DNA of 64,000 nucleotides, from sequence record JN254800.1; one strand, 5' to 3'. The notes under the pieces were generated by a model. It saw only the letters and a list, made by a program, of their open reading frames with translations. It was not told the DNA's origin and did no database searches. This stretch comes from Pseudomonas phage NH-4. This document shows positions 1 to 64,000 of this stretch, piece by piece. How positions within the stretch are numbered: the first letter of the stretch is position 1; each line of letters starts with the position of its first letter. The position numbers were made by a program, and so were the translations under genes.

Positions 1-1
1 C

Positions 2-499
2 ACTTATGACTCCATCGGCGTCGGCGCTCATGTCGGTTCGAAGTTCGCCGAGTTGAACGATGCCAGCCCCGACTTCAAACTTATCTATGATCCATTCAAC
101 GCGGGCGGCGCTGTCGATAAGCCTGATGATGTCTACATGAAGCTGCCGCACACGACGATCAAGAACAAAGACCACTTCAGCAACATCAAGGCGCAGAAGT
201 GGGAAGAAGTCGCGACCCGATTCAGGAAGACTTATGAAGCGGTTGAGCATGGAAAGGTTTATCCATTCGACGAATTGATTTCGATCAACTCTGAAACGAT
301 TCACCCGGACAAACTAAATCAATTGTGTATTGAACTTTCGTCGCCGCGCAAAGACCTGGACATGAACGGCCGGTTCAAAGTCGAGTCCAAGAAGGATATG
401 CGCGAGAAACGCAAGATCAAGTCACCGAACATCGCTGACTCGGTGATTATGTCGGCCATTCTGCCGATCCGGAAGCCCAAAGGCTTCTTCGACTTCTAA
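2..499 (+). CDS. terminase large subunit, C-terminal fragment (5' end lies outside window)
   Basis: The frame is open from the window edge. The C-terminus (...KDMREKRKIKSPNIADSVIMSAIL) resembles the conserved TerL nuclease-domain tail (KSPDRADA-like). A hairpin terminator follows. Confidence 0.6.
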   Translation, partial: TYDSIGVGAHVGSKFAELNDASPDFKLIYDPFNAGGAVDKPDDVYMKLPHTTIKNKDHFSNIKAQKWEEVATRFRKTYEAVEHGKVYPFDELISINSETIHPDKLNQLCIELSSPRKDLDMNGRFKVESKKDMREKRKIKSPNIADSVIMSAILPIRKPKGFFDF

Positions 500-505
500 A
501 CATAG

Positions 506-535
506 AAAAGCCCGGATCGCTCCGGGCTTCGGGTC
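506..535. terminator. bidirectional rho-independent terminator between convergent genes
   Basis: A perfect 7-bp GC stem (gcccgga/tccgggc) with a 4-nt loop is flanked by an A-run upstream and a T-rich tract downstream. It lies between the TerL stop and the stop of the - strand gene. Confidence 0.6.
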
Positions 536-919
536 TTACTCGGTGTGGTTCCTGGCGCTGAGTGTCGACGCAACGGCCTCGCCGACTCCCAGGGCTTCCT
601 GGCCGGCCGCGAGCGCTTCGGCTTCCGACTCGACGATGAAATCATCACCTTGGCCATCGCCTGGCGGAACCTCGACCAGCACGGCTTCTTCGCCTTCGAA
701 CCGCAGGTCATAGGTCTTTTCGACGGACAGACCGTAACGAGCGTTGAGCGCGTCCCAGAGCTGGGCCTCATAGGTCCGCAGGTCTTGCAGAGCTTTCTGG
801 TGGCTGAGCATGGCCATGTCAACAGCCCGTTGCAGGGTTTCGTCCAGGACGTTGAATCGCATGCGAAGAGAACGAATCCGCTCGACCACTTCCGCATCCA
901 CTACATGCCTTTCGATCAT
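536..919 (-). CDS. hypothetical early protein (127 aa, helical)
   Basis: ORF with a coding-like GC3 pattern. Its start overlaps the next gene by ATGA. No recognisable motif. Confidence 0.5.
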   Translation of the reverse strand: MIERHVVDAEVVERIRSLRMRFNVLDETLQRAVDMAMLSHQKALQDLRTYEAQLWDALNARYGLSVEKTYDLRFEGEEAVLVEVPPGDGQGDDFIVESEAEALAAGQEALGVGEAVASTLSARNHTE

Positions 920-1134
920 CGCTTTTCACCTTTGCTGAATGTTACGTTGTAGCCGTTGTCGGCCAGATAGGTCAAGGCGCCTTCGAAAGAAGTTCCGACA
1001 AGGTGCTTGAGCTGCATTTCGCGTTGCGCGGCGATCCAGAATGCCGTTCCGGAGAACTCTGCGCGGCCTTCCGACAAAACCTTTCCATCAGGCCCGTCGA
1101 TCCGTACATGGACGGAAGATAGCTTCAGCGCCAT
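916..1134 (-). CDS. hypothetical early protein (about 73 aa; start chosen at internal ATG overlapping upstream stop)
   Basis: ATGA overlap with the stop of the 1134-1466 gene. The longer ORF (to 1188) would overlap by 55 nt. Confidence 0.4.
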   Translation of the reverse strand: MALKLSSVHVRIDGPDGKVLSEGRAEFSGTAFWIAAQREMQLKHLVGTSFEGALTYLADNGYNVTFSKGEKR

Positions 1135-1466
1135 CAGTGAACCGTCCCTGTGAAGGCGCGCGCCGCCGCGCATTGATCGCAAGGGCACTCCCTCTGGATG
1201 CGCGCCAGGTCGTTTGCATCCAGGGCGTAGAGTTTTCCATCTACGGTATCGTGAGCCATTGCGATGTCCGGATATTCGTTTTCGTCCAGGCCGGATGCCG
1301 CACGGATGTTGTTCCAGATGCCGGCATGTTCCGCGCGATGGCGCGCGGTCAACTCATCTTGCTCTTTGTTCGCCCTTTCAACGAATTTCTCCAGGAGTTC
1401 GGTGAATTTCTCATCGATGACTCGTGCAGACTTGACAGAGCTGAGTCGAATCGGGTCTTTCTTCAT
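1134..1466 (-). CDS. hypothetical early protein (110 aa)
   Basis: ORF in the co-directional early block. It is preceded by a 5' UTR with a perfect 10-bp hairpin. Confidence 0.5.
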   Translation of the reverse strand: MKKDPIRLSSVKSARVIDEKFTELLEKFVERANKEQDELTARHRAEHAGIWNNIRAASGLDENEYPDIAMAHDTVDGKLYALDANDLARIQRECPCDQCAAARAFTGTVH

Positions 1467-1509
1467 GGTGATTCTCTTTTGCTGGTGGTTGTTCGCTGCC
1501 CAGACCTAT

Positions 1510-1914
1510 TCAAAGTCTGGGCAGCATGATGAAAATGAACACGAAGGCTGCAAACGCCAATAGCGTTCCTGTAAGCATTTTGGCTTGACTCTGCACCTCA
1601 GCGTACTGCTTAGTGGACATTCCGTGCTGCGCCGCCTCGGCCGCGAAGCGAGCTTTCGCCTCGATAACTTCCGGGCGCAGCGACAGGACATATTCTAAGG
1701 CCTCTTCCCGCGCTTTTTCGGCCTCGACCAACCTAGGGTCGCGGGCCGAGACTTCGCTGTGCCCTGGCCTCGCGGGATGGGCCTGCAGCGATGGCGGAAG
1801 TTCGGCGGCCACGACTCCATAGTCGGCGCAGGCCCAAGCGATCCCGATGAGGATCGCGAGGATGGACTGGACGATTCGCAACATCACTTTGTCGCTAGGA
1901 AAGCTCATGATCAA
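1510..1914 (-). CDS. membrane protein with N-terminal signal/lipobox-like segment and C-terminal TM helix (possible unimolecular spanin-like)
   Basis: N-terminal hydrophobic ...ILIGIAWAC followed by Cys, and C-terminal LTGTLLAFAAFVFIFIMLP. About 130 aa, as in T1 gp11-type u-spanins. ATGA overlap with the upstream gene. Confidence 0.35.
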   Translation of the reverse strand: MIMSFPSDKVMLRIVQSILAILIGIAWACADYGVVAAELPPSLQAHPARPGHSEVSARDPRLVEAEKAREEALEYVLSLRPEVIEAKARFAAEAAQHGMSTKQYAEVQSQAKMLTGTLLAFAAFVFIFIMLPRL

Positions 1915-2690
1915 TCCTCCACCGACCGAACGATTTCCATGTTGCGACCGGCATTGGCCCCTGCATTGAAGGCGCGCCGACCGTCGCTATCGTCCAGACG
2001 CATGAGCTTGGTGACATCCGACTTCTTGTAGCCAGGATCGCCGAAATGTTCGTGAACCGCAGCTTCCTTCACCACAACCAGAGACGTTCCGGCAGAAGAT
2101 ACCAGCTCCATGCGCTTCCTGGTTATGGACTGAAGGCGATAGCTGATTTCCTGGGTCGCGGCCAGCTTGAATTGCGCGGCAACCTTTACGTTGAAACGTT
2201 CGTACCCTTGCGCCTTCTGATACTCCCGACACAGACGATCAATGGCCTCGACCAGGGAGTTGAACATGTTCACCGCCAGCTCAACGTCCGACTTGTAGCC
2301 TTTGAAGCGTACGGCATGACCCCAGCGCTTGGTAGTGCTTCCGTCGCGGGCGCTCCTGGATGCCTTAGCCGATGCTCTGTGGTTGTTGATGCCACCGGCG
2401 AAATCCATGATGCAGTCATTGTACGTCGCCACGGCCACTGAGAAAAACTTCATCCAGTTCGGGATTGCGGAATAGTAACGAGTCGCAATCTGCTCGTCGA
2501 ACTCTTCACGAATCTCGCCGGTCGCTTCGAAGCCGTGGAGGTCATACTTGTCCTTCAGCTTCTTCACGCGCTCGGCTGCGATGGCCGCTTCGTGCGGGCT
2601 GGAGGAGTCGGCTGCCATGGCGGTCAGTTTGCGGATGCGGTCTTTCGCCTTCTCGATGGCTTCCGGGGTGAATTCGTTCTGGTCGGTCAT
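1911..2690 (-). CDS. DUF2786/DUF7168-like phage protein (259 aa)
   Basis: N-terminal motif IEKAKDRIRKLTAMAADSSSPHEAAIAAERVKKL is typical of the DUF2786 family (recollection). Preceded by a conserved early promoter and leader. Confidence 0.5.
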   Translation of the reverse strand: MTDQNEFTPEAIEKAKDRIRKLTAMAADSSSPHEAAIAAERVKKLKDKYDLHGFEATGEIREEFDEQIATRYYSAIPNWMKFFSVAVATYNDCIMDFAGGINNHRASAKASRSARDGSTTKRWGHAVRFKGYKSDVELAVNMFNSLVEAIDRLCREYQKAQGYERFNVKVAAQFKLAATQEISYRLQSITRKRMELVSSAGTSLVVVKEAAVHEHFGDPGYKKSDVTKLMRLDDSDGRRAFNAGANAGRNMEIVRSVED

Positions 2691-2732
2691 GGTCGGTTCC
2701 TTTTGTCTGAAGGGTTTCGCATTTCAATGGAG

Positions 2733-2770
2733 CTATTCTGCCTTCATTCAGAATGGAAGTAAAGCACTTT
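2733..2770 (-). promoter_or_regulatory. sigma70-like early promoter (copy 1 of conserved family), -35 TTTACT N17 -10 CAGAAT
   Basis: The - strand reads AAGTGCTTTACT-N17-CAGAAT, followed by the conserved leader GAAATGCGAAACCCTTCAGACAAAAGGAACC, then the ATG at 2690. Confidence 0.45.
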
Positions 2771-2776
2771 CTTCCA

Positions 2777-3214
2777 CTATTTCGGCATCGACTGGAAGAA
2801 ATTCCAGATCCAATCACCTGCTACCAGCGAGAGGATGAGGGCGGCAAAGAACAAGACAGCGGCCGCGAGCTGTGCGCCCGGCTTCAGTTTGGGATGGCTG
2901 AGCTTGGGCTCTACGGGAACGGCCGGAGCGCTAGCGCTGCAACCGGCGTCTCCTGGGCCGTAGCCGATGCCGCGTTCACGCGCCTGGAGCGACACCAGGG
3001 ATTTAAGATACTCGGTCTGCTTTTGCGACTCTTCGTAGATGCCGGCGACGGCGAACCAGAGGGCGAACACTACGGACGTACACACAACCCAGGCGCCGGT
3101 CAGCAGGAGGGCCAGCGGGCCGATGACGAAGACGGTAGCAGCCAGGACGATTGCGCCGCCCCAGATGATGAAGCCGGCCAGACCATTGGTGATGTCGATA
3201 CAGAACTTTTTCAT
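2777..3214 (-). CDS. integral membrane protein, about 4 TM helices
   Basis: Start taken at an internal ATG preceded by the RBS GAAGGAA. Hydrophobic segments FIIWGGAIVLAATVFVIGPLALLL and VVFALWFAVAGI, plus a C-terminal LAAAVLFFAALILSLV. Confidence 0.5.
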   Translation of the reverse strand: MKKFCIDITNGLAGFIIWGGAIVLAATVFVIGPLALLLTGAWVVCTSVVFALWFAVAGIYEESQKQTEYLKSLVSLQARERGIGYGPGDAGCSASAPAVPVEPKLSHPKLKPGAQLAAAVLFFAALILSLVAGDWIWNFFQSMPK

Positions 3215-3230
3215 TTTCAGATTCCTTCGG

Positions 3231-3818
3231 TTACGGGATGGAGGGGATTTGAAACTCTGCGCCGCCGAGAACATCAATGACGACTTCCCAGAGCGTCGGA
3301 ACAGACCACTGGTAACGGTCGAAGTCGGTTTCAGGATCGACGCCCAGCGTCACATAGGAAGTGGCAGGCCATTTATGAACACTGCCTTTCCGCATGAGAG
3401 TCGCCACGCGGCCGTCACCGAGCGGATTCGTCCTGTGCGGAACGTACGCAGACATCGAATATTGCTGCCCGGCGTCGACAACAAATCTTTGCCTCTGGCG
3501 CAGACATACAGAGCCCACAGGATTCCAGCCGCGACCGCCGCAAGACTGGCGAGCCGAAGAATGCTCATAACCTTCGTGAGTCATTTCGCCGAGGCAAGCC
3601 GAGCGATCCTCGTAATAGTTGATGTTCTCCATCGATCCAACCAGCACCAGAGACTCGAAATCGAATCGATGATCGTGGATGGCCGAGTGGTTGAAGCAAA
3701 GCCGACGCGGCAGCTCCGGGTGCCAAACATGGAGGCGACCGGCCGGAAGTTGGACCTGAATGAACCCCAGGCCGTGCAGAGTGATCTTGTCCTTCATCGG
3801 GTCATGGACGGTGCTCAT
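3231..3818 (-). CDS. hypothetical His-rich protein (195 aa), possible metal-binding fold
   Basis: Motifs HVWHPEL and HDHRFDFES. RBS GAGGA lies 5 nt before the ATG. No confident family. Confidence 0.5.
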   Translation of the reverse strand: MSTVHDPMKDKITLHGLGFIQVQLPAGRLHVWHPELPRRLCFNHSAIHDHRFDFESLVLVGSMENINYYEDRSACLGEMTHEGYEHSSARQSCGGRGWNPVGSVCLRQRQRFVVDAGQQYSMSAYVPHRTNPLGDGRVATLMRKGSVHKWPATSYVTLGVDPETDFDRYQWSVPTLWEVVIDVLGGAEFQIPSIP

Positions 3819-3919
3819 GGATAATCCTCAGTAGCAGAAATGTATTGTGAGAGTTACGATTGATAAGCCGGTCGCCCATAGAAGGGCGAACCAGGCCATG
3901 GCTTTGATGGTCGTGTAGA

Positions 3920-4852
3920 TCATCCGAAGAATTTTCCGGCACAGATCGGGCCAATGCCCATTTCGATGGATGCGTGGTTGGTCAACTCGCGACCGCAGCA
4001 GGAGCACTGACCAGTCTTCCGACCGTAGGCGACTGCCGATTCCATCGGCTTTTCGAACATCTTCAGAACGTCGTCGTGCTCAGTATCGGTGCAGTCGCGA
4101 CTCTTGATGAATTTGCCATTGGTGATCCGGCCGAGGTAGATGTCGCCCAGGACGTACAGGCTACCGGCGTTCCGGCTGTGAGCGCTAGCCTCTTTCACAA
4201 CAACGATGAGCGGCTCCTCGCCTTCGCCAGCTAGGCGGATTTTCGGGCGCTTGATACCAGACTCTTTCGCCTTCTCAAACGCTTTCTCGATGCCGGAAAT
4301 GTCCAGAGTCGGCGCAGCAGCTTCCTGCGCGGCCACTTTCTCGCGATACTTGGCGAGGTTTTCGATGGCGCGCTTCGCAGCAGCGATCTGATTTTCTGTC
4401 AAGGAGCCGTATTTATACAACGACTCCTGAAGGCTCTGAGCGAAGCTGAAGGAATTTCCAGTCCACCACTCGATGATGTCCGGGTGCGCGGCTTCGAAGG
4501 CCTTAATTTTGAGGTCGCGCTCTTGCGCAGCGCTACAGATTTTCTCGATGCGCTTTTCTGCCGCCTTAGCACGGCTCTTGGCGCGCTGCTCCGGGCTGGT
4601 TTTGTACTCTTTGTATCCGACGCCGCCGCAGGCAAAGCAGGCGCGACCATAAGACGAAGGGCCACGGTACAGGCCGGTGCCTGCGCATTTGGTGCACTTG
4701 TCGCGATACAGCTTCACTTCCTTCCGGGAGTTCGGGCGGGCACCCATGGACACGTCTTCCAGGGTCTTCGGCGCTTCGTTGTTGATCTCTACGGTAGCGA
4801 AGTCATCACCCAGGTCTTCGAAGCCGGTGAACAGATTCTCTGCTGCGTTCAT
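3920..4852 (-). CDS. zinc-ribbon protein (N-terminal CxxC..CxxC; C-terminal CSCCGRELTNHASIEMGIGPIC motif, DUF6011-like)
   Basis: CTKCAGTG...CFACGG near the N-terminus. The C-terminal Cys cluster resembles the DUF6011 family (recollection). Confidence 0.5.
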   Translation of the reverse strand: MNAAENLFTGFEDLGDDFATVEINNEAPKTLEDVSMGARPNSRKEVKLYRDKCTKCAGTGLYRGPSSYGRACFACGGVGYKEYKTSPEQRAKSRAKAAEKRIEKICSAAQERDLKIKAFEAAHPDIIEWWTGNSFSFAQSLQESLYKYGSLTENQIAAAKRAIENLAKYREKVAAQEAAAPTLDISGIEKAFEKAKESGIKRPKIRLAGEGEEPLIVVVKEASAHSRNAGSLYVLGDIYLGRITNGKFIKSRDCTDTEHDDVLKMFEKPMESAVAYGRKTGQCSCCGRELTNHASIEMGIGPICAGKFFG

Positions 4853-4955
4853 GTCGATTCTCCTGTTTGGAAAGTTCGTTTCGATGAGTTGACTATACGC
4901 CAGAAGTGGAAAAACGGTAGCGATTTCTCACTACCGTTCGTCGGGTCGAAGACAA

Positions 4956-5303
4956 TCAATAAATGTAGCTATTGATCTTGAACCCATGCTCAGCGCCGTC
5001 GTTGTAGTCGTACTCAACATAACTGTCGCAGTAGTCGTTCAAATGCTGAATGATGCCTAGAACGTCGTTCGCGGCCTTGTGCCTTTTCGCGGCGATGGTC
5101 TTGGCGATGCTGTCGCCGACTTCCAGGGTTTCGGCCGTCCGGCGATGGATCAGCAGGCGACTCCAAAGATAGAGCCGGACGCGACGAATGATGTCGCGAT
5201 GGCGCTCCAGTCGTCCGTGCAACTCTTCGATTTCGTGCTCGCGAAATTTTAATACTCGTCGAAGCTGTTGAACTTCCAACTCCAAATCGGCCTTAGTAGC
5301 CAT
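4956..5303 (-). CDS. hypothetical early protein (115 aa)
   Basis: Start at the ATG after RBS GAGGTG. Preceded by a roughly 240-nt GC-rich leader. Confidence 0.5.
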   Translation of the reverse strand: MATKADLELEVQQLRRVLKFREHEIEELHGRLERHRDIIRRVRLYLWSRLLIHRRTAETLEVGDSIAKTIAAKRHKAANDVLGIIQHLNDYCDSYVEYDYNDGAEHGFKINSYIY

Positions 5304-5551
5304 GTTCACCTCAGAAAGGATAATCGTCTGAGACTCCAGGAAGCTCGACGATTATTGTTGAGCCTGATCGGTCTAGAATGCATCCGACCGAGCCAGCCCT
5401 GTGTGGATAGGGTCTACACGAACTATAACAGGTGACTTCCCTGACTATTCGCCAGGTCGATCCTCCACACCATCTGCAAATTGGCGGGCGCTTCGACTTC
5501 AGTTTTCGTTCGTCCAGGACGGCGCGTCTGTCGCAGGAAAGGCAGCGTGCC

Positions 5552-5863
5552 TTAACCGACGTAACCATGGGTATAGTCGATCATTCGGATGAGCTCATCA
5601 TCCTCTGATTCTCTCGACTTCAGACCGCCCAAAGAGTCCGACTGGCCGTCGCATTTCGCATCGATATCCATCGAAGACAGGAATCCTGCCGATACTGCGG
5701 TGATATCAACTTTGTCGCCGGCCTTCTTGAAGCCTTCGCACTCAGCATCGAGGGCCACAATTGCACTCGCGGCCATGTTCACATGACTGATGAGGTCGGG
5801 GAAGATCACAGGAACTTCACGCGACATGCCACGGACCGTCAGCTTCAGGACTACATACTTCAT
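5552..5863 (-). CDS. hypothetical early protein (103 aa; internal start with RBS AGGGA)
   Basis: The upstream part of the long ORF overlaps other genes. The ATG is preceded by AAAAGGGATAGTGAGT. Confidence 0.45.
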   Translation of the reverse strand: MKYVVLKLTVRGMSREVPVIFPDLISHVNMAASAIVALDAECEGFKKAGDKVDITAVSAGFLSSMDIDAKCDGQSDSLGGLKSRESEDDELIRMIDYTHGYVG

Positions 5864-5868
5864 ACTCA

Positions 5869-6072
5869 CTATCCCTTTTGTATGTGAGGAAAGAACTTGC
5901 TGTTTTCCGGATGGTGAAAACGCTCGGTCGCAGGCGGTCTTTCTTCCGGACATTGAATCGTCGAAGGCGGGAAAACCGCGCCGGCGATAATCGCCGCGAG
6001 GAGTGCAGCGGATGTCGACATCCAGAGGGCGGTTTCCAGGCTCACCCGAACTTCCGGACGGCGCGGCTTCAT
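5869..6072 (-). CDS. small signal-anchor/membrane protein (67 aa)
   Basis: RBS AGAGGGTGGAG precedes the ATG. N-terminal hydrophobic LWMSTSAALLAAIIAGAVF. Translationally coupled to its neighbours. Confidence 0.4.
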   Translation of the reverse strand: MKPRRPEVRVSLETALWMSTSAALLAAIIAGAVFPPSTIQCPEERPPATERFHHPENSKFFPHIQKG

Positions 6073-6392
6073 TCGCTCCACCCTCTTCCTGGCTCATAGG
6101 ATGGCAGACCGCCGCCGCGAATCCAATTGTCCCACATACGGTTCAGACCAGTCGGTGGCTGGGGCGGCGGACTGTAGAATCCGGGAGTCTCAGTGCTGCT
6201 CAGGAAATAAGGCGTGCAAACGGCCTGGACGACCAATTGGTGCCGCTCCCACATCTTATCAATCGCTCTTAGCATGACGTCTTCGCACTGAGCCTTACTG
6301 TCGAACCGTCTGCTAGTATGGTCCGGCATCTGGACGCAGCCGTCTCCAGTGCAAAGGAAAGCAGTAGCAATCCATACGGTGATACTCGCCAT
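6069..6392 (-). CDS. hypothetical early protein (107 aa)
   Basis: Internal ATG with RBS GAGGGTGA. The longer ORF (to 6650) overlaps the 6424-6825 gene. Confidence 0.45.
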   Translation of the reverse strand: MASITVWIATAFLCTGDGCVQMPDHTSRRFDSKAQCEDVMLRAIDKMWERHQLVVQAVCTPYFLSSTETPGFYSPPPQPPTGLNRMWDNWIRGGGLPSYEPGRGWSE

Positions 6393-6423
6393 TTCGTCAC
6401 CCTCTTTAGTTGATGAGCAGAGT

Positions 6424-6825
6424 CTATTCCATCTGCTCGCCAGGAGTAAAGCGCTTTTCGTCGGGATAAATGCCGATGATGTCTGCGTCGAGCATCCAAA
6501 TCTCCACGGACGGATCGTCGCTGCTGATTTGATATAGGTTGTACAGCTCCCGTCCGCCGACAGCACGCTCGCCTCGTGGCTCAACCGCCAGAACCTTGCC
6601 GTGTCCTTCTCCGTGCTCGTCCAGGTATATGACGTGATCACCGACTTCATAGCTTTCTTTCGTAACGAGGCGTGAACGCGAGCTGTTCTGCGATTCCACC
6701 ATCCAGGAATCCAGCACGCCGCCTTTCATGTCGCGAAACAATCTTGCCGATTTGTCGCAATCGAATACGCCCAGAACTTCGCCGTCTTTCAACACGATAT
6801 GTACGATTGGCAAAAGAGTATTCAT
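6424..6825 (-). CDS. hypothetical early protein (133 aa)
   Basis: Good RBS GGAGA 7 nt before the ATG. First gene of the - strand early operon. Confidence 0.55.
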   Translation of the reverse strand: MNTLLPIVHIVLKDGEVLGVFDCDKSARLFRDMKGGVLDSWMVESQNSSRSRLVTKESYEVGDHVIYLDEHGEGHGKVLAVEPRGERAVGGRELYNLYQISSDDPSVEIWMLDADIIGIYPDEKRFTPGEQME

Positions 6826-6859
6826 GTTTAATCTCCATTGGTTGATAATTAGAGTCTAA

Positions 6860-6940
6860 TCTGCCGAAAAGTTCCCGTAAAGAATTATTTTCTCATAACT
6901 GATTAGTTGCAACTGTTAATCTGATGTATATGTTTGAATC
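6860..6940 (-). promoter_or_regulatory. divergent early promoter region with AGTTGCAACT operator palindrome
   Basis: The - strand carries CTTTACG-N17-TAGACT and TTAACA-N16-TATGAG. The 10-bp perfect palindrome AGTTGCAACT (6911-6920) sits in the spacer. Confidence 0.4.
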
Positions 6941-6943
6941 TCT

Positions 6944-6972
6944 TTTGAACGTTTGATGTTTCCCCTATAATA
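6944..6972 (+). promoter_or_regulatory. sigma70-like promoter for structural operon (TTGAAC N15-16 TATAAT)
   Basis: Near-consensus hexamers lie 35 nt upstream of the portal ATG. The leader is C/A-rich. Confidence 0.5.
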
Positions 6973-7005
6973 AGCGCACACAGCCAACAACCACGTGGAA
7001 CTACA

Positions 7006-9303
7006 ATGTTTAAACTTTCCTGGATATTCGGGCGCAAAAAGGATAATGCTGCCTGTTCTGAATCGGCGCCGGAGAAAGTCGCACAAATCCCTCAACACGA
7101 TCCGCTCGACCCCATGATAAAGCTGGGAAGGATTCGCGGCTGGAACGTCGAGCCGGAGAAAGCCCCGGTCATTCGTAGTGTGAAAGATTTCCTGGAGCCG
7201 GGCCTATCTGTCGCAATGGATAGTGCGTATGGTGATGGACCAACCCCGGCCGCGAAGGCTGCTGCGGGCGGCCAGAATCCCTATGTCGTCCCGACTATGT
7301 TGCAGGACTGGTACAATTCCCAAGGGTTCATCGGATACCAAGCTTGCGCAATCATTTCCCAACACTGGTTGGTGGACAAAGCTTGTTCCATGTCTGGGGA
7401 AGACGCAGCACGGAACGGATGGGAACTCAAATCGGACGGCAGGAAGCTATCCGATGAACAAAGCGCGCTGATCGCCCGGCGCGACATGGAGTTTCGCGTC
7501 AAAGACAACCTCGTCGAACTCAACAGATTCAAGAACGTTTTCGGCGTTCGCATCGCGCTGTTCGTTGTGGAGTCTGACGATCCGGACTACTACGAAAAAC
7601 CGTTCAATCCGGATGGAATCACGCCCGGCTCCTACAAGGGAATCTCCCAGATCGATCCATACTGGGCGATGCCGCAGCTCACTGCCGGCTCGACGGCCGA
7701 TCCGTCTTCCGAACATTTCTATGAGCCGGATTTCTGGATTATCAGCGGGAAGAAATATCATCGCAGCCATCTAGTAGTCGTTCGCGGACCGCAGCCGCCA
7801 GACATCCTGAAGCCTACATACATCTTCGGCGGTATCCCGCTCACCCAGAGAATCTATGAGCGCGTGTATGCGGCGGAACGGACGGCGAACGAAGCCCCGC
7901 TGCTTGCCATGTCGAAGCGAACCAGCACCATTCACGTTGACGTGGAAAAGGCCATCGCGAATGAAGACGCTTTCAACGCTCGCCTGGCGTTCTGGATTGC
8001 CAATCGCGATAACCACGGCGTGAAAGTCTTGGGTACTGATGAAAGCATGGAGCAGTTCGACACGAACCTTGCCGACTTCGACAGCATCATCATGAACCAA
8101 TATCAGCTGGTCGCTGCCATCGCCAAGACTCCAGCTACGAAGCTCCTCGGCACTTCTCCAAAAGGATTCAATGCCACTGGTGAGCACGAAACGATTTCTT
8201 ATCACGAAGAACTGGAGTCCATTCAAGAGCACATATTCGACCCACTTCTTGAACGCCACTATTTGCTTCTGGCGAAGTCGGAAGAAATCGATGTGCAGCT
8301 GGAAATCGTCTGGAACCCTGTGGACTCCACGTCCAGCCAGCAACAAGCCGAATTGAACAATAAGAAAGCCGCGACCGATGAAATCTACATCAACTCTGGC
8401 GTTGTGTCGCCGGATGAAGTTCGCGAGCGTCTGCGCGACGATCCGCGTTCCGGCTACAACCGACTCACCGACGATCAGGCAGAAACCGAACCGGGCATGT
8501 CTCCGGAAAACCTGGCCGAATTCGAGAAGGCCGGTGCACAGTCGGCCAAGGCGAAAGGCGAAGCCGAGCGAGCCGAAGCCCAGGCGGGCGCCGTAGAGGG
8601 CGCAGGCGCCCCGGTTCCCGCCGCTCCACGCGGGACTAAGCCTCTCGCGAAAGCGGCCGAGGAAGGGGCCAGCGAGGCCGCTGAACCGCCGTCGCGGCCG
8701 GACCCCAAGGCCGAGCTGCGGAACTTGTTGGTCGATCTTTTATCGAAGCTCCAAGACCTGGACGACATTAAGGCGCCGGACGGCGTAGACATAGAGTACA
8801 ATGATGCGCCTGGCTTAAAGCGCACGTCCAAACCTGGCGTGTCTGGCATGGAGCCTTCGGTGTTTTCGTCCAACCGCATCGTCGGGCCTCGTGATCATTC
8901 GGAACTCCAGAGAATCAAGGTGAATGGAATAACCACCTTGATCGAAAATCCGCGCGGAAGCATTCGGCAAGGAAAGGATGGGAGTTGGCGAGTTCAGATG
9001 AAACACCACTACGGGTTCATCAAGGGAACGAAAGGCGCTGATGGGGATGAAGTCGATTGCTTCGTCGGTCCGAATCTGGGATCCAAACGGGTCTTCGTCG
9101 TCAACCAGGTGAACAAGGAAGGTCAGTTTGACGAGCACAAGTGCATGCTCGGCTTCAACAACATCAACGATGCGAAGTCTGGATATCTGTCCTGCTTCCG
9201 CCCAGGTTGGGATGGTCTCGGCTCCATACATGAAGTTGACCTACCCGCGTTCCGTCGCTGGCTGGCGAACGGCGACACAACCAAACCGTTCGGGGGCGAG
9301 TGA
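7006..9303 (+). CDS. portal protein (DUF1073-like core) fused to C-terminal inorganic-pyrophosphatase-like domain
   Basis: The N-terminal 490 aa give a portal-like profile, and the gene sits immediately upstream of the Mu-F-like gene. aa 497-575 are an Ala/Glu/Pro-rich linker. aa 632-765 carry PPase motifs: IENPRGS, HYGFIKGT, DGDEVDC and FDEHK. Confidence 0.7.
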   Translation: MFKLSWIFGRKKDNAACSESAPEKVAQIPQHDPLDPMIKLGRIRGWNVEPEKAPVIRSVKDFLEPGLSVAMDSAYGDGPTPAAKAAAGGQNPYVVPTMLQDWYNSQGFIGYQACAIISQHWLVDKACSMSGEDAARNGWELKSDGRKLSDEQSALIARRDMEFRVKDNLVELNRFKNVFGVRIALFVVESDDPDYYEKPFNPDGITPGSYKGISQIDPYWAMPQLTAGSTADPSSEHFYEPDFWIISGKKYHRSHLVVVRGPQPPDILKPTYIFGGIPLTQRIYERVYAAERTANEAPLLAMSKRTSTIHVDVEKAIANEDAFNARLAFWIANRDNHGVKVLGTDESMEQFDTNLADFDSIIMNQYQLVAAIAKTPATKLLGTSPKGFNATGEHETISYHEELESIQEHIFDPLLERHYLLLAKSEEIDVQLEIVWNPVDSTSSQQQAELNNKKAATDEIYINSGVVSPDEVRERLRDDPRSGYNRLTDDQAETEPGMSPENLAEFEKAGAQSAKAKGEAERAEAQAGAVEGAGAPVPAAPRGTKPLAKAAEEGASEAAEPPSRPDPKAELRNLLVDLLSKLQDLDDIKAPDGVDIEYNDAPGLKRTSKPGVSGMEPSVFSSNRIVGPRDHSELQRIKVNGITTLIENPRGSIRQGKDGSWRVQMKHHYGFIKGTKGADGDEVDCFVGPNLGSKRVFVVNQVNKEGQFDEHKCMLGFNNINDAKSGYLSCFRPGWDGLGSIHEVDLPAFRRWLANGDTTKPFGGE

Positions 9304-10139
9304 TGGCATTCAAGGCCTCCAAAAAGCGCGAACGCCGGGCACCTCTTCCAGTCGGAAGAGGGAAGCCCATAATTCCATCGGCAGGAATCGAGGCCTGGTA
9401 TCGAAAGCAGATGAAGGATATGTCCAAGCTCATGATCGCCGACTATCGAAGCGAGATTGAGAATGCACTGTCCCAGCCTGCGGCCGAACGGTTCTTCGCC
9501 AGCGACGAATCCGTTAACGTTCTGTTCAAGATGACCCTTCGAAGCCTACAGCAGCGATGGAGCCGCATTTTTGAAGGCTTCGCGGCCAAGATCGCCCCGG
9601 AGTTTGTTAACCGGACCGAAGAAGCGGCCACCGCCGCGACCCTGCACAGCTTGTCTGTGGCCGGCGTCGATCAGCCAAGAGCTGCGTACAATGAGAGCGT
9701 CAGGAATACCCTGGAGGCAGCAACTACTTACAACCATACTCTCATCACCAGGATTCAAGAGGAAGTCCACGAGAAGATTTACACATCAGTAATGTTGTCT
9801 CTGACTTCCCCAAATCCGGAAGAGCAAGGAACTTCCGGCATAACGAACGCACTTCGCAAAGTCGGGAAGTTCTCTGAAGATCGAATCGAACTCATCGCAA
9901 GAGATCAAACCAGCAAGCTTTACAGTTCTCTGAGCGATGAGAGAATGGCGGAAAATGGAGTCGAGGAATTCGAGTGGATGCACTCTTCTGCCGGCAAGAC
10001 TCCTCGCCATACCCACCTGGAGAAAGATGGGAAAAGGTTCAAGCTGAATGACCCCAGACTTTGGGAGGGTCCGAAGGCCGACCAGGGGCCGCCAGGATGG
10101 GCGATTAACTGTAGGTGCAGAAAGATACCAATCATTTGA
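9303..10139 (+). CDS. head morphogenesis protein (Mu gpF / SPP1 gp7 family)
   Basis: Start overlaps the portal stop (TGATG). A C-terminal CRC-containing motif (INCRCRK) is typical of the Phage_Mu_F family, and the position after the portal fits. Confidence 0.65.
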   Translation: MAFKASKKRERRAPLPVGRGKPIIPSAGIEAWYRKQMKDMSKLMIADYRSEIENALSQPAAERFFASDESVNVLFKMTLRSLQQRWSRIFEGFAAKIAPEFVNRTEEAATAATLHSLSVAGVDQPRAAYNESVRNTLEAATTYNHTLITRIQEEVHEKIYTSVMLSLTSPNPEEQGTSGITNALRKVGKFSEDRIELIARDQTSKLYSSLSDERMAENGVEEFEWMHSSAGKTPRHTHLEKDGKRFKLNDPRLWEGPKADQGPPGWAINCRCRKIPII

Positions 10140-10157
10140 TATCGATAGGAGCGCTAT

Positions 10158-10364
10158 ATGCCGTTAGTTCATGGCACTTCCAATGAGGCTCGTTCTGAAA
10201 ACATCAAGCGGGAGATCGAAGCCGGTAAAGACCCAAAGCAGGCTGCGGCCATCGCTTACTCCATCCAGCGCAGTGAGAAAGGGAAGACGGCGAAAGATTG
10301 TTCGCCTGAGCTCGTTGCCGATCTTCGCGCCCTGGTGGACGCTCTGTCGAGGCTCGTGAAATGA
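10158..10364 (+). CDS. small hypothetical protein (68 aa), moron-like position
   Basis: RBS TAGGAG 7 nt before the ATG. No similarity recognised. Confidence 0.45.
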
Positions 10365-10501
10365 ACCGCAAGACATGCCGGCGCCGACTCGTGGTCGATG
10401 TAATCAGGGCCAATATTCACGGCGGATTCTTCAGCCTGAAGTTTGCCGCCATCGATTTGGCAATCATCGGCGTCGCCATCTTGATGACTTTTGGCCGATA
10501 A
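10361..10501 (+). CDS. possible small membrane protein (46 aa)
   Basis: ATG overlaps the upstream TGA. C-terminal hydrophobic [15 protein letters not shown]. Below the ORF-track length cutoff. Confidence 0.25.
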
Positions 10502-10544
10502 TGCTGAGAAAATCTGGATTCTGACTAAAAATTCTAGTCCGGAT

Positions 10545-10880
10545 AGCCGCAAGTTACCGTTTACGGAAAATAGCAGTAATTTGGAAAGCCTACTGCCGCG
10601 AGGCTTTAACAGAGCTAGTTCCTAATTTCCGATTTAGCCGCGTGCTTCAAAAGTATATAGCCTGGGAAATTAGAAGTAACGTTCCAATAGAATTCATCTA
10701 TAAGTAACGTTATAATATAACGTCAATCTATATGCTCTAGACGTATTGAAATTCAATTTTTAATTGGTAAATTGGTAATTTGGATTAGTTTAGGAGTTGA
10801 AAGTCTCGCGGCAGTAGGCTTAGACAAATCCCGTAAAGTTTCCGAGACCAAATTACCGGATTTTCGCGGCTGAGGAAACT
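10545..10880. repeat. AT-rich non-coding cassette copy 1: 17-bp perfect inverted repeats (10586-10602 / 10805-10821) flanking a palindrome-rich AT core
   Basis: AAGCCTACTGCCGCGAG and its reverse complement lie 202 bp apart. The internal palindrome ACGTTATA-A-TATAACGT is at 10707-10723. Homologous to 56370-56720. Confidence 0.7.
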
Positions 10881-10959
10881 GGTAATTAGATCATAATATA
10901 AATTATAATGTAAGTTAACAGTCGCGGCTACATCTAATTATTGTTCCGCTTATTTACCC

Positions 10960-10995
10960 TTAGATGTACTGCGTATATAATACAGCCATAGTCCA
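10960..10995 (+). promoter_or_regulatory. sigma70-like promoter for scaffold/capsid genes (TTTACC N17 TATAAT)
   Basis: ATTTACCCTTAGATGTACTGCGTATATAAT lies about 25 nt upstream of ATG 11014. Confidence 0.4.
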
Positions 10996-11013
10996 CGACT
11001 CTTCGAATTAACG

Positions 11014-12447
11014 ATGACAAAGTCGAAAAGAAAAATTGACGAAAATGGATATATGACCATCGAGGGCTGCCCGATCAGCTCTTATGGCGTTTTCCAGTAT
11101 TCTGCTGGTCAACTCGGTCTTCCGGGCGATCCGACGCGGATTGTCAACGTATATCGCCCGGAGTCTGCCGTCAGCGATCCTGAGTACATCGAATCTCTGA
11201 AGAATCTCCCGTTGATCGACGAGCACGAAATGCTGTCGGGATTCGACGACGATGACGACAGCGTGGCCCCCGAAGACAAAGGGGTGGAGGGCATCATCAC
11301 CTCCAACGCTTACTACGAAGCCCCATGGGCTCGCGGCGATATCCGCATCTATTCCCGCAACATGCAGAATCAGCTGGAAAGGGGCAAAGAAGACCTGTCC
11401 CTAGGCTATAGTTGCCGCTACACTGAGCAACCCGGCATCTGGAACGGGACGCCTTATGAAGTCGTCCAGGACAAGATGCGCGGCAACCACATCGCCCTGG
11501 TAAAAGAGGGTCGTGTGCCGGGGGCCAGAGTATTGGATGGTCTGTGTTTTGACCATCTCAGTTTTGATTTCAGACCATCCGATGAGGGTAATGAAATGAG
11601 TCTCAAGAAAGCCAAGCGGAAGCCCCCTGTCCAGCGCGTAGGGCAAGCTGCTGACTCGGCGGTCGAAGAGTTGCGCACCCTGTGGCCGAAACTCTCTGCG
11701 TCTGTCCAGAAGTTCCTGGGCGAAGAAGAGCAGGAGCCGGAGCATCAGGAAGGCGCCGCTCCGGCCGAACCGACCGACAGCGAGCACCTGACCGAGCATC
11801 CGACTCTGGAAGGCGCCCAGAAGGACGACGAAGAGCAGGAAGAGGAGCCTTCCGTTGTCGATCCGGCCGTGGCCGCCGTCGAGCCGGAGCATCAAGAAAG
11901 CGCCGCATCCGAAATGTCCGGTGAAGGCGAAGTCGCCGAACTGATCTCTCAGGTCAAAGCCATTCTGGCTCGACTGGAGGGAACGGTAGCCGAAGGGGCA
12001 GACGAAGAGCATGGCGAAGGTCAAGATGTCGTCGAGGGTTTGGAGGAGCAGAGCAGCCTCAGCGGCTCGCAAACCGCCAGCGACGATGGTGGTGAGAGCA
12101 AGGATAACAGCGAGGAACTTCCTGAAATGGCACAGAAGAACGCGCAAGATGCTGCAATTCGCGGTCTCTATCGCGACATTGCTGCTAAAGATCGCCTCTA
12201 CAAGCGTCTTAGCTCCGTGGTTGGTGCGTTCGATCACCGAGCTATGGACTCGGCTGAAGTCGCTGTTTACGGCGTGAAAAAGCTGAACATCAGCTGCGCG
12301 AAGGGCCAGGAAGCTCTGGCGCTCGACATGTACCTGAAAGGCGTCGAAGCCTCGCGCGGCGCGGCCAGCCGTCAATCGAAAGCCCAGGATTCGGCCGGTT
12401 CTGCTCCGCAGTGCGCCGAGCTGGACAGCTACCTGAAGGGGGAGTAA
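11014..12447 (+). CDS. scaffolding protein with N-terminal DUF2213-like domain (possible prohead protease/scaffold)
   Basis: The N-terminal 190 aa are globular. An acidic E/Q/P-rich low-complexity middle is followed by a C-terminal helical region. Located between the Mu-F-like gene and the capsid gene. Confidence 0.55.
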   Translation: MTKSKRKIDENGYMTIEGCPISSYGVFQYSAGQLGLPGDPTRIVNVYRPESAVSDPEYIESLKNLPLIDEHEMLSGFDDDDDSVAPEDKGVEGIITSNAYYEAPWARGDIRIYSRNMQNQLERGKEDLSLGYSCRYTEQPGIWNGTPYEVVQDKMRGNHIALVKEGRVPGARVLDGLCFDHLSFDFRPSDEGNEMSLKKAKRKPPVQRVGQAADSAVEELRTLWPKLSASVQKFLGEEEQEPEHQEGAAPAEPTDSEHLTEHPTLEGAQKDDEEQEEEPSVVDPAVAAVEPEHQESAASEMSGEGEVAELISQVKAILARLEGTVAEGADEEHGEGQDVVEGLEEQSSLSGSQTASDDGGESKDNSEELPEMAQKNAQDAAIRGLYRDIAAKDRLYKRLSSVVGAFDHRAMDSAEVAVYGVKKLNISCAKGQEALALDMYLKGVEASRGAASRQSKAQDSAGSAPQCAELDSYLKGE

Positions 12448-12450
12448 CTC

Positions 12451-13086
12451 ATGTTCCAGAAACAAGTTTACCGCCAGTACACTCCTGGTTTTCCGGGCGA
12501 TCTGATCGAGGACGGCCCGAAGCGGGCGCGGCCGGGTCGAATCATGTCTCTGTCTGCCGTAAATCCGGCTGCCACCGCCACCGGCCCCAACCGCATCAGT
12601 CGCGCTTTCGGTTACGCCGGTGACGTCAGCGCCCTCGGTGAAGGTCAGCCGAAGACCATCGCGGCTCGTGCTTCTGAAGTCGTGATCGGCGGCGCCAACT
12701 TCTTCGGCGTCCTCGGCCATCCGAAGCATTATGCCCTGTTCGGTTCGGCCGGCGACTCCCTGGCTCCCAGCTATGATCTGCCCGATGGCGCCGAAGGCGA
12801 GTTCTTCGACATGGCCACCGGCCTGGTCGTCGAAATTTTCAACGGCGCCGCAGCCGCCCTGGACCTGGACTATGGTGACCTGGTCGCCTATGTCCCCAAC
12901 AACCTGGCTACCGCCGACAACGCGCTTGGCCTGCCGGCCGGCGCCCTGGTTGGCTTCAAGACTGGCTCCATGCCGACCGGCTTGGTCCAGATTCCCAACG
13001 CACGCATCGTTAACGCCATCAGTCTGCCGGCCCAGTCGGCGGGGAATCTGGTTGCTGGCGTTACCATCGTCCAGCTCACGCAGTAA
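12451..13086 (+). CDS. head structural protein (211 aa, Gly/Ala-rich; decoration or minor capsid protein)
   Basis: Lies between the scaffold and major capsid genes, with RBS GGGGGAG. Confidence 0.4.
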   Translation: MFQKQVYRQYTPGFPGDLIEDGPKRARPGRIMSLSAVNPAATATGPNRISRAFGYAGDVSALGEGQPKTIAARASEVVIGGANFFGVLGHPKHYALFGSAGDSLAPSYDLPDGAEGEFFDMATGLVVEIFNGAAAALDLDYGDLVAYVPNNLATADNALGLPAGALVGFKTGSMPTGLVQIPNARIVNAISLPAQSAGNLVAGVTIVQLTQ

Positions 13087-13095
13087 GGAGGCGTC

Positions 13096-14244
13096 ATGAG
13101 CCAGATCAGCAAGACCCATTCGCGCCTCGCAGGCCGCAATGCGAAACCTTTCGACCTGAAGAACATCACCAATGATGCCGTGGCATCTCTGCGCCGCATC
13201 GGACTGGTATTCGATCACGCTGTCGTCCAGGACCAGATCAAGGCCTTGGCGAAGGCCGGCGCGTTCCGCTCCGGCTCGGCCATGGACAGCAACTTCACCG
13301 CCCCGGTGACCACGCCGTCCATCCCGACTCCCATCCAGTTCCTGCAGACCTGGTTGCCTGGCTTCGTGAAAGTCATGACCGCAGCGCGGAAGATCGACGA
13401 AATCATCGGCATCGATACCGTTGGCTCCTGGGACGATCAAGAGATCGTTCAAGGCATCGTGGAGCCGGCCGGCACTGCGGTGGAATACGGCGACCATACC
13501 AACATCCCGCTGACCAGCTGGAATGCCAACTTCGAACGCCGCACCATCGTTCGTGGCGAGCTGGGCATGATGGTGGGTACCCTGGAAGAGGGTCGCGCCT
13601 CGGCCATCCGTCTGAACAGCGCCGAAACCAAGCGCCAACAGGCGGCCATCGGTCTGGAAATCTTCCGCAACGCCATCGGTTTCTACGGCTGGCAGAGCGG
13701 CCTGGGCAACCGCACCTATGGTTTCCTGAACGATCCCAACCTGCCGGCATTCCAGACCCCGCCGAGCCAGGGCTGGTCCACTGCCGACTGGGCAGGCATC
13801 ATCGGCGACATCCGCGAGGCCGTTCGCCAGCTGCGTATTCAGAGCCAAGATCAGATCGATCCGAAGGCGGAAAAGATCACTCTGGCCCTGGCCACCAGCA
13901 AGGTGGACTACCTGTCGGTAACCACGCCTTACGGCATTTCGGTTTCGGACTGGATCGAACAGACCTATCCGAAAATGCGGATCGTGTCGGCTCCGGAATT
14001 GTCCGGCGTCCAGATGAAAAACCAAGAGCCGGAAGATGCTCTGGTGCTCTTCGTCGAAGACGTGAACGCGGCCGTCGATGGCAGCACCGATGGCGGCAGC
14101 GTGTTCAGCCAGCTGGTACAGAGCAAGTTCATTACCCTGGGTGTCGAAAAGCGGGCGAAGTCGTACGTGGAAGACTTCTCCAACGGCACCGCCGGTGCGC
14201 TGTGCAAGCGTCCGTGGGCTGTGGTGCGCTACCTCGGCATCTAA
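13096..14244 (+). CDS. major capsid protein (382 aa)
   Basis: Size and position after the scaffold, a strong RBS (TAAGGAGG), and a strong terminator immediately downstream. Family assignment (DUF2184-like) is from recollection. Confidence 0.6.
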
Positions 14245-14260
14245 CAGATGCCTATTCACC

Positions 14261-14286
14261 AAAGGCCGGGCTTCCGGCCTTTGTTC
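14261..14286 (+). terminator. rho-independent terminator after capsid gene
   Basis: ggccgg/ccggcc stem followed by TTTGTT. Confidence 0.6.
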
Positions 14287-14345
14287 ACTCTGACTCTAAC
14301 TCGGTTGTAGGGGCCGGTTAGGGCATAATTCCTAGGACTACGCCA

Positions 14346-14783
14346 ATGACTGTTTATATCGTTTCCTCCATGACTCAATCGGTGTCTTACAATGCGTATG
14401 ACACCTCTGATCCGTCCAATCCTCGCCTCCAGCGAAAGATTCTGATTCGCGGCCGCGCAGGCATCGCATCCGAAACTTCCGGCTTCGGCGACATGATTTC
14501 CGACGAGGCTGGGCGTCCGATCTGGACCCCACAGGGCGATTGCACTGCCGTGAGCGATTCGGATTTCGAGCTGCTTCAGGCCAATAAGATTTTCATGCGT
14601 CACATGGATAAGGGCTATTTGCGAGTCGTGAAGACCGACATCACCAGCGACCACCAGCGGATTTCCAAAGAGACTCGTACCATGGAGCGCGATGGATTCC
14701 AGCCTCTGGACGCTACTCGCCTGCAGCAGAAAATCAAGGTGACCACAGCCAGCGCTTCCCAGGAACAAGAGTTCCGGATTTAA
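14346..14783 (+). CDS. hypothetical virion-module protein (145 aa)
   Basis: ORF following a CATAAT -10-like element. Confidence 0.45.
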   Translation: MTVYIVSSMTQSVSYNAYDTSDPSNPRLQRKILIRGRAGIASETSGFGDMISDEAGRPIWTPQGDCTAVSDSDFELLQANKIFMRHMDKGYLRVVKTDITSDHQRISKETRTMERDGFQPLDATRLQQKIKVTTASASQEQEFRI

Positions 14784-14797
14784 CCGAGGGTTTCGGC

Positions 14798-15265
14798 ATG
14801 GTGATTTTCGACGAAAATAAGTTTCGCACGCTGTTTCCGGAGTTTGCTGATCCATCCGCTTATCCGGACGTGCGCCTGCAGATGTATTTCGACATTGCGT
14901 GCGAATTCATTTCTGATCGCGATTCACCATACCGGATTCTCAACGGCAAAGCCTTGGAAGCGTGCCTGTATCTTCTGACCGCCCACCTCCTGTCGCTGTC
15001 CACGATGCAAGTTCAAGGCGCGGCGGGAGGTGGCGTCACAGCAGGTGGGACCCAAGGCGGTTTCATCACCAGCGCTACTGTCGGTGAAGTTAGCGTTGCT
15101 AAGCTCGCGCCCCCGGCCAAGAATGGTTGGCAGTGGTGGCTGTCCGGGACGCCTTACGGCCAAGAGCTTTGGGCGCTCCTCAGCGTCAAGTCTGTGGGCG
15201 GATTCTATATCGGCGGCCTTCCAGAGCGCCGAGGCTTCCGGAAGGTTGGAGGGACGTTCTGGTGA
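14798..15265 (+). CDS. DUF4054-like head-tail connector/completion protein
   Basis: N-terminus FRTLFPEFADPSAYPDVRLQMYFDIA is typical of phage DUF4054 (recollection). Confidence 0.5.
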   Translation: MVIFDENKFRTLFPEFADPSAYPDVRLQMYFDIACEFISDRDSPYRILNGKALEACLYLLTAHLLSLSTMQVQGAAGGGVTAGGTQGGFITSATVGEVSVAKLAPPAKNGWQWWLSGTPYGQELWALLSVKSVGGFYIGGLPERRGFRKVGGTFW

Positions 15266-15660
15266 TCCCTGGCGCGAATCTTCTGCGAATGGCCTTCGGG
15301 GTCATCGGCACTCAAATTGTGAGATATCGCAAGTTTGAGCAGCGAGTGAAGAATGATCAAGCCCAGTATGTCTCCATGTTCGGGGAGCCTTTCGACCTGG
15401 CAGCGTCTGTCCAGCGAGTCCGACGCGATCAGTATGCCCAGTTTAATCTGGAGTTCCAACGGAATTATGTTATGATCTTCGCCAACTTTGATATGGTTGA
15501 CTTGGATCGCAATATGGCCGGTGACCAGTTCCTCTGGACTGGAAGAGTTTTTCAGCTGGAGTCTCAAGGCTCCTGGTTTTATCAGGACGGCTGGGGAGTT
15601 TGCCTGGCCGTGGATATCGGTGCGGCCAAGTTCACCGATGACGGGAAACCGACTTTCTAG
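15262..15660 (+). CDS. neck/head-tail adaptor-like protein (GTG start overlapping upstream TGA)
   Basis: GGAGGG RBS 8 nt before the GTG. GTGA overlap with the upstream gene. Confidence 0.45.
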   Translation: MIPGANLLRMAFGVIGTQIVRYRKFEQRVKNDQAQYVSMFGEPFDLAASVQRVRRDQYAQFNLEFQRNYVMIFANFDMVDLDRNMAGDQFLWTGRVFQLESQGSWFYQDGWGVCLAVDIGAAKFTDDGKPTF

Positions 15661-15667
15661 GTGGTGT

Positions 15668-16219
15668 ATGTTTGACGGCGAACTGATAGCGAAAATGGTT
15701 GTCGAGCTGAATGCGGCGATGGCATCTGCTCAAGAGGCTTTGCAGTTCCCGGATTTTGAAGTCGTCCAGAAAGCTCAGCCGACCCAACAGGGGGCGTCAA
15801 CCAGGCCGACCATCTTTTTCCAGAAACTGTTTGACGTTCCTCGCGGCTGGCCTGCCACCGATTGGTACCTGGACAACACGGCCCGCAAATATGTAGAAAT
15901 AACTCGACAGCATGTAGAGACGACTTTCCAGATCAGTTCCCTTCATTGGCAGAATCCTGAAATAACTCACGTGGTTACGGCTTCTGATATCGCCAACTAT
16001 GTGAGGGCTTATTTCCAAGCTCGATCCACGATTGAGCGCGTAAAGGAACTGGACTTCCTCATTCTTCGCGTGTCTCAAATTTCCAACGAAGCATTCGAGA
16101 ACGACAATCACCAGTTCGAATTCCACCCAAGTTTTGACATGATTGTAACTTACAACCAATATATTCGCCTGTACGAAAACGCAGCATATTCGGCCGATGG
16201 GGTATTAATAGGCATATGA
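15668..16219 (+). CDS. hypothetical neck/tail-terminator-like protein (183 aa)
   Basis: RBS AGGTGGTG precedes the ATG. Located in the structural operon. Confidence 0.45.
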   Translation: MFDGELIAKMVVELNAAMASAQEALQFPDFEVVQKAQPTQQGASTRPTIFFQKLFDVPRGWPATDWYLDNTARKYVEITRQHVETTFQISSLHWQNPEITHVVTASDIANYVRAYFQARSTIERVKELDFLILRVSQISNEAFENDNHQFEFHPSFDMIVTYNQYIRLYENAAYSADGVLIGI

Positions 16220-16797
16220 GTCTGAGGCGCGATTCAGAGCTAATCGCCGCGCACCTCCAGATGTTAAGAGCCATGCGCGGCAGGTCCGTTTCAGCCGGAT
16301 GGTATTCCACGGCTCGATATCCTGACAAGGCAGGCGGATCGGTCGGAATACAAGTCGCGAGAATCGCACGTCTCAATGAGTACGGCGGAACTATCGACCA
16401 TCCGGGCGGGACCAGGTATATTAGGGACGCCATTGTTCGGGGCCGGTTTGTTGGCGTTCGGTTCGTCAGAAACGACTTTCCGGGAGAAACCGAGGTAACT
16501 AAGCCTCACAGAATTACCATCCCGGCTAGACCGTTTATGCGATATGCTTGGAACTTGTTTTCCGCAGATCGCGCCGCAATCCAGAACCGGATAGCCATGA
16601 GGCTGGCCAGAGGACAGATCACTCCAGATCAAGCTCTTGCCCAGATCGGCCTGGCATTGGAAGGATACATAGCCAGAAGCATCAGGACCGGGCCATGGGT
16701 GGCTAACTCAGCATCTACGGTCAGGAGAAAGGGATTCAACAGACCGCTGGTCGATACGGCGCACATGCTTCAATCGATTAGCAGCAGAGTAACATAA
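16216..16797 (+). CDS. virion morphogenesis/neck protein (HK97 gp10-like by position)
   Basis: ATGA overlap. Precedes the sheath gene. Confidence 0.4.
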   Translation: MSLRRDSELIAAHLQMLRAMRGRSVSAGWYSTARYPDKAGGSVGIQVARIARLNEYGGTIDHPGGTRYIRDAIVRGRFVGVRFVRNDFPGETEVTKPHRITIPARPFMRYAWNLFSADRAAIQNRIAMRLARGQITPDQALAQIGLALEGYIARSIRTGPWVANSASTVRRKGFNRPLVDTAHMLQSISSRVT

Positions 16798-16812
16798 CCA
16801 GGAGATCATCCA

Positions 16813-18327
16813 GTGATCAGTCAGAGCCGTTATATCCGGATCATTTCGGGCGTAGGCGCAGGCGCTCCGGTCGCAGGCCGAAAGCTGATTCTGCGCGTCA
16901 TGACTACCAACAACGTCATCCCGCCCGGAATCGTCATCGAGTTCGACAACGCCAACGCAGTCCTGTCATACTTCGGCGCGCAGTCGGAAGAGTATCAGCG
17001 GGCTGCGGCTTATTTCAAATTCATCAGTAAAAGCGTGAATTCGCCGTCCAGCATCAGCTTCGCTCGCTGGGTAAACACCGCCATCGCGCCGATGGTTGTT
17101 GGTGACAATCTGCCGAAGACCATCGCCGATTTCGCCGGCTTCTCAGCAGGGGTTCTGACCATCATGGTCGGCGCGGCCGAACAGAACATCACCGCCATCG
17201 ATACGTCCGCCGCGACTTCTATGGACAACGTGGCGTCGATCATCCAGACCGAAATCCGCAAGAACGCCGACCCGCAGCTGGCCCAGGCTACCGTTACCTG
17301 GAATCAGAACACCAACCAGTTCACCTTGGTCGGCGCCACCATCGGCACCGGCGTCCTGGCTGTGGCGAAATCTGCCGATCCCCAGGACATGTCCACTGCC
17401 CTCGGCTGGTCCACCTCCAACGTCGTCAACGTCGCCGGCCAGGCTGCCGATCTTCCCGACGCGGCCGTTGCCAAGAGCACCAATGTCAGCAACAACTTCG
17501 GTTCGTTCCTGTTCGCCGGTGCGCCGCTCGACAATGACCAGATCAAGGCCGTGTCGGCCTGGAACGCGGCTCAGAACAACCAGTTCATCTACACGGTCGC
17601 AACTTCCCTGGCGAACCTCGGCACTCTTTTCACCTTGGTGAATGGCAACGCCGGGACCGCCCTGAACGTGCTGTCGGCGACTGCTGCCAACGACTTCGTG
17701 GAGCAGTGCCCCAGCGAGATTCTGGCCGCCACCAACTACGATGAGCCGGGTGCTTCGCAAAACTACATGTACTACCAATTCCCTGGCCGCAACATCACCG
17801 TTTCCGACGATACCGTTGCGAACACCGTCGACAAGAGCCGGGGCAACTACATCGGCGTCACCCAGGCCAATGGCCAGCAACTCGCGTTCTACCAGCGCGG
17901 CATTCTGTGCGGCGGTCCGACCGATGCTGTGGACATGAACGTCTATGCCAACGAAATCTGGCTGAAGTCGGCTATCGCTCAAGCGCTCCTGGACTTGTTC
18001 CTGAACGTCAATGCGGTTCCGGCGAGCAGCACTGGCGAGGCGATGACCCTGGCGGTGCTGCAGCCGGTTCTGGACAAGGCGACCGCCAACGGCACGTTCA
18101 CCTACGGCAAGGAAATCAGCGCCGTCCAGCAGCAGTACATCACCCAAGTCACCGGTGATCGCCGCGCCTGGCGTCAAGTCCAAACCCTGGGTTACTGGAT
18201 CAACATCACCTTCTCCAGCTATACCAACAGCAACACTGGCTTGACCGAGTGGAAGGCCAACTACACGCTGATCTATTCGAAGGGCGATGCCATCCGCTTC
18301 GTCGAAGGGTCGGATGTGATGATCTAA
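16813..18327 (+). CDS. tail sheath protein (DUF3383-like, 504 aa)
   Basis: Large, Ala/Thr/Asn-rich, beta-rich protein immediately upstream of the tube gene. Family assignment is from recollection. Confidence 0.55.
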   Translation: MISQSRYIRIISGVGAGAPVAGRKLILRVMTTNNVIPPGIVIEFDNANAVLSYFGAQSEEYQRAAAYFKFISKSVNSPSSISFARWVNTAIAPMVVGDNLPKTIADFAGFSAGVLTIMVGAAEQNITAIDTSAATSMDNVASIIQTEIRKNADPQLAQATVTWNQNTNQFTLVGATIGTGVLAVAKSADPQDMSTALGWSTSNVVNVAGQAADLPDAAVAKSTNVSNNFGSFLFAGAPLDNDQIKAVSAWNAAQNNQFIYTVATSLANLGTLFTLVNGNAGTALNVLSATAANDFVEQCPSEILAATNYDEPGASQNYMYYQFPGRNITVSDDTVANTVDKSRGNYIGVTQANGQQLAFYQRGILCGGPTDAVDMNVYANEIWLKSAIAQALLDLFLNVNAVPASSTGEAMTLAVLQPVLDKATANGTFTYGKEISAVQQQYITQVTGDRRAWRQVQTLGYWINITFSSYTNSNTGLTEWKANYTLIYSKGDAIRFVEGSDVMI

Positions 18328-18385
18328 TGGTTTGCGGCGGACTCGATCCGCCGCGACCTTCCATAAATGGAGTGAGGAATAAACA

Positions 18386-18838
18386 ATGATCAACATTTCT
18401 GCGTTCGGCTCGATCTGCCAGTTCACGGCAAGCAGAACTTTCCCGAACGGATTCACCGTCACCGAGTTTGCCGACGATGCAGACCCCATCGACAGCCCGC
18501 CGTTCACTGCGGCCGATACCGGCGTCGGCCTCAATGGTGACATGGTAGTCTGGAACCGGGCGAACATCCTGGAAGTCGTCGTCAACGTCATCCCGAACAC
18601 CGAGGGCGAGCGCAACCTGGCAGTCCTGCTGGATGCCAACCGCACCGGGAAAGACAAGTCGGGCGCTCGTGATGTCGTCGGTTTGGTCGTGGCGATGCCG
18701 GACGGCAGCAAAATCACCTGCACCAACGGCACCCCCATCGACGGCGTTCTGATCAACGCGGTGGCAAGCGTCGGCCGTCTGAAGACCAAGCCGTATCGGT
18801 TCCGATTCGAAAAAGTGATCAAAGCCGGTACTAGCTGA
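18386..18838 (+). CDS. tail tube protein (DUF3277-like)
   Basis: 150 aa, directly after the sheath gene. Paralogous to 19951-20454. Confidence 0.5.
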   Translation: MINISAFGSICQFTASRTFPNGFTVTEFADDADPIDSPPFTAADTGVGLNGDMVVWNRANILEVVVNVIPNTEGERNLAVLLDANRTGKDKSGARDVVGLVVAMPDGSKITCTNGTPIDGVLINAVASVGRLKTKPYRFRFEKVIKAGTS

Positions 18839-19161
18839 TGAAGAAAATTCCGCTGACAGCAGTCCCCAACCAGGCGATCTCATTCAACGCCGGTAGCAGC
18901 TATTGGAAGATTCGCCTGTACCAGAACATGGACATGATGAATGCCGATATCAGCCGCGACGGCGTGATCGTTTGCCATGGGGTCCGCTGCTTCGGCGGGA
19001 TTCCTCTTCTCCAATACAGCCATCAGTACCGACCTGACTATGGAAATTTCGTCTTCGACCGCGACGCCGATTGGACATTGTTCGGCGACGGCATCAACCT
19101 GTTCTATCTGGACGGCGCCGAATTCGCCGAGTATCAGGCGCTTGCCACGAGGAAAGAATGA
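18838..19161 (+). CDS. hypothetical tail protein (107 aa)
   Basis: ATGA coupling with the tube gene. Confidence 0.4.
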   Translation: MKKIPLTAVPNQAISFNAGSSYWKIRLYQNMDMMNADISRDGVIVCHGVRCFGGIPLLQYSHQYRPDYGNFVFDRDADWTLFGDGINLFYLDGAEFAEYQALATRKE

Positions 19162-19508
19162 GCACATCAACGATCAGAACCGGGACGAACAACGATATCC
19201 TTTTGGACGACAATGGAAACATGGTTATCCTCAGGGATGTCGAAGCGTGCGCCCAGGACGTTCGGGCGGCGATGCTCATGCGCACCGGCGAAAACATTTT
19301 CGATGTGAACTCCGGTGTGGGATATTTCGAATACATCTTCTCGCCGCAGAAAAGCTATGATGACGCTCGCAAATCCATCGCGGATGCAATTTTATCCTCA
19401 CCGGATGTGACCGGCATCGAGCAGCTTGACATCGACATAACCGGGGAAGTCTTCGGCGTCGATGCGAAAGTCATCACCATCCACGGGCCTGTTACCACAG
19501 GAGTTTGA
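19158..19508 (+). CDS. hypothetical tail protein (116 aa)
   Basis: ATGA overlap start. Confidence 0.4.
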   Translation: MSTSTIRTGTNNDILLDDNGNMVILRDVEACAQDVRAAMLMRTGENIFDVNSGVGYFEYIFSPQKSYDDARKSIADAILSSPDVTGIEQLDIDITGEVFGVDAKVITIHGPVTTGV

Positions 19509-19509
19509 A

Positions 19510-19941
19510 ATGAGCACAATCCGCATCCAATACGCCAACGGCACCCAACTGTTCCTGGACGGCAAAAATCCGCCGCCCCTGGACCCGCTGCCCTCGTTCA
19601 ACCCGTCTGTCGAAGATCTGGAAGGCCTGGACCGCGAAAAGAACACCGACAAGGGCGACTCCTCGCCGGCCGGTCTTCCCGTTCCCCCGGTAAACGTCGA
19701 TTCCAATGTCGACAACGGCGGAACCATCCCGGCTCCGGTATCGACCGACGCTCCTGCGGCCGAATCGGCCCCGGAAGGCGCCAAGGAAGCTCCTGCAGCG
19801 GGCCAAGGCGACGAGAAAGGCGCCGAGGAAGCCCCGACTACCGCCCCAGTAGAAAAGGCCGAGGAAACGTCCTCGCCGGCCGCTGAAGAGGCAGCCCCGG
19901 CTCCCGCCAAGGCCACCTCTCGCAAAACCACCAGCAAGTAA
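19510..19941 (+). CDS. Pro/Ala/Glu-rich low-complexity protein (143 aa)
   Basis: RBS AGGAG. A structured N-terminal 30 aa followed by a disordered acidic PAPE-rich tail. Confidence 0.4.
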   Translation: MSTIRIQYANGTQLFLDGKNPPPLDPLPSFNPSVEDLEGLDREKNTDKGDSSPAGLPVPPVNVDSNVDNGGTIPAPVSTDAPAAESAPEGAKEAPAAGQGDEKGAEEAPTTAPVEKAEETSSPAAEEAAPAPAKATSRKTTSK

Positions 19942-19950
19942 GGACTCGAC

Positions 19951-20454
19951 ATGATCAACGTCAGCGGCTTCGGCACAGGAATTGTAATAGTTTCCGCCTC
20001 ATCGTTCCCGATGGGGTTTTCCTTGTCGAAGTTCGCTGATGATGAGAGTCCGATATCCTCCAAAGAGCTGGAGCCGTTCGGATATGAGATGCTTTATGAC
20101 GGCGGCCTATTCGCCTTTGACAAGGCTGCTCCTCTGGAAGTATCTGTATCCGTCATCGCAGGGAGCGAGGATGATATTAACCTTCGCATCCTTCTCAATT
20201 CCAAAAAGGGATCATTCAGATTTCTTCCGGGAATCATCCCGGACATGACGACTCTCGTGGCCACTCTTCCTGATGGCGGCCGCACCGTTCTGTCCAATGG
20301 GACCATCCTCAAGGGTCCGGCCATCGACACCATACAGAACACCGGACGGCGCAAAGGCAACACGTACACTTTCGTTTTCGGTAGCTATCTTGGCGCCCAG
20401 ACTGCGCGTCAAGCCATTTCTAACGTTATCCAATCGGTACTGGAGGTGGTCTGA
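19951..20454 (+). CDS. tail tube paralogue (tube initiator/baseplate tube-like)
   Basis: Shares an N-terminal MIN(I/V)S(A/G)FG...FP.GF...FADD motif and overall length with 18386-18838. Confidence 0.5.
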   Translation: MINVSGFGTGIVIVSASSFPMGFSLSKFADDESPISSKELEPFGYEMLYDGGLFAFDKAAPLEVSVSVIAGSEDDINLRILLNSKKGSFRFLPGIIPDMTTLVATLPDGGRTVLSNGTILKGPAIDTIQNTGRRKGNTYTFVFGSYLGAQTARQAISNVIQSVLEVV

Positions 20455-20993
20455 TGTTAGGGATTTTCACCAGCCTCCTAAGTTCGCGATCTTTTTCGAT
20501 TGTGGACCAAAACACAAACCAGCTAGTTGCTGCGGATTTGAGGATAAGCCGGGTCAACACCCGGTTTTCTTCTGTAGGGCAACGCCACATGCTGGAAGAT
20601 GGTACGACCAAGATGGATTCCAGAACGATCCACCCTATGGAAATCATCGTCGAAGTATTTTGCCCTTCAATTGATGTCGTCGATCAGATCAATCAATTGC
20701 TCCTGGATCGCGACACACTGTACAAAGTCATCACTCGCGGCATGGTATTCGAACGGATGGTGTGTACCAGCGAAGCGCTCAATCAGACTCCGGATATGAT
20801 ATCGGCGACTCCTGCGCGGCTGACATTCTCCCAAGTTCTCGTCCAGAATCCCAAGCCTATAATGTTCAGAAATGCAGGGGACTCTTCTATGATCGACCGA
20901 GGGCTGGCCCTAGCTGAAGACGTGGTTGGCTCGGCCGGCGATCTGTTCGACTACGCAGTAAACGGCGTCCAGAACGCCGCAGACTTGTTCTGA
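20454..20993 (+). CDS. hypothetical tail protein (179 aa)
   Basis: Coupled start (TGATG). Confidence 0.4.
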   Translation: MLGIFTSLLSSRSFSIVDQNTNQLVAADLRISRVNTRFSSVGQRHMLEDGTTKMDSRTIHPMEIIVEVFCPSIDVVDQINQLLLDRDTLYKVITRGMVFERMVCTSEALNQTPDMISATPARLTFSQVLVQNPKPIMFRNAGDSSMIDRGLALAEDVVGSAGDLFDYAVNGVQNAADLF

Positions 20994-21001
20994 GGTGCCA
21001 A

Positions 21002-21595
21002 TTGAACTCTTTCCTCAAGTCTATTCTCAACACGCCTACTCTCACCATACGCGATGATGTCACCAAACTTCCTGTCTGGAAGAGTCTTCAAGTCAAGAAA
21101 GTGGAAATTTACTCGCCGGCTTCCGTAGTGTCGAAACCTCTGGCGACGAAAGACCAGACGGAAGCTCAGGTGTATACCGAAGCGCTGGACGTTGATGTAA
21201 AGAACGGGAAGATCATTCAGCCAGTGCGTCTTCGCATCAATGCCATCTGTCCAGACTTGTCCACAGTTGAAAGTATCATGAATGCTTTCAATGACAATAC
21301 CTCGACTTTCGCCATCACTTCCAAGTCGATATTGGCTGATAAAATGGCCATCATGACGCTCGATGTAGATCAATCTCCTGACATGCTAAATGCGGCTGAG
21401 ATCAACATGGAATTCGAGCAGGTTGAGCCTCCAGTATTGAATGAATTTGATCCGGCTTTCCCTCAAGATCGCCCAACTTATGGCGTGCAGATTCAGTCCC
21501 TTTCCGATGCAAATTTGCTAGACTTGGGAGCCACCGGCGATTCGATATCTTCGGCCGCAAAATCGCTATATAATCGCGTGACCAGTTATTTCTGA
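21002..21595 (+). CDS. hypothetical tail protein (197 aa), possible chaperone partner
   Basis: In the same frame as the next ORF and separated from it only by a TGA. Confidence 0.4.
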   Translation: MNSFLKSILNTPTLTIRDDVTKLPVWKSLQVKKVEIYSPASVVSKPLATKDQTEAQVYTEALDVDVKNGKIIQPVRLRINAICPDLSTVESIMNAFNDNTSTFAITSKSILADKMAIMTLDVDQSPDMLNAAEINMEFEQVEPPVLNEFDPAFPQDRPTYGVQIQSLSDANLLDLGATGDSISSAAKSLYNRVTSYF

Positions 21596-21604
21596 GGATG
21601 TATC

Positions 21605-22033
21605 ATGCTTGAAATCAACCTTCCCGATGGCCGCCAAACTCGCGTACAAATCGAGGCGTGGTCGGCATTGGACGGCTGGGAACTCCAGCGCCGTTTCGTC
21701 GAATTCGCCGTCAGCCAAGATTCCGATCTCCGCCGCTCTTTCACCATGGAAATCCTTGGCTATGCTAAAGTGATGCTTGGCGACGACGACACCGGTATTC
21801 CGCTGACCACTGCGGCGGTCATCAACAACCATCTCGGCCACTGGAAGAACGTGGAACTGGTTTTCAATTCTGTTCTCAAGCACAACGGCATCGACCCGGC
21901 CACGCACGCCGACCGGCCGGACTATTGGGAACAAGTCGGATCGCAGATGGCCATCGCATTTCTGGCCGAGGCGTCCAAGCTCATTGGTCCAGCAATGAAG
22001 ATCGCCGAAGGACTCGCCAACAAGCCGGAGTGA
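21605..22033 (+). CDS. tail assembly chaperone (by position before tape measure)
   Basis: 142 aa and acidic, immediately upstream of the tape measure gene. Confidence 0.4.
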   Translation: MLEINLPDGRQTRVQIEAWSALDGWELQRRFVEFAVSQDSDLRRSFTMEILGYAKVMLGDDDTGIPLTTAAVINNHLGHWKNVELVFNSVLKHNGIDPATHADRPDYWEQVGSQMAIAFLAEASKLIGPAMKIAEGLANKPE

Positions 22034-22036
22034 TTC

Positions 22037-24613
22037 ATGTCTAGTGATTTGGATGAATTCATACTTCGGTATGAGGCCGATACTGCCAGAGCCGAGCGCA
22101 ATCTGGAGCGCCTCCAGAACCAGATCAGGCGCGTGAACAGCGCATCAACGAGTGGCCTTCAGGATTTGCGCCACTTCGCAGACGGCGCGGCCACTGAACT
22201 CGGCCGAGTCGTTCCGCAGATCGATTCTGTGACGAGCGCGATTCGCGGGATGAACGCGCAACTGGCGATAGGCGCCACTGGCGTGGCCCTGGTCGCGGCC
22301 GGCGTCAAGGCGTTCATGAACACCAGGGACCAGTACAACCAGCAACGCATCCAGGCGATGGATATCGGCATCGCCCCGGCGCGACTGGAAGAGTACCAGC
22401 GGAAGTTTGCTCGCCAGTCTGGAGGCACGATCAGCCGCGAGCAGGGCGCGGAGATGACCAAAAATCTGGCAGACACTTTCCGGCGTGCTTATCGCGACAT
22501 CGGGCGAGTCGGCCCGGAAGCGCGAATTCTGCGTATGGCCGGCGTTGATGTCGGGAGCTTCCAAAAGGGCATGCGGCCGCTCAACGACATCATTACTGAT
22601 CTGGCCACGAAAATGGCCAAGCTGAAGCCGGACGAAATTTCTGCCTACGCTGATGCCCTTGGCGTCTCGCGAGACTACCTGAGCACCCTGGCTAAGATCG
22701 GCCCAGCCATGGGAAAAGTCACCGAGATGACGACTGCGGAACTCCAGTCCAGGGTCCAGGGCGAGTCCAACATTCAGAAATTCAACGATGCTCTGGCGAA
22801 TCTCAACCAGACGTTCACCACCCTGGAAAACCGAGTCGGCGAAAAGCTCGCGCCTGCGTTCACCAAGCTGATCGAAATCATCGACAAGATAGTCCAGGCT
22901 ATTCCCAATGAAGTGGAAGAATTCGCCAAGGACACCAAAGCCCGCTGGGATGACGGCATCACCGGAAAGGCTACGGTTGGTGGTGATATCCTTTCCCTTC
23001 TCAGCCCTGGCGCCCTGCTAGGCCGCCTGGCCTCCTGGGGAACTCGGCGTGGGATGGAAGAGGCAGGCCTGATCGACAAGTCGAAGGTTCCCGGCGCTCA
23101 AACCAGCGAAGACCTGGCCAAGAAACAAGAAGACCAGGACAAGGCTACTAAGTCCATGAAAGAGCTAGAGAAGCTGGCTGACCAGACCACGAAGTCTACC
23201 AATGATTTTGCGGTGGCGATCAACATGTTCAGTGGCGCGGTATCGTCGTTCGCGAATGCCGTTGACGAGCGCCAAGCTTGGGCAGCCTGGGCGGGGGAAA
23301 TTGGTCGGGCGGTCGGTATGGGAAGCACCGCGCCGACTTCGCGGGCCACCGGCGTCTATCCGCACGCGATCTATGATCAGTCGAAGAGTGGCGCGGCCGG
23401 ACAGGTCTTCGGCGAGCCAATCGGCGCCCAGTCTCTTCGCAATCGCATGTTCTCGCCGCAGCGCAAGGCCGAACCGGTCACCGTTCCATCGTACATCAAC
23501 GATATCATCAAAGATGCTTCGAAGATGTACAACATTCCTGAGCTGGACATCAAGAAACTCATATACACCGAAAGCCGATTCAACGCCAGGGCCACCAGCG
23601 AAGCCGGAGCTAAAGGCCTCATGCAGCTGATGCCGGAAATCGCCAAGGCGTATGGTATCACTGACGTATATGACCCTCGCCAGAACATCCTCGGCGGAAC
23701 GCGCCTACTGCGGGAAAACCTAGATCGAGCAAATGGCGACATGCGGTTGGCCTTGACCTACTATCATGGCGGACTCGATCCGAAGAACTGGGGCCCAAGG
23801 ACTCGCGCATATCCGGGTTTGGTAATGAGCGCTCCAATCGAGCTGATGGAAGAGGCTCAGCGCAAGCAGAAGGCTGCGGCCATGACCGTCGCCAACGAGA
23901 CGTTCGCCCCGGAAGGCGGCGACATGGACATTCGTCCCTATGATGGCGGGCGACTGGAAACCCCAGACCAGGGCAAGAAGGAAGATGAGCGCCGCGAAGC
24001 CCGTCGATATGACGACAGGGTTGTGCGACCGGAAATTCGCATCATCGACCGCATGCCAGACCGCAGCGACGGCGAAATCCTCAAGATGTCTAGACGTCAA
24101 GAGGCCGACCGGGCAGATTCTGGATTCCGGAAGTTCCCGAATCAAGTTCGCGGCGAGACCAAGCAGAACATCCAGGCTCAACTCACTGCAGGAGCCATCG
24201 CGCAAGTGATCGGCGTTAACCCCAACCAGATCATGCGCCGCGAAATCAGCCGTTCTGACTTGCTGTTCGGATACAACCAAGCCATCCTGGGCAAGCAACA
24301 GGAGATCAAGGCCGCCGCGACCGAAGCCAACAACGTATTCCTGTCTCCAGCCAAGCTTGCCGAAGCCACGGCCAAGGTGAACGCCGCATCGCGAGAAATG
24401 GATATTCTCCGGACGTACGGCGAGCAACTTCTGAAGAGCGCTCCAGAGCGCGGCCAGGAGCTGACCATCGGTCGAATCGACATGTTGGTCAACGTCACCG
24501 GCGCGAATTCTCCGGAAGAGGCTCGCGAGATATTCAGCAAGCAGACTGCAGACCAGCTTACTACGGCAATCCAGGACGCTCAAAACGATTCCGCAACTAA
24601 GATACTCTACTGA
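22037..24613 (+). CDS. tape measure protein with C-terminal soluble lytic transglycosylase (SLT) domain
   Basis: 858 aa with a helical N-terminus. SLT motif ...YTESRFNARATSEAGAKGLMQLMPEIAKAYGI...TYYHGG contains the catalytic Glu. Confidence 0.8.
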   Translation: MSSDLDEFILRYEADTARAERNLERLQNQIRRVNSASTSGLQDLRHFADGAATELGRVVPQIDSVTSAIRGMNAQLAIGATGVALVAAGVKAFMNTRDQYNQQRIQAMDIGIAPARLEEYQRKFARQSGGTISREQGAEMTKNLADTFRRAYRDIGRVGPEARILRMAGVDVGSFQKGMRPLNDIITDLATKMAKLKPDEISAYADALGVSRDYLSTLAKIGPAMGKVTEMTTAELQSRVQGESNIQKFNDALANLNQTFTTLENRVGEKLAPAFTKLIEIIDKIVQAIPNEVEEFAKDTKARWDDGITGKATVGGDILSLLSPGALLGRLASWGTRRGMEEAGLIDKSKVPGAQTSEDLAKKQEDQDKATKSMKELEKLADQTTKSTNDFAVAINMFSGAVSSFANAVDERQAWAAWAGEIGRAVGMGSTAPTSRATGVYPHAIYDQSKSGAAGQVFGEPIGAQSLRNRMFSPQRKAEPVTVPSYINDIIKDASKMYNIPELDIKKLIYTESRFNARATSEAGAKGLMQLMPEIAKAYGITDVYDPRQNILGGTRLLRENLDRANGDMRLALTYYHGGLDPKNWGPRTRAYPGLVMSAPIELMEEAQRKQKAAAMTVANETFAPEGGDMDIRPYDGGRLETPDQGKKEDERREARRYDDRVVRPEIRIIDRMPDRSDGEILKMSRRQEADRADSGFRKFPNQVRGETKQNIQAQLTAGAIAQVIGVNPNQIMRREISRSDLLFGYNQAILGKQQEIKAAATEANNVFLSPAKLAEATAKVNAASREMDILRTYGEQLLKSAPERGQELTIGRIDMLVNVTGANSPEEAREIFSKQTADQLTTAIQDAQNDSATKILY

Positions 24614-25476
24614 TGAAAAAGAGAATTCTGCGAGTAACATTCAACATGCCTTATGGACCCGAAGTCATCCGCGAAGATCTGGATGTTCGGGTCCGGATTA
24701 TGAAGGCTGCGTTGCGGATTCAGAACCGGGCGACGATGGAAATTTTCGGCCTCACCACTCAGCTGCGCGAGTCTCTTCTGTCGCAGTTCACCGCATGGAA
24801 GCACCGGCAACGTCAAGTGGGCAGGGAAGATGAATTGATGATCAAGGTGTCGGTGGAAGCCGGCTACTCTGACCAGGGGCGCGAGCAAGTTTCCAGAGTC
24901 TTTGTCGGCGAAGTTGCCATTGTCGATATCATTTCTCCGCCACCTGACATTGGAATCCGCATCCAGTGCTATACCAGGCAAATCGACAGGACGAAGACCA
25001 TTCGGAATATGCCGCCCGCCAACACGACGTTTGTCAAGTTCGTCGAATGGGGCGCGAACGAAATGGGATTGAACTTCATCTGCGATACCAGTTACAACGA
25101 TCAAGTTCTGAAGAATCCGGGCCGGTCTATCACTGTCGCGTCGGCAATCCTGGCGTCGATTCAGGACATGTACATGCCGGACGTGGCCGCGTTCGTCGAT
25201 GATGACATATTGATCGTGAAGGACCGCGATAAAGTCATTCGTCCGGATGAGGTGACCAACGTCAACTCGTTTGTTGGAATTCCATCTTGGTCTGAATGGG
25301 GCGTGGAATTCCAGTGTCTGTTTGAGCCATCGATTCGTGTGGCTGGAGGTGTAGCGGTCGAATCTCTCATGAATCCAAGCGTCAATGGTAACTATGTAAT
25401 AACCGCTCTGGAATACGATTTGGCAAGTCGGGATCGGCCGTTCTATATCAAAGTCATGGGGAGTCCAGCAGCATAA
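24613..25476 (+). CDS. tail/baseplate protein (287 aa)
   Basis: TGATG coupling to the tape measure gene. Confidence 0.45.
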   Translation: MKKRILRVTFNMPYGPEVIREDLDVRVRIMKAALRIQNRATMEIFGLTTQLRESLLSQFTAWKHRQRQVGREDELMIKVSVEAGYSDQGREQVSRVFVGEVAIVDIISPPPDIGIRIQCYTRQIDRTKTIRNMPPANTTFVKFVEWGANEMGLNFICDTSYNDQVLKNPGRSITVASAILASIQDMYMPDVAAFVDDDILIVKDRDKVIRPDEVTNVNSFVGIPSWSEWGVEFQCLFEPSIRVAGGVAVESLMNPSVNGNYVITALEYDLASRDRPFYIKVMGSPAA

Positions 25477-26009
25477 TGGCCAGGGAAATCAAATCGTTCA
25501 ACATGTTCGGAGTTCACTATACTTCGCGGCAATTCTCTGCTGTCGATGGGCTCAGCATGATGTCGGAAATTCAGAGCGTGCCGCCAGAAGAATTGCTCAA
25601 GGGCACCGATGTATTGGCGCATCCGGAAGACCATCCGGAAGGCATCTGGCTTCCATTGACCGCTGCGAACATCAATCTTTATGTCGTTGATCGAGCGAAA
25701 GTAATAGCTCCCGTGCAAGTTCTTGCACTTCTGTCAGAAGTGGTAATCGACTGGAACTTTGGTTTTCTCAAAGACTGGACCGGAGTCAAGATTCCATCTA
25801 GATTTGTCGAAGATATCAAAAGTGTGAAGACGGCACATTCACCTTCTGTAGTTGCGAGTTTGGTAGCGAACGGTTCGGCCTCTATGCGCGAGTTGGAAGA
25901 GTATTATTCGACTCAAGATGCCTTTAAGATGATAGACATCATGACGGCGAAGAGCGTGAACGAGGCCTTGGCGTCCGAAGCATCGCACAACAGAATCAAA
26001 AAGGGATAA
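25476..26009 (+). CDS. hypothetical baseplate protein (177 aa)
   Basis: ATGG overlap. Confidence 0.4.
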   Translation: MAREIKSFNMFGVHYTSRQFSAVDGLSMMSEIQSVPPEELLKGTDVLAHPEDHPEGIWLPLTAANINLYVVDRAKVIAPVQVLALLSEVVIDWNFGFLKDWTGVKIPSRFVEDIKSVKTAHSPSVVASLVANGSASMRELEEYYSTQDAFKMIDIMTAKSVNEALASEASHNRIKKG

Positions 26010-26040
26010 TTCCTAACCGGGCCTGGGAAGGCTATACTAG

Positions 26041-26730
<690 letters not shown>

Positions 26731-26740
26731 GGAGATTTTC

Positions 26741-28039
26741 ATGGCAAGTTTTGATTTTTCTGATTTAACAGCGGGGGGGGTTGTAATGGCTAACTACAAC
26801 TACATCGTCGATACTGGTGTGATAGTCGCAGATACCGCCGACGTTCTGAGCGACGTTGAGGCCGAGTTCCGCGCCGCCCTCGGTGCCAATATCAACTTGG
26901 CCGCGAGCACTCCGCAGGGATCGCTTGTCGCGGCCGAGGCCATTGCCCGTTCCAGCGTCATGCGGAATGAAGCGCGAATTGCCAATACCATAAACCCGAA
27001 CGTTTCATTCGGAACGTTCCTGGACGCGATCTGTGCCTTGATGGGGATCGAGCGTGGTTCTGACCTGTCAACCTTCGGCTATGGAGTTCAAGTCACCGGC
27101 CGCAGCCAAACCCGCATTTCCACAGGGTCTAGGGTCCAGACTCCGGCCGGCGCGATCTTCACAGTGCTGAGCGATGTCACGATCCCTGCTGGTGGTGTCG
27201 CGACCATCGATATCAAATCGCAGGAGTATGGCAACATTCCTCTGCCGGTCGGGAATCTCATCATCATCGACGGAACAATTGGCTGGTCCGGAGCGAAAGT
27301 CATCGCCTCCACTCGCGTCGATCCGGGCAGCCGCCAAATGAGCGATGCAGAGTTGAAGAATGCCCGCGTTAATCGATTGGCCATCCAAGGCCGCAACTCG
27401 ACTATGGCCATCAAGGCGTATGTGAGCGCCGTTCCAAACGTCACGTCGGTGAACGTAATCGAGAACAACACCGGCGCCGTTCAAGTGGTGAATGGAGTCT
27501 CGTTTACCCTTCCGTATGCTGTTTGGGTCTGCGTCGCCGGAAACCCGGATAAACAAGCAGTCGCCGATGCGTTGTGGGCCGCCCATAACGGCGGAACTCC
27601 ATGGGACTATGGTGCGACGAACAACGGCGTCCCGGTGGACGGTCCGAATGGCGTTCCTGTGCGCGATCCGGCGTCCGGTCGAAAGTATGTCGTGAAGTGG
27701 ACCACTCCAATCATGTACGATGGATATGTTAACGTAACAGTCCAGCAAGGTTCCTCCTCTGTAGCTCCGGAAGCCATTCAGAACGCAGTGGTCAATTACA
27801 CCCAGGGGAAAGTGGAAGGGGAAGAGGGGCTGGTGGTGGGCGCGAGCCTGTCGGCATTCGAAGTCGCCGGAGCCATCGCTCGCGAAATTCCCGGCATCTA
27901 CATCAAACTCTGCCAGGTAGCGTGCGTCGCGGCTGGCTCGCCGGCTCCGGCTCCGGGCGATTTCACTTCGGAATACGTCATGAGCGCATTCGGCCAGGCT
28001 ACCATTTCCGTTGGTAACGTTCGGGTGACTTTCGTATGA
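26741..28039 (+). CDS. baseplate J-like protein (gpJ/gp6 family)
   Basis: RBS AAGGAG 7 nt before ATG 26741. 432 aa, positioned after the spike gene. Confidence 0.5.
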   Translation: MASFDFSDLTAGGVVMANYNYIVDTGVIVADTADVLSDVEAEFRAALGANINLAASTPQGSLVAAEAIARSSVMRNEARIANTINPNVSFGTFLDAICALMGIERGSDLSTFGYGVQVTGRSQTRISTGSRVQTPAGAIFTVLSDVTIPAGGVATIDIKSQEYGNIPLPVGNLIIIDGTIGWSGAKVIASTRVDPGSRQMSDAELKNARVNRLAIQGRNSTMAIKAYVSAVPNVTSVNVIENNTGAVQVVNGVSFTLPYAVWVCVAGNPDKQAVADALWAAHNGGTPWDYGATNNGVPVDGPNGVPVRDPASGRKYVVKWTTPIMYDGYVNVTVQQGSSSVAPEAIQNAVVNYTQGKVEGEEGLVVGASLSAFEVAGAIAREIPGIYIKLCQVACVAAGSPAPAPGDFTSEYVMSAFGQATISVGNVRVTFV

Positions 28040-29550
28040 CTCTGCCTGCGTACAATTCGGACATCCAACAAGCTCTGAAATGGCTCCATAACCAGGCGCC
28101 TGGAATCACCGGCCTGATCCAGAGAAAGGCGCAATGGTATGACAGATTCAGCCGCCAATTCTGGGCCAACTGGGAGCGCGACGTTTTCAACTTGAAGACC
28201 GCCAACCCGTTCGGCCTTATGGTTTGGTGCATCATCCTCGGCACGCCTTCGAAAGGGTTCGGCCTTTATCCAAAGAACAGTTCTTGGGCATTCGGTCGGC
28301 TACGCCAGAACTTCATCTATAGCGGTACACAAGTCCCGCCACCGGCAGACGCATCGCCTGGCGGCAACTTCTACGGTGGCGGCAATGCCGAAATTCTCAA
28401 CTTGGACGAAATCAGGAAAGTGCTTCAGCTAAGATATGTAGCGCTGATTTCGAACGGCTCGATTGCATATATCAATCGCATGCTTCGTTACATATTCAAT
28501 GATGATGAGCCATGGGACGAGGCGACCGGTCTGTACTTCTATCTCATGGACTCAACCGGCGAGAATGGCCCTGTGGAGAACTTGGCAGTATATCGGAAAG
28601 ATTGGGAAGGTATGGTGTTGTTGTCCAGTTCGCCCAGAACGAACCACGTGCTGACATCGACCCCTGCCAGCGACGCCGATTGGCCAGGAGTCGATCCGGC
28701 CGCGAGCGGTCTTCCGGTAACGGTCGAAACGGCGTCCGCTACGGCCCCGGACGGCTCCGCTACGGTGTGCAAGCTTACTAAGCCGGCCGGGAGTACCGCT
28801 TACGTCTCCGCGCCGATAGATGGGCCGCTGGGGTCCGGTAGCACTGTAACGTTCTCGTTCTTCGCGAAAGCCGGCTCCACCCGTTTCATTGCAATTCAGT
28901 CGGCTGCCGATTTCCCCAGTCGAGCCGATGCCGTTTTCGACCTGGATTCCGGGAACGTGATCAGCGATCAGATGTTGGACAGCAGCGTGGTAAGCGCCCG
29001 AATGATTCGTCTGGAGAATGGCTGGTGGCGTTGCGTTCTCACGACCAAGACCGTCAGCTCTTCGTTCCGCGCGGCTTACATCGCTCCGGCAGAAACCAAC
29101 TTCAGCTGGATTGATTCGAATTCCAGCGCGGCGATTGATGTGCTTATCTGGGGCGCTCAGATCGAACTTGGTGATACTCCAACCGGATACTTGGAGACTA
29201 CCGGAACGCCCGTAACCATCACCGATTACGTTCTGCAGAGCGCCCAGACCGGAACGGTCAAGTTCACACAGCCTCTTCCGACCGGAGTAGAAGCGTATTG
29301 GACTGGAGACTGGAAAGGTGGGTCTGCGACCGAGCCGGCCAGATTCGCAGTAGGGGATGGGACTCAAGATACATTCAATCTGTCCAGCCCTGCATACATC
29401 GGCCTACCCACTAGTGGGGCGTTCAAGCTAGAATACAGAGTTGGTCCGGCGCTTAATTTGTCGCCGCAATTGATCAACCTCATAAATGACCGGGCGGTCG
29501 GTATCATGCCGACTTGCGCCGGTTGCGATGTAAAAGTCATTCAGGAGTAA
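28036..29550 (+). CDS. DUF2612-like baseplate/tail fibre-associated protein
   Basis: N-terminus ...QWYDRFSRQFWANWERDVFNLKTANPFGLMVWCIILG resembles DUF2612 (recollection). Confidence 0.5.
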   Translation: MTLPAYNSDIQQALKWLHNQAPGITGLIQRKAQWYDRFSRQFWANWERDVFNLKTANPFGLMVWCIILGTPSKGFGLYPKNSSWAFGRLRQNFIYSGTQVPPPADASPGGNFYGGGNAEILNLDEIRKVLQLRYVALISNGSIAYINRMLRYIFNDDEPWDEATGLYFYLMDSTGENGPVENLAVYRKDWEGMVLLSSSPRTNHVLTSTPASDADWPGVDPAASGLPVTVETASATAPDGSATVCKLTKPAGSTAYVSAPIDGPLGSGSTVTFSFFAKAGSTRFIAIQSAADFPSRADAVFDLDSGNVISDQMLDSSVVSARMIRLENGWWRCVLTTKTVSSSFRAAYIAPAETNFSWIDSNSSAAIDVLIWGAQIELGDTPTGYLETTGTPVTITDYVLQSAQTGTVKFTQPLPTGVEAYWTGDWKGGSATEPARFAVGDGTQDTFNLSSPAYIGLPTSGAFKLEYRVGPALNLSPQLINLINDRAVGIMPTCAGCDVKVIQE

Positions 29551-29554
29551 TGAC

Positions 29555-32443
29555 GTGATCACACCCGAACTGATACCCAGTCCGTTTGCTGCGCAGGGCG
29601 ACAAAGACCCGATCCCGCAGACCTCTTCCACTGGCTTTGCCAACCTTCGCGACGGCTACACGCCGGACTACGAAATCAGCCTGGCGTCGAACAACCCGCA
29701 GGCCAAAGCGGTCGAGCGAAAGATTCAAAACCAACTCTTCTTCATCGCGACCCAGAATGCGCAAGCCTGGCAGCGTCAAATGGCGCCGCCGTGGTTTCAG
29801 GGTATGCCCGGTGGGTATGAACGGAACGCCGAAGTCGTGCGCGTCGGCAATGACGGAATCATGCGGCGCTATCGCTCCATGGTGAACGCCAACGCCAGCG
29901 ATCCTCTCAGCAGTACCACCTGGGAAGAGCAACCCGCCTGGTCAGTTATGCGCACCAACATACCGATGCCGGCTGGCGGCCCCGGTCTGTCTTCGGGCGG
30001 CGAAGTCATCACCACCGGCCGCAACTTCAATGAATTGCTGAACGGAACCTGGGAATTTTTCTCTGATGCAATCGTCGTGGCCTCTCAGAACGCTCCGGTG
30101 TATCCGGCGTCTGCCGGCGCGGCAGCAGGAATGCTGGAGGCGAAATCTTGGGTGTCCGGGTCAAATACGTTCTGCGTCCAACGCTACACTGATCGCGTCG
30201 GAAACGTCGCCGTGCGCGGGCTCAATGCCGGGGCCTGGACCAACTGGATGTACGCTGTAAACGTCATGGCCCTCCAACACGGCCGTGTAACCTATGGAAC
30301 CGCGGCCGGTCCGGCGAATGCCTACACCTTGACTCTCGTTCCGCAGATCCAAGGTGGTTTGGTAGATGGCATGATCCTTCGGGTCAAGTTCAACACCATG
30401 AACACCGGCGCTACTACCATCAACGTCTCCGGACTCGGCGCCAAAGCCATCGTCGGCGCGGCCAACTTCCCTCTCACTGGCGGCGAACTTGGCCAAGGAC
30501 TCATCGCTGAGCTTGTCTTCGACGCAGCAGGCGACCGCTGGAGGATTCTGGCAGGCGCGCCGCGCATCCAAGTCGGCAACGCCGATCAGGACTACCAGGC
30601 GCCGAGTTGGAAGCAAGTTAAAGACTATGTCGCGTCCCAAAAGCTCACCGAAGTGGATTGGACGGATGTCGTCAACAAGCCGAACGTCGCTATCCAAGAT
30701 ACAACGCCGTGGTTCGCCAATCTGGAGCTGTCCGATGCTCGGCCTTTCATCGATTTCCACTTCAACAGCAATCGCGCCAAAGATTTTGACTATCGGCTGA
30801 TATCTGAAGCAGACGGATCGCTGGCTTTCTATTCGCGGCAGGGGTCTGCTGGGCCTACCCAGGACATCCTGTTCAACCGAAATTCCGTGACTTTCTTCCA
30901 GCCGCGACTCGATGTGGCGAAAAACCTCGCGTATATCGCGAACTCTGGCCCCCTTTGGCAGAACACCACCGCCGATCAGCCCGGTTGGAAATTCACCTTT
31001 GCACAAGGCGTGGACGCGAACAACAACGCGGTAATCGCAGTCAATACCACCAATCCGGACGGTTCCTATCGTTCACAGGTCATGCGATGGGACTGGGCGT
31101 CCACGAACGTCATATTCAACAACCGTCCGCTCTTCGCCGGTCAATACACCCCTTGGGATTCTGGGAACTTCGATCCTTCCACCAAGTTGACGGTGAGTGC
31201 CACGAACCAAATCGCCGGCCCAACCGGGATTCGGAATACCAACGGCAACACCGGCAACATGAACACCTGGGGTTCCGGCTCCACGACGGCATCCTATGGC
31301 AATGCTGCCATTCAAATCTTCGGAAAAGGGGGCGGTGAGCCTGCCGCGATCTATTTCGACAACTCCCAGACCGGATGGTATCTGGGCATGGACAAGGATG
31401 GACAGCTCAAGCGGGCCGGCTGGTCGCTCGGCAATAACTCCTATGTGATCACCGACGAATCCAACATCCGAACCCATATCAACACAATGGCTGCGCGCCC
31501 GATTTGGGGGAATGTCGAGTTCTGGGGTCCGTGGAACTTCAATCCTAACACGAAGTTGACGCTTGGCTCATTCAATGACAGCCAGCATACCAGGATGGTC
31601 AACAGCGCCGCGAAGGATGTAGGAATTGCGTCCATGACGAGCTATGCGGACGCGGCTATGTCGTTCTTCAACTATGAGGCTTCGACGCCGACCGGGAATC
31701 GTGCTGCTGTAATTTCGTTTGTTCGTAACGGGGCACGAGGCGTTCTGTTCGGCCTGGACACGGACAACAAGCTGAAATGGGGCGGCTATTCTCTAGGTGC
31801 CGTCGCGTTCGAGATTGCCGACTCCAACAACCTCATGAGCCTGTGGTCATCCCACGCTGCCGCGCCGAACTGGAACGGGCAGACCATCTGGAGGTCGGGA
31901 AACTTCAACCCAGACACCAAGGCGACTTTGGCAGCTCGCAATACGACGTCATCCCCTACAATATTCAGTTATGGGGCGTCCGGAATCGCATCAACCGGAC
32001 AGGTCGGTGCGTTGGTTGTGGAAAACAACAGCGTCACCAATACCGCAGCCGCCATCACGTTCCATTCGCCGCAGAAATATCAGGTCAACTTCGGCCTGGA
32101 TGCGGACAACGTGGTAAAGATCGGTGGCGGCACAATGGGCGGCGTAGCATATCCCATCATCCACTCCGGCAACTACAACAACTACATCAACCAGGCGCTG
32201 GTTCAGGTAGGTCTTGGCGGCGTCGGTTCCTACGCGATCCTTGCCGTATTGGACACCTCCGCGCCGGCAGCGTCCATTGCCCCCGGAACGATCATGGACA
32301 GTTCCAAGCTGTTCTATTCGTCCTGCGATTCGACCTATCGCAGCAGCGCCCGTCCGACGGGCACCTGGCGCTGCATGGGGTATGTGTATAACCGAGACTC
32401 CACCAACGGCGACTCGGCATCCCTATTCCAGCGGGTAACGTAA
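29555..32443 (+). CDS. tail fibre protein with three tandem repeats of about 125 aa
   Basis: GTG start after AGGAG. 962 aa. Repeats are marked by NF(N/D)P(S/N/D)TK(L/A)T(L/V) and F(G/L)(L/M)D.D(G/N)(Q/K/V).K. Confidence 0.7.
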   Translation: MITPELIPSPFAAQGDKDPIPQTSSTGFANLRDGYTPDYEISLASNNPQAKAVERKIQNQLFFIATQNAQAWQRQMAPPWFQGMPGGYERNAEVVRVGNDGIMRRYRSMVNANASDPLSSTTWEEQPAWSVMRTNIPMPAGGPGLSSGGEVITTGRNFNELLNGTWEFFSDAIVVASQNAPVYPASAGAAAGMLEAKSWVSGSNTFCVQRYTDRVGNVAVRGLNAGAWTNWMYAVNVMALQHGRVTYGTAAGPANAYTLTLVPQIQGGLVDGMILRVKFNTMNTGATTINVSGLGAKAIVGAANFPLTGGELGQGLIAELVFDAAGDRWRILAGAPRIQVGNADQDYQAPSWKQVKDYVASQKLTEVDWTDVVNKPNVAIQDTTPWFANLELSDARPFIDFHFNSNRAKDFDYRLISEADGSLAFYSRQGSAGPTQDILFNRNSVTFFQPRLDVAKNLAYIANSGPLWQNTTADQPGWKFTFAQGVDANNNAVIAVNTTNPDGSYRSQVMRWDWASTNVIFNNRPLFAGQYTPWDSGNFDPSTKLTVSATNQIAGPTGIRNTNGNTGNMNTWGSGSTTASYGNAAIQIFGKGGGEPAAIYFDNSQTGWYLGMDKDGQLKRAGWSLGNNSYVITDESNIRTHINTMAARPIWGNVEFWGPWNFNPNTKLTLGSFNDSQHTRMVNSAAKDVGIASMTSYADAAMSFFNYEASTPTGNRAAVISFVRNGARGVLFGLDTDNKLKWGGYSLGAVAFEIADSNNLMSLWSSHAAAPNWNGQTIWRSGNFNPDTKATLAARNTTSSPTIFSYGASGIASTGQVGALVVENNSVTNTAAAITFHSPQKYQVNFGLDADNVVKIGGGTMGGVAYPIIHSGNYNNYINQALVQVGLGGVGSYAILAVLDTSAPAASIAPGTIMDSSKLFYSSCDSTYRSSARPTGTWRCMGYVYNRDSTNGDSASLFQRVT

Positions 32444-32444
32444 C

Positions 32445-32873
32445 ATGAAATGGACGCGGATCAGAAACCCACGTTGGCTGGACGCGGTAAACATCCACGC
32501 CATGGTTACTTTCGAGGGGATTGGAGAAGTTCCTTTCACCGCCAATCCGCACGACGTGGAGGCCCACGGAAGGGTCATTCACGCTGCGATCCTGTCCGGG
32601 GCGCACGGACCTATCGCCCCAGTAGACTCGACGCGGGAGCAGGCCTTGCAGGACGCTATACGAGACAGGGAAAAGCGGGCTATCCTTCGTGATACCCGCT
32701 GGGCCATAGATCGTCACGACGAGCAGAGGCGGCTGGGTATCGAAACCACGGACGGACCTGAGTTGATAGCAGCCCTTGTTCACTGGAGGCAGCAGATTCG
32801 CGATTGGAATAGCGGGGATCGGCCGCGACTTCCCATGGCTTTGAAAACAATGTTCAAAAATCAGGAGTACTGA
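32445..32873 (+). CDS. tail fibre assembly protein (Tfa-like chaperone)
   Basis: 142 aa immediately after the fibre gene. C-terminal LIAALVHWRQQIRDWNSGD resembles Tfa family motifs. Confidence 0.55.
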   Translation: MKWTRIRNPRWLDAVNIHAMVTFEGIGEVPFTANPHDVEAHGRVIHAAILSGAHGPIAPVDSTREQALQDAIRDREKRAILRDTRWAIDRHDEQRRLGIETTDGPELIAALVHWRQQIRDWNSGDRPRLPMALKTMFKNQEY

Positions 32874-33535
32874 TGAAAATAACGAAGGATATTTTGATCA
32901 CAGGAACCGGATGCACCACGGATCGGGCGATCAAGTGGCTGGATGACGTCCAGGCGGCCATGGATAAATTCCACATCGAGTCGCCGCGAGCCATTGCGGC
33001 CTACCTCGCCAACATCGGCGTCGAGTCCGGTGGCCTGGTAAGTCTGGTGGAGAATCTCAACTACAGCGCTCAAGGATTGGCCAACACCTGGCCTCGCCGG
33101 TACGCAGTAGACCCGCGAGTCCGCCCGTATGTCCCGAACGCTCTGGCGAACCGCCTGGCCCGTAACCCGGTCGCCATCGCCAACAACGTGTACGCGGATC
33201 GCATGGGTAATGGATGCGAGCAGGATGGCGATGGTTGGAAGTATCGCGGGCGCGGCTTGATCCAGCTGACCGGGAAGTCGAACTATTCCCTGTTCGCCGA
33301 AGACTCCGGCATGGACGTTCTGGAGAAACCGGAGCTTCTGGAAACTCCGGCCGGCGCGTCGATGTCTTCTGCCTGGTTCTTCTGGCGCAATCGCTGTATC
33401 CCCATGGCGGAGTCCAACAACTTCTCCCTGGTCGTGAAAACCATCAACGGCGCCGCGCCTAACGATGCGAACCACGGCCAGCTCCGGATCAACCGCTATA
33501 TGAAGACCATCGCCGCGATCAATCAAGGCTCCTGA
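32873..33535 (+). CDS. endolysin, glycoside hydrolase family 19 (chitinase-like) muramidase
   Basis: AAYLANIGVESGGL (catalytic Glu) and SSAWFFWRNRC match the GH19 signatures. Confidence 0.85.
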   Translation: MKITKDILITGTGCTTDRAIKWLDDVQAAMDKFHIESPRAIAAYLANIGVESGGLVSLVENLNYSAQGLANTWPRRYAVDPRVRPYVPNALANRLARNPVAIANNVYADRMGNGCEQDGDGWKYRGRGLIQLTGKSNYSLFAEDSGMDVLEKPELLETPAGASMSSAWFFWRNRCIPMAESNNFSLVVKTINGAAPNDANHGQLRINRYMKTIAAINQGS

Positions 33536-33549
33536 TATTCCACCCAAAG

Positions 33550-33578
33550 AAAAGGCCGCTTATTCAGCGGCCTTTTTG
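33550..33578. terminator. bidirectional rho-independent terminator
   Basis: ggccgct/agcggcc stem with loop tattc, then TTTTTG. Overlaps the 3' end of the - strand RHH gene. Confidence 0.65.
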
Positions 33579-33811
33579 CTTTCCGGCTTTGCCTCTTCAA
33601 CCATCTTGGCCTCAACCGGCGCGGCGGACTCCTCCTGAGTGATCGAGTCCACATAGTTCCCTAGTGAACTCAGAACGCCGATTAACAGCGCTCTTACCAC
33701 CTTGTCCTTGACTGTCTCGCCTATGATCTTGGTCAGAACGGATATTAACTCTTCCCGGAGTCTGGGGCTGATTCTTGGCCGAAAGCGCTTGCGATGCTCT
33801 TTGCGTTTCAT
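33560..33811 (-). CDS. ribbon-helix-helix (Arc/CopG-like) DNA-binding protein
   Basis: N-terminal basic strand KRFRPRISPRLREEL followed by two helices. Monocistronic, with its own promoter region and terminator. Confidence 0.5.
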   Translation of the reverse strand: MKRKEHRKRFRPRISPRLREELISVLTKIIGETVKDKVVRALLIGVLSSLGNYVDSITQEESAAPVEAKMVEEAKPESKKAAE

Positions 33812-34030
33812 GTTTAGTCCTCTGTCTGCGGTCTTCTCCTCACCCCGATAATTGCTTGGGGATGCTTTGTGTTAATCGGAAGGGTCGGGCGCTATTATAA
33901 CCCGTCGAAAATGCTAGCGCTTAACTGTTTAACGATACGCACCGCGATATTAAATCGCCTTCTTTCTGGCCGAGGAACTCTGGCGGCCGGGTCCGGTCTA
34001 AGGCCTAATTTGTCGACATTAAAACGAGAA

Positions 34031-34067
34031 AACCCGGATCGCCTGTAGGGTAAGGCGTCCGGGTTTA
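34031..34067 (-). terminator. rho-independent terminator downstream of ligase gene
   Basis: aacccgga...tccgggtt hairpin followed on the - strand by TTCTCGTTTT. Confidence 0.55.
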
Positions 34068-34090
34068 TTTCGATCTAGTGTCCGCTAGAA

Positions 34091-35002
34091 TCAGTGGCTT
34101 CCGCCCCATCCGTCCAGCCAGCAATCGAAGACGGCGTGTCTCGGCTTGTCCTTGGCGCCATGGGAGAAGTGCTTGAACCGGATGACCTGGCCCTTGAGAT
34201 ACTCCCTGTCATTCCAGCGGCGCTGTTTCTCGTCGTGGGTCAGGCTGGAGGCCGACACGTTGAAGGTGACTCCAGGCCACAGACGTTCGTTGCGGCAGAC
34301 GAACGCGCCGACCATTCCGGACGGCGACAGGTTTTCCGCATGACTGGAGCGGGCCGTGTTACCAAGTTCATTGATGAACGCTTCATTGTTGTTGTGCATC
34401 AACTCTTCCACGTCGATGATCTCAGCTTCATCGTAGTCGTAGCGCTTGACTTTCACACAGTGCCCTTCCTTGGCAGTCGAGCGACCGAACTTGTACAGTC
34501 CATCAGCGCGCTTGCCCATGGAACCTTCGAATCCCAGCATTGTGTGGCGGCGCTCGACTTCGCTGAACTGTTCGATGGAAGTCACCAGTTCCTGCTCGAC
34601 CAGGTGAATCCTCTCATAGCCGAGGCAGTGACGAAGGAAGTTCACGCGCTCGGCCGCCCTGGCTAGGCGATCTTCGGTCGGTGCGCGAGGATCGGTGAAA
34701 TCATCGAACACATGGAAAGACCAGTCCGGCTCACCGCTGTGGCGGCGAAGATCGCCGGACGACTTCTGGAAAACTTTCGGGTCGCTGATGTCGCCGCAGA
34801 CCAGCTCGCCGTCCAGGCCGTTGAACAGTTTATCGCTGAGGTATTCGTAGATCGATTGATTGTTCTGCCGCTTGAGTTGACGAGTCAGCGCCTCGCCTTC
34901 GAATACGAAGCAGCGAAATCCATCGATCTTCGGCGAGAAATACATCGGCAGTTGGCCTTCCAGCAGCTTCGGGTCAAAATTCGATGCGAGCATGGGTTTC
35001 AT
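34091..35002 (-). CDS. ATP-dependent DNA ligase
   Basis: Motif I SPKIDGFR (KxDG), motif III LDGELV, motif IV EGSMGK, motif V VKVK. Confidence 0.85.
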   Translation of the reverse strand: MKPMLASNFDPKLLEGQLPMYFSPKIDGFRCFVFEGEALTRQLKRQNNQSIYEYLSDKLFNGLDGELVCGDISDPKVFQKSSGDLRRHSGEPDWSFHVFDDFTDPRAPTEDRLARAAERVNFLRHCLGYERIHLVEQELVTSIEQFSEVERRHTMLGFEGSMGKRADGLYKFGRSTAKEGHCVKVKRYDYDEAEIIDVEELMHNNNEAFINELGNTARSSHAENLSPSGMVGAFVCRNERLWPGVTFNVSASSLTHDEKQRRWNDREYLKGQVIRFKHFSHGAKDKPRHAVFDCWLDGWGGSH

Positions 35003-35009
35003 ACAGTTC

Positions 35010-35040
35010 TCCAGAAAAGAAGCCCGGCGAACCGGGCTAA
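35010..35040 (-). terminator. rho-independent terminator after MazG-like gene
   Basis: agcccgg-cgaa-ccgggct hairpin followed on the - strand by TTCTTTTCTGG. Confidence 0.55.
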
Positions 35041-35056
35041 ATGGCGGTAAGCCGGC

Positions 35057-35611
35057 TCAGATGGTTTCGTTGGCGTGGTTCAGTTCGGCCATGATCGACG
35101 CATAGCGCTCGTCCGACTCCTTGATGAACACGCCGTCGTACATGACGCCTTTGCGATCCTTGATGGTGTCGTAGGCCGCAGCGTAGCAGGCGAGCATGGT
35201 AGTGTCGTGCTCTTCCGTCACATCGAACAGAGTCATGACGGCCAAGACCAGGCTCTTGATGGCTAATCCATGATTTCCGCGTGCCAGCGCGCCGGCCAGA
35301 TGTCCGAGGTGCTGCAAATCGTCGCCGTAGGTGGGATGAACTTCGACAGTCTCGCTGAAGACCGATAGATGATCGAACAGATTTTCACCGAGTTGCGCGG
35401 CCATGATCGTGGCAACCACCATTACGTCGCCGATGCCGTCTTTCACCTCGACTGGTTTGTTATAAACCCAGGCTTCGCAAACTTCTGCGAACTCTTCGAC
35501 CAACTTCAGGAATTGATCCTTGGCCGAAGAGCCTTTGATCAGGTTCCGGTCGGAACCCCATTTAACAACCAGGTCGTGAAGTTCGCGACTCATGATTTGT
35601 TCGATATTCAT
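35057..35611 (-). CDS. MazG-like nucleotide pyrophosphohydrolase
   Basis: RELHDLVVKWGSDRNL...QFLKLVEEFAEVCEAW...DGIGDVMVVATIMAAQLG matches the MazG-like helical bundle with EExxE-type motifs. Confidence 0.6.
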   Translation of the reverse strand: MNIEQIMSRELHDLVVKWGSDRNLIKGSSAKDQFLKLVEEFAEVCEAWVYNKPVEVKDGIGDVMVVATIMAAQLGENLFDHLSVFSETVEVHPTYGDDLQHLGHLAGALARGNHGLAIKSLVLAVMTLFDVTEEHDTTMLACYAAAYDTIKDRKGVMYDGVFIKESDERYASIMAELNHANETI

Positions 35612-36213
35612 TCTTTCGATTCCTTTTGGATTTGGGATTTGACTGCGTTGATTATGGACGCCGTGCTCTGGCGCGATCCATCCTTGGTGGTGCCGAAGTA
35701 GAAGGCCATTACCGACTTCAGCTCGGCGAACCAATAGCCGATGATGGTGCCGATGGCGACCGAGGATGTCGGGTCCATCAGAGCCTCGCGGCCGAAGGTG
35801 AAGATTGCGATGATGATGAGAATGGAGCCTGTCAGAAGAGCGAATGTAATCGCCGGGCGAACGAAATCGTTCTGCTGCGCGGCAAGCCTCCTCGCCGAAT
35901 CCCTGTCTGCCGCCTCTGCGGCGAACTGGCTAAGCTCGGCCTGGAGCTGATTCTGCTCAGACTGAAGGCGATTTTGTTCGGCTTGAATCGCAAGCTCCTG
36001 GAGACGAACGCGCTCGGCGCTCTGGAGTTCGGCGAGACGCGCTAGAGCTTCCGGATTCGCGTCTAGAGCGCTAGCGACCGAGGCTGGGTCGGCCTTCGAC
36101 CCCAGCGCCGTCGCGACGATAGCGCCAACGGCGGCGCCTGCAGGCCCACCCAGGAGCGACCCCAGAGCCGGGGCAGCCGCGCCGATCTTACTACCTATGT
36201 CTTTCCAGTCCAT
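35608..36213 (-). CDS. membrane protein: Gly-rich N-terminus, coiled coil, C-terminal TM pair (possible holin-like, GTA-holin-3TM-like)
   Basis: MDWKDIGSKIGAAAPALGSLLGGPAGAAVGAIVATALG, then LTGSILIIIAIFTF and VAIGTIIGYWFAEL. Family resemblance is from recollection. Confidence 0.35.
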   Translation of the reverse strand: MDWKDIGSKIGAAAPALGSLLGGPAGAAVGAIVATALGSKADPASVASALDANPEALARLAELQSAERVRLQELAIQAEQNRLQSEQNQLQAELSQFAAEAADRDSARRLAAQQNDFVRPAITFALLTGSILIIIAIFTFGREALMDPTSSVAIGTIIGYWFAELKSVMAFYFGTTKDGSRQSTASIINAVKSQIQKESKE

Positions 36214-36266
36214 TTCGACTCCTCAAAAGAAAGGCGCCATTACAGCGCCTTTCTCCGGCCGGTGAT

Positions 36267-37169
36267 TTAGAACTCTTCGGCTTCGGTCGCATCGCCGACG
36301 CCACCGGCGTCACTGCGAGGCTGTTCCTGCTTGCTGTAGTCCACCTTCACCTCGCCGCCGACGAACGACTTGTACAGGTCGGCCGCAGCCTTGAAGTGAT
36401 CCGGGTTCTTCACCAGGCCTTCCAGCTCGAACTGGACGCCGGACCAGCTGCCCTTGTCGTTCGACATGCCTACGGTGGTCATACGGACCAGGTTGGCGAA
36501 AGTCGGCGGGGTGCGCAGGCCCTGCGGGGTCTGAACCTTTTTCTGGGACAGCGCGGTCATGAGCTTCTTCGAGGCCTTGATCTGCGAAGACGACAGGGAG
36601 ATCAGAGCCTGGCCGAAATCGCCGGTGTCCGGATCGATGACGATGACGTAATGACCACGGGTGTCGGCGAAGTAGTCAGACTTCTTGTCGCTGACCGAAC
36701 CGTCTTCGTTCGGCGCGTACAGGCGTCCTTCGACTTCCTTCACCTTGGTCGGGTCTTTCATCATTTCCTTGAAGTCTTCGACGCTGATGGCGCCCTTGAA
36801 ACCGCCCTCGGCCTCGCGACCGGCCCAGCGGATGAACTCGCGGCGGTACGCGGCCGGAATGATCAGCAGGCCGGTCTTGCCGTCGTAAACCTTGCCGGTG
36901 ACGGTGTTCAGGAACATGCCGGCCTTCGCGCCTTCGATGTACTTCGGGTCATCTTCATCGACCTGGGGAGACATCTTCTGCAAAACCTGGATGAAGGGGA
37001 TGGCATAGGACTCGGCATCGGCGCCTTCGAAGCCTGCGCCGTCATACGATCCCAAATCCATGAAGTCGGGAACTTCGGTAGTCGCGACGGCGCCGCCGCC
37101 ACCGGTGGCAACTGCTACGGCCTTGGTTTCTTCGGTTGCTTCGGAAGTTTCGGTTTTCTTACCAGCCAT
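36267..37169 (-). CDS. putative ssDNA-binding protein (T7 gp2.5-like), acidic C-terminal tail ending in Phe
   Basis: 300 aa ending ...DAGGVGDATEAEEF. Sits in a replication gene cluster. Assignment is tentative. Confidence 0.35.
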   Translation of the reverse strand: MAGKKTETSEATEETKAVAVATGGGGAVATTEVPDFMDLGSYDGAGFEGADAESYAIPFIQVLQKMSPQVDEDDPKYIEGAKAGMFLNTVTGKVYDGKTGLLIIPAAYRREFIRWAGREAEGGFKGAISVEDFKEMMKDPTKVKEVEGRLYAPNEDGSVSDKKSDYFADTRGHYVIVIDPDTGDFGQALISLSSSQIKASKKLMTALSQKKVQTPQGLRTPPTFANLVRMTTVGMSNDKGSWSGVQFELEGLVKNPDHFKAAADLYKSFVGGEVKVDYSKQEQPRSDAGGVGDATEAEEF

Positions 37170-37204
37170 GTTAGGCTCCTTGTTTGTCGAATTTCAGTTA
37201 TCGC

Positions 37205-37255
37205 TAACTGTGGGTTTATAATAACGGAAGTTGCAACTAAGTAAAGCAAATTACA
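37205..37255 (-). promoter_or_regulatory. early promoter GCTTTACT N16-17 TATTAT with AGTTGCAACT palindrome in spacer
   Basis: The - strand reads TTGCTTTACTTAGTTGCAACTTCCGTTATTATAAACC upstream of the SSB-like gene. Confidence 0.45.
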
Positions 37256-37257
37256 TA

Positions 37258-37890
37258 TCAAGATTTGCTCTTTTTCACCTTCGGTTTCGTGATCTTGGCC
37301 TCTTTGTATTCGTGTACGCCGATGAAATCTGGCAACTCTTCGCCCTTCTCCAGGTACTCGCGACCGAACGCCTGGAGGGTCTGGTAATGGACATCGCGGT
37401 TGATGGTGGCGTCATAGCCGGCTTCGATGATGGCCTCGGCCGCCTTCTTCGCATCTTCCATTTCGCCGCGACCGAATTCGGCCAGAACCTTGGTCTTGAT
37501 GATGCCGTCGTTGTCGGTGTCTTCCAGCCACTTCCAGAACTTCGATTTGTTCTCTTCCTTGACGGAAATGATGGCCTTCGGCTCTACTTTTACCGTGCGA
37601 CCGTCCGCCAGAGTAGTGGTCTTCTGACCAAGCTCCTCCAACAGCTCCGGAATGGTGTTACGCTTGAGGGTCTTCAGCTCCTCTTCCTTTTCGGCCAGCG
37701 CCTTTTGAAGATCGAGGATTTCGCCGTCCAGCTGCGAAGCCTTGTCCACCAAGTTCAGCAGTCGATGGCCGATGTCGGTGGCTTCAACCGCCATTTCATC
37801 CATGACGCCAAAATAGTCGATTTCGCCCGGCGCGTTCTCTTTCAAGTATTCCGGGATTTCAAGCTCTTGCTCTTTCATGTCCGCCTCCAA
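37258..37890 (-). CDS. coiled-coil replication/recombination-associated hypothetical protein (210 aa)
   Basis: Charged and helical. No confident family. Confidence 0.45.
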   Translation of the reverse strand: MEADMKEQELEIPEYLKENAPGEIDYFGVMDEMAVEATDIGHRLLNLVDKASQLDGEILDLQKALAEKEEELKTLKRNTIPELLEELGQKTTTLADGRTVKVEPKAIISVKEENKSKFWKWLEDTDNDGIIKTKVLAEFGRGEMEDAKKAAEAIIEAGYDATINRDVHYQTLQAFGREYLEKGEELPDFIGVHEYKEAKITKPKVKKSKS

Positions 37891-37972
37891 CTTAGTGATG
37901 TTCCCTTACTTGAACCAAGTATTGAGTAGATATTATGCCGCATCTTCCTTGATACGGCTACTGATTTACATA

Positions 37973-39532
37973 TTAAATTTCGTCGCGAGTGCTAACGTCA
38001 GCCTCAAACACGCCATCAACGACATAACTTGCCAGGTTGCGTTTCCACTCCAAGCTGACCTGGATTTTCTCGTCGATGGAATCCAGACAGATCAGGTCGA
38101 AGTACAGAACCGAGTTGACGGTGCCGATTCGATGATTTCGGTCTTCGGACTGCATCCGCAGCTCGTTGTCTTCGTCGGTCGTGTAGTAGATGGCCACGTC
38201 TGCGGCTGTGAGCGTGATCCCGATCCCTGCTGCGGCCGGGTTGCCCAGGAACACCTGGACGCGCTTGGCCTGGAAATCGTCGATCAATTTTTCCCGCTCG
38301 GCCTCTTTGGTCTCGCCGTAGTAGGTACCAAACGAAATCCCTTGGGCCTCCAAATACGCCTTGATCTGGTCGATTTCCTGAATGCGCATGGCCCAGACGA
38401 TGATGGAACGCTCCGGGTCTTCCTCCAGCAGACCCTCCAGAAGATCAGTAAACACGGCGAATCGCGGGTTGTCTTCGGGCGGCAGGATCACCGGCTCACC
38501 ATAGACGTTGATATAGCCGGACGCCACTTGCTTGAGCTTCGAGCGCGCTGCCGCAGCATCGAAAGATACATCAAGCATGAAATCTTCGTTCTGGAGAACA
38601 AAGTGGTAGTCTTCTTCCACGCGCTGGTAAACCTTTCGTTGCTCAGGCGACATTTCGAAGTATATGCGCTTGTACACTTTGTCCGGCAGGAATGGGAGTG
38701 CTTCTTTCTTCGTTACACGGAAACTGTGCGGCTCGATCAGGGACCGCAGCTTGTCCAGGTTCCGGAATACCGGGCGCCCATAATCGTCTTTTTCGACGAG
38801 CTGGGGCGGCATGGTACTCTTACCGTCCAATTTTCGCATGATGGCTACCATTCGCGGATCGTCACTGGGAACCAGAACGGAAAATTCAGCCACGAACGCC
38901 CGATAGGATTTCGTCCCCAGAATACCATCACGCAGGAATTGAAACTGCATGAACAAATCGGTCGGCGCTCGCGTCAGAGGCGTGCCAGAAAGGATGCGCC
39001 GTGCCACGGCCTTCTCGCCCAACTTAACAATCTTTTTCGCGCGTTTGGCTTGTGGGTTTTTGATCCTCGTGGATTCGTCCACAATTGCGCAGACTTTGAA
39101 CGTCTTGAGGAATCGCTCCACTTCGTCATAGCCAGCCTGATGGTTGATGGCATCGACGTTTATGGCAAAAACCCGAAGAACTTTTTCATCTGCGAACGTC
39201 TCGGCATACAGACGATCCAAGCGCGCCCTGGCCTTTTTGGAAGTCGGTCGGCCGCGCCAATCCACGCTCAGGGTCTTGATGGCGACGTGTGTCGGAATTT
39301 CTCGAAGAATCCAGTTGGTATGGACACCCTTTGGGGCGACGATGAGCAATGCGTCCACCCGGCCCTGTAGGAAGAGGCGAACGGCATCGGCCAAAGTCGT
39401 CCAAGTCTTCCCGGTGCCCTGCTCCATCAGGTATGCGAAATTCCGTTTGTTCAGGGACGCGGCCAGGGCATTGAACTGGTGCTGCATGGCCTCGGTCTTC
39501 ATGCCCTTGACGGGATATGTTTTGGCTTTCAT
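37973..39532 (-). CDS. SNF2-family (DEAD/DEAH-like) ATP-dependent helicase
   Basis: Motif I region, DExx CAIVDESTRIKN, GTPLTRAPTDLFMQFQFL, and C-terminal helicase domain motifs. Confidence 0.85.
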   Translation of the reverse strand: MKAKTYPVKGMKTEAMQHQFNALAASLNKRNFAYLMEQGTGKTWTTLADAVRLFLQGRVDALLIVAPKGVHTNWILREIPTHVAIKTLSVDWRGRPTSKKARARLDRLYAETFADEKVLRVFAINVDAINHQAGYDEVERFLKTFKVCAIVDESTRIKNPQAKRAKKIVKLGEKAVARRILSGTPLTRAPTDLFMQFQFLRDGILGTKSYRAFVAEFSVLVPSDDPRMVAIMRKLDGKSTMPPQLVEKDDYGRPVFRNLDKLRSLIEPHSFRVTKKEALPFLPDKVYKRIYFEMSPEQRKVYQRVEEDYHFVLQNEDFMLDVSFDAAAARSKLKQVASGYINVYGEPVILPPEDNPRFAVFTDLLEGLLEEDPERSIIVWAMRIQEIDQIKAYLEAQGISFGTYYGETKEAEREKLIDDFQAKRVQVFLGNPAAAGIGITLTAADVAIYYTTDEDNELRMQSEDRNHRIGTVNSVLYFDLICLDSIDEKIQVSLEWKRNLASYVVDGVFEADVSTRDEI

Positions 39533-39945
39533 TTGTTCTCCAGATCAGCGAGGAACTGGACGATGTTGTCCAGTCCTTCCGCATAGCTCGCAACTTCCAC
39601 CAAATCGCGGCTGTTAAGCTCGAACAAATCGAGCATAGGATTCAGCAGCAGCCAATCGGTTCCGATCTTGGCCAGGACGAAGCCCCGGCCACCCCAGCCG
39701 ATCCGCTCCCGAAGAAAAGGGATTTGCCCAGGTTCGAAACATCTGGCCATTGGGCAGGTGGAAGCGCGTTTCGGCCACTCCTCCAAAGCCTTGAACTCGA
39801 CCCAGAACTGGACACCTCGACGATTCAGGCAGATCGAATCGGACATGCCAGACCGCCGCGTCTCCAGAAAATCGATCAGGATTCGACCGAGCGAGCGCTG
39901 CTTAAACGCATTCGCGGCTTTCGTTTCGCGATCATTCATCGCCAT
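39529..39945 (-). CDS. VRR-NUC domain nuclease
   Basis: 138 aa with the PD-(D/E)xK-like FWVEFK motif. Coupled to the SNF2 helicase, a common association. Confidence 0.6.
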   Translation of the reverse strand: MAMNDRETKAANAFKQRSLGRILIDFLETRRSGMSDSICLNRRGVQFWVEFKALEEWPKRASTCPMARCFEPGQIPFLRERIGWGGRGFVLAKIGTDWLLLNPMLDLFELNSRDLVEVASYAEGLDNIVQFLADLENK

Positions 39946-42900
39946 TCCCCTCTTCGGAATTTTTCTCTGCTTGCGCTGCCAACTTTGACTTCTCGCGCTC
40001 TGTCAATATCCGCTTGACGGCCTTCACGATGAACATATCGATTCCGCTGAGCTTCCAGCCTTTGATGAGGAACCAAGAACCTGTCGGCGTCCCTTCAGCA
40101 ATCTGCTTTCCGTATTGCAGATATTTCTCAGGCCGAATTCTGAAACGTATCGGTTGATCAACAGAATCGTCCACGCACATGATGTCGAGGAACTGCGACT
40201 GGCCTTTGTACACCGGGTTTTTCCCTTGGTCGGCCCTCTTCTTCTGGCGAATCGGTTCGTTCTCATCAGACAAAACTTTCTTCACCATCTTGGCGATGAC
40301 CAGGCCATCGTCGCCATCGCGGATGTCACGAATGTTCTGAATGGGGTTTCCGGAAGTCACTCCAACCAGCTCCGGATTGTCATAAGCGTGACCCCAGAGC
40401 GTATGAGCTTCGTTCAAGTCTGCGAACTGAACTTCAGAGTTTGACAAACTCGCGGCGACTTTCTCCCAATCCTGAAGGGTCTTCAGGTGGGGACCGGCCA
40501 GCTCTTTATATTGAGCCTTCAACTCCTTCAGATCGGCTTTCAACTCCTTCAGGTCGGACTTCAACAACTTCTCCAGTTCTTTGTCTTGGCTGATTTTCGC
40601 CGAGAGAATCTGGGCTTCCAGCGCTGCTACATCATCAGACTTATCCTCCACATCTTGCGCCGATATCGGACAATTGGCCAGGGCGATCCTCGCGGCCTTG
40701 ACATCCTCGCGAAGACGCAGGAACCTCTCGGCCTTAGCCGGGCCGAAGCCTTTGGCGTTCATGATGCCGCCGATCAAGCGTCCGTCCGCCACCACCCAGT
40801 TGAGTTCGGAATGCTCCGGGTCCAGGGCCGTATATTCTACGCCTTCCTTGGCCAATTCGCGAAGGATAGACACAGTTTGCTGGTCGTCCTTCGCCGCCCG
40901 AAGGCACGCGGCCGCGTACTCCAACCGATGGTATCGCTTCATGTAGCAGGTCCAGTACGTCACCACGGCATAGCTGACCGAGTGCGAGCGGTTGAAGCCC
41001 CAGGCGCCGAACGTTACCATTTCCTGCCAAACACGGTGAGCATCGTCCGGGGCGACGCCTATGGTCTTGGCGCCCTCGATGAACAATTCCCGGCGCTTGT
41101 TGAAAAATTCTTCGCCCTTTCGCGCAGACATGGCTTTCCGAATCGCCGACGTTTGTTCCCAGTCGAACTGCCCAATGTCCTTCACAATGGACATGATCTG
41201 TTCTTGGTACAGGAAAACTCCATATGTTCCAGACAGATACTGCTCGACCTGCGGGATGGTATAGGTCACAGGCTCGCGACCGGCCACGCGCTCGATATAC
41301 TTGGTTGCCATACCAGAAGACAACGGACCCGGACGGGCGAGCGCCGTGATGTGGTCGATGTTCTCGAACGCGGTGATGTTGATCGCGTTTGCTACCGAGC
41401 GAACGGCCTGCCCTTCGAACTGAAAGATGCCGGACATTTTGTCTTCATTGAGAACGTCCAGAACCGCCTTGTCGTTCAAAGGCAAGTCGTACAACTCTTG
41501 CGCGGTCACGCAGTTCGCGTCCTGGATGACGCCCAGAGTTCGAAGGCCGAGCGCATCGATCTTGAGGAGGTTCAAATATTCCGAATCCGGCTTATCGAGC
41601 TGCGCGACGCCTTCAGAAGTTACCGTACAGAAGTCGATAACTTCATCGTTGCAGACCAGGATGCCTGCCGCGTGGACTCCAGAGTGGGATGGGTGAATTT
41701 CGAGGTCGCCCATGCAGGCGGACGCAATCTCATACTTTTCACGGAAGTCGCGGCCGGGTTGAGTTTTTTCGAAAGTGTCCTCCAATCCTTTTCCATATCG
41801 TTCGTCCGCCGATGTATATTCGATGATCGAGTTTTTGATGTTGTCGGTATCGTGGAAGGGGATGCCGAAGCGTTTTCCGACGTGAGCGATAACCGACGCG
41901 GCCTTGAGTGTGTTGATGTTACCCAACTTCACAACGTTCCAAGTGCCATACTTCTGCTGGAGATATTCGAACACTAGATAGCGATGGGTATCGGCGAAGT
42001 CGATATCTATATCGGGAAGATCGGACCGGGAAATGTCGATAAAGCGCTGGAAGAGAAGGCGATGAGGGAGCGGGTCAACCTCGGTAATGCCAAGGAGATA
42101 GCAGACCAAAGAGCCGGCCGAAGAGCCGCGAGCTGGACCGACCAGCATGTGCTTCTTGGCAAACGCGACCAGATCTGCCACGACCAGGAAGTAGCTGTCG
42201 AAATCTTTCAGCTGAATCTGCTTGATCTCTTCTTGGAATCGATCCTCATACTCCTGGGTCCATTCCTTGATGTGGCCGCGACTGAGGCGGTAGGCTTGCC
42301 CCTCGCGAGCCAGAGCGACGATATCACCATCCAAGTGGATCATCGGCGCCTTCGCCAGTTTCACATCCGCCAACCGCTCGACTACCGCACGAGTATTGGT
42401 GATGGCGGAATCGAACTCTTCGCGAGTCATGATATGGCGTAAACGGCTCCACAACTCCTCTTCAGTGGCGATGTGGCGAAGGCCGACCGACTCCCGCACC
42501 TTCCAGGCCGACGCGAAATCAGCATGGTCGATGGACGGCATGTCGTTGTAAGAGGTAATCACCACCGGCTTTCCGAATGCTCTGGACGTCTCCATAGCAC
42601 CGTGCGCGGCGACCATCGACGCGGGATTGATGTCAATGTAGTCGATTCCGGCCAGATCCAGATGGGCATAGGCCTCGCCAGCGAATTTGATGACGCCGTC
42701 AGCTTCCTGGAATTCTTGCGGAGTCAATCCTTGATTCTGGACCGACTTGGAAGTCAAGCGGTAGAACTTCTTGGTGTCCTTGGCGAGCACCCAGGCTTTG
42801 AGCTTCAGCTCTTTCTCGCCATCGTCGGCGCATTTGATCGGGATTTCCATGCCGAATCCGCGAGGCAGTTCTGCCTTGGTAGCGGCTTGTTCCCAACGGA

Positions 42901-43042
42901 CGTGGCCCCATGTTCCATCATCGACGATGGCGACGAATGGGGATTCGATCTCTTTGGCGCGCTCGATGATCTCCGGGAATCGACCATATGCGGCGCCGTA
43001 GGAGTAACCAGAGCGAACGCGGAGCTGAGGGAAAGACATCAT
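39932..43042 (-). CDS. dnaE: DNA polymerase III alpha-like (DnaE-type, C-family) polymerase
   Basis: N-terminal PHP domain (LRVRSGYSYGAAYG) and the DnaE signature PARGSSAGSLVCYLLGITEVDPL. 1036 aa. Confidence 0.9.
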   Translation of the reverse strand: MMSFPQLRVRSGYSYGAAYGRFPEIIERAKEIESPFVAIVDDGTWGHVRWEQAATKAELPRGFGMEIPIKCADDGEKELKLKAWVLAKDTKKFYRLTSKSVQNQGLTPQEFQEADGVIKFAGEAYAHLDLAGIDYIDINPASMVAAHGAMETSRAFGKPVVITSYNDMPSIDHADFASAWKVRESVGLRHIATEEELWSRLRHIMTREEFDSAITNTRAVVERLADVKLAKAPMIHLDGDIVALAREGQAYRLSRGHIKEWTQEYEDRFQEEIKQIQLKDFDSYFLVVADLVAFAKKHMLVGPARGSSAGSLVCYLLGITEVDPLPHRLLFQRFIDISRSDLPDIDIDFADTHRYLVFEYLQQKYGTWNVVKLGNINTLKAASVIAHVGKRFGIPFHDTDNIKNSIIEYTSADERYGKGLEDTFEKTQPGRDFREKYEIASACMGDLEIHPSHSGVHAAGILVCNDEVIDFCTVTSEGVAQLDKPDSEYLNLLKIDALGLRTLGVIQDANCVTAQELYDLPLNDKAVLDVLNEDKMSGIFQFEGQAVRSVANAINITAFENIDHITALARPGPLSSGMATKYIERVAGREPVTYTIPQVEQYLSGTYGVFLYQEQIMSIVKDIGQFDWEQTSAIRKAMSARKGEEFFNKRRELFIEGAKTIGVAPDDAHRVWQEMVTFGAWGFNRSHSVSYAVVTYWTCYMKRYHRLEYAAACLRAAKDDQQTVSILRELAKEGVEYTALDPEHSELNWVVADGRLIGGIMNAKGFGPAKAERFLRLREDVKAARIALANCPISAQDVEDKSDDVAALEAQILSAKISQDKELEKLLKSDLKELKADLKELKAQYKELAGPHLKTLQDWEKVAASLSNSEVQFADLNEAHTLWGHAYDNPELVGVTSGNPIQNIRDIRDGDDGLVIAKMVKKVLSDENEPIRQKKRADQGKNPVYKGQSQFLDIMCVDDSVDQPIRFRIRPEKYLQYGKQIAEGTPTGSWFLIKGWKLSGIDMFIVKAVKRILTEREKSKLAAQAEKNSEEGNGDE

Positions 43043-43593
43043 GCGGCCTCCATTGCTTGATACGCCCGATACACTCCCATGCGCTTGCAGACTTCGTGGA
43101 GCAGCCGCACGTCGTCGAGCGCCCGGTGTTTCTGTACATATGGGCCGCAGTAGTGCTCATAAAGATGTTGCAGCCGCATGCGGTGGCCGAACAACGGCGC
43201 CGACTCTTCCACAGTACAGATATCGAGCGATGGGAAATTGACTTCGTCCAGGCCGAACTTGCCGCGAGCCAGATCGCAGGTCAGCATGAACTTATCGAAT
43301 GGCAGGTTGTGGGCAATATTCGCGTCGGCTCTGGAAAAGAAGTCGCGAACTTTCTGGCGCTGATCGAGGAAAGATGGGTGCTTGACCAGGTCTTCGTTCT
43401 TCAACCCGGTGATCTTGGTGATGATTTCCTCGATAACGATTCCAGGATTGCAGATGAACTCTACTTCATCCAAAATCTTTTCGCCATCAGTTATCACGCC
43501 GGCGAATTCGATGATTCTCGGCTGCTTTCTCAGACTCACCCTTTGGTGGAACGGGAGTCCTGTGGTCTCAGTATCCCATACAGCGAATATCAT
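43039..43593 (-). CDS. DnaQ-like 3'-5' exonuclease (DEDDh)
   Basis: Exo I WDTETTG, Exo II HNLPFD, Exo III HRALDD. Confidence 0.8.
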   Translation of the reverse strand: MIFAVWDTETTGLPFHQRVSLRKQPRIIEFAGVITDGEKILDEVEFICNPGIVIEEIITKITGLKNEDLVKHPSFLDQRQKVRDFFSRADANIAHNLPFDKFMLTCDLARGKFGLDEVNFPSLDICTVEESAPLFGHRMRLQHLYEHYCGPYVQKHRALDDVRLLHEVCKRMGVYRAYQAMEAA

Positions 43594-43668
43594 GTTTGTT
43601 CCCTCTTATGTCGAAAGGCCGGCTGCTTTCGCGACCGGCCTGAGGAGTATACCGCGACGGCTGAAGAT

Positions 43669-44685
43669 TTACGCCTTCTGTCCGTCTTTCGGCGTGATGC
43701 GGCCGGAGCGCATGGTGGCGTGAACAAACGCCGAATAGTTGATCGAGTCCAAGGCCGAATCGGCATCCTTGAACCCGCTATTCGCCAGGCGAGTTAGTTT
43801 GCCCACCATATGCATCACGAACAGGGCGAGCCGATGGTCATCTGCGGTCTTCGCCACCAGGCCGTTCGGGAAGAGGATTTCCATGATCTTGCCATACATC
43901 AGATCATTTCGGCCATAAGCGCTCTGGCGGTCGCGGAAAATGTCTGCTGCGGCGTACAGATTGTTGAGAACATCTTCCGCGAAATCATCTGGATGGGAAT
44001 CATCTTCGCCCGGCCAGACGGATTCCATGGCGAACGGCGCGGCGTCTTCGGTCGGGTCTTCGGACTGAGCCGTTTCAGCGAGCGGAGACGGGGCTTTCGC
44101 AAACGCCTTGTCGAGGGTAGGGGCGGAGTTCGGGACGGCCGGGAACGGCTCGCCTGCCATGTCGTTGGGCGCGCTATCGGGGTCGCTATCGGCCGCGACG
44201 GCGAAGAACGGCGCATCGCAACCTTCCAGGTTCAGGATGTAGGAGTCGATCCCCAGGCTATTGTAGGCATCGATGATGTCCTGGCGATCATCGAACGCCG
44301 CGACGATCTTGGTAACGCCTTCGATTTTCTTCAGGATGTCGAGCGCGACTGCCCGCTTGAACTGAGGCGCCGGCTCGGTGTTACCATACGGCCGCATGAT
44401 GAGTTCATACTCGCGATGTTCGGCGATACCGAGTTCGCGGTGAATCTTGGCCCTGGTCTGGAAAAAGTGGTTGTCGGTTCGGCCGGTGATGAAGAAGATC
44501 ATGAGGTCAGCATCGATAGCATTTCTGATGCGACCTACAGCATGCGGGTTGAGAGCGTCTTTGTCGAGACGAGAATGATACTCGTCCCACTGCCGTTCCA
44601 AGGCGAAGCTCTTACGGTGGCTATCGTCAAAGACGCAGCCGTCCAGGTCGAAGATGATGATGCCATTCTTGGGTTTGCGTTCCAT
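43669..44685 (-). CDS. HAD-superfamily phosphatase fused to conserved C-terminal helical domain of unknown function
   Basis: DxDG motif IIIFDLDGCVFDD plus FFITGRTD and AAFDDRQD. The C-terminal SAYGRNDLMYGKIMEILFPNGL...DHRLALFVMHMVGKL domain recurs in phage nucleotide-metabolism proteins (recollection). Confidence 0.55.
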   Translation of the reverse strand: MERKPKNGIIIFDLDGCVFDDSHRKSFALERQWDEYHSRLDKDALNPHAVGRIRNAIDADLMIFFITGRTDNHFFQTRAKIHRELGIAEHREYELIMRPYGNTEPAPQFKRAVALDILKKIEGVTKIVAAFDDRQDIIDAYNSLGIDSYILNLEGCDAPFFAVAADSDPDSAPNDMAGEPFPAVPNSAPTLDKAFAKAPSPLAETAQSEDPTEDAAPFAMESVWPGEDDSHPDDFAEDVLNNLYAAADIFRDRQSAYGRNDLMYGKIMEILFPNGLVAKTADDHRLALFVMHMVGKLTRLANSGFKDADSALDSINYSAFVHATMRSGRITPKDGQKA

Positions 44686-44687
44686 AT

Positions 44688-44879
44688 TCAGATTTCCTTG
44701 ATGGTTGCTTTCTGGGTGACGGTTTTATCGATGAACGTCCCATCAGAAGTGAGTCGGAAAACTTCGCAGTTCTGAGTGAAATCGAACGATTGTACGTTCA
44801 TCGTGATGCGAATGGATTCGCTGCCGTTGGTCACTTCGACTTGTGCGATGTCGCCAACTTTCTCGACAATGATCTTCAT
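44688..44879 (-). CDS. small hypothetical protein (63 aa)
   Basis: Internal ATG 1 nt after the ThyX-like stop. Confidence 0.4.
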   Translation of the reverse strand: MKIIVEKVGDIAQVEVTNGSESIRITMNVQSFDFTQNCEVFRLTSDGTFIDKTVTQKATIKEI

Positions 44880-44880
44880 T

Positions 44881-45798
44881 TTACATGGACTTCCCGTTGA
44901 TGGCCACAGGATTGGCCTCTTGCTTTTCCGATCCCCAGAAATCGCGGCGCAGAGCTTCCTGCTCGGCCGAGCGATCCATCCAGGGGCGATAGAACTTACA
45001 CTGGTAGATAGGTTCCAACGGAACATCAACCACAGGAATCTGGCCGGGCTTCGTCTCCAGAGCGGACATGAACCGGTCATAGGATTTCTGCTGGATTTCC
45101 TCTTCATTCATCACCTTCGACCCATAGCGCGGGAAAGCGCAGGAGCCGGTGGCGACGCAGTGCGGCTGGAGCAGGCTGTCGAACATCGGATAGACTTCCA
45201 GAACCAGCCGGCGCATCTCGCGGAACACTTCCTGGTATTCACCCTGGGTCCGAACACACAGGCGAACCTTCGCCATGTCACTGAGAGTCCGCAGATTGAA
45301 CTTGGCCGCGATCTTCGTTTCCATGTTGGAAGGAATGATTGCACGAGCGTCCTGGAGCGACGCGCCGGCCTCCAGCAGCTTCTGGTAACTGGTCTGCGCG
45401 TCGGCTATGGCATCGTGCCACAGGCGGTTCAGCTCTTCGCGGGCGTGGTAGGTCGGGTCAGGCTCGCCATTTACCGTAGCCGGTTCGTCGAATTCCCAGC
45501 GGAATGCTTCCGGCTGAACGACGGCGCTGATTTCCAGAGCGCGACTGGTTTCCTGCTGGTAAGCCCCGGTGCGAGTCCGAACGAGTTGATGGGTGAAATT
45601 CTTGCTGACTCCCTCGATCTGGAAAATGAAGTCCACGAACTCGAACGGCGAGCGGATGGTGTCCAGCATGTACTTCCAGTGGTCGAGCTTTTCGGCCTCG
45701 GTCATGGTCGCCGGGTCTTGGCCGCGCATGCGGGTGGACTTCGTTCCCAAGAGCAATTCCCAGGAGTTCTGGGTGTAACTGATCAGAGAAATTTTCAT
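44881..45798 (-). CDS. thyX: flavin-dependent thymidylate synthase (ThyX)-like protein with substitutions in signature motifs
   Basis: SPFEFVDFIFQIEGVSKNFTHQLVRTRTGAYQQETSR aligns to ThyX TPFEH...RHR-X7-S, but reads FEF instead of FEH and RTR instead of RHR. Confidence 0.6.
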   Translation of the reverse strand: MKISLISYTQNSWELLLGTKSTRMRGQDPATMTEAEKLDHWKYMLDTIRSPFEFVDFIFQIEGVSKNFTHQLVRTRTGAYQQETSRALEISAVVQPEAFRWEFDEPATVNGEPDPTYHAREELNRLWHDAIADAQTSYQKLLEAGASLQDARAIIPSNMETKIAAKFNLRTLSDMAKVRLCVRTQGEYQEVFREMRRLVLEVYPMFDSLLQPHCVATGSCAFPRYGSKVMNEEEIQQKSYDRFMSALETKPGQIPVVDVPLEPIYQCKFYRPWMDRSAEQEALRRDFWGSEKQEANPVAINGKSM

Positions 45799-46004
45799 CA
45801 GAAATCTTCCGGAATTGGCGTGAAGTGGAATTTTTCGGTGAGAGCCAGGGCCAGGCCTTGGGCTTGCTCCCTGTTAAGGCCATACTGCTCTATCTCTTCC
45901 TTGAGCAGTTCGCAGGCCTCCAGACGCGCCTCATACTCTTCAGCCTCATGGACGGATGAGAAGACGGCTCCATCAGAGGTTCGGTACACAAGTTCGATCG
46001 CCAT
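45798..46004 (-). CDS. small hypothetical protein (68 aa)
   Basis: Internal ATG with RBS GAGGT. The 3' end overlaps the ThyX start. Confidence 0.4.
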   Translation of the reverse strand: MAIELVYRTSDGAVFSSVHEAEEYEARLEACELLKEEIEQYGLNREQAQGLALALTEKFHFTPIPEDF

Positions 46005-46011
46005 GGTGACC

Positions 46012-46269
46012 TCAGTAGCAGCGGATGATTTCGGCGCGGATGTCGCGACGGTCGAGGTAGTGCTCACGAATCTTGTCGCGGGCACGCTCGGCCTCTTCGC
46101 GGCTGCCGAACGACAGGTTGAACGACGTGAAAGGCTTATCGTCCAGTTCAGCGCCGGTCTGATACAGGATTCCTACCAGAACGAAAGACGGCGCGGTCTT
46201 CGGCTGCTGGTCGATTTGCATTTCGAGGAAAGACATGGGAACCTCTTCAGGATGGTCTGGTGAGTACAT
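46012..46269 (-). CDS. small hypothetical protein (85 aa)
   Basis: RBS AGGAG 8 nt before the ATG. Confidence 0.45.
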   Translation of the reverse strand: MYSPDHPEEVPMSFLEMQIDQQPKTAPSFVLVGILYQTGAELDDKPFTSFNLSFGSREEAERARDKIREHYLDRRDIRAEIIRCY

Positions 46270-46487
46270 CAATAGCGCTCCTGCTGAGCAGCTACGGTTT
46301 CCGGCTCGTAGATGAGCATGTCAACGATTTCCGGACACTGGCCTTTCACCCAGTCGATGGCCGCGACCAGTGTGGTGGAAGCGGAGAAAGAGAAAGTGCG
46401 GTAAGACTCATGGATGTACGGAGACCCCATAGAATCGCGCTCGGTGGTGCGCGAAATGACTGCTTTGATATTAATGATCCGGCCCAT
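46269..46487 (-). CDS. small hypothetical protein (72 aa)
   Basis: RBS GGAGG 6 nt before the ATG. Confidence 0.45.
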   Translation of the reverse strand: MGRIINIKAVISRTTERDSMGSPYIHESYRTFSFSASTTLVAAIDWVKGQCPEIVDMLIYEPETVAAQQERY

Positions 46488-46689
46488 CTTCGGCCTCCAC
46501 TTTAGCGATTATATCTGACAGGCTTAACTTCTCGCCATTCAGGAAATAACTGGCGCGAAACTTCCTGTCGCCCTCTGGCCCGACGATTCGGGCCGTTATG
46601 GTGAGACTCCCGCCGCCAAGGGCATCGGTGTCCCGGAAGAAAGCTAGCAGCGCCCGCTTGAGCGCTGCTTCGCGAGGATCGACGGCCAT
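46471..46689 (-). CDS. small hypothetical protein (72 aa)
   Basis: TAATG coupling with the upstream gene. Confidence 0.4.
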   Translation of the reverse strand: MAVDPREAALKRALLAFFRDTDALGGGSLTITARIVGPEGDRKFRASYFLNGEKLSLSDIIAKVEAEDGPDH

Positions 46690-46919
46690 TAACCTACCAC
46701 GTTCCAGCCGTGCTGAGCGCACCACACGGCACCGGCCCCTGCAGGAAGACTATTCAGAAGGAACACAGGAGTCAGGCGGCCATCCTCGGTCATATGGACG
46801 AAGTAGCGGGCGCCTTCACCGAGCCACTCGGCCTTGGCGATGGCACGTTCGAGATTGGCCTTGGTGGCGTAGGTCTTGGTGTGGTTCTTGTCGGTGGAGA
46901 AGGTTACTTCGCGGGCCAT
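46689..46919 (-). CDS. small hypothetical protein (76 aa)
   Basis: RBS AAGGAA. Preceded by a conserved promoter/leader copy. Confidence 0.5.
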   Translation of the reverse strand: MAREVTFSTDKNHTKTYATKANLERAIAKAEWLGEGARYFVHMTEDGRLTPVFLLNSLPAGAGAVWCAQHGWNVVG

Positions 46920-46962
46920 TTGTCGATTCCTTTTGGTTGAAGGGTTTCGCGTTTCGATGAGG

Positions 46963-47000
46963 GAATATTACGCCCACCTGATCCAGAAGTAAAGCACTTT
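46963..47000 (-). promoter_or_regulatory. sigma70-like early promoter (copy 2 of conserved family), -35 TTTACT N17 -10 TAATAT plus conserved leader
   Basis: The - strand reads AAGTGCTTTACTTCTGGATCAGGTGGGCGTAATAT, then TCCCTCATCGAAACGCGAAACCCTTCAACCAAAAGGAATCGACAAATG. Confidence 0.5.
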
Positions 47001-47006
47001 TGTAAA

Positions 47007-48008
47007 TTACTTCACGAACATTTTCTTGGCCTTCTGATAAGACGAAGAAGTCATCAGGCGCTCGATGACGTCCATGTCAGAAACCAGATCGTCCAGAAGG
47101 ACGTTGCGCCAGGTAGCGAACCGGCCGAGCGAGAAGATGCCAGCCTCATGGGTGAGATTCCAGATCATGGATTCGCGCTCGTCGCGACCGAGCGGAATGA
47201 TTTTGCCTTTGGTCTGGATGGTCGGCTCGCCATCTTCGATGAGATGCCTTTTCCTGATGCCGAAGGCCGCGCAAACGTAATCCATATCCCAGTCGCTGTC
47301 CCATTCGATGGTTTCGATTTTACCATCTAAAGTCTCCACTATCCCCTTAGTGATGGATTCGACGATCAGAGTATCACCGGTGATGGACGCTCGAAACGTT
47401 CCCACTTTAGGACCAGGGAAATACACGGTCTGGAAGACATCACAGGGGATGGAAAGCTTGTATCGACTCACGATGATGGAGGTGCCTTCACCGAATGACG
47501 GGTCGATTCCCAGGTCCAGCCCTGCCGCAGCCAGATTGGCGCGGAACGGCGCGGTGCTGATGATATTCACGTGGTCATCTTGCCGGCGAAGATACTGGAA
47601 GAAAGAGGCGTCGAAAGGACGGCTCCAAGTGATACGATTCGCAAGCTTAGCCACCAGCTGCTCATAGTAGTCGGCCGGTGCGATCCAACGCTTTTCAGTC
47701 GCCAGATTCCAGATGGACCGGTCCGACAGGCCGCCCGTTACTTTCCTGGAGTACATGTTGCAGTGGTCGATACGCGGCTGGGAAATGAACTCGCCGTCGA
47801 TGTAGATAGCCTTGTGTACGGTGACTTCGCGGAATGGGATGCCGGTGAGCTGGCCGATGACTGGCGAGCGGAATCGCAGAAGTGCGTTGTGGCGCTCCTT
47901 ATTCTCCGGCGTCGCCGCGTCGATGATTTGGGCTTGAGGAAAGCGATGCGCGGCGATCAGTCCGGCGAGTCCGGCGCCCACGATGATAACTTTCTGATCA
48001 GGAATCAT
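47007..48008 (-). CDS. FAD/NAD(P)-binding oxidoreductase
   Basis: N-terminal Rossmann GxGxxG motif KVIIVGAGLAGLIAAHRF. RBS AAGGGA 6 nt before the chosen ATG. Confidence 0.7.
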   Translation of the reverse strand: MIPDQKVIIVGAGLAGLIAAHRFPQAQIIDAATPENKERHNALLRFRSPVIGQLTGIPFREVTVHKAIYIDGEFISQPRIDHCNMYSRKVTGGLSDRSIWNLATEKRWIAPADYYEQLVAKLANRITWSRPFDASFFQYLRRQDDHVNIISTAPFRANLAAAGLDLGIDPSFGEGTSIIVSRYKLSIPCDVFQTVYFPGPKVGTFRASITGDTLIVESITKGIVETLDGKIETIEWDSDWDMDYVCAAFGIRKRHLIEDGEPTIQTKGKIIPLGRDERESMIWNLTHEAGIFSLGRFATWRNVLLDDLVSDMDVIERLMTSSSYQKAKKMFVK

Positions 48009-48043
48009 GATGTGTCCCTTATGAGTGTACAAAACTTGAGAGG

Positions 48044-48076
48044 ATAAAAAAGGGACCCATTTTCATGAGTCCCTTG
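48044..48076 (-). terminator. rho-independent terminator after ER/K-repeat gene
   Basis: aagggac/gtccctt stem followed on the - strand by TTTTTTATCC. Confidence 0.6.
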
Positions 48077-48112
48077 AAGAGCTAGACGATTCAGGCTCAG
48101 AGGAGCGGCGGC

Positions 48113-48997
48113 TTACTCCTCCTCACCTTCGGAACCATCGGCGCCCTGATCTTCACCGTCGTGCTCCTGGCCTTCGTCATCGGCCTTCTCGTCATCGCCC
48201 TGGCCAGCTTCGTCTTCCTTCGAAGCGATGGCAACCAGATCGACCCAGCCCATGATTTCCAGCTTGCTCAGGTAGCTGCGGACAGAGGTGCCATAGAGCA
48301 GATGGGCCACCTTCTCGCCGAAGGCTTCGATTTCGACCGGCTCACCAACGGTGCAGTGCTCGTTGATGTAAGCGAACACCTTGCCGCGAGTCGAGAAGGC
48401 CTGCGGAGTGCCATGGCCGTCGCCGGTCGGGATGAAGTGGGTGGCGCGGGGGCGACGCGAGCCATTGGACTTCAGGTCTTCGCGGCGGGCTTCGGCCTTC
48501 TTACGGCGCTCTTCCTGCTCTTCCTTGCGGCGCTGCTTCTCGGCTTCGCGCTCGGCCTTCTTCTGCTCGGCCAGGCGCTTGCGCTCTTCTTCGCGAGCGA
48601 CTTTCTGAGCTTCCTGGGCGGCCTTCTTCTCTTCGGCCTTTTTGGCGCGCTCGGCTTCCTTCTCGGCCTTCTTCTGCTCGCGCTCGGCTTCCTTGGCCTT
48701 CGCCTTCTCGGCCTGCTCGGCTTCCTTCAACTTGGCCTTTTCAGCACGCTCGGCCTCCTTGGCGGCGGCCTTTTCCTTCGCCTTCTCGGCGCGCTCTGCT
48801 TCCTTCTTCTCACGCTCGGCCTTGCGCTTCTCTTCGCGCTCGGCTTTCTTCTGTTCGGCTTCCTTGGCCTTGGCCTCGGCCTTCTCGGCGCGCTCGCGCT
48901 CTTTACGTTGACGCTCGGCGGCCTTCTCGGCCTTGCGCAGGGCGGCTGCTTGTTCCTTGGTCAGCTCTTCGCCTTGGGTCTGTTCGTTCTGGTCCAT
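48113..48997 (-). CDS. charged ER/K-repeat protein (about 190 aa of AEKAKEAER-type repeats, TolA domain II-like single alpha helix) with C-terminal globular domain and acidic tail
   Basis: Repeats (A/E)(K/R)A(E/K)KEAER across aa 20-185. Globular region KVFAYINEHCTVGEPVEIEAFGEKVAHLLYG..., then a C-terminal DDEKADDEGQEHDGEDQGADGSEGEEE tail. Confidence 0.55.
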   Translation of the reverse strand: MDQNEQTQGEELTKEQAAALRKAEKAAERQRKERERAEKAEAKAKEAEQKKAEREEKRKAEREKKEAERAEKAKEKAAAKEAERAEKAKLKEAEQAEKAKAKEAEREQKKAEKEAERAKKAEEKKAAQEAQKVAREEERKRLAEQKKAEREAEKQRRKEEQEERRKKAEARREDLKSNGSRRPRATHFIPTGDGHGTPQAFSTRGKVFAYINEHCTVGEPVEIEAFGEKVAHLLYGTSVRSYLSKLEIMGWVDLVAIASKEDEAGQGDDEKADDEGQEHDGEDQGADGSEGEEE

Positions 48998-49159
48998 GTT
49001 CTTACTCCAGGAATGTTTGAAATGATGGCTTATTGGCCTGTGAGAGGATTATCTCTAAACTAATTGAAGAAGGGAATACCTTTCGCCTGAACTTCTCTAA
49101 ATATTTTTTCTTTCGGGAAAGTCCAGACTCCAGGGAACTTATTTATGTTAGCGAAGTTT

Positions 49160-50347
49160 TTAACTCTTACGCAAAAACAACAAGTATTCAATTGCGCGAG
49201 TTATCCCAGTATACATCAACTGACTATAAGGGATGGACGGCAAGTTTTCTTCCAACATGGCGACCCGTTTCCATTCCGATCCCTGCGACTTATGGAACGT
49301 CATCGCCCAGCCGAAGTCGAATCCGCCAATGGCCTTCTGTGCCTCCAGCCGCACATCTTCCTCAACCGAAAAGCTAAGAGGATTGAACTTCACCCAGCGC
49401 TCATAGTTCGTGCCGATAATGCGAACTTTGGCAAACAGCATTTCATCCGGCTCGTCATCATCTTCTTGGCCTTCGGGGACCGGCTTGAAGTCCAGCAGAA
49501 TTGCTTGCTCGCCGTTCATGATGCCATATTCGTGCTGGTTCCCGGTGCACACCAGCTTCTCGCCGATTTCCGGTTGTACACCCTTGTAGCCGAGGATGCG
49601 GCGCGCCCTGGCGTTCAAACGGCGGCGAGTATTGTTGTAGGCGCAAAGGATCACGCCATCATCGTCCAAGAACGTCCGCATTTCGTCGTCCGACATGTCG
49701 AATCCGGCCCGTACCAGGATGTCGTCATACTCGCGGCAGGGTAGGCGCTTGCCCTGGCGGACGAACATCGACGCCCGAACGATATTGCCGGCGTTGCGCT
49801 CGATTTCGGTCATGATGGTGTCACAGCTGTTCTCATGGAAAATCTGGACGCCGCGCACAGGAGGAACTTGGCCAAAGTCACCAATCTCCAGAACCGGAAT
49901 CCGGTGCGACAGCAAGCGCTCTTCATCCCACTCGCCGATCATGGACGACTCGTCGAGCACGACCAACTTCGGCTTCTCGTCGAGCGAGTCTTTGTTGGCA
50001 AACATGATTTCGCCGTCTTCATCTTCACCAATCGGCCGATAGATGAAGCTGTGGAGGGTCCGGGCATTGGTGCAGCCCTTCTCGCGAAGCCGCGCTGCTG
50101 CTTTCCCGGTTGGCGCGACGAAGACTGTCCAGTCCATCGAGCAGCAAAGTTCGGCGATTATCTTCGCGATGGAAGTCTTACCAGTTCCGGCGAAACCAGC
50201 GAGTCGATAGACCTGGCGGCGGTGCGCTCGATCACACCAACCGCGATACCAGTCCACAACGGAATTGATCGCGTCGATCTGCTGACTGTTTGGTCGAAAG
50301 CCGAATCGCTCTTCGATCTGATCGACGGTGAAGTTAGATGCTGACAT
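49160..50347 (-). CDS. Dda/RecD-like (SF1B) 5'-3' DNA helicase
   Basis: Walker A GFAGTGKT, motif II LVVLDESSMIG, motif V/VI TFHKSQGSEW. ATG with RBS GGAGAA. Confidence 0.8.
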   Translation of the reverse strand: MSASNFTVDQIEERFGFRPNSQQIDAINSVVDWYRGWCDRAHRRQVYRLAGFAGTGKTSIAKIIAELCCSMDWTVFVAPTGKAAARLREKGCTNARTLHSFIYRPIGEDEDGEIMFANKDSLDEKPKLVVLDESSMIGEWDEERLLSHRIPVLEIGDFGQVPPVRGVQIFHENSCDTIMTEIERNAGNIVRASMFVRQGKRLPCREYDDILVRAGFDMSDDEMRTFLDDDGVILCAYNNTRRRLNARARRILGYKGVQPEIGEKLVCTGNQHEYGIMNGEQAILLDFKPVPEGQEDDDEPDEMLFAKVRIIGTNYERWVKFNPLSFSVEEDVRLEAQKAIGGFDFGWAMTFHKSQGSEWKRVAMLEENLPSIPYSQLMYTGITRAIEYLLFLRKS

Positions 50348-50756
50348 ATTTGCGTTCTCCAACGCTAGGTTTAATTGAATCGAGGCTCAGTTTAAGCACG
50401 CCGTCCACAGACCAGCCAGTATCACGACGATACTTGCGGCCTTGCGGATCGACATAGAAGTTCTTCGTGCGCCGCAGCAGAACATAATGCCAAGCAGCTC
50501 CAAGCGCGTGGACCCTTCCTTTATACGGGAAAGCCTTCGCCTGCTCTGCGGCCTCTTTGGCCCCAGGGAGCCAGCGGACGGTCGAAAGGACCAGGACCGC
50601 ACCCTTAATAGCCTGGGAAGCGGCGCGGCCGTCCTTTGGGCTATAGCGATGTCTATCGAAGTCTACCCAGTGGTGGTTGCCGCGCCGGAGCTTGACCGTT
50701 CGGGATCGCCCCTCGAACACCACAGTGCCTTCGTGAGTTAAAATATGTTCCGCCAT
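50334..50756 (-). CDS. hypothetical protein (140 aa)
   Basis: First gene of the - strand block, in the divergent promoter region. Confidence 0.45.
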   Translation of the reverse strand: MAEHILTHEGTVVFEGRSRTVKLRRGNHHWVDFDRHRYSPKDGRAASQAIKGAVLVLSTVRWLPGAKEAAEQAKAFPYKGRVHALGAAWHYVLLRRTKNFYVDPQGRKYRRDTGWSVDGVLKLSLDSIKPSVGERKYVSI

Positions 50757-50784
50757 CGAATGTTCCTTTATAACGTACAGTTAT

Positions 50785-50875
50785 GCTTTACCTCTGCGCA
50801 GGAAGAGTATACTATCAGCTGACTCGCCAAAGCGAGCGAATTTAATCCAACTTTACTTCGGCAGGAAAGTGGCCG
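50785..50875 (+). promoter_or_regulatory. tandem sigma70-like promoters for + strand replication block (GCTTTACC N17 TATACT; CTTTACTT N17 GATACT)
   Basis: The same TTTAC(C/T) -35 element as the early promoters. Located 50-140 nt upstream of ATG 50925. Confidence 0.45.
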
Positions 50876-50924
50876 ATACTAGCGCCGCCGCCTGTACTGC
50901 CCTCCAAAACAGAGGATACATTAA

Positions 50925-51710
50925 ATGCAAGAATGCAAGATTTACCGCGACCAACTCCCGGTCGGTAACCCGAATCCCAATGTCGACAAGACCCGCGACC
51001 CGAACCTTAAGCCCGGTTTCCTGCGTCGCAGTCGCGAGCTGGACCCGGCGCTGGCCGTTCGCATCCGTCGCGAGCTGATCCACGCCGAAGCATCCGACTT
51101 GGCCAAGGCCGGATGGGTCAATTCACAGTCCAGCCTTTATGGATCGAAAGCCTTCCCGCGCCATTCCGTCGTTCGCGTGACCGGAGTTCCGGAAGATGGA
51201 GCTTTCATCGGCATGCTGATCGGCTTCATCGAGCATCGCGAGCATGGCGAATGGGCGGTCATGGAAGCCGGAACGAAAGAAGGCGGCGCCGTCATTATTC
51301 CAGTCGATCACATCATGCGAGCGTCATTCGCCGAAGCCGAAGAGTTCTCTGAAAAGTGGGAGCGGAACCTGGGATGGCGTCTGCTGCGCCAGCTCCGCGA
51401 GTGCGGCGCCCTTGCCGGGACTGAAGACGAGTTTCTGCGGCGGATCATCAATCGATACGTTCGTGATCGCACGATCCTCGATCACCACAAAGTCGGCGCG
51501 GACAAAATCTACACTGATGCAGTGCTCAAAAGCATCGGCGAAACATGGCCGAAGATTCCTTCGGGGAAATTCGTCGGACACCGAGTCGCGCAGCTCCTGA
51601 TCGGCCACAAGCTAGGTCGAGCGGGGACCATCCTGAATGACCTGGTGGACTTCTTGGAGAAGTTCGCGGCCGGGCGCGATAAAGTTCTCAACATCGCCAT
51701 CTGTAATTGA
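50925..51710 (+). CDS. hypothetical protein (261 aa)
   Basis: RBS AGAGGA. Confidence 0.5.
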   Translation: MQECKIYRDQLPVGNPNPNVDKTRDPNLKPGFLRRSRELDPALAVRIRRELIHAEASDLAKAGWVNSQSSLYGSKAFPRHSVVRVTGVPEDGAFIGMLIGFIEHREHGEWAVMEAGTKEGGAVIIPVDHIMRASFAEAEEFSEKWERNLGWRLLRQLRECGALAGTEDEFLRRIINRYVRDRTILDHHKVGADKIYTDAVLKSIGETWPKIPSGKFVGHRVAQLLIGHKLGRAGTILNDLVDFLEKFAAGRDKVLNIAICN

Positions 51711-51720
51711 GGTGAATGGC

Positions 51721-52497
51721 ATGTATAATAAACCGACTTTGAATCACCACCATCAAACCGCATTGTTATATCTGTATAACAATCCCGATCAGCCGGCCTT
51801 CACAGACCCCAACAATCAGGCGCTAAATGAACTTCGGCAGATGGGGTATGTAAAGGCGAAAAAATTCGAAAACTGGGCAGGCACCGGCCATCTTAGGATG
51901 GAATGGACGCTCACCAAGGCCGGGATTGAGCGCGTCGAAGTCGGGTTTCTGGGGAAGTGCGCCGCTTGCAAGGGAATCGGTCAGACGTTGCTTCGGGGGA
52001 AGTGTACTGTTTGCAATGGCCGCGGCCAGGGGTGGATCAGCGAATGGTCGCAGAAGCCAATCGAAGATAATCCTCAAATCGTCCCAAAGTTCGAAAAGAC
52101 AGATGCGAATCGGCTAGCAGACGCCATTGAAGAAATCGCCCGGCTGGAAAAGGCACTGGCCGAATCCGAAAAGCGCGGGAGCGAACTGGCCGCGAGCTAT
52201 TGCGATGGCGTGATCGGCGATGAATACGGCCATCCTCATTGTCGTTATAAAGTGGAGCGCGACGCCGCCCTGGCCGAAGTCGAGCGCCTGCGAGAATCAA
52301 AAGGCGATCCCTCTGGCAGCTTCGACAGATGTATGAAGATGATGTACGAGCGAGACGAGAAAGCAAAACAGCTGGAAGTCGCCCTGGCCAGGGTCGCGGA
52401 GCTGGAAACGGCTCTGGCACCATTCGCAGCGGTTGCCCAACCACAGCCGTGCACGCAACCACAGGCCCATCCTGCTCGCTGTGGTTGCGAGCGGTAA
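51721..52497 (+). CDS. zinc-ribbon plus coiled-coil protein (possible regulator)
   Basis: CAACKG...CTVCNG Cys4 motif followed by a long helical region. RBS GAGGTGA. Confidence 0.45.
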   Translation: MYNKPTLNHHHQTALLYLYNNPDQPAFTDPNNQALNELRQMGYVKAKKFENWAGTGHLRMEWTLTKAGIERVEVGFLGKCAACKGIGQTLLRGKCTVCNGRGQGWISEWSQKPIEDNPQIVPKFEKTDANRLADAIEEIARLEKALAESEKRGSELAASYCDGVIGDEYGHPHCRYKVERDAALAEVERLRESKGDPSGSFDRCMKMMYERDEKAKQLEVALARVAELETALAPFAAVAQPQPCTQPQAHPARCGCER

Positions 52498-52520
52498 GTG
52501 CCAAGTAAGGAGTTCATGTA

Positions 52521-52970
52521 ATGGAACAGAAGAAACCTTCACCAGTAGATGGAGTCATCATGACCAGCCTCGACGTTCTCCGGAAAGCGAAGCCCGAAGC
52601 ACAGGACGAGTATGCCGTGTCCATGTTCGCAACGGCGATTCGCCAGAAACTGCAACGCTCCCGCGATAAAGGCCGAGGCGGCTGGATCGACTGCGACGAA
52701 GATATTCTGATCAACGGATTCGCCGAACATGCGCTGAAGGGAAATGAGAACAACCTCTTGGACCTGGCGACGTTCCTGATGTTCATGTGGGTGCGCGGCA
52801 TCGATGATGCGAAGATTCCCCCGGCGCTCGAAAAGGCGCGACAGCACAAGATCATGGAAGCCTGGAGTCGAATCCATGAAGATGGCCTAAACTCCGCCAG
52901 AAAGGCGAGTGCTGCGCGACAGTTCGTGGAAGTGCCTCGACGCAAGGGGCGCCCGGAGCGACTTGCATGA
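52521..52970 (+). CDS. hypothetical protein (149 aa)
   Basis: RBS AAGGAG. Confidence 0.45.
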   Translation: MEQKKPSPVDGVIMTSLDVLRKAKPEAQDEYAVSMFATAIRQKLQRSRDKGRGGWIDCDEDILINGFAEHALKGNENNLLDLATFLMFMWVRGIDDAKIPPALEKARQHKIMEAWSRIHEDGLNSARKASAARQFVEVPRRKGRPERLA

Positions 52971-54043
52971 AGCCTCACGAAATAAGACTGGCACAGGCCG
53001 AAGAGTTCCTGCGCGAACTCGGCCGAGGGATTCCGGACGACGAACGGGTAATGGTCGGCTACGCTGAAGAGGCCACAGTCCAAACCGACGAGAACGGCCG
53101 CAAGCTCAACGCCGGCTGGTGGCCCGTGCCCTGGAAGGAAGGCAAGTACATCAATTCCAGATCCAACGCATATGCCTGTATCTCGTCGTCCATCAAGACG
53201 CCCAACCCGAAGACCGGCCAGATGCGATACTGGCGCGGCGAGGCCTCTTTCGGCCACGGCCTGGCGTTAATGGTCGATGACATCGGCTCCGGCAAAGGGT
53301 CCAAGGGCGACTTCGACCGCGACGAGTTCCGCGAGCGCCTAGAGCCGACCGCGATTGTGGAGACTTCGCCGAACAACTACCAGTTCTGGTATTTCTTCAA
53401 AGAGCCGATGTCCCACATGCTCCAGTTCAAGGCGCTGCTCTATTCGTTCGTGGACCAGGTGCTAAAGAAAGGCGGCGACAACACCGTCAAGGACGTCAGC
53501 CGTTACGGCCGGATGCCATTCGGCTTCAACAACAAGCGCGGGGAAGACGGCAAGTTCAAATATGCCGACGAAAACGGCAAGCCCGAACTCGTGCGACTGT
53601 TCAGTGCCGACTATTCCAAGCGCTACTCGCCAGAAGAGATCGCCCAGGCATTCGGCGTCCGCATCATCATGCCACAGATGAAGAAGGTGGAGATAAACCG
53701 CGACGATTGGTTGTATGACCAAGTATGGTTGAAGTATGCCGAGCACATCTGCACGAAATACAAGATGGGAGAAGCGGCAGGCGGCCAGGTCCAGCAGAAT
53801 ATGTCCGGCAAATACCGCATCCGCTGTCCCTGGGGCGACGAGCACACCAACGGCGATCCTTTCGGCGCATACTTTCGCGGACCGATACCTGGCGCCGAGC
53901 ACGAATATGTGTTCGGATGCGGGCACGATACTTGCCGCAAAGAGCATCGACGGACATGGGCGGCCTTCACCGATGAAGTCGTCCTGCCCTATATCGTAGA
54001 ACAATTGGAACGCATTAACCGCCGTCACATCGGTGAGGAGTAG
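52967..54043 (+). CDS. archaeo-eukaryotic primase (AEP/Prim-Pol) domain protein with C-terminal zinc-binding region
   Basis: hhhDhD motif LMVDDIGSG and sxH-like SPNNYQFWYFF, with C-terminal CPWGDEH...CGHDTC. Confidence 0.6.
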   Translation: MKPHEIRLAQAEEFLRELGRGIPDDERVMVGYAEEATVQTDENGRKLNAGWWPVPWKEGKYINSRSNAYACISSSIKTPNPKTGQMRYWRGEASFGHGLALMVDDIGSGKGSKGDFDRDEFRERLEPTAIVETSPNNYQFWYFFKEPMSHMLQFKALLYSFVDQVLKKGGDNTVKDVSRYGRMPFGFNNKRGEDGKFKYADENGKPELVRLFSADYSKRYSPEEIAQAFGVRIIMPQMKKVEINRDDWLYDQVWLKYAEHICTKYKMGEAAGGQVQQNMSGKYRIRCPWGDEHTNGDPFGAYFRGPIPGAEHEYVFGCGHDTCRKEHRRTWAAFTDEVVLPYIVEQLERINRRHIGEE

Positions 54044-54048
54044 ACAAT

Positions 54049-54234
54049 ATGCAAAACGATCCTGGAATCCTGATCACAGCCATTGGCTTGCTGTTCCTCG
54101 GCCTTATCATCTTCTTCGAAGGCCTAAAGGGGTGGAAAATACAAGTCGCAAACTTCCTCGCGTCGCTTCTGTGCTTTTTCTTCGGCCTTTCTGCTTTGAC
54201 GTTCTGGTTCGTCGTTGCGTTTGACGTATTTTAA
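54049..54234 (+). CDS. small 2-TM membrane protein (61 aa)
   Basis: GAGGAG 8 nt upstream. ILITAIGLLFLGLIIFF and FLASLLCFFFGLSALTFWFVVAF. Confidence 0.4.
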   Translation: MQNDPGILITAIGLLFLGLIIFFEGLKGWKIQVANFLASLLCFFFGLSALTFWFVVAFDVF

Positions 54235-54381
54235 TCGACGAACGGTACAGAAATTTTCGGATGGGGACGGAACTTATTAGCTATGCCGGTTTAGGTAGGA
54301 GATAATAGCCGTCCCTTTCGCCTCAATATGTAGAGGCAATGTTGAATCCGATCATGTAAAGCAGAAGGCGGCAAACCTAAC

Positions 54382-56121
54382 ATGATTATCGACGAAGATA
54401 ATATTTTTGATGATGGCGAATCAGGGTCCAGTGAGTTTGATCTCACACAGATAGAAGATGCTGGAATGGACCCTTTGATGACCGCCGCGAGCAAGGCGGC
54501 CGATGATGCGATTGCGAGGAATGAGACGTACCGAGCACAAAAGGCGGCAAAGTATGCCGAGGCGTATGCGGAACCAGATCTGAAGAAGCGAGCGCGATTG
54601 TTGATGCTCGATCAGGCCTTTGATCTTCCGGTCAGCCGGCTGGTGAAAGGACCGTTCGACGACTTCATCACAAAGTACAGCTCTACTTCAGACAGCAACT
54701 ACCTCGCGGTCTATGATACTTTGTTCTGTAAGGGCGACGGAACTGTCCCACACCCGCACTTCGACGAGTTTCGCGGCCGGCTGGTGGACCATCGCGGCGT
54801 GGCGTTCAACAACAAGACCCTCGATCCGATTGACCTGATGGGCGCCCTCGCGGCTGCGGCCTTGGACGATCCCTCGATTAAGAAGACGATTGAGACTTGC
54901 TGCGTTTGGGCGCGTCGATATCGCCGCAACTCGCTGATCGAGACGTTTGAGAAGAAGATACCGGATTGGGACGGCGAAGAGCGGATCGAAACGCTGCTGA
55001 TCGACTTGTTCAAACCGTTCGACACCGAGCTTAACCGGATGGTGAGCAAGTATTTCTGGCTGAGCTTGTACTGCCGCATCAACTACCCTGGAATCTCGGC
55101 GCCGATTTCGTTGGCGTTGATTGGTGGGCAGGATGCGGGGAAATCATATTTCGGCTTGCTGATCTGTAAGGAACTGTCCGGTGGGCGCGATCTGGCTCCA
55201 GTTCAGCTCGACCTGAGCCGACACGACCAGACGCCGTTCCTGCGCAACATCACCGGCAACTCGGTTATTGCGAACGTCGGCGAAATGTCCGGCTTCAAAA
55301 AGGGCGACATGGAACGCATCAAAGAATTCCTGGTGCGATCTTCGGATACATTCGATCAGAAGTTTGAGCCTGGCGAAACGATCAAGCGACAATGGATCAC
55401 CATCATGGACGGCAACGGATACGATGGACTCCAGCGGGACGACTCCGGCAACCGTCGATTCTATCCGATGTTCGTGGCACAACTTCCCGACGAAGATGGA
55501 AAGCCGAACTGGGTTAAGCCGGGCGATGGTAATGAACCGTTCAAGGTGGACTTCACCGACTTCGGCCGCAAATTCTGGCAAGCGATGGCTGAATGCCGCG
55601 CATGGATCGAAGAGCATGGTGTCGATGGATACCTGGATATGGTGTCGGAAGCGAACCGCGAAGTGCAGAAGTTCTCTATTTCGGAAATGGAGAATGCGCG
55701 TGGCGTGGTTCGTGATGACACGATTGATATGTATCTGATCAACGTGCTGATCAGTTGCGAGTTCGAAGAGATCAAGCCTGGCAGGAATTCAAAGAATCCT
55801 GGATGGAGAGTTGACACTGTAGCCATTCTGAAATGGTTCGATATTCTCGCCAGGAAGAAGCCGATTTCTCGCCACTTAACTCCGCACCTGAAGGCGCTGG
55901 GGTTCGTCCCGAACAAGAACGGCCTGGCTGGTTGGTGCCTGCCCGTCGATAAGGTTGCGCCTGGATGGACGAATAGTATGCAAACCACGCTGCCGCCGTT
56001 CAATGATGCGCTTGTGTACTTGCTGAGGAAGGGCGACCCGGATATCACTGATGAGGCCGCCATGGCAAAGATTCGGGCAGTCCGGGCCGAGCGAGCCAAG
56101 ATTTTGGGCGAGGATTTCTGA
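54382..56121 (+). CDS. D5-like SF3 helicase (phage/plasmid primase C-terminal helicase, P-loop NTPase)
   Basis: Walker A IGGQDAGKS. 579 aa following the AEP primase gene. Confidence 0.6.
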   Translation: MIIDEDNIFDDGESGSSEFDLTQIEDAGMDPLMTAASKAADDAIARNETYRAQKAAKYAEAYAEPDLKKRARLLMLDQAFDLPVSRLVKGPFDDFITKYSSTSDSNYLAVYDTLFCKGDGTVPHPHFDEFRGRLVDHRGVAFNNKTLDPIDLMGALAAAALDDPSIKKTIETCCVWARRYRRNSLIETFEKKIPDWDGEERIETLLIDLFKPFDTELNRMVSKYFWLSLYCRINYPGISAPISLALIGGQDAGKSYFGLLICKELSGGRDLAPVQLDLSRHDQTPFLRNITGNSVIANVGEMSGFKKGDMERIKEFLVRSSDTFDQKFEPGETIKRQWITIMDGNGYDGLQRDDSGNRRFYPMFVAQLPDEDGKPNWVKPGDGNEPFKVDFTDFGRKFWQAMAECRAWIEEHGVDGYLDMVSEANREVQKFSISEMENARGVVRDDTIDMYLINVLISCEFEEIKPGRNSKNPGWRVDTVAILKWFDILARKKPISRHLTPHLKALGFVPNKNGLAGWCLPVDKVAPGWTNSMQTTLPPFNDALVYLLRKGDPDITDEAAMAKIRAVRAERAKILGEDF

Positions 56122-56144
56122 TGTAGTGGTTGAGTGTACTTGGA

Positions 56145-56178
56145 CTAGGCCGCCTTCGGGCGGTCTTTTCTTTGGTGC
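56145..56178 (+). terminator. rho-independent terminator after helicase gene
   Basis: ggccgcc-ttcg-ggcggtc hairpin followed by TTTTCTTTGG. Confidence 0.65.
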
Positions 56179-56369
56179 GGCGTACATTAGATTCCGGCGT
56201 TGGGCGGGATTGGTAGAAGTGAATACAGTAATTTGGACCAGTTTCGAGCGCGAAAATGGAAAGTCGATAGATTTTCGGTATCGGTTTAGCGTGTATGGTG
56301 GATGGATTTTGCGTGAAATGTTGAGAAATTGCGTGTTTGAGGTGGACTTTTCGTGGGAAATAGCCGCAA

Positions 56370-56720
56370 ATTACTGTATAGCGATTCTGAGCGGTAATTT
56401 GGGAAGCCTACTGCCGCGTGGGTTAGCGGGCCAATTTCCTAATTTCCGGTTTTTCGAGCATGGGTTAAAACTATTCTACAGCGAAAATCGATTGCACAAT
56501 CCTAATAGAAAAAATCTATCACGGACGTTACCTATCTTTAAAATTAATAAAATTAATAGTAATTTGGTAATTTGGTAAACTTTAGTATTTGAAAGCCTCG
56601 CGGCACTAAGCTTGTACATATCCCGTCAAGTTTCCGATTCCAGCTAGCTCGCGGCAGGGTCGCCGGAAACTTCCGGACTTACAATCCATGGGTCGCGGCA
56701 ACACCACGGCGGACTAAGCG
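56370..56720. repeat. AT-rich non-coding cassette copy 2 (homologous to 10545-10880) with imperfect inverted 17-mers (56404-56420 / 56597-56613)
   Basis: Shares left block GTAATTTGG.AAGCCTACTGCCGCG.GG...TTCCTAATTTCCG and right block TGGTAATTTGG...TTGAAAG.CTCGCGGCA.TA.GCTT...ATCCCGT.AAGTTTCCGA with copy 1. Confidence 0.65.
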
Positions 56721-56794
56721 GCAAGTGCCAAAACTCGACGAACGGAACCGGAAATTTGGGAGCGCGACAGAATAGCTCAGCTGGACATATTTCT

Positions 56795-56975
56795 AACATT
56801 CGATTTAACACTCAATCCAAACACTCACCACCATCGTCTCCCACCAACAGCCGACTCGACCCTCACCCACCAGCAGACCGCCCATATAACATCCTATAAC
56901 ACCACCTAACACTCATTCACCATCAAACCCACCCAGACCTACAGCCCACCCACAAGCAGCCCATAGACGCGATCC
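56795..56975 (+). other. G-depleted C/A-rich tract (about 5% G, about 40% C) in leader of TerS-like gene
   Basis: Counted composition: 1-7 G per 60 nt between 56821 and 56940. Non-coding, with stops in all frames. Confidence 0.7.
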
Positions 56976-57090
56976 CTGGCCCCATAGTACAATCGCGCCA
57001 TACTCAGTGTCGCGGCAGAGCACCAGGGGCCATCCGCCAACCAAGCCACCACGACGACTCCAGAATCGAACTCCAGGGACGCAGCAACAA

Positions 57091-57663
57091 ATGACCGCCA
57101 AATTCTACAGCCCCGACGATTTAGTCACGCCACAGGAATTCGCAGACCCGCATTTCGCGGCGATCAACCAAAAGCGATTCGACCTGTACATCGACCTGCG
57201 CGTCCAAGGTTACAGCTCCTGGCGGGTCTTCCGGGCCATCTGGGGCGAGGAGCATATGGACGGTCCCGCGCAGGCCCGCATCTTCGCGATGGAGTCCAAC
57301 CCGTACTATCGCAAGCAGTTCAAGGCCAAGTTGAACGCGACCAAAACGTCCGATTTGTGGAATCCAAAGACGGCGCTCCACGAACTCCTCCAGATGGTTC
57401 GTGACCCCACCGTCAAGGACTCCAGCCGTCTGTCGGCCATCAAGGAATTGAACGTTTTGGCTGAAATCACGTTCGTGGACGAGTCGGGCAAGACCAGGAT
57501 CGGTCGCGGCCTGGCCGACTTCTACGCATCAGAAGCCGAGGCTCAGACCGCGACCGTCGCTGCCGCGGCCGAAGCCAATGGCTATGTTCCGGAAGGCGAA
57601 GAGGGCGATTTCCCGTCCCCGACGCCGGAACCGACCGAGGAAGATCGCGCCAACCCCATTTAG
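57091..57663 (+). CDS. HTH DNA-binding protein, terminase small subunit-like
   Basis: N-terminus LVTPQEFADPHF...LRVQGYSS...AQARIFAMESNPYYRKQFKAKL resembles the TerS HTH (LTPKQE..F...Y...AGYS) pattern. Acidic C-terminus. Confidence 0.35.
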   Translation: MTAKFYSPDDLVTPQEFADPHFAAINQKRFDLYIDLRVQGYSSWRVFRAIWGEEHMDGPAQARIFAMESNPYYRKQFKAKLNATKTSDLWNPKTALHELLQMVRDPTVKDSSRLSAIKELNVLAEITFVDESGKTRIGRGLADFYASEAEAQTATVAAAAEANGYVPEGEEGDFPSPTPEPTEEDRANPI

Positions 57664-57786
57664 ACATAAAATAACATCGTTCTAGGCCCGAATCGGACCG
57701 AACTAAGGCGACGGTAGCGGGAAGGAACGAAAAAACGATTCTAGGGCGGTTCTAGGAAGTCGTAGCCTAACCCTCAGAAACGACAA

Positions 57787-57828
57787 AGCCCCCGGACTCT
57801 AGCTCAGAATCCGGGGGCTTTCTTTTGG
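57787..57828. terminator. bidirectional rho-independent terminator
   Basis: Perfect 10-bp stem agcccccgga/tccgggggct flanked by U-rich tracts on both strands. Confidence 0.7.
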
Positions 57829-57833
57829 GCGCC

Positions 57834-58448
57834 TTATTCGCCAGCGTCGATGATTTCGAAGTTGTATTTGACGCCTTCGTGCTCGAAAGTCATCTTGCCA
57901 GCCGCCTTCAGCTGCATGCGGAAGCGGATGTGTTTCGAAGAAGGCAGGCCGAACTCGATGAATGCTGCGTTGGTGGACCGGAACTCGCCGCGCTTGCCTT
58001 TGACGGTTACAGCCACGCCATGGCGCTGGGTGCGTTTCTTGGAAACTTCCGGGTCTTTCCAGGAGTTGGCGATGGCTGCCGACAGGTCTTTGGTCTCTTT
58101 GGCTTTCTCCGGCGCGTTCTTGGCCTCTTCGCGCATCTTCCGGATTTCTTCCAGCGCTTCCTCTTCGGTGATCTCTTCTTCCGGCTTCAGATTCTCTTCC
58201 TCGACCTTCTCTTCTTCCTTCTTCTTGGAAGTGCGGGTTTTGTAAACCTTGGCCGGGGCTTCCTCTTCCTGGAAGGCTTCTTCCTCGGCCGGCAGAGCAT
58301 TCAGAATGGCGAGGCAGCGACGCTCAGCAGTCTTGCGGTCAGAGAAACGCTTGACAGTCGCATCGGCGTTGTGGGCGTTGTAGAAGGCGACCAGTTCTTT
58401 CATTTCTGCGTTCTGGATGTCGCCGAAGGTTTTGATGGAGTTGGTCAT
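57834..58448 (-). CDS. hypothetical protein with acidic K/E-rich linker (204 aa)
   Basis: RBS GAGGA. An N-terminal domain, an EEEKVEEENLKPEEE linker, and a C-terminal basic domain. Confidence 0.5.
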   Translation of the reverse strand: MTNSIKTFGDIQNAEMKELVAFYNAHNADATVKRFSDRKTAERRCLAILNALPAEEEAFQEEEAPAKVYKTRTSKKKEEEKVEEENLKPEEEITEEEALEEIRKMREEAKNAPEKAKETKDLSAAIANSWKDPEVSKKRTQRHGVAVTVKGKRGEFRSTNAAFIEFGLPSSKHIRFRMQLKAAGKMTFEHEGVKYNFEIIDAGE

Positions 58449-58499
58449 TTTGCGATCCTCTGTTTTGGAAGATTTCGTTCGGGCTTCGGTTTGTCGCCC

Positions 58500-58560
58500 C
58501 GTTGAAAGAGATTATGCCTAGGTCGATGCTGCGTGTCTACATTTATTTCATCAGATTGAT
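58500..58560 (-). promoter_or_regulatory. sigma70-like promoter TAGACA N17 CATAAT with conserved downstream CTCTT(T/C)(C/A)ACnG(G/A)CGAC box
   Basis: The - strand reads GTAGACACGCAGCATCGACCTAGGCATAATCTCTTTCAACGGGGCGAC. The same CATAATCTCTTCACCGAC follows the promoter at about 60545. Confidence 0.4.
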
Positions 58561-58589
58561 CGCAAAGCCGACGAACGGTTGTCTGATGT

Positions 58590-58620
58590 GAAAACACCGC
58601 AGAGCAGGCTGCGGTGTTTG
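58590..58620 (-). terminator. rho-independent terminator
   Basis: acaccgcag/ctgcggtgt stem followed on the - strand by TTTTCAC. Confidence 0.55.
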
Positions 58621-58637
58621 GTGGGCGAGGGCGATGG

Positions 58638-59342
58638 TCAGAAAGTCGGGACTGTGATCGGCTCGATTGGCGGGTCGCCGGGCTTGTCGTTGTCCGATGC
58701 GGGAGCTGGACTGGACGGGATCGCGCCGGACCGAAGCGACAGAGATTCCGACTGCCTGCTCACCTGCGGAGCTGGAGGAGCTGGAGGCGCTTTTGGCGCA
58801 TGAGGCGCGGGCGGAACCGGCAGGCCTGGAGGAGCCATCGGCGCCCTGGGCGGAACCGGAAGATCGGGCAGATCAGGAAGACTCGGCGCTATGCCGCCAA
58901 AGGACCGCTGCGACTGCTGCGCCGGATTGTCGCCGAACATTTCGGCGGATCGGTTGTCCTTGATGACTTGACCTATGGCCGTCTTGTCGCCGCCCGGCTC
59001 TGCCGGATCGAAGCCCGTGAATGGAGTGGTAACGCAGCGCATGTTCGGATGGGTAGGCAGATTTTTCAGAACTATGGAATCTGCCCAGACATACGGATTC
59101 TTGTGGTTGCCGGGTCCGTGGCTGATGATCTCGGCAGGAATATGGCCGTTCATGGTAAGCCATTCCGCCATCCCTTGCCGAGTCAGCGGGCTTACCACGA
59201 TCTGACCAGTGGACTCTTTGGCGATGGCGAACAGATCACCGAATTCGAATCCAATGATTGTGTAGTTGGACCTGGACTCGCCGACGAAAGCCAGAGTTTC
59301 GATGTTGTGGTGGATATCTTGTTCTTCCCAGATGTAAAGCAT
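58638..59342 (-). CDS. hypothetical protein with globular N-terminal domain and Pro-rich disordered C-terminal tail
   Basis: 234 aa. The C-terminal 90 aa are PAPPAP/PxxP-rich. Confidence 0.5.
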   Translation of the reverse strand: MLYIWEEQDIHHNIETLAFVGESRSNYTIIGFEFGDLFAIAKESTGQIVVSPLTRQGMAEWLTMNGHIPAEIISHGPGNHKNPYVWADSIVLKNLPTHPNMRCVTTPFTGFDPAEPGGDKTAIGQVIKDNRSAEMFGDNPAQQSQRSFGGIAPSLPDLPDLPVPPRAPMAPPGLPVPPAPHAPKAPPAPPAPQVSRQSESLSLRSGAIPSSPAPASDNDKPGDPPIEPITVPTF

Positions 59343-59352
59343 GATGCGCTCC

Positions 59353-59664
59353 TCAATAAGGCTGCTTGTTGTATTCGACCAGAGACATACCGGCCGGAAC
59401 TTTGAAGCGTATGTATTCGATCATCATCGCAGTGCGACGCCGATTCGTGCCAGACTCGTCGTTGACGAATAGTTCGCACTGGTGCGGAATGACTCGCGTC
59501 ACCAGGCCTTCGCCTTTCGAGCCGTAGAACTTGATGTAGGCCGCGACGCCTCGCGTCATGTTCAGATGGATCGTTTCGCAGAGTCGCTGCGCGGCCGACG
59601 CGCTGGACAGATCAGTCGGGCTGACCGTCACCCAGTAATGTGCGTTTTGTTCTTTATCGGACAT
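59353..59664 (-). CDS. hypothetical protein (103 aa)
   Basis: ORF in the - strand early block. Confidence 0.45.
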   Translation of the reverse strand: MSDKEQNAHYWVTVSPTDLSSASAAQRLCETIHLNMTRGVAAYIKFYGSKGEGLVTRVIPHQCELFVNDESGTNRRRTAMMIEYIRFKVPAGMSLVEYNKQPY

Positions 59665-59712
59665 CATCTGCCCTCCATTGATAAAGCCTCTGCCGAGTAG
59701 CAGAGGCTGGTT

Positions 59713-59934
59713 TTAATCGCGCTTCATCAGGACGACTTTATCATATGCTCGATACTTCCCGCGCCAGTCTTCCCAGTAATCGCCGGCCGGGCAAGTCAGC
59801 TCCAGAGTGATTTCGTCTCGCCAGCATTCGACGGAAAGGACAATCGCCTTGTTCCTGGCTGCGGAATCCGCTCTGAGCTTAATCAGAATTTCGTCGCCCG
59901 TTTTCAGCTCATCAACTCTTACAACTTTGGCCAT
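59713..59934 (-). CDS. small early protein, paralogue A (73 aa)
   Basis: RBS AGGAG. Shares MAK..v.EL..GDEIL......R..AIVL motif with 59944-60201. Confidence 0.5.
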   Translation of the reverse strand: MAKVVRVDELKTGDEILIKLRADSAARNKAIVLSVECWRDEITLELTCPAGDYWEDWRGKYRAYDKVVLMKRD

Positions 59935-59943
59935 GTTGTTCTC

Positions 59944-60201
59944 CTATTGGGTAGCGCCACGAGGGGGCCATGTCGCTTCGATGTCCTGTAAGCAGATGGT
60001 GGGATAGTCTCTGGCCAGCTTGAGCTTGAAGTCCATCCAGTCGGCACCGATGAGTGCCGCGACTTCGATGATGACTTCGTTGTGCGACGCCGCGCTAGAT
60101 TGCAGGACTATAGCCCGACGCCGAACGGGATCATTGACATCGACATGAGTTAGTATTTCGTCGCCGACGAGCAACTCACAAGCCATCAATATTTTGGCCA
60201 T
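59944..60201 (-). CDS. small early protein, paralogue B (85 aa)
   Basis: RBS AGGAG. Preceded by a conserved GC hairpin in the 5' UTR. Confidence 0.5.
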   Translation of the reverse strand: MAKILMACELLVGDEILTHVDVNDPVRRRAIVLQSSAASHNEVIIEVAALIGADWMDFKLKLARDYPTICLQDIEATWPPRGATQ

Positions 60202-60254
60202 CATACACTCCTATGAGAAGGCGCGGCCAGGACGATCCCAGCCGCGCCGATGGA

Positions 60255-60479
60255 TTAACGTTTGTGAAGGATGGACACTGCGTCCACGTCGAGGATGCTG
60301 ATGGTACGGCGACGGCGCGGATTGCTGCGTTCATGGATGCGAATCAGGTTCGCAGCTGGAGCTTTGTCCACCACCCATACATCTTCCGGCTTCTGCTTCC
60401 GGAGCAGGACCGTCACTTCTGCGTTCTGGGCGAGGCCGTTGCAGATGAACGTGAACTTGGACGAGGGAGTTCTGTACAT
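60255..60479 (-). CDS. small basic hypothetical protein (74 aa)
   Basis: Preceded by a TTTACT-N17-CATAAT promoter. Confidence 0.45.
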   Translation of the reverse strand: MYRTPSSKFTFICNGLAQNAEVTVLLRKQKPEDVWVVDKAPAANLIRIHERSNPRRRRTISILDVDAVSILHKR

Positions 60480-60543
60480 GTCGAGATTCCTTTTTGGACT
60501 TCGGGTCCGGCTTTTCAGTCGGTGAAGAGATTATGCCTGATCA

Positions 60544-60870
60544 TCACCGTCGAGTAAAGCACTTATGGACCAATTCTCCAGTTAAATGGAACCAAAGCGC
60601 GGTATCGCTGATCGCTACGCTTCCACGCCATGGCCCTTCTTGCTCACAGACTTCGAACCACAAGCTAATTTCCATCCTGGCCAGGACTCGGCCGAAGGAT
60701 TCGAGCCGACGCCGGCTGGCCAGGATGTCGACATTCACCCGTCGATTAATTTCGTATCGGCGACCGTTGATGACGAAGACTAGGCGTAGGGTCTGTCCGT
60801 CCAGACATTCCCAGTATTTGGTTTCATACCGAAGCCAGTAGCGCTTGCCAGCCGGGCCTACCATGGTCAT
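60544..60870 (-). CDS. hypothetical protein (108 aa)
   Basis: ATGA overlap with the upstream gene. Confidence 0.45.
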   Translation of the reverse strand: MTMVGPAGKRYWLRYETKYWECLDGQTLRLVFVINGRRYEINRRVNVDILASRRRLESFGRVLARMEISLWFEVCEQEGPWRGSVAISDTALWFHLTGELVHKCFTRR

Positions 60871-61515
60871 TTAATCGATGCTCCTGGCCGCGCCACGCGG
60901 TCCTGTCGGCGGCGCAGGATCGAACCGCCCCAGGATGTAGTCGGGCCGGCGCGCTTCCTGAGGACACACGGCGAGAAGGCGCCATCCTGCGTCCAGGGCA
61001 TACTGGAGTTCGTCCGTGCAGCAGTCTTCCTTGAGCAGCAGACGGTTGACGCTCTGGAGATTCGGACCAGGGATGGCCGAGCTGGTGTGCGAGTTCCAAC
61101 CTTCGATGCCGTCCACCATCTGTGGTTGGTTGATGTAGCCTTCGGACCTGCCAGCCAACCGGCTCGCGGCCAGCTCCAGGCGCTCAAGCATGGGTCGCAG
61201 AGCAGCTTCCGGGTCAACATCATCCCAGAGCAGGACCAGGTTGATGATGGTGTACGGATAGTCCTTGTCCAGATCCCAGGCCGAAGCGGTCAGGCGGCCC
61301 AGGCCGATTTCATTACACATCACGGGAACGTCGTTGCTCCATGTGGACGGCTCCCAGTTCCGCTCACCAGGATTCCCGATTGTTACGCCTTCCAGGTTCC
61401 CCAGGAGAACGTGGAGTTTGCTGACGTATTCCGCCTCCAGCGCTTTCCGCTCTTCGTCGGTCTGGTTGTGGCGATAGAAGGATGGAGGGCTGACTTTTGC
61501 ATGGTAGAGTTTCAT
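60871..61515 (-). CDS. hypothetical protein (214 aa)
   Basis: Internal ATG with RBS GAGGAA. The longer ORF is Ala/Arg-rich and likely spurious. Confidence 0.45.
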   Translation of the reverse strand: MKLYHAKVSPPSFYRHNQTDEERKALEAEYVSKLHVLLGNLEGVTIGNPGERNWEPSTWSNDVPVMCNEIGLGRLTASAWDLDKDYPYTIINLVLLWDDVDPEAALRPMLERLELAASRLAGRSEGYINQPQMVDGIEGWNSHTSSAIPGPNLQSVNRLLLKEDCCTDELQYALDAGWRLLAVCPQEARRPDYILGRFDPAPPTGPRGAARSID

Positions 61516-61546
61516 GGCGGTTCCTCGGTTTTTGAAGGCTTGAACG

Positions 61547-61759
61547 TTAGAGAATGGTGTCGCAGTATTTCTCGAAAGGACTCTGGCGCTTCTTCTCGCA
61601 GATCGCGCAGGTGATTTCCAGGTCGGGCAGCTCGCTGTAAGTCTTGCCGAGATACAGCCAGCGCTTGCACAGACTGCGGCCGTCCAACGTGAAGAAGTGG
61701 ACTTTGCGAGCATTGCCGGGTTGCGCCCAGCCACCTTGATCGTTTTTGCGCTTGCTCAT
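61547..61759 (-). CDS. small Cys-containing protein (70 aa)
   Basis: ATGA overlap. CKRW...CAICEKK. Confidence 0.4.
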   Translation of the reverse strand: MSKRKNDQGGWAQPGNARKVHFFTLDGRSLCKRWLYLGKTYSELPDLEITCAICEKKRQSPFEKYCDTIL

Positions 61760-61956
61760 GGCGATATTTCCTTTGGATCTGGAATCCATGCCGTCCGTTC
61801 GCTCACCCAAACTCCGTCTACATAGATCAGGACTGACAGAGCAGTCGCGCCAAACCCGAAGCCTACATAGAATGAACCGGGATCGATTTCCATGGTGGCG
61901 CTATTGGTGGCGCTATTGAAATCGACTTCAAAGTCGAACATCGAATGGCCACTCAT
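61756..61956 (-). CDS. small hypothetical protein (66 aa)
   Basis: ATGA overlaps on both sides. Confidence 0.4.
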   Translation of the reverse strand: MSGHSMFDFEVDFNSATNSATMEIDPGSFYVGFGFGATALSVLIYVDGVWVSERTAWIPDPKEISP

Positions 61957-62168
61957 ACCATCACCATGTCGATTTCATTGATGAAGAAATGAACATCGAC
62001 ACCATCGGCGCGACCGGTGTAACGCAGCCGAGTCGTCCCATCAATGTGGGCTTCCTCGACGCCGATGACTTCCAGGATGGTGTCGTTGCAGTAAAGCTTG
62101 ACGAACATCTTGATGCCGGAGCCAATCGCCGCGAAGGCGATCTGCTTGTACAGGTCTTGCTTGATCAT
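61953..62168 (-). CDS. small hypothetical protein (71 aa)
   Basis: Internal ATG with an ATGA overlap. Confidence 0.4.
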   Translation of the reverse strand: MIKQDLYKQIAFAAIGSGIKMFVKLYCNDTILEVIGVEEAHIDGTTRLRYTGRADGVDVHFFINEIDMVMV

Positions 62169-62365
62169 GCTTTGCGCTCCTGTTTGCGGATGTATTCTGC
62201 CCTGGCTTCGGCTTCGAACTTCGCCCAAAGCGCGTTGTCGACTGGACCCCAGGGACCGGTCTGAGTCCCGTCCACCGGCGCGAACTTGCCACCGGCGCGA
62301 CGATACTTGGACAGAGTTCTCAGGCTGATGATTTTCTCTTCTTGGGAATCGAGTTGGACGATCAC
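62165..62365 (-). CDS. small hypothetical protein (66 aa, GTG start)
   Basis: GTGA overlap with the upstream stop. RBS GGGAAG. Confidence 0.35.
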   Translation of the reverse strand: MIVQLDSQEEKIISLRTLSKYRRAGGKFAPVDGTQTGPWGPVDNALWAKFEAEARAEYIRKQERKA

Positions 62366-62613
62366 TTGACATACTTCCCGAAGTAGCAGGTGTGGAGTAT
62401 TTCCAGGCCTTTGGAGATAGCCTTCAGCTTGATGCCGAAATTCTTGATCGCCCAGTCCAGATCGTGGTGATAGAACTCGATGATGTTGACGATTTGGCCG
62501 GCGCTGTAGTGGATGACGCGAACCTTGCCGTTCCAGCGGAAATCTTCGCGGCTGTTTACGGCCTCGACTTCGATGGTGTCGTTTCTGCCGATGGTCCATT
62601 TGGAGCTAGTCAT
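62362..62613 (-). CDS. small hypothetical protein (83 aa)
   Basis: RBS GAGGA. Preceded by promoter/leader copy 3. Confidence 0.5.
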   Translation of the reverse strand: MTSSKWTIGRNDTIEVEAVNSREDFRWNGKVRVIHYSAGQIVNIIEFYHHDLDWAIKNFGIKLKAISKGLEILHTCYFGKYVK

Positions 62614-62654
62614 GTCGCAATCCTCTTTTTGGAGTGTTTCGCGTTTCGATGAGG

Positions 62655-62692
62655 TAACTATACCTCAGTCACCTCATCGAGTAAAGCACTTT
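62655..62692 (-). promoter_or_regulatory. sigma70-like early promoter (copy 3), -35 TTTACT N17 -10 TATAGT, with 10-bp inverted-repeat operator
   Basis: The - strand reads AAGTGCTTTACTCGATGAGGTGACTGAGGTATAGTTACCTCATCGA. The operator arms are TCGATGAGGT (62650-62659) and ACCTCATCGA (62681-62690). Confidence 0.55.
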
Positions 62693-62738
62693 TGAACATA
62701 TTATCTGAAATTTCTGTGAGACGGATCCATCGGCGGAT

Positions 62739-62924
62739 TCAGTCAGTGGAACCGAGATTCCATCCGTTGCGGGCGAAGGCCGAGCGGCCAGACAGCTTGC
62801 GGCACTGGATGGAGCTGCCATCGTCGAAGGTGTAAGATACGGCCCAGTCCAGGCGCTCGCGACGTACTGCCGCCGCAGCGATATCTTCCAGACGGGCTTT
62901 GAGAAGCTGTTCTGCTTTGGTCAT
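62739..62924 (-). CDS. small hypothetical protein (61 aa)
   Basis: RBS AGAGGA. Preceded by promoter/leader copy 4. Confidence 0.45.
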   Translation of the reverse strand: MTKAEQLLKARLEDIAAAAVRRERLDWAVSYTFDDGSSIQCRKLSGRSAFARNGWNLGSTD

Positions 62925-62963
62925 TTCGAGTTCCTCTTTGGGGCGATTCGTGTTTCGATGAGA

Positions 62964-63000
62964 TGACTATAACTCAGTCACCTCATCGAGTAAAGCGCTT
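62964..63000 (-). promoter_or_regulatory. sigma70-like early promoter (copy 4), TTTACT N17 TATAGT with inverted-repeat operator
   Basis: AAGCGCTTTACTCGATGAGGTGACTGAGTTATAGTCATCTCATCGA. Confidence 0.5.
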
Positions 63001-63008
63001 CTGAGGAA

Positions 63009-63182
63009 TTATCTGAAGTTTCTGGAGGCCAGAAATTGCCGCCAGAGCCAGTCAACGTGATCGTTGAGGTAGCGCTCGCCATCGGACGACAGAGCCAGGC
63101 AGCCATCCTTTATGCCGAGCTTGGAGCTGGAAATCCATTCGAACTCGAACTGGAGAGTTCCTGGGCGAGGGATATGGGACAT
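63009..63182 (-). CDS. possible small protein (58 aa)
   Basis: Internal ATG 18 nt after the upstream stop. Weak RBS. Confidence 0.25.
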   Translation of the reverse strand: MSHIPRPGTLQFEFEWISSSKLGIKDGCLALSSDGERYLNDHVDWLWRQFLASRNFR

Positions 63183-63199
63183 GCTGTACTTTTGCACGG

Positions 63200-63949
63200 T
63201 CAGGAATCCTCTAAAGGTTTGGAGTTCGCGATGGCCGCGACTTTCTGCATGCCGATGCGATAGAATTCGGCCTCTTCCCTGGCCTTGGCCAGCTGCTCCC
63301 TGGCTTCGCACGCCAGCTTGTGCTGGTTATTGGCATTCTGGATGCTTCCGTCCAGACTCCTGTCCAACTCTTCCCGAAGAGCCTTCTGCGACGCTAGCTC
63401 GGCCTCCAAATCCTGGATTCTGATCTGAAGCTGGCGATTCCTTTCAGAAACATCGTTTTCGCGAGCGATGGAATTCTGAAGGCATTCGTCAAGGCGAGTA
63501 TTTTCGAGCTTCAGCTTGTTTTCGCGATCCGCGTACGCAGTAAGACATTTGGTCAGACGAGCCTGTTCTTTCACAAGATCGACTTTGCGGAGCTTGGCCC
63601 TGGCCAGAGCTTTGCGAAGTGACTCCAGCTCAAGCGGGTGAAGATCAGCATCCGGGTCTTCACGCTCTTCCTTCGGCTCCATCCGCAGGTAGTATTGGCC
63701 GGCAGCGAAGGCCAATAGGGCACGGTCGGAATTCTCTACGGAAGCGGCCATGAAGTGGGAATTATAACGAGGCAGAAACTTGCCCGCCTCTGGGTCCCAG
63801 CACAGGCTATCCGCCATAGGCCAGAATTTCCGGAAGTTATCTGCGTTCACGCCCACCTTGACCGTTTCCGGCGCACCTGAATCCGTCGCCACTTCCAGGT
63901 TCAGGTGAATGGTGCCGGTGATGTACTGGAAGTACACTATGCTAGACAT
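63200..63949 (-). CDS. coiled-coil protein (249 aa)
   Basis: RBS GGAG. The C-terminal half is heptad-rich (LESLRKALARAKLRKVDLVKEQARL...). Preceded by a conserved 5' UTR GC hairpin. Confidence 0.5.
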   Translation of the reverse strand: MSSIVYFQYITGTIHLNLEVATDSGAPETVKVGVNADNFRKFWPMADSLCWDPEAGKFLPRYNSHFMAASVENSDRALLAFAAGQYYLRMEPKEEREDPDADLHPLELESLRKALARAKLRKVDLVKEQARLTKCLTAYADRENKLKLENTRLDECLQNSIARENDVSERNRQLQIRIQDLEAELASQKALREELDRSLDGSIQNANNQHKLACEAREQLAKAREEAEFYRIGMQKVAAIANSKPLEDS

Positions 63950-64000
63950 AACACAAACTCCATGAGAAGTCGCGGCCGGGACCATCCTGGCCGCGCATCT

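What the first reader, a model, noticed from the sequence alone, without database searches (positions are those of the whole stretch)
8899..9303. Portal protein carries a C-terminal inorganic-pyrophosphatase-like domain
The portal is a 765-aa continuous ORF. Its N-terminal 490 aa are the portal core. aa 497-575 are an Ala/Glu/Pro-rich linker. aa 632-765 align with soluble family-I inorganic pyrophosphatases. IENPRGS matches EIPKGS (E20). HYGFIKGT matches NYGFIPQT (Y55). DGDEVDC satisfies the PPase PROSITE pattern D-[SGDN]-D-[PE]-[LIVMF]-D-[LIVMGAC], which holds the three metal-ligand Asp residues. FDEHK matches D102-x-K104. An enzymatic PPase module covalently attached to a portal is, to my knowledge, undescribed. 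It could sit inside the capsid or be ejected with DNA. It could be cleaved off during maturation. It could also hydrolyse a nucleotide-derived signal rather than PPi.
Basis: partly seen in the sequence, partly recalled or inferred. Interest (0 to 1): 0.85.

Follow-up and report, generated by a model that had tools for sequence, protein, structure and literature searches.

The report
Phage portal with known pyrophosphatase-like domain
The portal protein of Pseudomonas phage LMA2 really does end in a pyrophosphatase-like enzyme domain, but this fusion was already described in 2017 for a closely related phage, has its own Pfam family, and still has no tested function.

Summary

The fusion is not an artefact. 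About 290 Pbunavirus genomes and relatives infecting other genera carry it, while the nearest outgroup portals (491 and 508 aa) lack it.

The novelty claim is wrong. Iyer et al. 2017 (PMC5512222) defined the InPase domain of virion-packaged 'polyvalent proteins' and cited its fusion to the portal of BcepF1. That protein is 57% identical, end to end, to this one.

Function is untested. Cryo-EM of E217 and Pa193 shows no density for aa 529-765. The best guess is a capsid-carried Mg-dependent pyrophosphohydrolase effector. Novelty: already known. Interest: low to moderate.

The parts
7006..9303 (+). gp17, a 765-aa portal-InPase fusion protein (RefSeq name 'minor head protein')
   Evidence: The ORF is listed. 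It is 100% identical to LMA2_gp17. It matches PHROG 4660 over its full length, 765/765. PDB entry 9b41 chain L, the Pa193 gp19 portal, is 765 aa and near-identical.
7006..7284 (+). N-terminal 93 aa, poorly conserved
   Evidence: Identity to portal-InPase homologues is 25-37%. The Pa193 paper reports no cryo-EM density and no LC-MS peptides for this part (PMC11456595).
7285..8589 (+). Portal core plus C-terminal helical barrel (aa 94-528)
   Evidence: PF06381 matches aa 111-459 with E=2e-100. The cryo-EM models of E217 cover aa 97-528 and those of Pa193 cover aa 94-528. The core is 58-69% identical in homologues.
8590..8892 (+). Ala/Pro/Glu/Gly-rich, fast-evolving linker (aa 529-629). It contains a helix-like stretch, ELRNLLVDLLSKLQDLDD, and a conserved RT-x-KPG...PSV motif just before the domain.
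   Evidence: Composition and the 17-30% identity with many gaps come. Cryo-EM shows no density here.
8893..9300 (+). InPase domain (aa 630-765; Pfam match aa 635-753, window 8908-9264)
8944..8946 (+). E647, the equivalent of E. coli PPase E20
   Evidence: It is invariant in 161 of 162 representatives. hhalign pairs it with E20.
9010..9060 (+). Y669-G670 ... D679-G-D681-E-V-D684-C: the Y55 equivalent and the PPase signature carrying the three Asp metal ligands (D65/D67/D70)
   Evidence: hhalign probability is 93% for aa 666-688 against E. coli residues 51-73. Y669, G670 and D684 are 162/162; D679 is 161/162; D681 is D in 151 and E in 10. The regex match is and the translation.
9130..9141 (+). 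D709-E710-H711-K712, a family-invariant acid/base motif on a predicted beta-strand. It is a candidate equivalent of the D102/K104 strand, but the register is unresolved.
   Evidence: Conservation: D709 158/162, E710 162/162, K712 160/162. The model places it on strand E89-96. Three programs gave three conflicting alignments.
9303..10139 (+). gp18, a MuF-like head morphogenesis protein. Its start overlaps the gp17 stop as TGATG.
   Evidence: PF04233 matches with E=3e-11 and PHROG 324 with E=6e-95. The sequence is and the annotation.
11014..12447 (+). gp21, a DUF2213 protein annotated as head maturation protease. It is a candidate for any processing of gp17.
   Evidence: PF09979 matches with E=1.5e-33. 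Cleavage of gp17 by this protein is inference only.

Best explanation
gp17 of phage LMA2 is the dodecameric portal protein. Its C-terminus was extended, in the common ancestor of the PB1-like clade, by a roughly 100-aa flexible linker and a 135-aa 'InPase' domain (Pfam PF18823). InPase is the phage-specific, hairpin-less branch of the family-I (OB-fold) inorganic pyrophosphatase superfamily, and it is otherwise scattered through giant virion-packaged 'polyvalent' effector proteins.

Shown here:
- the domain's identity
- its homology to family-I PPases
- conservation of the metal-binding E/D residues
- purifying selection on the domain compared with the linker
- recurrent, independent fusion of InPase to three different portal families and to MuF

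Inferred:
- The extension follows the barrel helices, which point into the head. Twelve copies would therefore be carried inside the capsid on flexible tethers, which would explain why symmetrised cryo-EM maps do not show them.
- The domain is probably an active Mg2+-dependent hydrolase of a pyrophosphate bond.
- Fusion to the portal is probably a packaging device. It loads the enzyme into the virion so that it is present at the start of the next infection, most likely after proteolytic release in the linker. There it would clear PPi or destroy a nucleotide-type pyrophosphate compound.
For: Identity:
- PF18823 E=3e-43 and PF06381 E=2e-100 on one ORF.

Homology to PPases:
- All 22 non-self hits of the family profile in the PDB are family-I PPases, best E=0.0018.
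- hhalign gives 93% probability for the Y55...D70 block.

Catalytic residues:
- E647, R654, Y669, D679, D681, D684, D709, E710 and K712 are (near-)invariant in 162 cluster representatives.

Selection:
- InPase is 97% or more identical at the amino-acid level in about 293 phage records, while 85 records are only 80-90% identical at the DNA level.
- In distant homologues InPase is 46-52% identical without gaps, against 17-30% with gaps for the linker.

Accretion:
- The outgroup portals of Bordetella IFTN8 (491 aa) and Shewanella 1/41 (508 aa) stop where the linker begins, and the MuF gene follows directly.

Packaging theme:
- The family has 11,317 cluster representatives, mostly 1000-6650-aa proteins.
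- It is fused to PF06381, PF04860 and PF06074 portals and to MuF.
- Iyer et al. 2017 reached the same reading.

Location:
- The barrel projects into the head, and aa 529-765 have no density.

Presence in particles:
- SCUT-S1 ORF20 was covered 59% by MS. That exceeds the 56.9% possible from aa 94-528 alone.
Against: - No enzymatic or genetic data exist for any PF18823 member in the literature searched.
- The classical PF00719 threshold is not reached.
- The K29/E31 hairpin is missing, K142 is not conserved, and Y141 is F in LMA2. PPi itself may therefore not be the substrate, or activity may be low.
- The portal clade also lacks the G-[ND]-Y-x-K-G cap found in most family members.
- A portal-tethered domain cannot reach the host through a tail of about 130-150 nm unless it is cleaved, and no cleavage has been shown.
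- The MS coverage argument is indirect. It used whole-lane digestion, has no peptide list, and comes from a different Pbunavirus.
Confidence: 0.6

Rival explanations
1. The domain is a housekeeping-type PPi hydrolase that works in the producing cell. Portal protein made late in infection simply adds PPase activity, which pulls DNA replication and transcription forward. Under this reading the fusion has nothing to do with delivery.
For: - The metal-ligand set is conserved.
- Iyer et al. list PPi clearance as one option.
- gp17 is expressed from the late structural operon, which has predicted promoters upstream.
Against: - It does not explain why InPase is recurrently fused to portals of three families, to MuF and to virion-packaged polyvalent proteins.
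- The host already has an efficient PPase (4xel).
- The K29/E31 hairpin and K142, which bind PPi in classical enzymes (established PPase enzymology), are absent.
Confidence: 0.15
2. The domain is a non-catalytic structural module inside the head. Possible roles are a cation- or DNA-binding OB-fold that organises the last-packaged DNA around the barrel, or an assembly or scaffold-like plug that is removed by the prohead protease.
For: - OB folds often bind nucleic acids.
- The domain sits next to the DNA-sensing barrel, which unfolds after ejection.
- It has a near-neutral pI of 7.9, against 4.8-4.9 for the core and the linker.
- The N-terminus of the portal is suspected to be processed.
Against: - Near-invariance of six acidic residues plus R, K and Y at positions matching a hydrolase active site, across 162 divergent representatives in completely different protein contexts, is the signature of catalysis and not of a structural role specific to portals.
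- The nearest portals work without the domain.
Confidence: 0.1
3. The fusion is an artefact: a sequencing or assembly frameshift joined a portal gene to a separate downstream gene.
For: None was found. The only weak hint is that the Pseudomonas phage WP1 hit is split into two pieces, and that was not followed up.
Against: - The continuous ORF is present in 289 independently sequenced genomes at 80% or more coverage.
- It is present in BcepF1 at 57% identity and colinear across the junction.
- It is present in the metagenomic proteins P0015, P0021 and P0139 and in Serratia phage MTx.
- The full 765-aa sequence was deposited for the Pa193 portal.
Confidence: 0.01

Closest known systems
InPase domain of phage polyvalent proteins (Pfam PF18823; Iyer, Burroughs, Anand, de Souza & Aravind 2017, J Bacteriol 199:e00245-17), including the cited portal fusion BcepF1.124 / YP_001039808.1
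   Same: - The same Pfam family (E=3e-43).
- The same hairpin-less architecture.
- The same portal(PF06381)-linker-InPase order, with the MuF gene downstream.
- BcepF1.124 is 57% identical over the full length.
   Different: - LMA2 lacks the roughly 55-aa acidic tail that follows InPase in BcepF1.
- LMA2 has a 4-residue deletion in the GKDG--SW loop.
- The whole PB1-like portal clade lacks the N-terminal G-[ND]-Y-x-K-G cap found in 111 of 162 representatives.
Family-I soluble inorganic pyrophosphatase (Pfam PF00719; for example E. coli Ppa, P. aeruginosa 4xel)
   Same: - An OB-barrel-like fold with the same order of secondary-structure elements.
- Equivalents of E20, Y55 and D65/D67/D70.
- The PROSITE-type signature DGDEVDC.
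   Different: - It scores below the PF00719 gathering threshold.
- An 11-residue deletion removes the K29/E31 hairpin.
- K142 is not conserved, and Y141 is F in LMA2.
- It is about 135 aa long instead of about 175.
- It is fused to a structural protein rather than being a free hexamer.
Portal or MuF fusions that carry effector domains into the capsid (portal/MuF-PBECR, portal/MuF-2H; MuF of phage Mu; SPP1 gp7; T4 Alt; P1 DarB), as summarised in PMC5512222
   Same: The logic is the same: an enzymatic cargo is covalently attached to a head-internal component of a portal-terminase phage, next to the MuF gene.
   Different: - The cargo here is a phosphohydrolase of unknown substrate.
- It is attached to the portal itself, which stays in the virion, so release would need cleavage. 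That has not been demonstrated.
Solved Pbunavirus portals: E217 gp19 (PDB 8fvh) and Pa193 gp19 (PDB 9b41)
   Same: They are the same protein, about 98-99% identical, with a portal fold plus a C-terminal helical barrel.
   Different: Those studies modelled only aa 94/97-528 and do not mention the pyrophosphatase-like domain. aa 529-765 had no discernible density.

Membership tests
Pfam PF18823 InPase (phage polyvalent-protein pyrophosphatase-like domain) | The profile HMM score exceeds the gathering threshold | tested here: met
   147.3 bits against a cutoff of 26.8, E=3e-43, aa 635-753 aligned to profile positions 12-134 of 135.
Pfam PF18823 InPase (phage polyvalent-protein pyrophosphatase-like domain) | The beta-hairpin between strands 1 and 2 of classical PPases is absent (Iyer 2017) | tested here: met
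   hhalign places an 11-residue gap in InPase opposite E. coli residues of about 23-33.
Pfam PF18823 InPase (phage polyvalent-protein pyrophosphatase-like domain) | The family-invariant residues are conserved (E, R, W, YG, DxDxxD, Q, DExK, A, Y, Y, W, W) | tested here: met
   LMA2 has all of them except Y731, which is F here as in 13 of 162 representatives.
Pfam PF18823 InPase (phage polyvalent-protein pyrophosphatase-like domain) | It occurs in virion-associated phage proteins (polyvalent, portal or MuF context) | tested here: met
   It is fused to the portal with the MuF gene immediately downstream. The family context is shown.
Pfam PF18823 InPase (phage polyvalent-protein pyrophosphatase-like domain) | The N-terminal G-[ND]-Y-x-K-G cap typical of most members is present | tested here: not met
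   LMA2 and the other PB1-like portal fusions have x-L-P/Q-K/R-M/I-K instead. The Pfam match starts at profile position 12. This is a subfamily difference and not an exclusion.
Classical family-I soluble inorganic pyrophosphatase (PF00719 / PROSITE PS00387) | The PF00719 score exceeds the gathering threshold | tested here: not met
   14.9 bits for the whole protein and 17.6 bits for the domain alone, against a cutoff of 23.5. Only 25 residues align.
   DGDEVDC at aa 679-685. The pattern occurs in 14 of 20,000 shuffles.
Classical family-I soluble inorganic pyrophosphatase (PF00719 / PROSITE PS00387) | It has the OB-barrel PPase fold | tested here: met
Classical family-I soluble inorganic pyrophosphatase (PF00719 / PROSITE PS00387) | It has equivalents of E20, Y55, D65, D67 and D70 | tested here: met
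   They are E647, Y669, D679, D681 and D684.
Classical family-I soluble inorganic pyrophosphatase (PF00719 / PROSITE PS00387) | It has equivalents of K29 and E31 | tested here: not met
   Both lie in the deleted hairpin.
Classical family-I soluble inorganic pyrophosphatase (PF00719 / PROSITE PS00387) | It has equivalents of D97, D102, K104, Y141 and K142 | tested here: inconclusive
   - D709, E710 and K712 are invariant and lie on a predicted strand.
- HMMER pairs D709 with D102.
- hhalign with a single sequence pairs FDEHK with YDHIK.
- hhalign with a profile pairs FDEHK with FEHYK.
- All three alignments have low confidence.
Classical family-I soluble inorganic pyrophosphatase (PF00719 / PROSITE PS00387) | It shows Mg2+-dependent PPi hydrolysis | not testable with these tools
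   This needs a biochemical assay. No published assay of any PF18823 member was found.
Phage portal protein (PF06381, Phage_portal_3) | It matches the profile and is orthologous to a structurally proven dodecameric portal | tested here: met
   PF06381 matches with E=2e-100. E217 gp19 (8fvh) and Pa193 gp19 (9b41) are near-identical.

The most novel reading that the evidence does not exclude
The twelve portal-tethered InPase domains are active against a nucleotide-derived compound rather than PPi. Candidates are an immune second messenger, an alarmone, or a nucleoside polyphosphate. The domains would be cut from the portal in the linker by the prohead protease and injected together with the DNA, making them a virion-borne anti-defence enzyme present from the first seconds of infection. 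The loss of the K29/E31 hairpin and of K142 (the PPi-binding residues) would then reflect a remodelled leaving-group pocket. The family's frequent partners (NT5C nucleotidase, 2H phosphoesterase, GGDEF, GNAT, ART) also fit this reading.
Probability: 0.2. Interest if true: 0.7.

Novelty: already known. Interest (0 to 1): 0.25.

Why it matters
The finding adds nothing to the catalogue. The domain family, its kinship with family-I pyrophosphatases, its lack of the hairpin and its fusion to this portal lineage were all published in 2017 and are in Pfam and UniProt.

Three gaps remain.

1. **Annotation.** RefSeq and PHROGs still call this protein 'minor head protein'. The two cryo-EM atlases of Pbunavirus therapeutic phages (E217 and Pa193) modelled aa 94-528 and do not mention that the invisible 237 residues include a conserved enzyme-like domain.
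2. **Function.** InPase is one of the most widespread phage effector-type domains, with more than 11,000 clusters at 50% identity. No member has a known substrate.
3. **A tractable test case.** Pbunaviruses are easy to grow and clinically used, and their capsids are already structurally characterised. The small portal fusion is therefore a convenient place to test what the domain does.

Tried and rejected
1. **Mapping the second half of the domain onto E. coli PPase.**
- HMMER with the family profile against PDB sequences, hhalign against a single E. coli sequence and hhalign against an 85-sequence enterobacterial PPase profile gave three different low-confidence registers.
- The PPase homologues retrieved were all 82% or more identical, so the profile stayed shallow.
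- Bridge sequences that hit both Pfam families (P0008, P0069) aligned only over the YG...DGDxVD block.
- The question is left inconclusive.

2. **Peptide-level proteomics for the C-terminus.**
- The Pa193 supplements are not held, either for the paper or for the preprint.
- The SCUT-S1 supplement holds no peptide list.
- The E217 supplements are small and were not searched.
- Ceyssens 2009 is not in the library.
- Only an indirect coverage argument was possible.

3. **Literature searches linking pyrophosphatase to a portal or to Pbunavirus.** Searches returned nothing relevant beyond Iyer 2017.

4. **Sequencing artefact or frameshift.** Rejected because the ORF is conserved.

5. **The word-index homologue search with the domain.** It found only 13 hits. 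The exhaustive search was needed to show the true family size.
Full report
**What is there**

The window is Pseudomonas phage LMA2, a PB1-like myovirus of the genus Pbunavirus. Window 7006-9303 is 100% identical to NC_011166 positions 9122-11419, annotated as LMA2_gp17 'minor head protein'. The ORF is continuous and encodes 765 aa.

Pfam finds two domains on it:
- Phage_portal_3 (PF06381) at aa 111-459, E=2e-100.
- InPase (PF18823) at aa 635-753, E=3e-43, 147 bits against a cutoff of 26.8.

The classical pyrophosphatase model PF00719 scores only 14.9-17.6 bits, below its 23.5-bit cutoff, and aligns just 25 residues. PHROG 4660 matches end to end, 765/765.

DGDEVDC fits the PPase signature pattern, which arises in only 14 of 20,000 shuffles of the protein.

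**It is a portal, and the fusion is real**

The protein is nearly identical to the portals solved by cryo-EM in E217 (8fvh) and Pa193 (9b41). Those studies modelled aa 94/97-528. [quoted passage not shown] They report no discernible density for aa 529-765.

The continuous reading frame is found in:
- 289 phage records at 80% or more coverage;
- PB1-like relatives infecting Escherichia, Xanthomonas, Serratia, Pantoea and Burkholderia;
- the metagenomic proteins P0015, P0021 and P0139.

A sequencing artefact is excluded.

Conservation differs by region. In distant homologues the core is 58-69% identical, the InPase domain is 46-52% identical with no gaps, and the linker is 17-30% identical with many gaps. 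Within Pbunavirus, InPase stays 97% or more identical in protein while 85 records have fallen to 80-90% identity in DNA. The pattern is two domains under purifying selection joined by a free-evolving tether.

The nearest portals outside this clade are Bordetella phage IFTN8 (49% identity, 491 aa) and Shewanella phage 1/41 (42% identity, 508 aa). Both contain only PF06381, both end where the LMA2 linker begins, and in both the MuF gene follows directly. The linker plus InPase is therefore an accretion between the end of the portal and the translationally coupled MuF gene. In LMA2 that coupling appears as a TGATG stop-start overlap.

**Is it pyrophosphatase-like?**

An AlphaFold2 model of aa 620-765 is confident (pLDDT 86.4, pTM 0.83). 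Its element order ends beta-beta-alpha-beta-alpha.

Structure searches against the PDB:
- Foldseek ranks PPases 1 to 49, but weakly, with E 0.009-0.3 and TM 0.25-0.43.

A profile built from 11 family members finds only family-I PPases among PDB sequences apart from the Pa193 portal itself, best E=0.0018. Homology is therefore specific but remote.

Across 162 cluster representatives the following are (near-)invariant: E647, R654, W661, Y669-G670, D679, D681, D684, Q701, D709, E710, K712, A723, Y727, Y731 (F in LMA2), W735 and W752.

hhalign against E. coli Ppa gives these results (the Ppa sequence came):
- E647 pairs with E20.
- Y669 pairs with Y55.
- D679/D681/D684 pair with D65/D67/D70, with 93% probability for that block.
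- An 11-residue deletion sits opposite the hairpin that carries K29 and E31, as Iyer et al. described.

**Prior knowledge**

Iyer, Burroughs, Anand, de Souza and Aravind (2017, PMC5512222) define the InPase domain of phage polyvalent proteins. [quoted passage not shown] They propose either a nucleotide-like substrate or PPi clearance.

I fetched BcepF1.124. It is 862 aa and 57% identical to LMA2 gp17 over the whole length. It has the same two Pfam domains and the same downstream MuF, protease, cement and capsid gene order. UniProt already labels viral homologues 'Inorganic pyrophosphatase domain-containing protein', and the best BFVD fold match is 'Portal protein [Serratia phage MTx]'.

One gap is real, however. 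No Pbunavirus paper in the library, including both cryo-EM atlases, mentions the domain.

**Family context**

An exhaustive search found 11,317 cluster representatives with E of 0.001 or less, and 9,423 with E of 1e-10 or less. Among the best 149 hits the median length is 1197 aa and 53 exceed 2000 aa.

Among 48 mid-sized members, InPase is fused to three different portal families (PF06381 three times, PF04860 once, PF06074 once) and to MuF once. Other partners include 2H phosphoesterase, NT5C nucleotidase, GNAT, GGDEF, Zeta toxin, DarA_N, ART and LPD domains.

Recurrent independent attachment to head-internal components supports the idea that the fusion is a way of loading the enzyme into the capsid.

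**How it most likely works**

Shown:
- the identity of the domain;
- the conserved acidic site;
- selection on the domain;
- its position after the inward-pointing barrel.

Inferred:
- Twelve flexibly tethered copies sit inside the head, which would explain why symmetric maps do not show them.
- The domain is a metal-dependent pyrophosphohydrolase.
- To act in a new host it must be released. About 135 residues of tether span at most about 47 nm, while the tail is about 130-150 nm. Release would presumably be by the DUF2213 prohead protease gp21.

Indirect evidence that the C-terminal part is present in particles comes from LiCl 'ghost' particles of Pbunavirus SCUT-S1. The 765-aa orthologue there was covered 59% by MS. 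That exceeds the 56.9% maximum available from aa 94-528, and far exceeds the 45% made up of detectable tryptic peptides in that region. Pa193 LC-MS found no peptides from the N-terminal 93 residues.

The substrate is unknown. The loss of K29, E31 and K142, together with the nucleotide-metabolising partner domains, leans toward something other than plain PPi. This is speculation, and it is shared with the 2017 paper.

**Verdict**

- The structural and enzymatic interpretation is supported in outline.
- The novelty claim is refuted.
- The feature is a member of a known, named and computationally described family, and an orthologue of the published example.
- Function remains experimentally open.
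- Interest is low to moderate, at 0.25.

Noticed in passing
window 9301-9305: The gp17 stop codon and the annotated gp18 (MuF-like) start codon overlap as TGATG, preceded by a GGGGGCGAG stretch. The same tight portal-to-MuF coupling occurs in BcepF1 (4-nt overlap) and in Shewanella phage 1/41 (1-nt overlap), which lacks InPase. The insertion therefore preserved the coupling.
   Followed up: partly
window 8704-8760 (aa 567-585) and 8818-8865 (aa 605-620): Two stretches inside the otherwise variable linker are conserved. One is an amphipathic helix-like stretch, ELRNLLVDLLSKLQDLDD. The other is a motif, RT-x-KPG-x(5-6)-PSV, found just before the InPase domain in LMA2, BcepF1, P0015 and P0021. 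Either could be a docking or protease-recognition element.
   Followed up: no
window 7006-7284 (aa 1-93): The portal N-terminus is poorly conserved (25-37% identity). According to the Pa193 paper it is seen neither by cryo-EM nor by LC-MS, so it may be removed during maturation.
   Followed up: no
window 8893-8940 (aa 630-645): PB1-like portal-fused InPases lack the N-terminal G-[ND]-Y-x-K-G cap found in 111 of 162 family representatives and carry x-L-P/Q-K/R-M/I-K instead. LMA2 also has a Pbunavirus-specific 4-residue deletion in the GKDG--SW loop. This may mark a functionally distinct subfamily.
   Followed up: partly
P0148, P0069, P0073 (proteins): P0148 fuses InPase to a Mu-type portal (PF06074), which is an independent fusion event. 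P0069 carries two InPase domains plus LigD 3'-phosphoesterase and DNA ligase domains, and its second InPase copy passes the classical PF00719 threshold. P0073 pairs InPase with an NT5C 5'-nucleotidase.
   Followed up: partly
Pseudomonas phage WP1, PP596839.1 positions 94103-94593 (hit H68): In this 106.9-kb record the InPase match (71% identity) is split into two pieces, and the record holds three matching places. This could be a frameshift, a duplication or an assembly problem.
   Followed up: no
window 11014-12447 and 12451-13086: gp21 is a DUF2213 (PF09979) protein annotated as head maturation protease. gp22 matches the Phage_cement family (PF22758), which was named after E217 gp24.
   Followed up: partly
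window 7006-9303 (database annotation): RefSeq, GenBank and PHROGs label this portal variously as 'minor head protein', 'putative structural protein', 'DUF1073 domain-containing protein' or 'hypothetical protein'. Only a few records say 'portal protein', and none of those listed mentions the InPase domain.
   Followed up: yes

What the first reader, a model, noticed from the sequence alone, without database searches (positions are those of the whole stretch)
10545..10880. AT-rich non-coding cassette with 17-bp perfect inverted repeats, copy 1 (candidate origin or regulatory hub)
A roughly 510-bp intergenic gap sits between the head-morphogenesis and scaffold genes. It contains AAGCCTACTGCCGCGAG (10586-10602) and its exact reverse complement (10805-10821), 202 bp apart. 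They flank an AT-rich core with the palindrome ACGTTATA-A-TATAACGT (10707-10723) and GGTAAATTGGTAATTTGG iterons. The whole approximately 340 bp is duplicated at 56370-56720, next to the primase-helicase genes. No ORF of 60 aa or more is present. The pattern fits a replication origin, a packaging or regulatory site, or a MITE-like element with terminal inverted repeats.
Basis: seen in the sequence. Interest (0 to 1): 0.7.

Follow-up and report, generated by a model that had tools for sequence, protein, structure and literature searches.

The report
Second copy of phage packaging-start element
The flagged AT-rich repeat is real; it is a conserved second copy of the element, next to the small-terminase gene, where this Pseudomonas phage family starts packaging its DNA, and what the second copy does is still unknown.

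Summary
The window is a Pbunavirus (PB1-like Pseudomonas myophage). A 512-bp non-coding gap (10502-11013) contains a 17-nt perfect inverted repeat (22 nt with one mismatch), a 17-nt palindrome and GTAATTTGG repeats. A diverged copy (67-75% identity over about 300 bp) lies at 56357-56645.

Copy 2 sits directly upstream of the small terminase gene terS (57091-57663, near-identical to PDB 7UXE). Published packaged-DNA ends map into its AT-rich core at window 56489. Those data are JG024 nanopore read starts at 59,376 and the Ab27/Ab29 fixed read ends. A mapped promoter (14-1 P040) overlaps its tandem repeats.

The same two-copy layout recurs in Wifcevirus and Kylevirus. One copy precedes terS and one precedes the head protease gene. 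One further copy each was seen in a Salmonella phage (before terS) and in two metagenomic relatives (before the head protease gene). Short repeats differ by lineage, GCGGC(A/T) motifs are shared, and the core is AT-rich with dyad symmetry. WFH and Kyle genome records also start inside the terS-proximal core.

So the flagged copy 1 is best read as a paralogue of the pac (packaging initiation) module, probably an auxiliary terminase-binding site. A replication origin is not excluded but lacks specific support. MITE and structured-RNA readings are rejected.

The parts
10543..10558 (+). Copy 1, outer left block ATAGCCGCAAGTTACC. It contains a GCCGC motif in left-hand orientation.
   Evidence: Conserved between copy 1 and copy 2 (56360-56375) and across Pbunavirus copy 1 sequences.
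10576..10584 (+). Copy 1, left lineage-specific repeat GTAATTTGG.
   Evidence: All 7 occurrences of this 9-mer in the window lie in or beside the two elements.
10586..10607 (.). Copy 1, left arm of the 22-nt inverted repeat (AAGCCTACTGCCGCGAGGCTTT). It carries the family-wide TGCCGCG motif.
   Evidence: pair I12, 95% complementary. A G:C to A:T double change keeps the pairing in L010 and L012.
10619..10637 (+). Copy 1, conserved block TTCCTAATTTCCGATTT.
   Evidence: Shared with copy 2 (56436-56452).
10638..10765 (.). Copy 1, AT-rich core. It holds the 17-nt palindrome (10707-10723). The position homologous to the copy 2 packaged-DNA end falls at about 10671. The phage E215 GenBank record is opened at 10684|10685.
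   Evidence: GC is 0.39 for 10540-10880 against about 0.55 for the window. No transcription start was mapped here in 14-1.
10766..10783 (+). Copy 1, tandem repeats GGTAAATTGGTAATTTGG.
   Evidence: Homologous to the copy 2 repeats that form promoter P040.
10800..10821 (.). Copy 1, right arm of the inverted repeat (AAAGTCTCGCGGCAGTAGGCTT). It carries the family-wide CGCGGCA motif.
   Evidence: The motif is conserved in L013, FEC19, WFH, Kyle and PCSE1.
10830..10856 (.). Copy 1, conserved block CCCGTAAAGTTTCCGA followed by an inverted GTAATTTGG (10848-10856, minus strand).
10864..10928 (+). Copy 1, right flank. It holds further TCGCGGC motifs at 10864 and 10922, each 58 nt from the previous one (10806), and GGTAATTAG at 10881.
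   Evidence: G(T/G)CGCGGCTA(C/T)ATC is also conserved at the same place in FEC19.
10953..10989 (+). Sigma-70 promoter of the head protease/scaffold operon (TTTACC-17-TATAAT). The transcription start is at 10989 (14-1 P014).
   Evidence: Best promoter-scan hit, 10/12. 14-1 start site 13257 in ONT-cappable-seq Table S3, mapped through alignment A2.
56357..56454 (.). Copy 2, left half. It holds ATAGCCGCAAATTAC, GTAATTTGG (56394), the left arm AAGCCTACTGCCGCGTGGGTTA (56404-56425) and TTCCTAATTTCCG (56436). This half is mosaic among strains.
   Evidence: 14-1 carries a different left half, with the boundary near 56467.
56455..56558 (.). Copy 2, AT-rich core containing the mapped packaged-DNA end (pac cut) at 56489 +/- 5.
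   Evidence: Ab27 and Ab29 records start at 56489 and PA8P1 at 56491. Essoh 2015 reports a fixed read termination. JG024 nanopore reads start at 59,376, which equals window 56489.
56559..56613 (+). Copy 2, tandem GTAATTTGG repeats that form promoter P040. The transcription start is at 56593, the first bases of the right arm (56592-56613).
   Evidence: 14-1 start site 59399 with upstream sequence ...AGTAATTTGGTAATTTGGTATACTTTAGTATTTGA. Transcription unit TU045 runs through terS. Mapped through alignment A3.
56622..56700 (+). Copy 2, right flank. It holds CCCGTCAAGTTTCCGA and further TCGCGGCA motifs at 56649 and 56693.
57091..57663 (+). terS, the small terminase gene, served by copy 2. A second promoter (P041) starts transcription at about 57001.
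   Evidence: phmmer hit to PDB 7UXE 'Small terminase', E = 6e-125. P041.

Best explanation
The flagged element (copy 1, about 10543-10930) is a conserved paralogue of the phage's packaging-initiation (pac) module. It is not a stand-alone origin or a mobile element.

The module has four features. It has an AT-rich core of about 100-130 bp. Inverted GCGGC(A/T)-type motifs, shared by the whole phage group, flank the core. Short repeats specific to each lineage (GTAATTTGG here) also flank it. Together these give strong dyad symmetry.

Shown:
- The terS-proximal copy (copy 2) contains the end of packaged DNA at window 56489.
- It also contains a promoter for terS.
- In three genera the phage keeps one copy before terS and one before the head protease/scaffold operon, with the same lineage-specific repeats in both.

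Inferred:
- The same phage protein(s) bind both copies. The ring-shaped small terminase is the most likely candidate.
- At copy 2, bound TerS positions TerL to cut the core, and headful packaging proceeds rightward through terS.
- Copy 1 binds the same protein but is not the main cut site. It may act as a secondary or auxiliary terminase site, for example as a low-frequency initiation site or a synapsis partner. It may also couple terminase level to promoter P014 of the head genes.
For: - **Homology of the two copies.** All motif classes are shared, in the same order and orientation.
- **Copy 2 is next to terS.** ORF76 equals PDB 7UXE small terminase (E = 6e-125).
- **Packaged-DNA ends lie in the copy 2 core.** 36 of 161 long JG024 reads start at 59,376 and a matching restriction fragment was seen. 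That position equals window 56489. Ab27 and Ab29 records start there, from a 'single fixed termination' of reads. SCUT-S1 PhageTerm places pac 'in an AT-rich region'.
- **Other genera agree.** Nucleotide 1 of the WFH record (3.7-kb terminal repeat) and of the Kyle record lies inside the AT-rich core of their terS-proximal copies.
- **Linkage is to terS, not to the primase.** In FEC19 the gene next to copy 2 is a TerS homologue (39% identity, E = 5e-41), while the primase is 8 kb away. Kyle shows the same pattern.
- **Two-copy layout with lineage-specific repeats.** Repeats are GTATCATCC in FEC19/WFH and GGTTATT/AATATCCGA in Kyle. They are ATATAACG/AATATCG in PCSE1, TTATCSGATAA in L013 and TTGCGG in L018. 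GCGGC(A/T) motifs are shared by all. Both copies were seen in Pbunavirus, FEC19 and Kyle; only one copy was examined in PCSE1, L013 and L018.
- **Dyad symmetry on both DNA strands** in all lineages examined, z = -4 to -9.
- **Weak hint that copy 1 can be cut.** The E215 record is opened at 10684|10685, about 12 nt from the position homologous to the pac end.
Against: - No study reports read starts at copy 1. Ab27 shows a 'single' fixed termination and JG024 one start site. At most 4 of 297 records are interrupted within copy 1.
- Purified E217 TerS showed no appreciable DNA binding in vitro, according to the review read. TerS binding to these repeats is therefore pure inference.
- Copy 1 is about 20 kb from terS. 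No known pac system needs a second distant site.
- The repeat-binding protein could be something other than terminase.
- The Banzai PhageTerm analysis found no significant peak anywhere.
Confidence: 0.5

Rival explanations
1. Replication origin(s). Lineage-specific repeats bind a phage initiator, the AT-rich core melts, and the inverted GC-rich arms serve as priming or loading sites. The phage encodes a RepB'-type primase and a VapE-like helicase. IncQ oriV has iterons, an AT-rich stretch and inverted ssiA/ssiB sites. Two-site precedents recalled from memory, not checked here, are SPP1 oriL/oriR and P4 ori/crr. The pac cut would then be superimposed on one of the two origins.
For: - The repeats, AT-rich core and dyad symmetry fit origin anatomy.
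- ORF72 is a RepB_primase (PF16793) and ORF74 has a VapE-like domain.
- RSF1010 primes on two 40-nt inverted repeats in oriV.
- In Pbunavirus and PCSE1, copy 2 follows the primase gene.
- The SCUT-S1 authors speculated that the AT-rich pac region 'could be a replication origin'.
Against: - Linkage to replication genes is not conserved. In FEC19 and Kyle copy 2 is 5-8 kb from the primase but always abuts terS.
- In copy 2 the arms are poorly complementary in most strains, and the window's copy 2 has no excess folding (z = -0.7). A hairpin priming site is therefore not maintained there.
- Cumulative GC skew has its minima at about 41 kb and 51 kb, not at either copy.
- No initiation data exist.
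Confidence: 0.2
2. Transcriptional control region. The repeats are operators for a phage regulator, possibly TerS itself. The regulator would control the sigma-70 promoters at the right edge of each copy: P014 for the head protease/scaffold/capsid operon, and P040/P041 for terS. Copy 1 would then be purely a gene-expression switch.
For: - The P040 promoter is built from the tandem repeats and starts at the right arm.
- P014 lies 170 nt downstream of the copy 1 right arm. It is conserved together with a preceding CGCGGCTA motif in FEC19.
- There is no terminator between ORF20 and copy 1.
Against: - Other late promoters mapped in 14-1 (P013, P015-P019) lack the element.
- Distances from the repeats to the promoters differ greatly between the two copies.
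- No transcription start was found inside copy 1. The two promoters predicted there by earlier annotators were not confirmed.
- An element of about 330 bp with dyad symmetry is far larger than a typical operator.
Confidence: 0.15
3. Structured RNA. Copy 1 folds as a long hairpin in read-through mRNA from the portal operon, acting for example as an RNase III processing site or stabiliser for the head-gene transcript.
For: - Copy 1 folds at -110.9 kcal/mol with z = -6.5.
- 55 long-range pairs are 98.7% maintained across seven Pbunavirus sequences, with three pairs changed on both sides.
- No terminator lies upstream.
Against: - The minus strand folds equally well (z = -6.6).
- In other lineages the antisense strand folds as well or better, which indicates DNA-level symmetry.
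- There is no Rfam match.
- The window's copy 2 has no excess folding (z = -0.7), and its mapped transcript starts between the arms.
- The covariation sample amounts to about two independent lineages.
Confidence: 0.05
4. MITE-like selfish element with terminal inverted repeats that inserted twice.
For: Inverted repeats flank an AT-rich, non-coding core, and there are two copies.
Against: - Both copies occupy the same syntenic positions in Pbunavirus, Wifcevirus and Kylevirus (one before terS, one before the head protease gene). Their repeat sequences change with the lineage.
- Both copies are present in essentially all of the 297 Pbunavirus records (297 records, 553 and 609 matching places).
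- The only matches in the phage collection were in the 297 Pbunavirus-type records.
Confidence: 0.02

Closest known systems
pac sites of headful-packaging phages with recognition repeats on both sides of the cut (SPP1 pacL-pacC-pacR; P1 pac)
   Same: - A non-coding or partly coding region at the terS gene.
- Repeated short motifs on both sides of the site where the first cut is made.
- A promoter for terminase genes overlapping the site.
- One fixed DNA end followed by headful packaging.
- Sources: the review text for SPP1 contacts flanking the cut; my own knowledge for P1's hexamer repeats and SPP1 promoters.
   Different: - This module is about 330 bp with extended dyad symmetry.
- It has two motif classes, one shared across genera and one lineage-specific.
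- It exists as two paralogous copies about 20 kb and 46 kb apart, only one of which is next to terS.
- terS is far from terL: about 58 kb in E217 according to the review.
- TerS binding has not been shown.
T4 'twin-ring pac synapsis' model (two apposed pac sequences bound by stacked TerS rings)
   Same: - Two related sequences are proposed to be bound by the small terminase.
[quoted passage not shown]
   Different: - The T4 model, as described in the review read, proposes stacked TerS rings recognising two apposed pac sites.
- Here the two sites are large paralogous intergenic modules conserved across genera.
- No synapsis evidence exists for them.
IncQ (RSF1010) oriV with iterons, an AT-rich region and inverted ssiA/ssiB priming sites
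   Same: - Short repeats, an AT-rich stretch and an inverted repeat.
- The phage encodes a RepB'-family primase.
   Different: - The element tracks terS, not the replication genes.
- Arm complementarity is not maintained in copy 2.
- The arms flank the AT-rich core rather than lying to one side.
- No initiator has been identified.
Putative pac position already reported for Pbunaviruses (JG024 59,376; Ab27 genome start; SCUT-S1 PhageTerm)
   Same: It is the same nucleotide position as the core of copy 2 in this window (56489).
   Different: In the parts of those papers that were read, only a position or an 'AT-rich region' is reported. None of the papers searched or read describes the repeats and inverted-repeat architecture, the paralogous copy upstream of the head protease gene, or the conservation across genera.

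Membership tests
pac (packaging initiation) site of headful phages | Ends of packaged DNA map inside the element. | tested here: met
   Met for copy 2 only. JG024 read starts at 59,376 map to window 56489. Ab27, Ab29 and PA8P1 records start at 56489-56491. WFH and Kyle records start in the homologous core. For copy 1 the only hint is the E215 record opened at 10684|10685, which is inconclusive.
pac (packaging initiation) site of headful phages | Located in or next to the small terminase gene. | tested here: met
   Copy 2 is 400-700 nt upstream of terS in Pbunavirus, FEC19, WFH, Kyle and PCSE1. Copy 1 does not meet this feature: it precedes the head protease gene.
pac (packaging initiation) site of headful phages | Sequence-specific binding by TerS, and cleavage by TerL. 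| not testable with these tools
   According to the review, E217 TerS showed no appreciable DNA binding in vitro. The DNA used in that test could not be checked because the primary paper is not held.
Iteron-type replication origin (IncQ oriV / SPP1 ori / P4 ori-crr type) | Repeated initiator-binding motifs next to an AT-rich unwinding region. | tested here: met
   This is sequence anatomy only.
Iteron-type replication origin (IncQ oriV / SPP1 ori / P4 ori-crr type) | Conserved linkage to the initiator or replication genes. | tested here: not met
   The element is adjacent to the primase in Pbunavirus and PCSE1, but 8 kb away in FEC19 and 5.7 kb away in Kyle. It always abuts terS.
Iteron-type replication origin (IncQ oriV / SPP1 ori / P4 ori-crr type) | Replication initiation mapped to the site. 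| not testable with these tools
   No data were found. GC-skew minima lie elsewhere, at about 41 kb and 51 kb, but skew in this phage follows transcription direction.
IncQ ssiA/ssiB-type priming hairpins | Two complementary-strand hairpin sites maintained as an inverted repeat. | tested here: inconclusive
   Copy 1's arms are maintained, with one compensatory change. Copy 2's arms carry 2-4 mismatches in most strains. The RSF1010 sequence could not be retrieved for direct comparison.
MITE / small non-autonomous transposon | Variable presence and dispersed copies, with empty sites in relatives. | tested here: not met
   Both copies sit at fixed syntenic positions in Pbunavirus, Wifcevirus and Kylevirus and occur in essentially all 297 Pbunavirus records. 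Target-site duplications were not examined.
Known structured RNA families (Rfam) or a strand-specific RNA structure | A match to a covariance model, or structure specific to the transcribed strand. | tested here: not met
   There were no Rfam hits at gathering thresholds and no tRNAs. Folding excess is equal on both strands.
Sigma-70 promoter | An experimentally mapped transcription start with -35/-10 elements. | tested here: met
   Met for copy 2 (14-1 P040 start, equal to window 56593) and for P014 just outside copy 1 (10989). Not met inside copy 1: the promoters predicted at 10693-10743 and 10746-10773 have no mapped start site.

The most novel reading that the evidence does not exclude
The PB1-like phage group (Pbunavirus, Wifcevirus, Kylevirus and probably relatives) uses a two-site terminase recognition system. 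Ring-shaped small terminase assemblies would bind lineage-specific repeats in two paralogous, dyad-symmetric modules, one at terS and one at the head-assembly operon. Binding or synapsis of the two sites would license the cut at the terS-proximal core and/or couple head-protein expression to packaging. This would give the first defined, sequence-specific DNA targets for a TerS whose structure is known (E217, PDB 7UXE) but whose DNA binding has so far been undetectable.
Probability: 0.15. Interest if true: 0.75.

Novelty: new variant of a known kind. Interest (0 to 1): 0.5.

Why it matters
How small terminases recognise viral DNA is a long-standing open problem. For E217, a phage of this same genus, the TerS structure is solved but no DNA binding or pac site has been defined. 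The literature on Pbunavirus genome ends is also contradictory.

This analysis ties the reported end position to a defined sequence module. That module contains candidate recognition motifs: GTAATTTGG and GCGGC(A/T). The module changes its repeats from genus to genus, as expected for a co-evolving protein-DNA pair. It also reveals an unexplained, conserved second copy in front of the head genes.

These motifs are directly testable by gel shift, ChIP, plasmid transduction assays, or edits in the existing JG024 yeast-reboot system. Pbunaviruses are among the Pseudomonas aeruginosa phages most used for personalised phage therapy. Knowing the pac module therefore matters for genome engineering, for choosing where to linearise or insert DNA, and for judging transduction risk.

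Tried and rejected
- **Known RNA or tRNA.** A whole-window Rfam scan and a tRNA scan found nothing.
- **Structured RNA.** Folding excess is equal on both strands. It is absent in the window's copy 2, and the mapped transcript starts between the arms.
- **14-1 non-coding RNA candidate.** The single candidate from ONT-cappable-seq lies elsewhere in the genome (62561-62469), not in this element.
- **IncQ-type origin.** I pursued this seriously after finding the RepB' primase and VapE helicase. I downgraded it when the element proved to be linked to terS rather than to the primase in other genera. RSF1010 (M28829) is not in the plasmid collection, so no direct ssi comparison was possible.
- **Primary E217 terminase paper.** PMC10026623 is not held.
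- **Direct search for close relatives of ORF21 and the primase in viral contigs.** It gave few loci. The annotated phage collection was more useful.
- **Earlier predicted sigma-70 promoters inside copy 1.** The palindrome (JG024 paper) and 10746-10773 (LMA2 record) are not supported by mapped start sites.
- **JG024's annotated ORF78 across copy 2.** It is not an intact ORF in this window, so the region is treated as non-coding.

Full report
**1. What the window is**

The window is a PB1-like Pseudomonas myophage (genus Pbunavirus). The region 9000-13000 is 100% identical to phage LMA2. The copy 2 region is 97-99% identical to other Pbunaviruses.

**2. Checking the observation**

- The perfect 17-nt inverted repeat is at 10586-10602 / 10805-10821 and extends to 22 nt with one mismatch.
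- The 17-nt palindrome is at 10707-10723.
- The tandem GGTAAATTGGTAATTTGG is at 10766-10783.
- The gap between ORF20 and the DUF2213 head protease/scaffold gene is 512 bp, with no ORF of 60 aa or more inside the flagged span.

Chance does not explain this. Shuffles of the region never reach a 17-nt repeat. GTAATTTGG occurs seven times in 64 kb, always in or beside the two elements.

The second copy is real but diverged. Identity is 67-75% over about 300 bp, arranged as conserved blocks in the same order and orientation. All 297 Pbunavirus records carry copy 1 at 80-100% identity, as conserved as the neighbouring genes.

**3. What surrounds copy 2**

That is true here. ORF74 (54382-56121) has a VapE-like helicase domain, and ORF72 is a RepB'-type primase.

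The gene immediately downstream is more informative. It is nearly identical to the small terminase of phage E217, PDB 7UXE (E = 6e-125).

In phage 14-1, ONT-cappable-seq maps a transcription start (P040, 59399) whose 50-nt upstream sequence is the tandem GTAATTTGG repeats. The transcript starts at the first bases of the right inverted-repeat arm and runs through terS. A second promoter, P041, lies closer to terS. These starts correspond to window 56593 and about 57001.

In copy 1 no start site was mapped inside the element. The head-operon promoter P014 starts at window 10989, just downstream.

**4. Packaged-DNA ends fall in the core of copy 2**

[quoted passage not shown] The Ab27 and Ab29 records start at window 56489, and PA8P1 starts at 56491.
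- Ipoutcha et al. found 36 of 161 long nanopore reads of JG024 starting at 59,376 +/- 5. They also saw a coverage dip upstream and a matching pac restriction fragment.
- JG024 coordinates equal window coordinates plus 2887, with no indels, so 59,376 is window 56489.
- Several other records (BrSP1, PS44, Pa193) also begin about 607 nt before terS. These may simply follow the Ab27 convention.

**5. The element is a conserved family with lineage-specific repeats**

E. coli phage FEC19 (Wifcevirus)
- The gap before its head protease gene has inverted GTATCATCC repeats plus GTTGCCGCG, then an extremely AT-rich core of about 90 nt, then direct GTATCATCC repeats plus GCGCGGCT.
- A second copy lies next to a gene that is a TerS homologue (39% identity, E = 5e-41).
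- Its primase is 8 kb away.

E. coli phage WFH (Wifcevirus)
- WFH has a reported 3.7-kb terminal repeat.
- Nucleotide 1 of its record lies inside the AT-rich core of its terS-proximal copy.

Pantoea phage Kyle (Kylevirus)
- It has two copies with GGTTATT and AATATCCGA repeats.
- Its record also starts inside the terS-proximal core.
- Its primase is 5.7 kb away.

Salmonella phage PCSE1
- It has the same architecture before terS, with ATATAACG and AATATCG repeats.

Metagenomic relatives L013 and L018
- They have the head-protease-proximal copy, with TTATCSGATAA and TTGCGG repeats.

Across all these lineages GCGGC(A/T) motifs flank the core, inverted on the left and direct on the right. All copies examined except the window's copy 2 show strong dyad symmetry on both strands, z = -4 to -9.

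**6. Interpretation**

Both copies within a genome always share the lineage's own repeats. The same phage protein(s) must therefore recognise both.

Copy 2 is the packaging start and the terS promoter region. The most economical reading is that the module is a terminase recognition platform and that copy 1 is a paralogous, auxiliary site. The closest known layouts have recognition repeats on both sides of the first cut. SPP1 pac is one; P1 pac is another, from my own knowledge.

What copy 1 does is not shown. It is not a reported major cut site. The only hint of cutting is the E215 record, which is opened at 10684|10685, about 12 nt from the position homologous to the pac end.

Copy 1 keeps a much better dyad than copy 2. 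Its 55 long-range pairs are 98.7% maintained across seven sequences, and one G:C to A:T double change preserves the 22-nt arm pairing. This suggests some requirement specific to copy 1.

**7. Rival explanations**

- **Origin of replication.** The anatomy fits (repeats, AT-rich core, inverted arms, RepB' primase). However, the linkage is to terS and not to the replication genes. Arm complementarity lapses in copy 2, and GC skew gives no support. It remains possible, at about 0.2.
- **Promoter control region.** This is plausible in part and is compatible with TerS binding. Other late promoters lack the element.
- **Structured RNA.** Rejected, because folding excess is equal on both strands and the copy 2 transcript starts between the arms.
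- **MITE.** Rejected on fixed synteny across genera.

**8. Novelty**

The pac position in copy 2 is already in the literature as 'putative'. In the papers I could search and read, I found no description of the module's architecture, its second copy, or its conservation with changing repeats across genera. One review suggests that E217 may lack a pac site altogether.

The flagged copy 1 is therefore a new variant of a known kind of element. It gives concrete, testable candidate DNA targets for a structurally characterised small terminase.

**9. Limits**

- Protein binding is entirely inferred.
- Some GenBank record starts may copy earlier conventions.
- The covariation sample is small.

Noticed in passing
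window 56790-57000: There is a C/A-rich, G-poor tract of about 210 nt (ACACTCAATCCAAACACTCACCACC...CCCACCCACAAGCAGCCC). It lies in the long terS 5' leader, between the P040 start (56593) and the P041 start (about 57001). The composition resembles an unstructured, Rho-loading-type sequence.
   Followed up: no
window 2692-2729, 4877-4903, 46933-47003, 62625-62695, 62934-63004: A repeat family (CGTTTCGATGAG..GACTATAC and flanks) recurs at these sites. It is the reverse complement of minus-strand sigma-70 promoters mapped in 14-1, plus a conserved leader (compare 14-1 P009 ...GGCGTATAGTCAACCCA).
   Followed up: partly
window 52967-54043 and 54382-56121: The replication module pairs a RepB'-type primase (PF16793, the IncQ plasmid family) with a VapE-like helicase (PF05272). 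In IncQ plasmids this primase needs specific hairpin sites. How it primes on a 66-kb phage genome is unexplored.
   Followed up: partly
window about 56467 (copy 2): There is a mosaic boundary here. The window and JG024 share one left half of copy 2, while 14-1 carries a very different one. All three are near-identical to the right of about 56467. The recombination junction therefore lies about 22 nt left of the packaged-DNA end. In 14-1 the two arms are a perfect 11-nt inverted repeat (CTTAGTGCCGC / GCGGCACTAAG), whereas the window's arms mismatch.
   Followed up: partly
window 10684|10685 (copy 1 core); record NC_042080.1: The GenBank record of phage E215 is opened exactly here, with no terminal redundancy. 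This is about 12 nt from the position homologous to the pac end of copy 2. It could be coincidence or a secondary cut site.
   Followed up: partly
window 10806, 10864, 10922: Plus-strand TCGCGGC motifs to the right of the copy 1 core are spaced exactly 58 nt apart. In copy 2 the spacings are 51 and 44 nt (56598, 56649, 56693), with a further motif at 57010 just after the P041 start.
   Followed up: no
window 56228, 56394, 56559: Plus-strand GTAATTTGG repeats around copy 2 are spaced 166 and 165 nt apart. One of them (56228) lies well left of the region homologous to copy 1.
   Followed up: no
L028 nt 3700 (phage WFH, NC_048194.1): The right end of WFH's 3.7-kb terminal repeat lies in a 650-nt intergenic gap with none of the repeats of the packaging module. 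A different signal, or headful measurement, must set that end.
   Followed up: partly
window 48150-48930 (minus strand): There is a dense array of short, imperfect, CT-rich direct repeats (families D1, D2, D4, D10, D13). They lie inside the gene annotated in LMA2 as a putative structural / cell-wall-associated protein, whose counterpart in FEC19 is labelled TolA protein.
   Followed up: no
window 56318-56899 (JG024 ORF78 equivalent): JG024 annotates a 193-aa ORF across copy 2. It is not intact in this window, which supports treating the region as non-coding.
   Followed up: yes

What the first reader, a model, noticed from the sequence alone, without database searches (positions are those of the whole stretch)
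56370..56720. Second copy of the AT-rich cassette, immediately downstream of primase-helicase genes
The left block (GCGGTAATTTGGGAAGCCTACTGCCGCGTGG...TTCCTAATTTCCGG) and the right block (TGGTAATTTGGTAAACTTTAGTATTTGAAAGCCTCGCGGCACTAAGCTTGTACATATCCCGTCAAGTTTCCGA) match copy 1 at about 75-80%. The inverted 17-mers have diverged to 14/17. Adjacency to the D5-like helicase makes this the stronger origin candidate. An annotated-looking + ORF (56051-56578) crosses it and crosses the helicase terminator, so it is probably spurious.
Basis: seen in the sequence. Interest (0 to 1): 0.65.

Follow-up and report, generated by a model that had tools for sequence, protein, structure and literature searches.

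The report
Phage DNA-packaging start site, with twin
The AT-rich cassette next to the primase-helicase gene of this Pseudomonas PB1-like phage is most likely the site where the phage's packaging enzyme makes its first cut (it also holds a promoter for the small terminase gene), not a replication origin, and related phage genera keep an uncut twin of it in front of their head-assembly genes.

Summary
Window 56370-56720 holds a second, diverged copy of the cassette at 10540-10860: left block 80% identical, right block 82%, AT-rich core 56%, inverted 17-mers 14/17. The window is a Pbunavirus.

The origin reading is not supported. Two independent published experiments put a virion DNA end at exactly window 56488|56489, inside the cassette's core: fixed read ends in Ab27-29, and the JG024 'pac site 59,376' with a ~15 kb pac fragment. 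The next gene (57091-57663) is the small terminase (PDB 7UXE). A mapped 14-1 transcription start (P040) fires from inside the cassette towards terS. The crossing ORF is spurious.

New here:
- In E. coli WFC and Serratia MyoSmar, the annotated terminal-repeat boundaries fall between long inverted arms of an equivalent cassette upstream of terS.
- All three genera carry a paralogous twin upstream of the head-protease gene.
- In seven cassettes from four genera, all 32 GCGGCW motifs are mirrored about the centre.

The best explanation is a terminase recognition and cleavage region. The twin's role is unknown. TerS binding and origin activity remain untested.

The parts
54382..56121 (+). Primase-helicase (D5/PriRep1-like) gene, the upstream neighbour of the cassette
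   Evidence: PHROG 4630 'DNA primase', E = 0, plus helicase families. Annotated as 'putative self-loading helicase' in phage Banzai.
56147..56176 (+). Intrinsic terminator of the primase operon. It shields the cassette from upstream transcription.
   Evidence: Terminator scan. Same sequence as the JG024 ORF77 terminator (PMC3008698). Annotated in LMA2 and phiKT28.
56181..56480 (.). Mosaic, recombinant left flank of the cut. At least 3 haplotypes occur among Pbunaviruses. Only the short motifs and the left arm are kept.
   Evidence: Alignment of 14 genomes. Mean pairwise identity is 0.56-0.81 here against 0.98-0.99 immediately right of the cut.
56391..56449 (.). Left block: GGTAATTTGG (56393-56402), left inverted arm (56404-56424, with bottom-strand GCGGCW at 56412-56417), and TAATTTCCGG
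   Evidence: The motifs persist even in the divergent Ab29-type left haplotype.
56450..56564 (.). AT-rich core (GC 0.28) containing the packaging-initiation cut at 56488|56489 (AAAAT|CGATTG). It is the most conserved non-coding stretch of the region.
   Evidence: The Ab29 record ends ...CGAAAAT and starts CGATTGCAC..., and Essoh 2015 placed nt 1 at reads with a fixed end. The JG024 'pac site 59,376' is the same C. At least 4 unrelated records start about 605 bp before terS. Conservation profile.
56543..56593 (+). Promoter P040 for terS: TTAATA-[GTAATTTGGTAATTTGG]-TA(A/T)ACT, with the TSS at about 56592/3. The tandem GTAATTTGG motif forms the 17-bp spacer.
   Evidence: The upstream 50-mer of 14-1 TSS 59399(+) maps to 56543-56592 at 49/50. 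TU045 covers gp76 (terS).
56565..56637 (.). Right block: second GGTAATTTGG, right inverted arm (56593-56613, containing TCGCGGCA), and CCCGTCAAGTTTCCGA
56598..56723 (+). Array of top-strand GCGGCW motifs right of the cut (56600, 56651, 56695, 56718); candidate terminase (TerS) recognition repeats
   Evidence: The orientation rule holds for 32/32 motifs in 7 cassettes of 4 genera.
56790..56960 (+). C/A-rich, G-poor tract (G 7%, C 44%) within the P040 leader; looks like a Rho-utilisation (rut) site
   Evidence: Composition. Conserved across genomes. A rut function is inference only.
56964..57000 (+). Second terS promoter P041 (TAGACG-18-TACAAT), TSS at about 57000
   Evidence: Promoter scan. The 14-1 P041 50-mer maps at 50/50 to 56951-57000.
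57091..57663 (+). Small terminase subunit gene (terS)
   Evidence: phmmer against PDB: 7UXE 'Small terminase' (E217, 10 chains), E = 6e-125. Annotated as terS in Banzai.
10540..10860 (.). Twin cassette (copy 1): same layout, arms 10586-10607 / 10800-10821 (21/22 complementary). No DNA end and no TSS are known in it.
   Evidence: 293 of 297 records cover at least 80% of the region in a single place and none of the 60 sampled rows breaks there. There is no 14-1 TSS between 9247 and 13257.
10953..10988 (+). Sigma70 promoter P014 (TTTACC-17-TATAAT) of the head protease/scaffold/capsid operon, about 130 bp right of the twin cassette
11014..12447 (+). Head maturation protease gene, the downstream neighbour of the twin cassette
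   Evidence: PHROG 3778, E = 8e-228

Best explanation
Cassette copy 2 is the packaging-initiation (pac-type) region of this Pbunavirus. It overlaps one of the two promoters of the small-terminase gene.

Proposed mechanism:
1. On concatemeric DNA, terminase assembles on motifs arranged mirror-wise around an AT-rich core. The motifs are GCGGCW repeats and the 17-22-nt inverted arms that carry them, plus the genus-specific GGTAATTTGG repeats. Assembly presumably works through the helix-turn-helix ring of the decameric TerS. This step is inferred.
2. TerL makes the series-initiating cut at 56488|56489. The cut position is shown by published end mapping.
3. The DNA is packaged rightwards, terS-first, by the headful mechanism. 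The direction is shown by the fragment size.
4. Because the tandem GTAATTTGG motif is the spacer of promoter P040, and TCGCGGCA lies at about +6 to +13 of P040 and about +10 to +17 of P041, occupancy of the site probably also throttles terS transcription (inferred).

Copy 1 is an uncut paralogue that shares the same trans-acting factor(s). Its role is unknown.
For: 1. Physical end.
- JG024: 36 of 161 nanopore reads over 30 kb start at 59,376 +/- 5, coverage dips at 50-60 kb, and there is an extra ~15 kb XbaI band (PMC10913387). Position 59,376 maps to the same nucleotide, window 56489.
- PhageTerm on SCUT-S1 put the pac site 'in an AT-rich region' (PMC6521218). PB10 and PA19 were called headful packagers starting from a pac site.

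2. Direction. XbaI sites in the window predict a 15.1 kb fragment for rightward packaging and 20.4 kb for leftward. About 15 kb was observed.

3. Context. terS starts 602 bp downstream.

4. Conservation. Identity among 12 distinct sequences jumps from 0.56-0.75 to 0.98-0.99 at the cut.

5. Other genera.
- WFC genome nt 1 lies mid-way between 27-nt inverted arms upstream of terS.
- The MyoSmar PhageTerm DTR boundary (3559) lies between 26-nt, 92%-complementary arms between primase and terS.
- Tabernarius has nested arms and six ATAGTCA motifs at the same locus.

6. Mirrored motifs. In 7 cassettes of 4 genera, 20/20 top-strand GCGGCW lie right of the centre and 12/12 bottom-strand copies lie left, at 2.2-5.6 times background density.

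7. Transcription. The 14-1 TSSs P040 and P041 both give terS transcripts.
Against: - No TerS-DNA binding data exist for any of these phages, so the recognition motifs are inferred.
- PhageTerm on phage Banzai found no significant peaks (PMC12390725).
- The original PB1 paper reported fixed ends elsewhere, about 7.5 kb away (cited).
- In JG024, PhageTerm proposed a 270-bp DTR that Sanger sequencing refuted.
- A pure pac model does not explain why a paralogous cassette that is apparently never cut is maintained upstream of the head genes in three genera.
- The 14-1 TSS sits rather close to or far from the candidate -10 hexamers, so the exact promoter elements are uncertain by a few nucleotides.
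Confidence: 0.8

Rival explanations
1. Replication origin. The AT-rich core would be an unwinding element. The GGTAATTTGG and GCGGCW repeats would be iterons for the adjacent primase-helicase. The two cassettes would form a two-site origin like P4 ori/crr or SPP1 oriL/oriR. This could hold in addition to the packaging role.
For: - AT-rich core flanked by repeats.
- The primase-to-cassette order is kept in Pbunavirus, tabernarius and MyoSmar.
- Two copies that share motifs.
- The SCUT-S1 authors also speculated that the site could be an origin.
Against: - No replication data exist.
- Cumulative GC-skew minima lie near 41 kb and 51 kb, not at either cassette (PMC12390725).
- No DnaA box is present.
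- Virion DNA ends, the pac fragment and terS adjacency are what a pac site predicts, not an origin.
- The DTR ends of distant relatives fall in the same cassette.
Confidence: 0.12
2. Primarily a transcription-control module. Both cassettes would be binding platforms for a phage or host regulator that times the sigma70 promoters just downstream (P040/P041 for terS, P014 for the head operon). The terminase cut would then fall in copy 2 for other reasons.
For: - In three genera each cassette is followed within about 60-350 bp by a near-consensus sigma70 promoter of a late gene.
- P040 lies inside copy 2, with the tandem motif as its spacer.
- JG024 and LMA2 annotators predicted promoters in copy 1.
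Against: - Copy 1 has no TSS on either strand in 14-1.
- This view does not explain why the genome end lies between the arms in three genera, or the mirror symmetry of GCGGCW about the cut.
- It is compatible with, rather than opposed to, the pac model if the regulator is TerS.
Confidence: 0.2
3. Structured RNA. The two arms would pair in a transcript, for example as an RNase III processing stem or a non-coding RNA.
For: - 21/22 complementary arms in copy 1.
- One compensatory double change in the E79/Moody lineage (G to A in the left arm, C to T in the right arm).
Against: - No Rfam match at E <= 1 for either cassette.
- In copy 2 the only TSS starts at the right arm, so the left arm is not in that RNA, and a terminator lies upstream.
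- The arms of copy 2 are only 15-19/22 complementary, with a fixed T:T mismatch.
- A compensatory change is equally expected for symmetric protein sites or for gene conversion between the arms.
Confidence: 0.03
4. Selfish repeat (MITE-like element with terminal inverted repeats), or a real protein-coding gene (JG024 ORF78 / PHROG 18478).
For: - Two copies with inverted arms.
- Several records annotate a CDS over the cassette, and a PHROG family exists for it.
Against: - Homology between the copies extends well beyond the arms on both sides.
- Both copies sit at the same syntenic sites in three genera with genus-specific sequence.
- The ORF is absent in 5 of 14 genomes, its frame and length vary, and indels are not multiples of three.
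- The curated LMA2 and SN annotations leave the region empty.
Confidence: 0.02

Closest known systems
Bacillus phage SPP1 pac (pacL-pacC-pacR)
   Same: It is a bipartite packaging signal. [quoted passage not shown] It lies at the 5' side of terS. Packaging is headful, and only a fraction of packaging events start at pac (here 36/161 long reads).
   Different: Here the flanks are arranged as a mirror image: inverted 17-27-nt arms and oppositely oriented GCGGCW arrays. terS is unlinked from terL. A paralogous uncut twin exists. TerS binding is untested here.
Phage P1 pac and lambda cosB (my own knowledge, not checked here)
   Same: Short repeated recognition elements are clustered on one or both sides of the cleavage point, with an AT-rich or bendable segment between them.
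   Different: P1 uses Dam-methylated hexamers. Lambda uses R sites plus IHF on one side of cosN only. Neither has long inverted arms or a second copy in front of the head genes.
Phage T4 gene 16 / gene 19 pac-like pair (Black's synapsis model; my own knowledge, not checked here)
   Same: Two homologous terminase-related sites lie in one genome, near packaging and head genes. They are proposed to be bound together by the small terminase.
   Different: The T4 sites are about 24 bp long, lie inside coding sequence and are about 3 kb apart. Here the sites are ~350-bp intergenic cassettes 20/46 kb apart, and only one is cut.
Two-site phage/plasmid origins (P4 ori/crr, SPP1 oriL/oriR; my own knowledge)
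   Same: Two dispersed copies of repeat-plus-AT-rich modules sit near or next to a primase-helicase or initiator gene.
   Different: Those were defined by replication assays and are not sites of virion DNA ends. Here the ends, the pac fragment and terS adjacency point to packaging.
Published 'putative pac site' of Pbunaviruses (JG024 position 59,376; Ab27-29 first nucleotide; SCUT-S1 AT-rich pac)
   Same: It is the same nucleotide position as the cut inferred here.
   Different: In the texts I could read, those papers give only a coordinate. They do not describe the arms, the motifs, the overlap with promoter P040, the twin cassette or the cross-genus conservation.

Membership tests
pac site of headful-packaging phages | A class of virion DNA ends maps to one fixed position (start of the packaging series) | tested here: met
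   The published ends (Ab29 record break; JG024 59,376 with 36/161 long reads) were mapped here to the same nucleotide, window 56488|56489. The experiments themselves are from the literature.
pac site of headful-packaging phages | A sub-molar pac fragment of the predicted size in restriction digests | tested here: met
   XbaI sites in the window predict 15.1 kb for rightward packaging, assuming a ~66.2 kb genome and no XbaI site in the ~2 kb outside the window. A band of about 15 kb is reported.
pac site of headful-packaging phages | The genome is circularly permuted and terminally redundant | not testable with these tools
   The literature supports it: circular assemblies, overlapping PCR and PhageTerm. 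The older PB1 paper disagreed.
pac site of headful-packaging phages | The site lies in or next to the small terminase gene | tested here: met
   terS (7UXE homologue, E = 6e-125) starts 602 bp right of the cut. The order is the same in tabernarius, WFC and MyoSmar.
pac site of headful-packaging phages | TerS binds the site specifically, and the site is sufficient to direct packaging of foreign DNA | not testable with these tools
   This needs EMSA or footprinting and plasmid transduction assays.
Replication origin (iterons plus DNA-unwinding element) | An AT-rich unwinding element flanked by repeated initiator sites | tested here: inconclusive
   The core has GC 0.28 and repeats are present. 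But the repeats are few and mirror-oriented, which fits a cleavage site equally well.
Replication origin (iterons plus DNA-unwinding element) | A compositional (GC-skew) turning point at the site | tested here: not met
   The cumulative skew minima lie near 41 kb and 51 kb. The same is reported for 40 Pbunaviruses.
Replication origin (iterons plus DNA-unwinding element) | Host DnaA boxes (not obligatory for phages that have their own initiator) | tested here: not met
   No exact TTATCCACA occurs in the window, and none of the 12 one-mismatch hits lies in a cassette.
Replication origin (iterons plus DNA-unwinding element) | Supports initiator-dependent replication, and replication bubbles map to it | not testable with these tools
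   No data were found in the literature searches.
MITE / TIR-bounded mobile element | The inverted repeats form the ends of the repeated unit, with target-site duplications and non-syntenic copies | tested here: not met
   Homology between the copies extends beyond both arms. The copies sit at two fixed syntenic sites in three genera.
Known RNA families (Rfam 15) | A covariance-model match | tested here: not met
   No match at E <= 1 for 56100-57150 or 10300-11050.
Protein-coding gene (PHROG 18478 / JG024 ORF78) | A conserved open frame among relatives | tested here: not met
   There is no ORF of 40 aa or more in 5 of 14 genomes, frames differ, and in the window's frame every other genome has 4-14 stops.

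The most novel reading that the evidence does not exclude
The packaging signal of this phage group may be a two-site system. The same terminase-bound cassette would exist once as the cut site upstream of terS and once as an uncut twin directly upstream of the head-assembly operon. The twin would either let TerS couple head-gene expression to packaging capacity, or serve as a synapsis partner that licenses the first cut. This arrangement would have been kept, with co-evolving genus-specific motifs, through the switch between headful and direct-terminal-repeat packaging.
Probability: 0.3. Interest if true: 0.8.

Novelty: new variant of a known kind. Interest (0 to 1): 0.6.

Why it matters
- Pbunaviruses are among the most widely used therapeutic Pseudomonas phages. 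They are now being rebuilt synthetically, and where their genome is cut and which DNA must be kept intact matters for engineering and for judging transduction risk.
- How small terminases recognise DNA is a long-standing open problem. The E217 TerS structure (7UXE) is solved, but I found no description of its DNA target. This work supplies concrete candidate targets: mirrored GCGGCW arrays, 17-22-nt arms and GGTAATTTGG repeats. It also supplies a natural uncut control, the twin cassette.
- Headful and terminal-repeat relatives appear to start packaging in the same cassette architecture. A conserved twin sits in front of the head genes. Together these suggest an unrecognised link between packaging initiation and head-gene control.

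Tried and rejected
- Origin signals. The GC-skew profile and a DnaA-box search gave nothing at the cassettes.
- Known RNA. Rfam at E <= 1 on both cassettes gave no hits. An arm-pairing RNA was rejected for copy 2 because the mapped TSS starts at the right arm and a terminator lies upstream.
- Promoter-only reading. The consensus scan finds the strong sigma70 promoters outside the cassettes. The promoter predicted in copy 1 by the JG024 and LMA2 annotators has no TSS in 14-1.
- Coding ORF. Rejected by frame analysis. Pfam gives nothing for the neighbouring small ORFs.
- MITE. Rejected because of extended homology and synteny.
- Second pac site at copy 1. No sampled GenBank record breaks there and no paper reports ends there. 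However, XbaI cuts about 50-70 bp from the equivalent point (10736), so the published digest could not have shown such a cut. This remains open.
- Papers I could not obtain: Ceyssens 2009 (PB1-like viruses) and Lokareddy 2022 (E217 terminase).
- IMG/VR added only six loci per anchor gene.
- The protein-database and structure-prediction tools were not needed.

Full report
**What the window is.** The region 54000-58000 is 97% identical to many PB1-like *Pseudomonas aeruginosa* myoviruses of the genus Pbunavirus, which have genomes of about 66 kb. The finding lies in a 970-bp non-coding interval. On its left is a primase-helicase gene (54382-56121; PHROG 'DNA primase') with its terminator (56147-56176). 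On its right is a 190-aa gene (57091-57663).

**Checking the observation.** It holds in every detail.
- blastn of the region against the window finds copy 1 at about 10543-10845 (67% over 306 nt, E = 5e-20).
- The AT-rich cores are 56% identical, with GC 0.28 and 0.30 against 0.556 for the window.
- The inverted 17-mers match 14/17 in copy 2 and 17/17 in copy 1.
- GGTAATTTGG with up to one mismatch occurs nine times against 2.0 expected, always in or beside the two cassettes.

**A DNA end maps inside the cassette.**
- A search with the cassette showed that several GenBank records begin or end inside it. The Ab29 record ends ...CTACAGCGAAAAT and begins CGATTGCACAATCC..., which is window 56488|56489. 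[quoted passage not shown]
- Independently, Ipoutcha et al. found that 36 of 161 nanopore reads longer than 30 kb start at JG024 position 59,376 +/- 5. They also saw a coverage dip just upstream and an extra XbaI band of about 15 kb, and proposed a pac site there (PMC10913387). In the JG024 sequence, 59,376 is the C of AAAAT|CGATT, the very same nucleotide.
- PhageTerm analyses of SCUT-S1 ('Pac site ... in an AT-rich region') and of PB10/PA19 agree.
- The XbaI sites in the window (5372, 10736, 24089, 25797, 26151, 36062) predict a 15.1-kb pac fragment if packaging runs rightwards and 20.4 kb if leftwards. The published band therefore indicates rightward, terS-first packaging. This assumes a ~66.2-kb genome and no XbaI site in the ~2 kb outside the window.
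- Dissenting reports exist: Banzai gave no PhageTerm peaks, and the original PB1 paper reported ends elsewhere.

**Neighbourhood and transcription.**
- The gene 602 bp to the right of the cut is the small terminase. It matches PDB 7UXE (E217 TerS, a decamer) at E = 6e-125.
- The supplementary TSS table of the 14-1 ONT-cappable-seq study lists P040 (TSS 59399, +). Its 50-nt upstream sequence maps to window 56543-56592 at 49/50. It also lists P041 (TSS 59807, +), which maps to 56951-57000 at 50/50. Both give transcripts covering gp76, which is terS.
- P040 therefore fires from inside the cassette, at the first bases of the right arm. The tandem GTAATTTGGTAATTTGG is the 17-bp spacer between TTAATA and TA(A/T)ACT. 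TCGCGGCA lies just downstream of both starts.
- Copy 1 has no TSS on either strand in 14-1. Its equivalent of the TAGTAT hexamer is TAGGAG and its equivalent of TA(A/T)ACT is ATTAGT. The head-operon promoter P014 (TTTACC-17-TATAAT, 10953-10981) lies about 130 bp to its right.

**The ORF.** Across 14 Pbunavirus sequences of the interval, five have no ATG-ORF of 40 aa or more. The rest use different frames and stops. The window's 175-aa form depends on a 1-nt indel that fuses it to a frame starting inside the primase gene. The curated LMA2 and SN annotations leave the interval empty. The ORF, and the PHROG family built on such calls, are best regarded as spurious.

**Conservation within the genus.**
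- Copy 1 is uniformly conserved (0.87-1.0).
- Copy 2 is not. Left of the cut it is a mosaic of at least three haplotypes (identity 0.56-0.81). From 56481 onwards identity is 0.98-0.99. The recombination boundary therefore coincides with the cut.
- Even in the most divergent left haplotype (Ab29, KT28, LBL3, SN), the GGTAATT(T/A)GG motif, the arm and TAATT(T/A)CCGG persist. That left arm (CTTAGTGCCGCG) mirrors the right arm (CGCGGCACTAAG).
- In the window's haplotype the left arm carries the copy-1 version (CCTACTGCCGCG), probably through conversion from copy 1.
- In copy 1, the E79/Moody lineage changed both arms at mirrored positions (G to A on the left, C to T on the right).

Arm symmetry is thus under selection or maintained by conversion. 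This does not tell DNA-level symmetry apart from RNA pairing, but the transcription data argue against RNA for copy 2. Rfam finds nothing.

**Other genera.** TerS homologues at 39-45% identity occur in phages of *P. syringae*, *E. coli*, *Serratia* and others.
- *E. coli* phage WFC (direct terminal repeat of 3784 bp): genome nucleotide 1 lies in an AT-rich core mid-way between 27-nt inverted arms, about 360 bp upstream of terS.
- *Serratia* phage MyoSmar: the PhageTerm-defined repeat boundary (3559) lies between 26-nt, 92%-complementary arms (...GCGCCGCAGCTGGG / CCCAGTCGCGGCGC...), between primase and terS.
- *P. syringae* phage tabernarius: the primase-terS gap has nested inverted arms with GCCGCGC/GCGCGGC cores and six ATAGTCA motifs against 0.27 expected.
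- WFC and MyoSmar each have a second, paralogous cassette in the 420-460-bp gap directly upstream of the head-maturation protease. It shares that genus's own short motif with the terS-side copy. In WFC the motif is GGATGATACG, with 8 hits against 1.4 expected, confined to the two loci. In MyoSmar it is TACTTTTCGTTTTTT, and blastn between the two copies gives E = 7.5e-12. In both, a near-consensus sigma70 promoter follows.
- Tabernarius has only a small GGCGCGGCA-N16-TGCCGCGC hairpin at that site.
- Across the seven cassettes examined, all 20 top-strand GCGGCW motifs lie right of the centre and all 12 bottom-strand copies lie left. Their density is 2.2-5.6 times the genomic background, although the cassettes are AT-rich.

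**Interpretation.** The best-supported reading is that copy 2 is the terminase recognition and cleavage region, a pac site in Pbunavirus. The same architecture marks one terminal-repeat boundary in the DTR-type relatives.
- Shown: the cut position, the packaging direction, terS adjacency and the P040 overlap.
- Inferred: that TerS reads the mirrored GCGGCW, arm and short-repeat motifs, and that occupancy feeds back on terS transcription.

The replication-origin idea keeps only its circumstantial arguments (AT-rich core, repeats, helicase adjacency). It is contradicted by the skew data. It is not excluded as an additional function.

The twin cassette is the unexplained part. It is conserved in three genera and co-evolves with the cut copy, so it very probably binds the same factor. 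Yet no DNA end or TSS maps in it. The main candidate roles are a TerS-dependent control of the head operon and a synapsis partner for packaging initiation.

**Novelty.** The pac coordinate itself is already published. In the literature I could search, I found no description of its anatomy, its overlap with a terS promoter, the recombination boundary at the cut, the twin, or the cross-genus conservation.

Noticed in passing
window 56790-56960: A 170-nt C/A-rich, G-poor tract (G 7%, C 44%) lies between the two terS promoters, that is, in the leader of the P040 transcript. It is well conserved. One IMG/VR genome (U705) carries an extra 36-nt insertion within the repetitive C/A-rich sequence near its left edge (about 56832). 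It looks like a Rho-utilisation (rut) site and could attenuate P040 transcripts before terS.
   Followed up: partly
window 56481 (boundary); alignment of 14 Pbunavirus genomes: The switch from mosaic sequence (at least 3 haplotypes) to near-invariant sequence falls right at the packaging cut. Segments of copy 1 and copy 2 also appear to have been exchanged in different lineages: the window's copy-2 left arm is the copy-1 type, and the Ab29-type copy-2 'GCCGCAAAAGTATA' matches the E79-type copy 1. This suggests that pac-generated ends drive recombination.
   Followed up: partly
L008 (phiMoody KT254131), copy-2 region: The phiMoody record has a ~150-bp degenerate duplication containing an N that spans the left block and the cut site. 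Its closest metagenomic relatives lack it. It is probably an assembly artefact caused by the pile-up of read ends at the packaging cut.
   Followed up: partly
window 10671-10723: The core of copy 1 carries elements that copy 2 lacks: a perfect palindrome ACGTTATA-A-TATAACGT (10707-10723, part of a 17-nt insertion relative to copy 2) and a 22-nt direct repeat (TAGAAGTAACGTT... / TATAAGTAACGTT..., 10671 and 10699). An XbaI site follows at 10736. These could form an operator specific to the twin.
   Followed up: no
window 56223-56235 / 56367-56379: A perfect 13-nt inverted repeat (ATACAGTAATTTG / CAAATTACTGTAT) contains an extra GTAATTTG motif. It lies left of the cassette and appears only in the window/JG024-type haplotype.
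   Followed up: no
window ~41000 and ~50800-51000: The cumulative GC-skew minima coincide with strand switches of the replication-gene block. The second is the divergent promoter region, which corresponds to 14-1 P036/P037/P038. These, rather than the cassettes, are the skew-based origin candidates also proposed for phage Banzai.
   Followed up: partly
JG024 ORF78, E79 CDS 53984-54496, Banzai_078, Epa15 small CDSs; PHROG 18478: Different annotators call mutually inconsistent CDSs across the pac cassette, and a PHROG family has been built from them. These look like propagated false gene calls.
   Followed up: yes
L031 (E. coli phage WFC) 3251-3861: The other boundary of the WFC 3784-bp terminal repeat falls in a 610-bp non-coding gap. 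That gap has its own direct repeats (CGCGTAAGTCGTTGTTTTATA twice; CAATCATTAGC(T/C)TTCGAAT twice) and no similarity to the cassette. The two repeat boundaries are therefore marked by different sequences.
   Followed up: no
L025 2258-2488 (tabernarius gp88): Tabernarius has a small Cys-rich ORF (CRFC...C...C) between its cassette and terS. Pbunaviruses have no counterpart. It might be an accessory DNA-binding protein.
   Followed up: no
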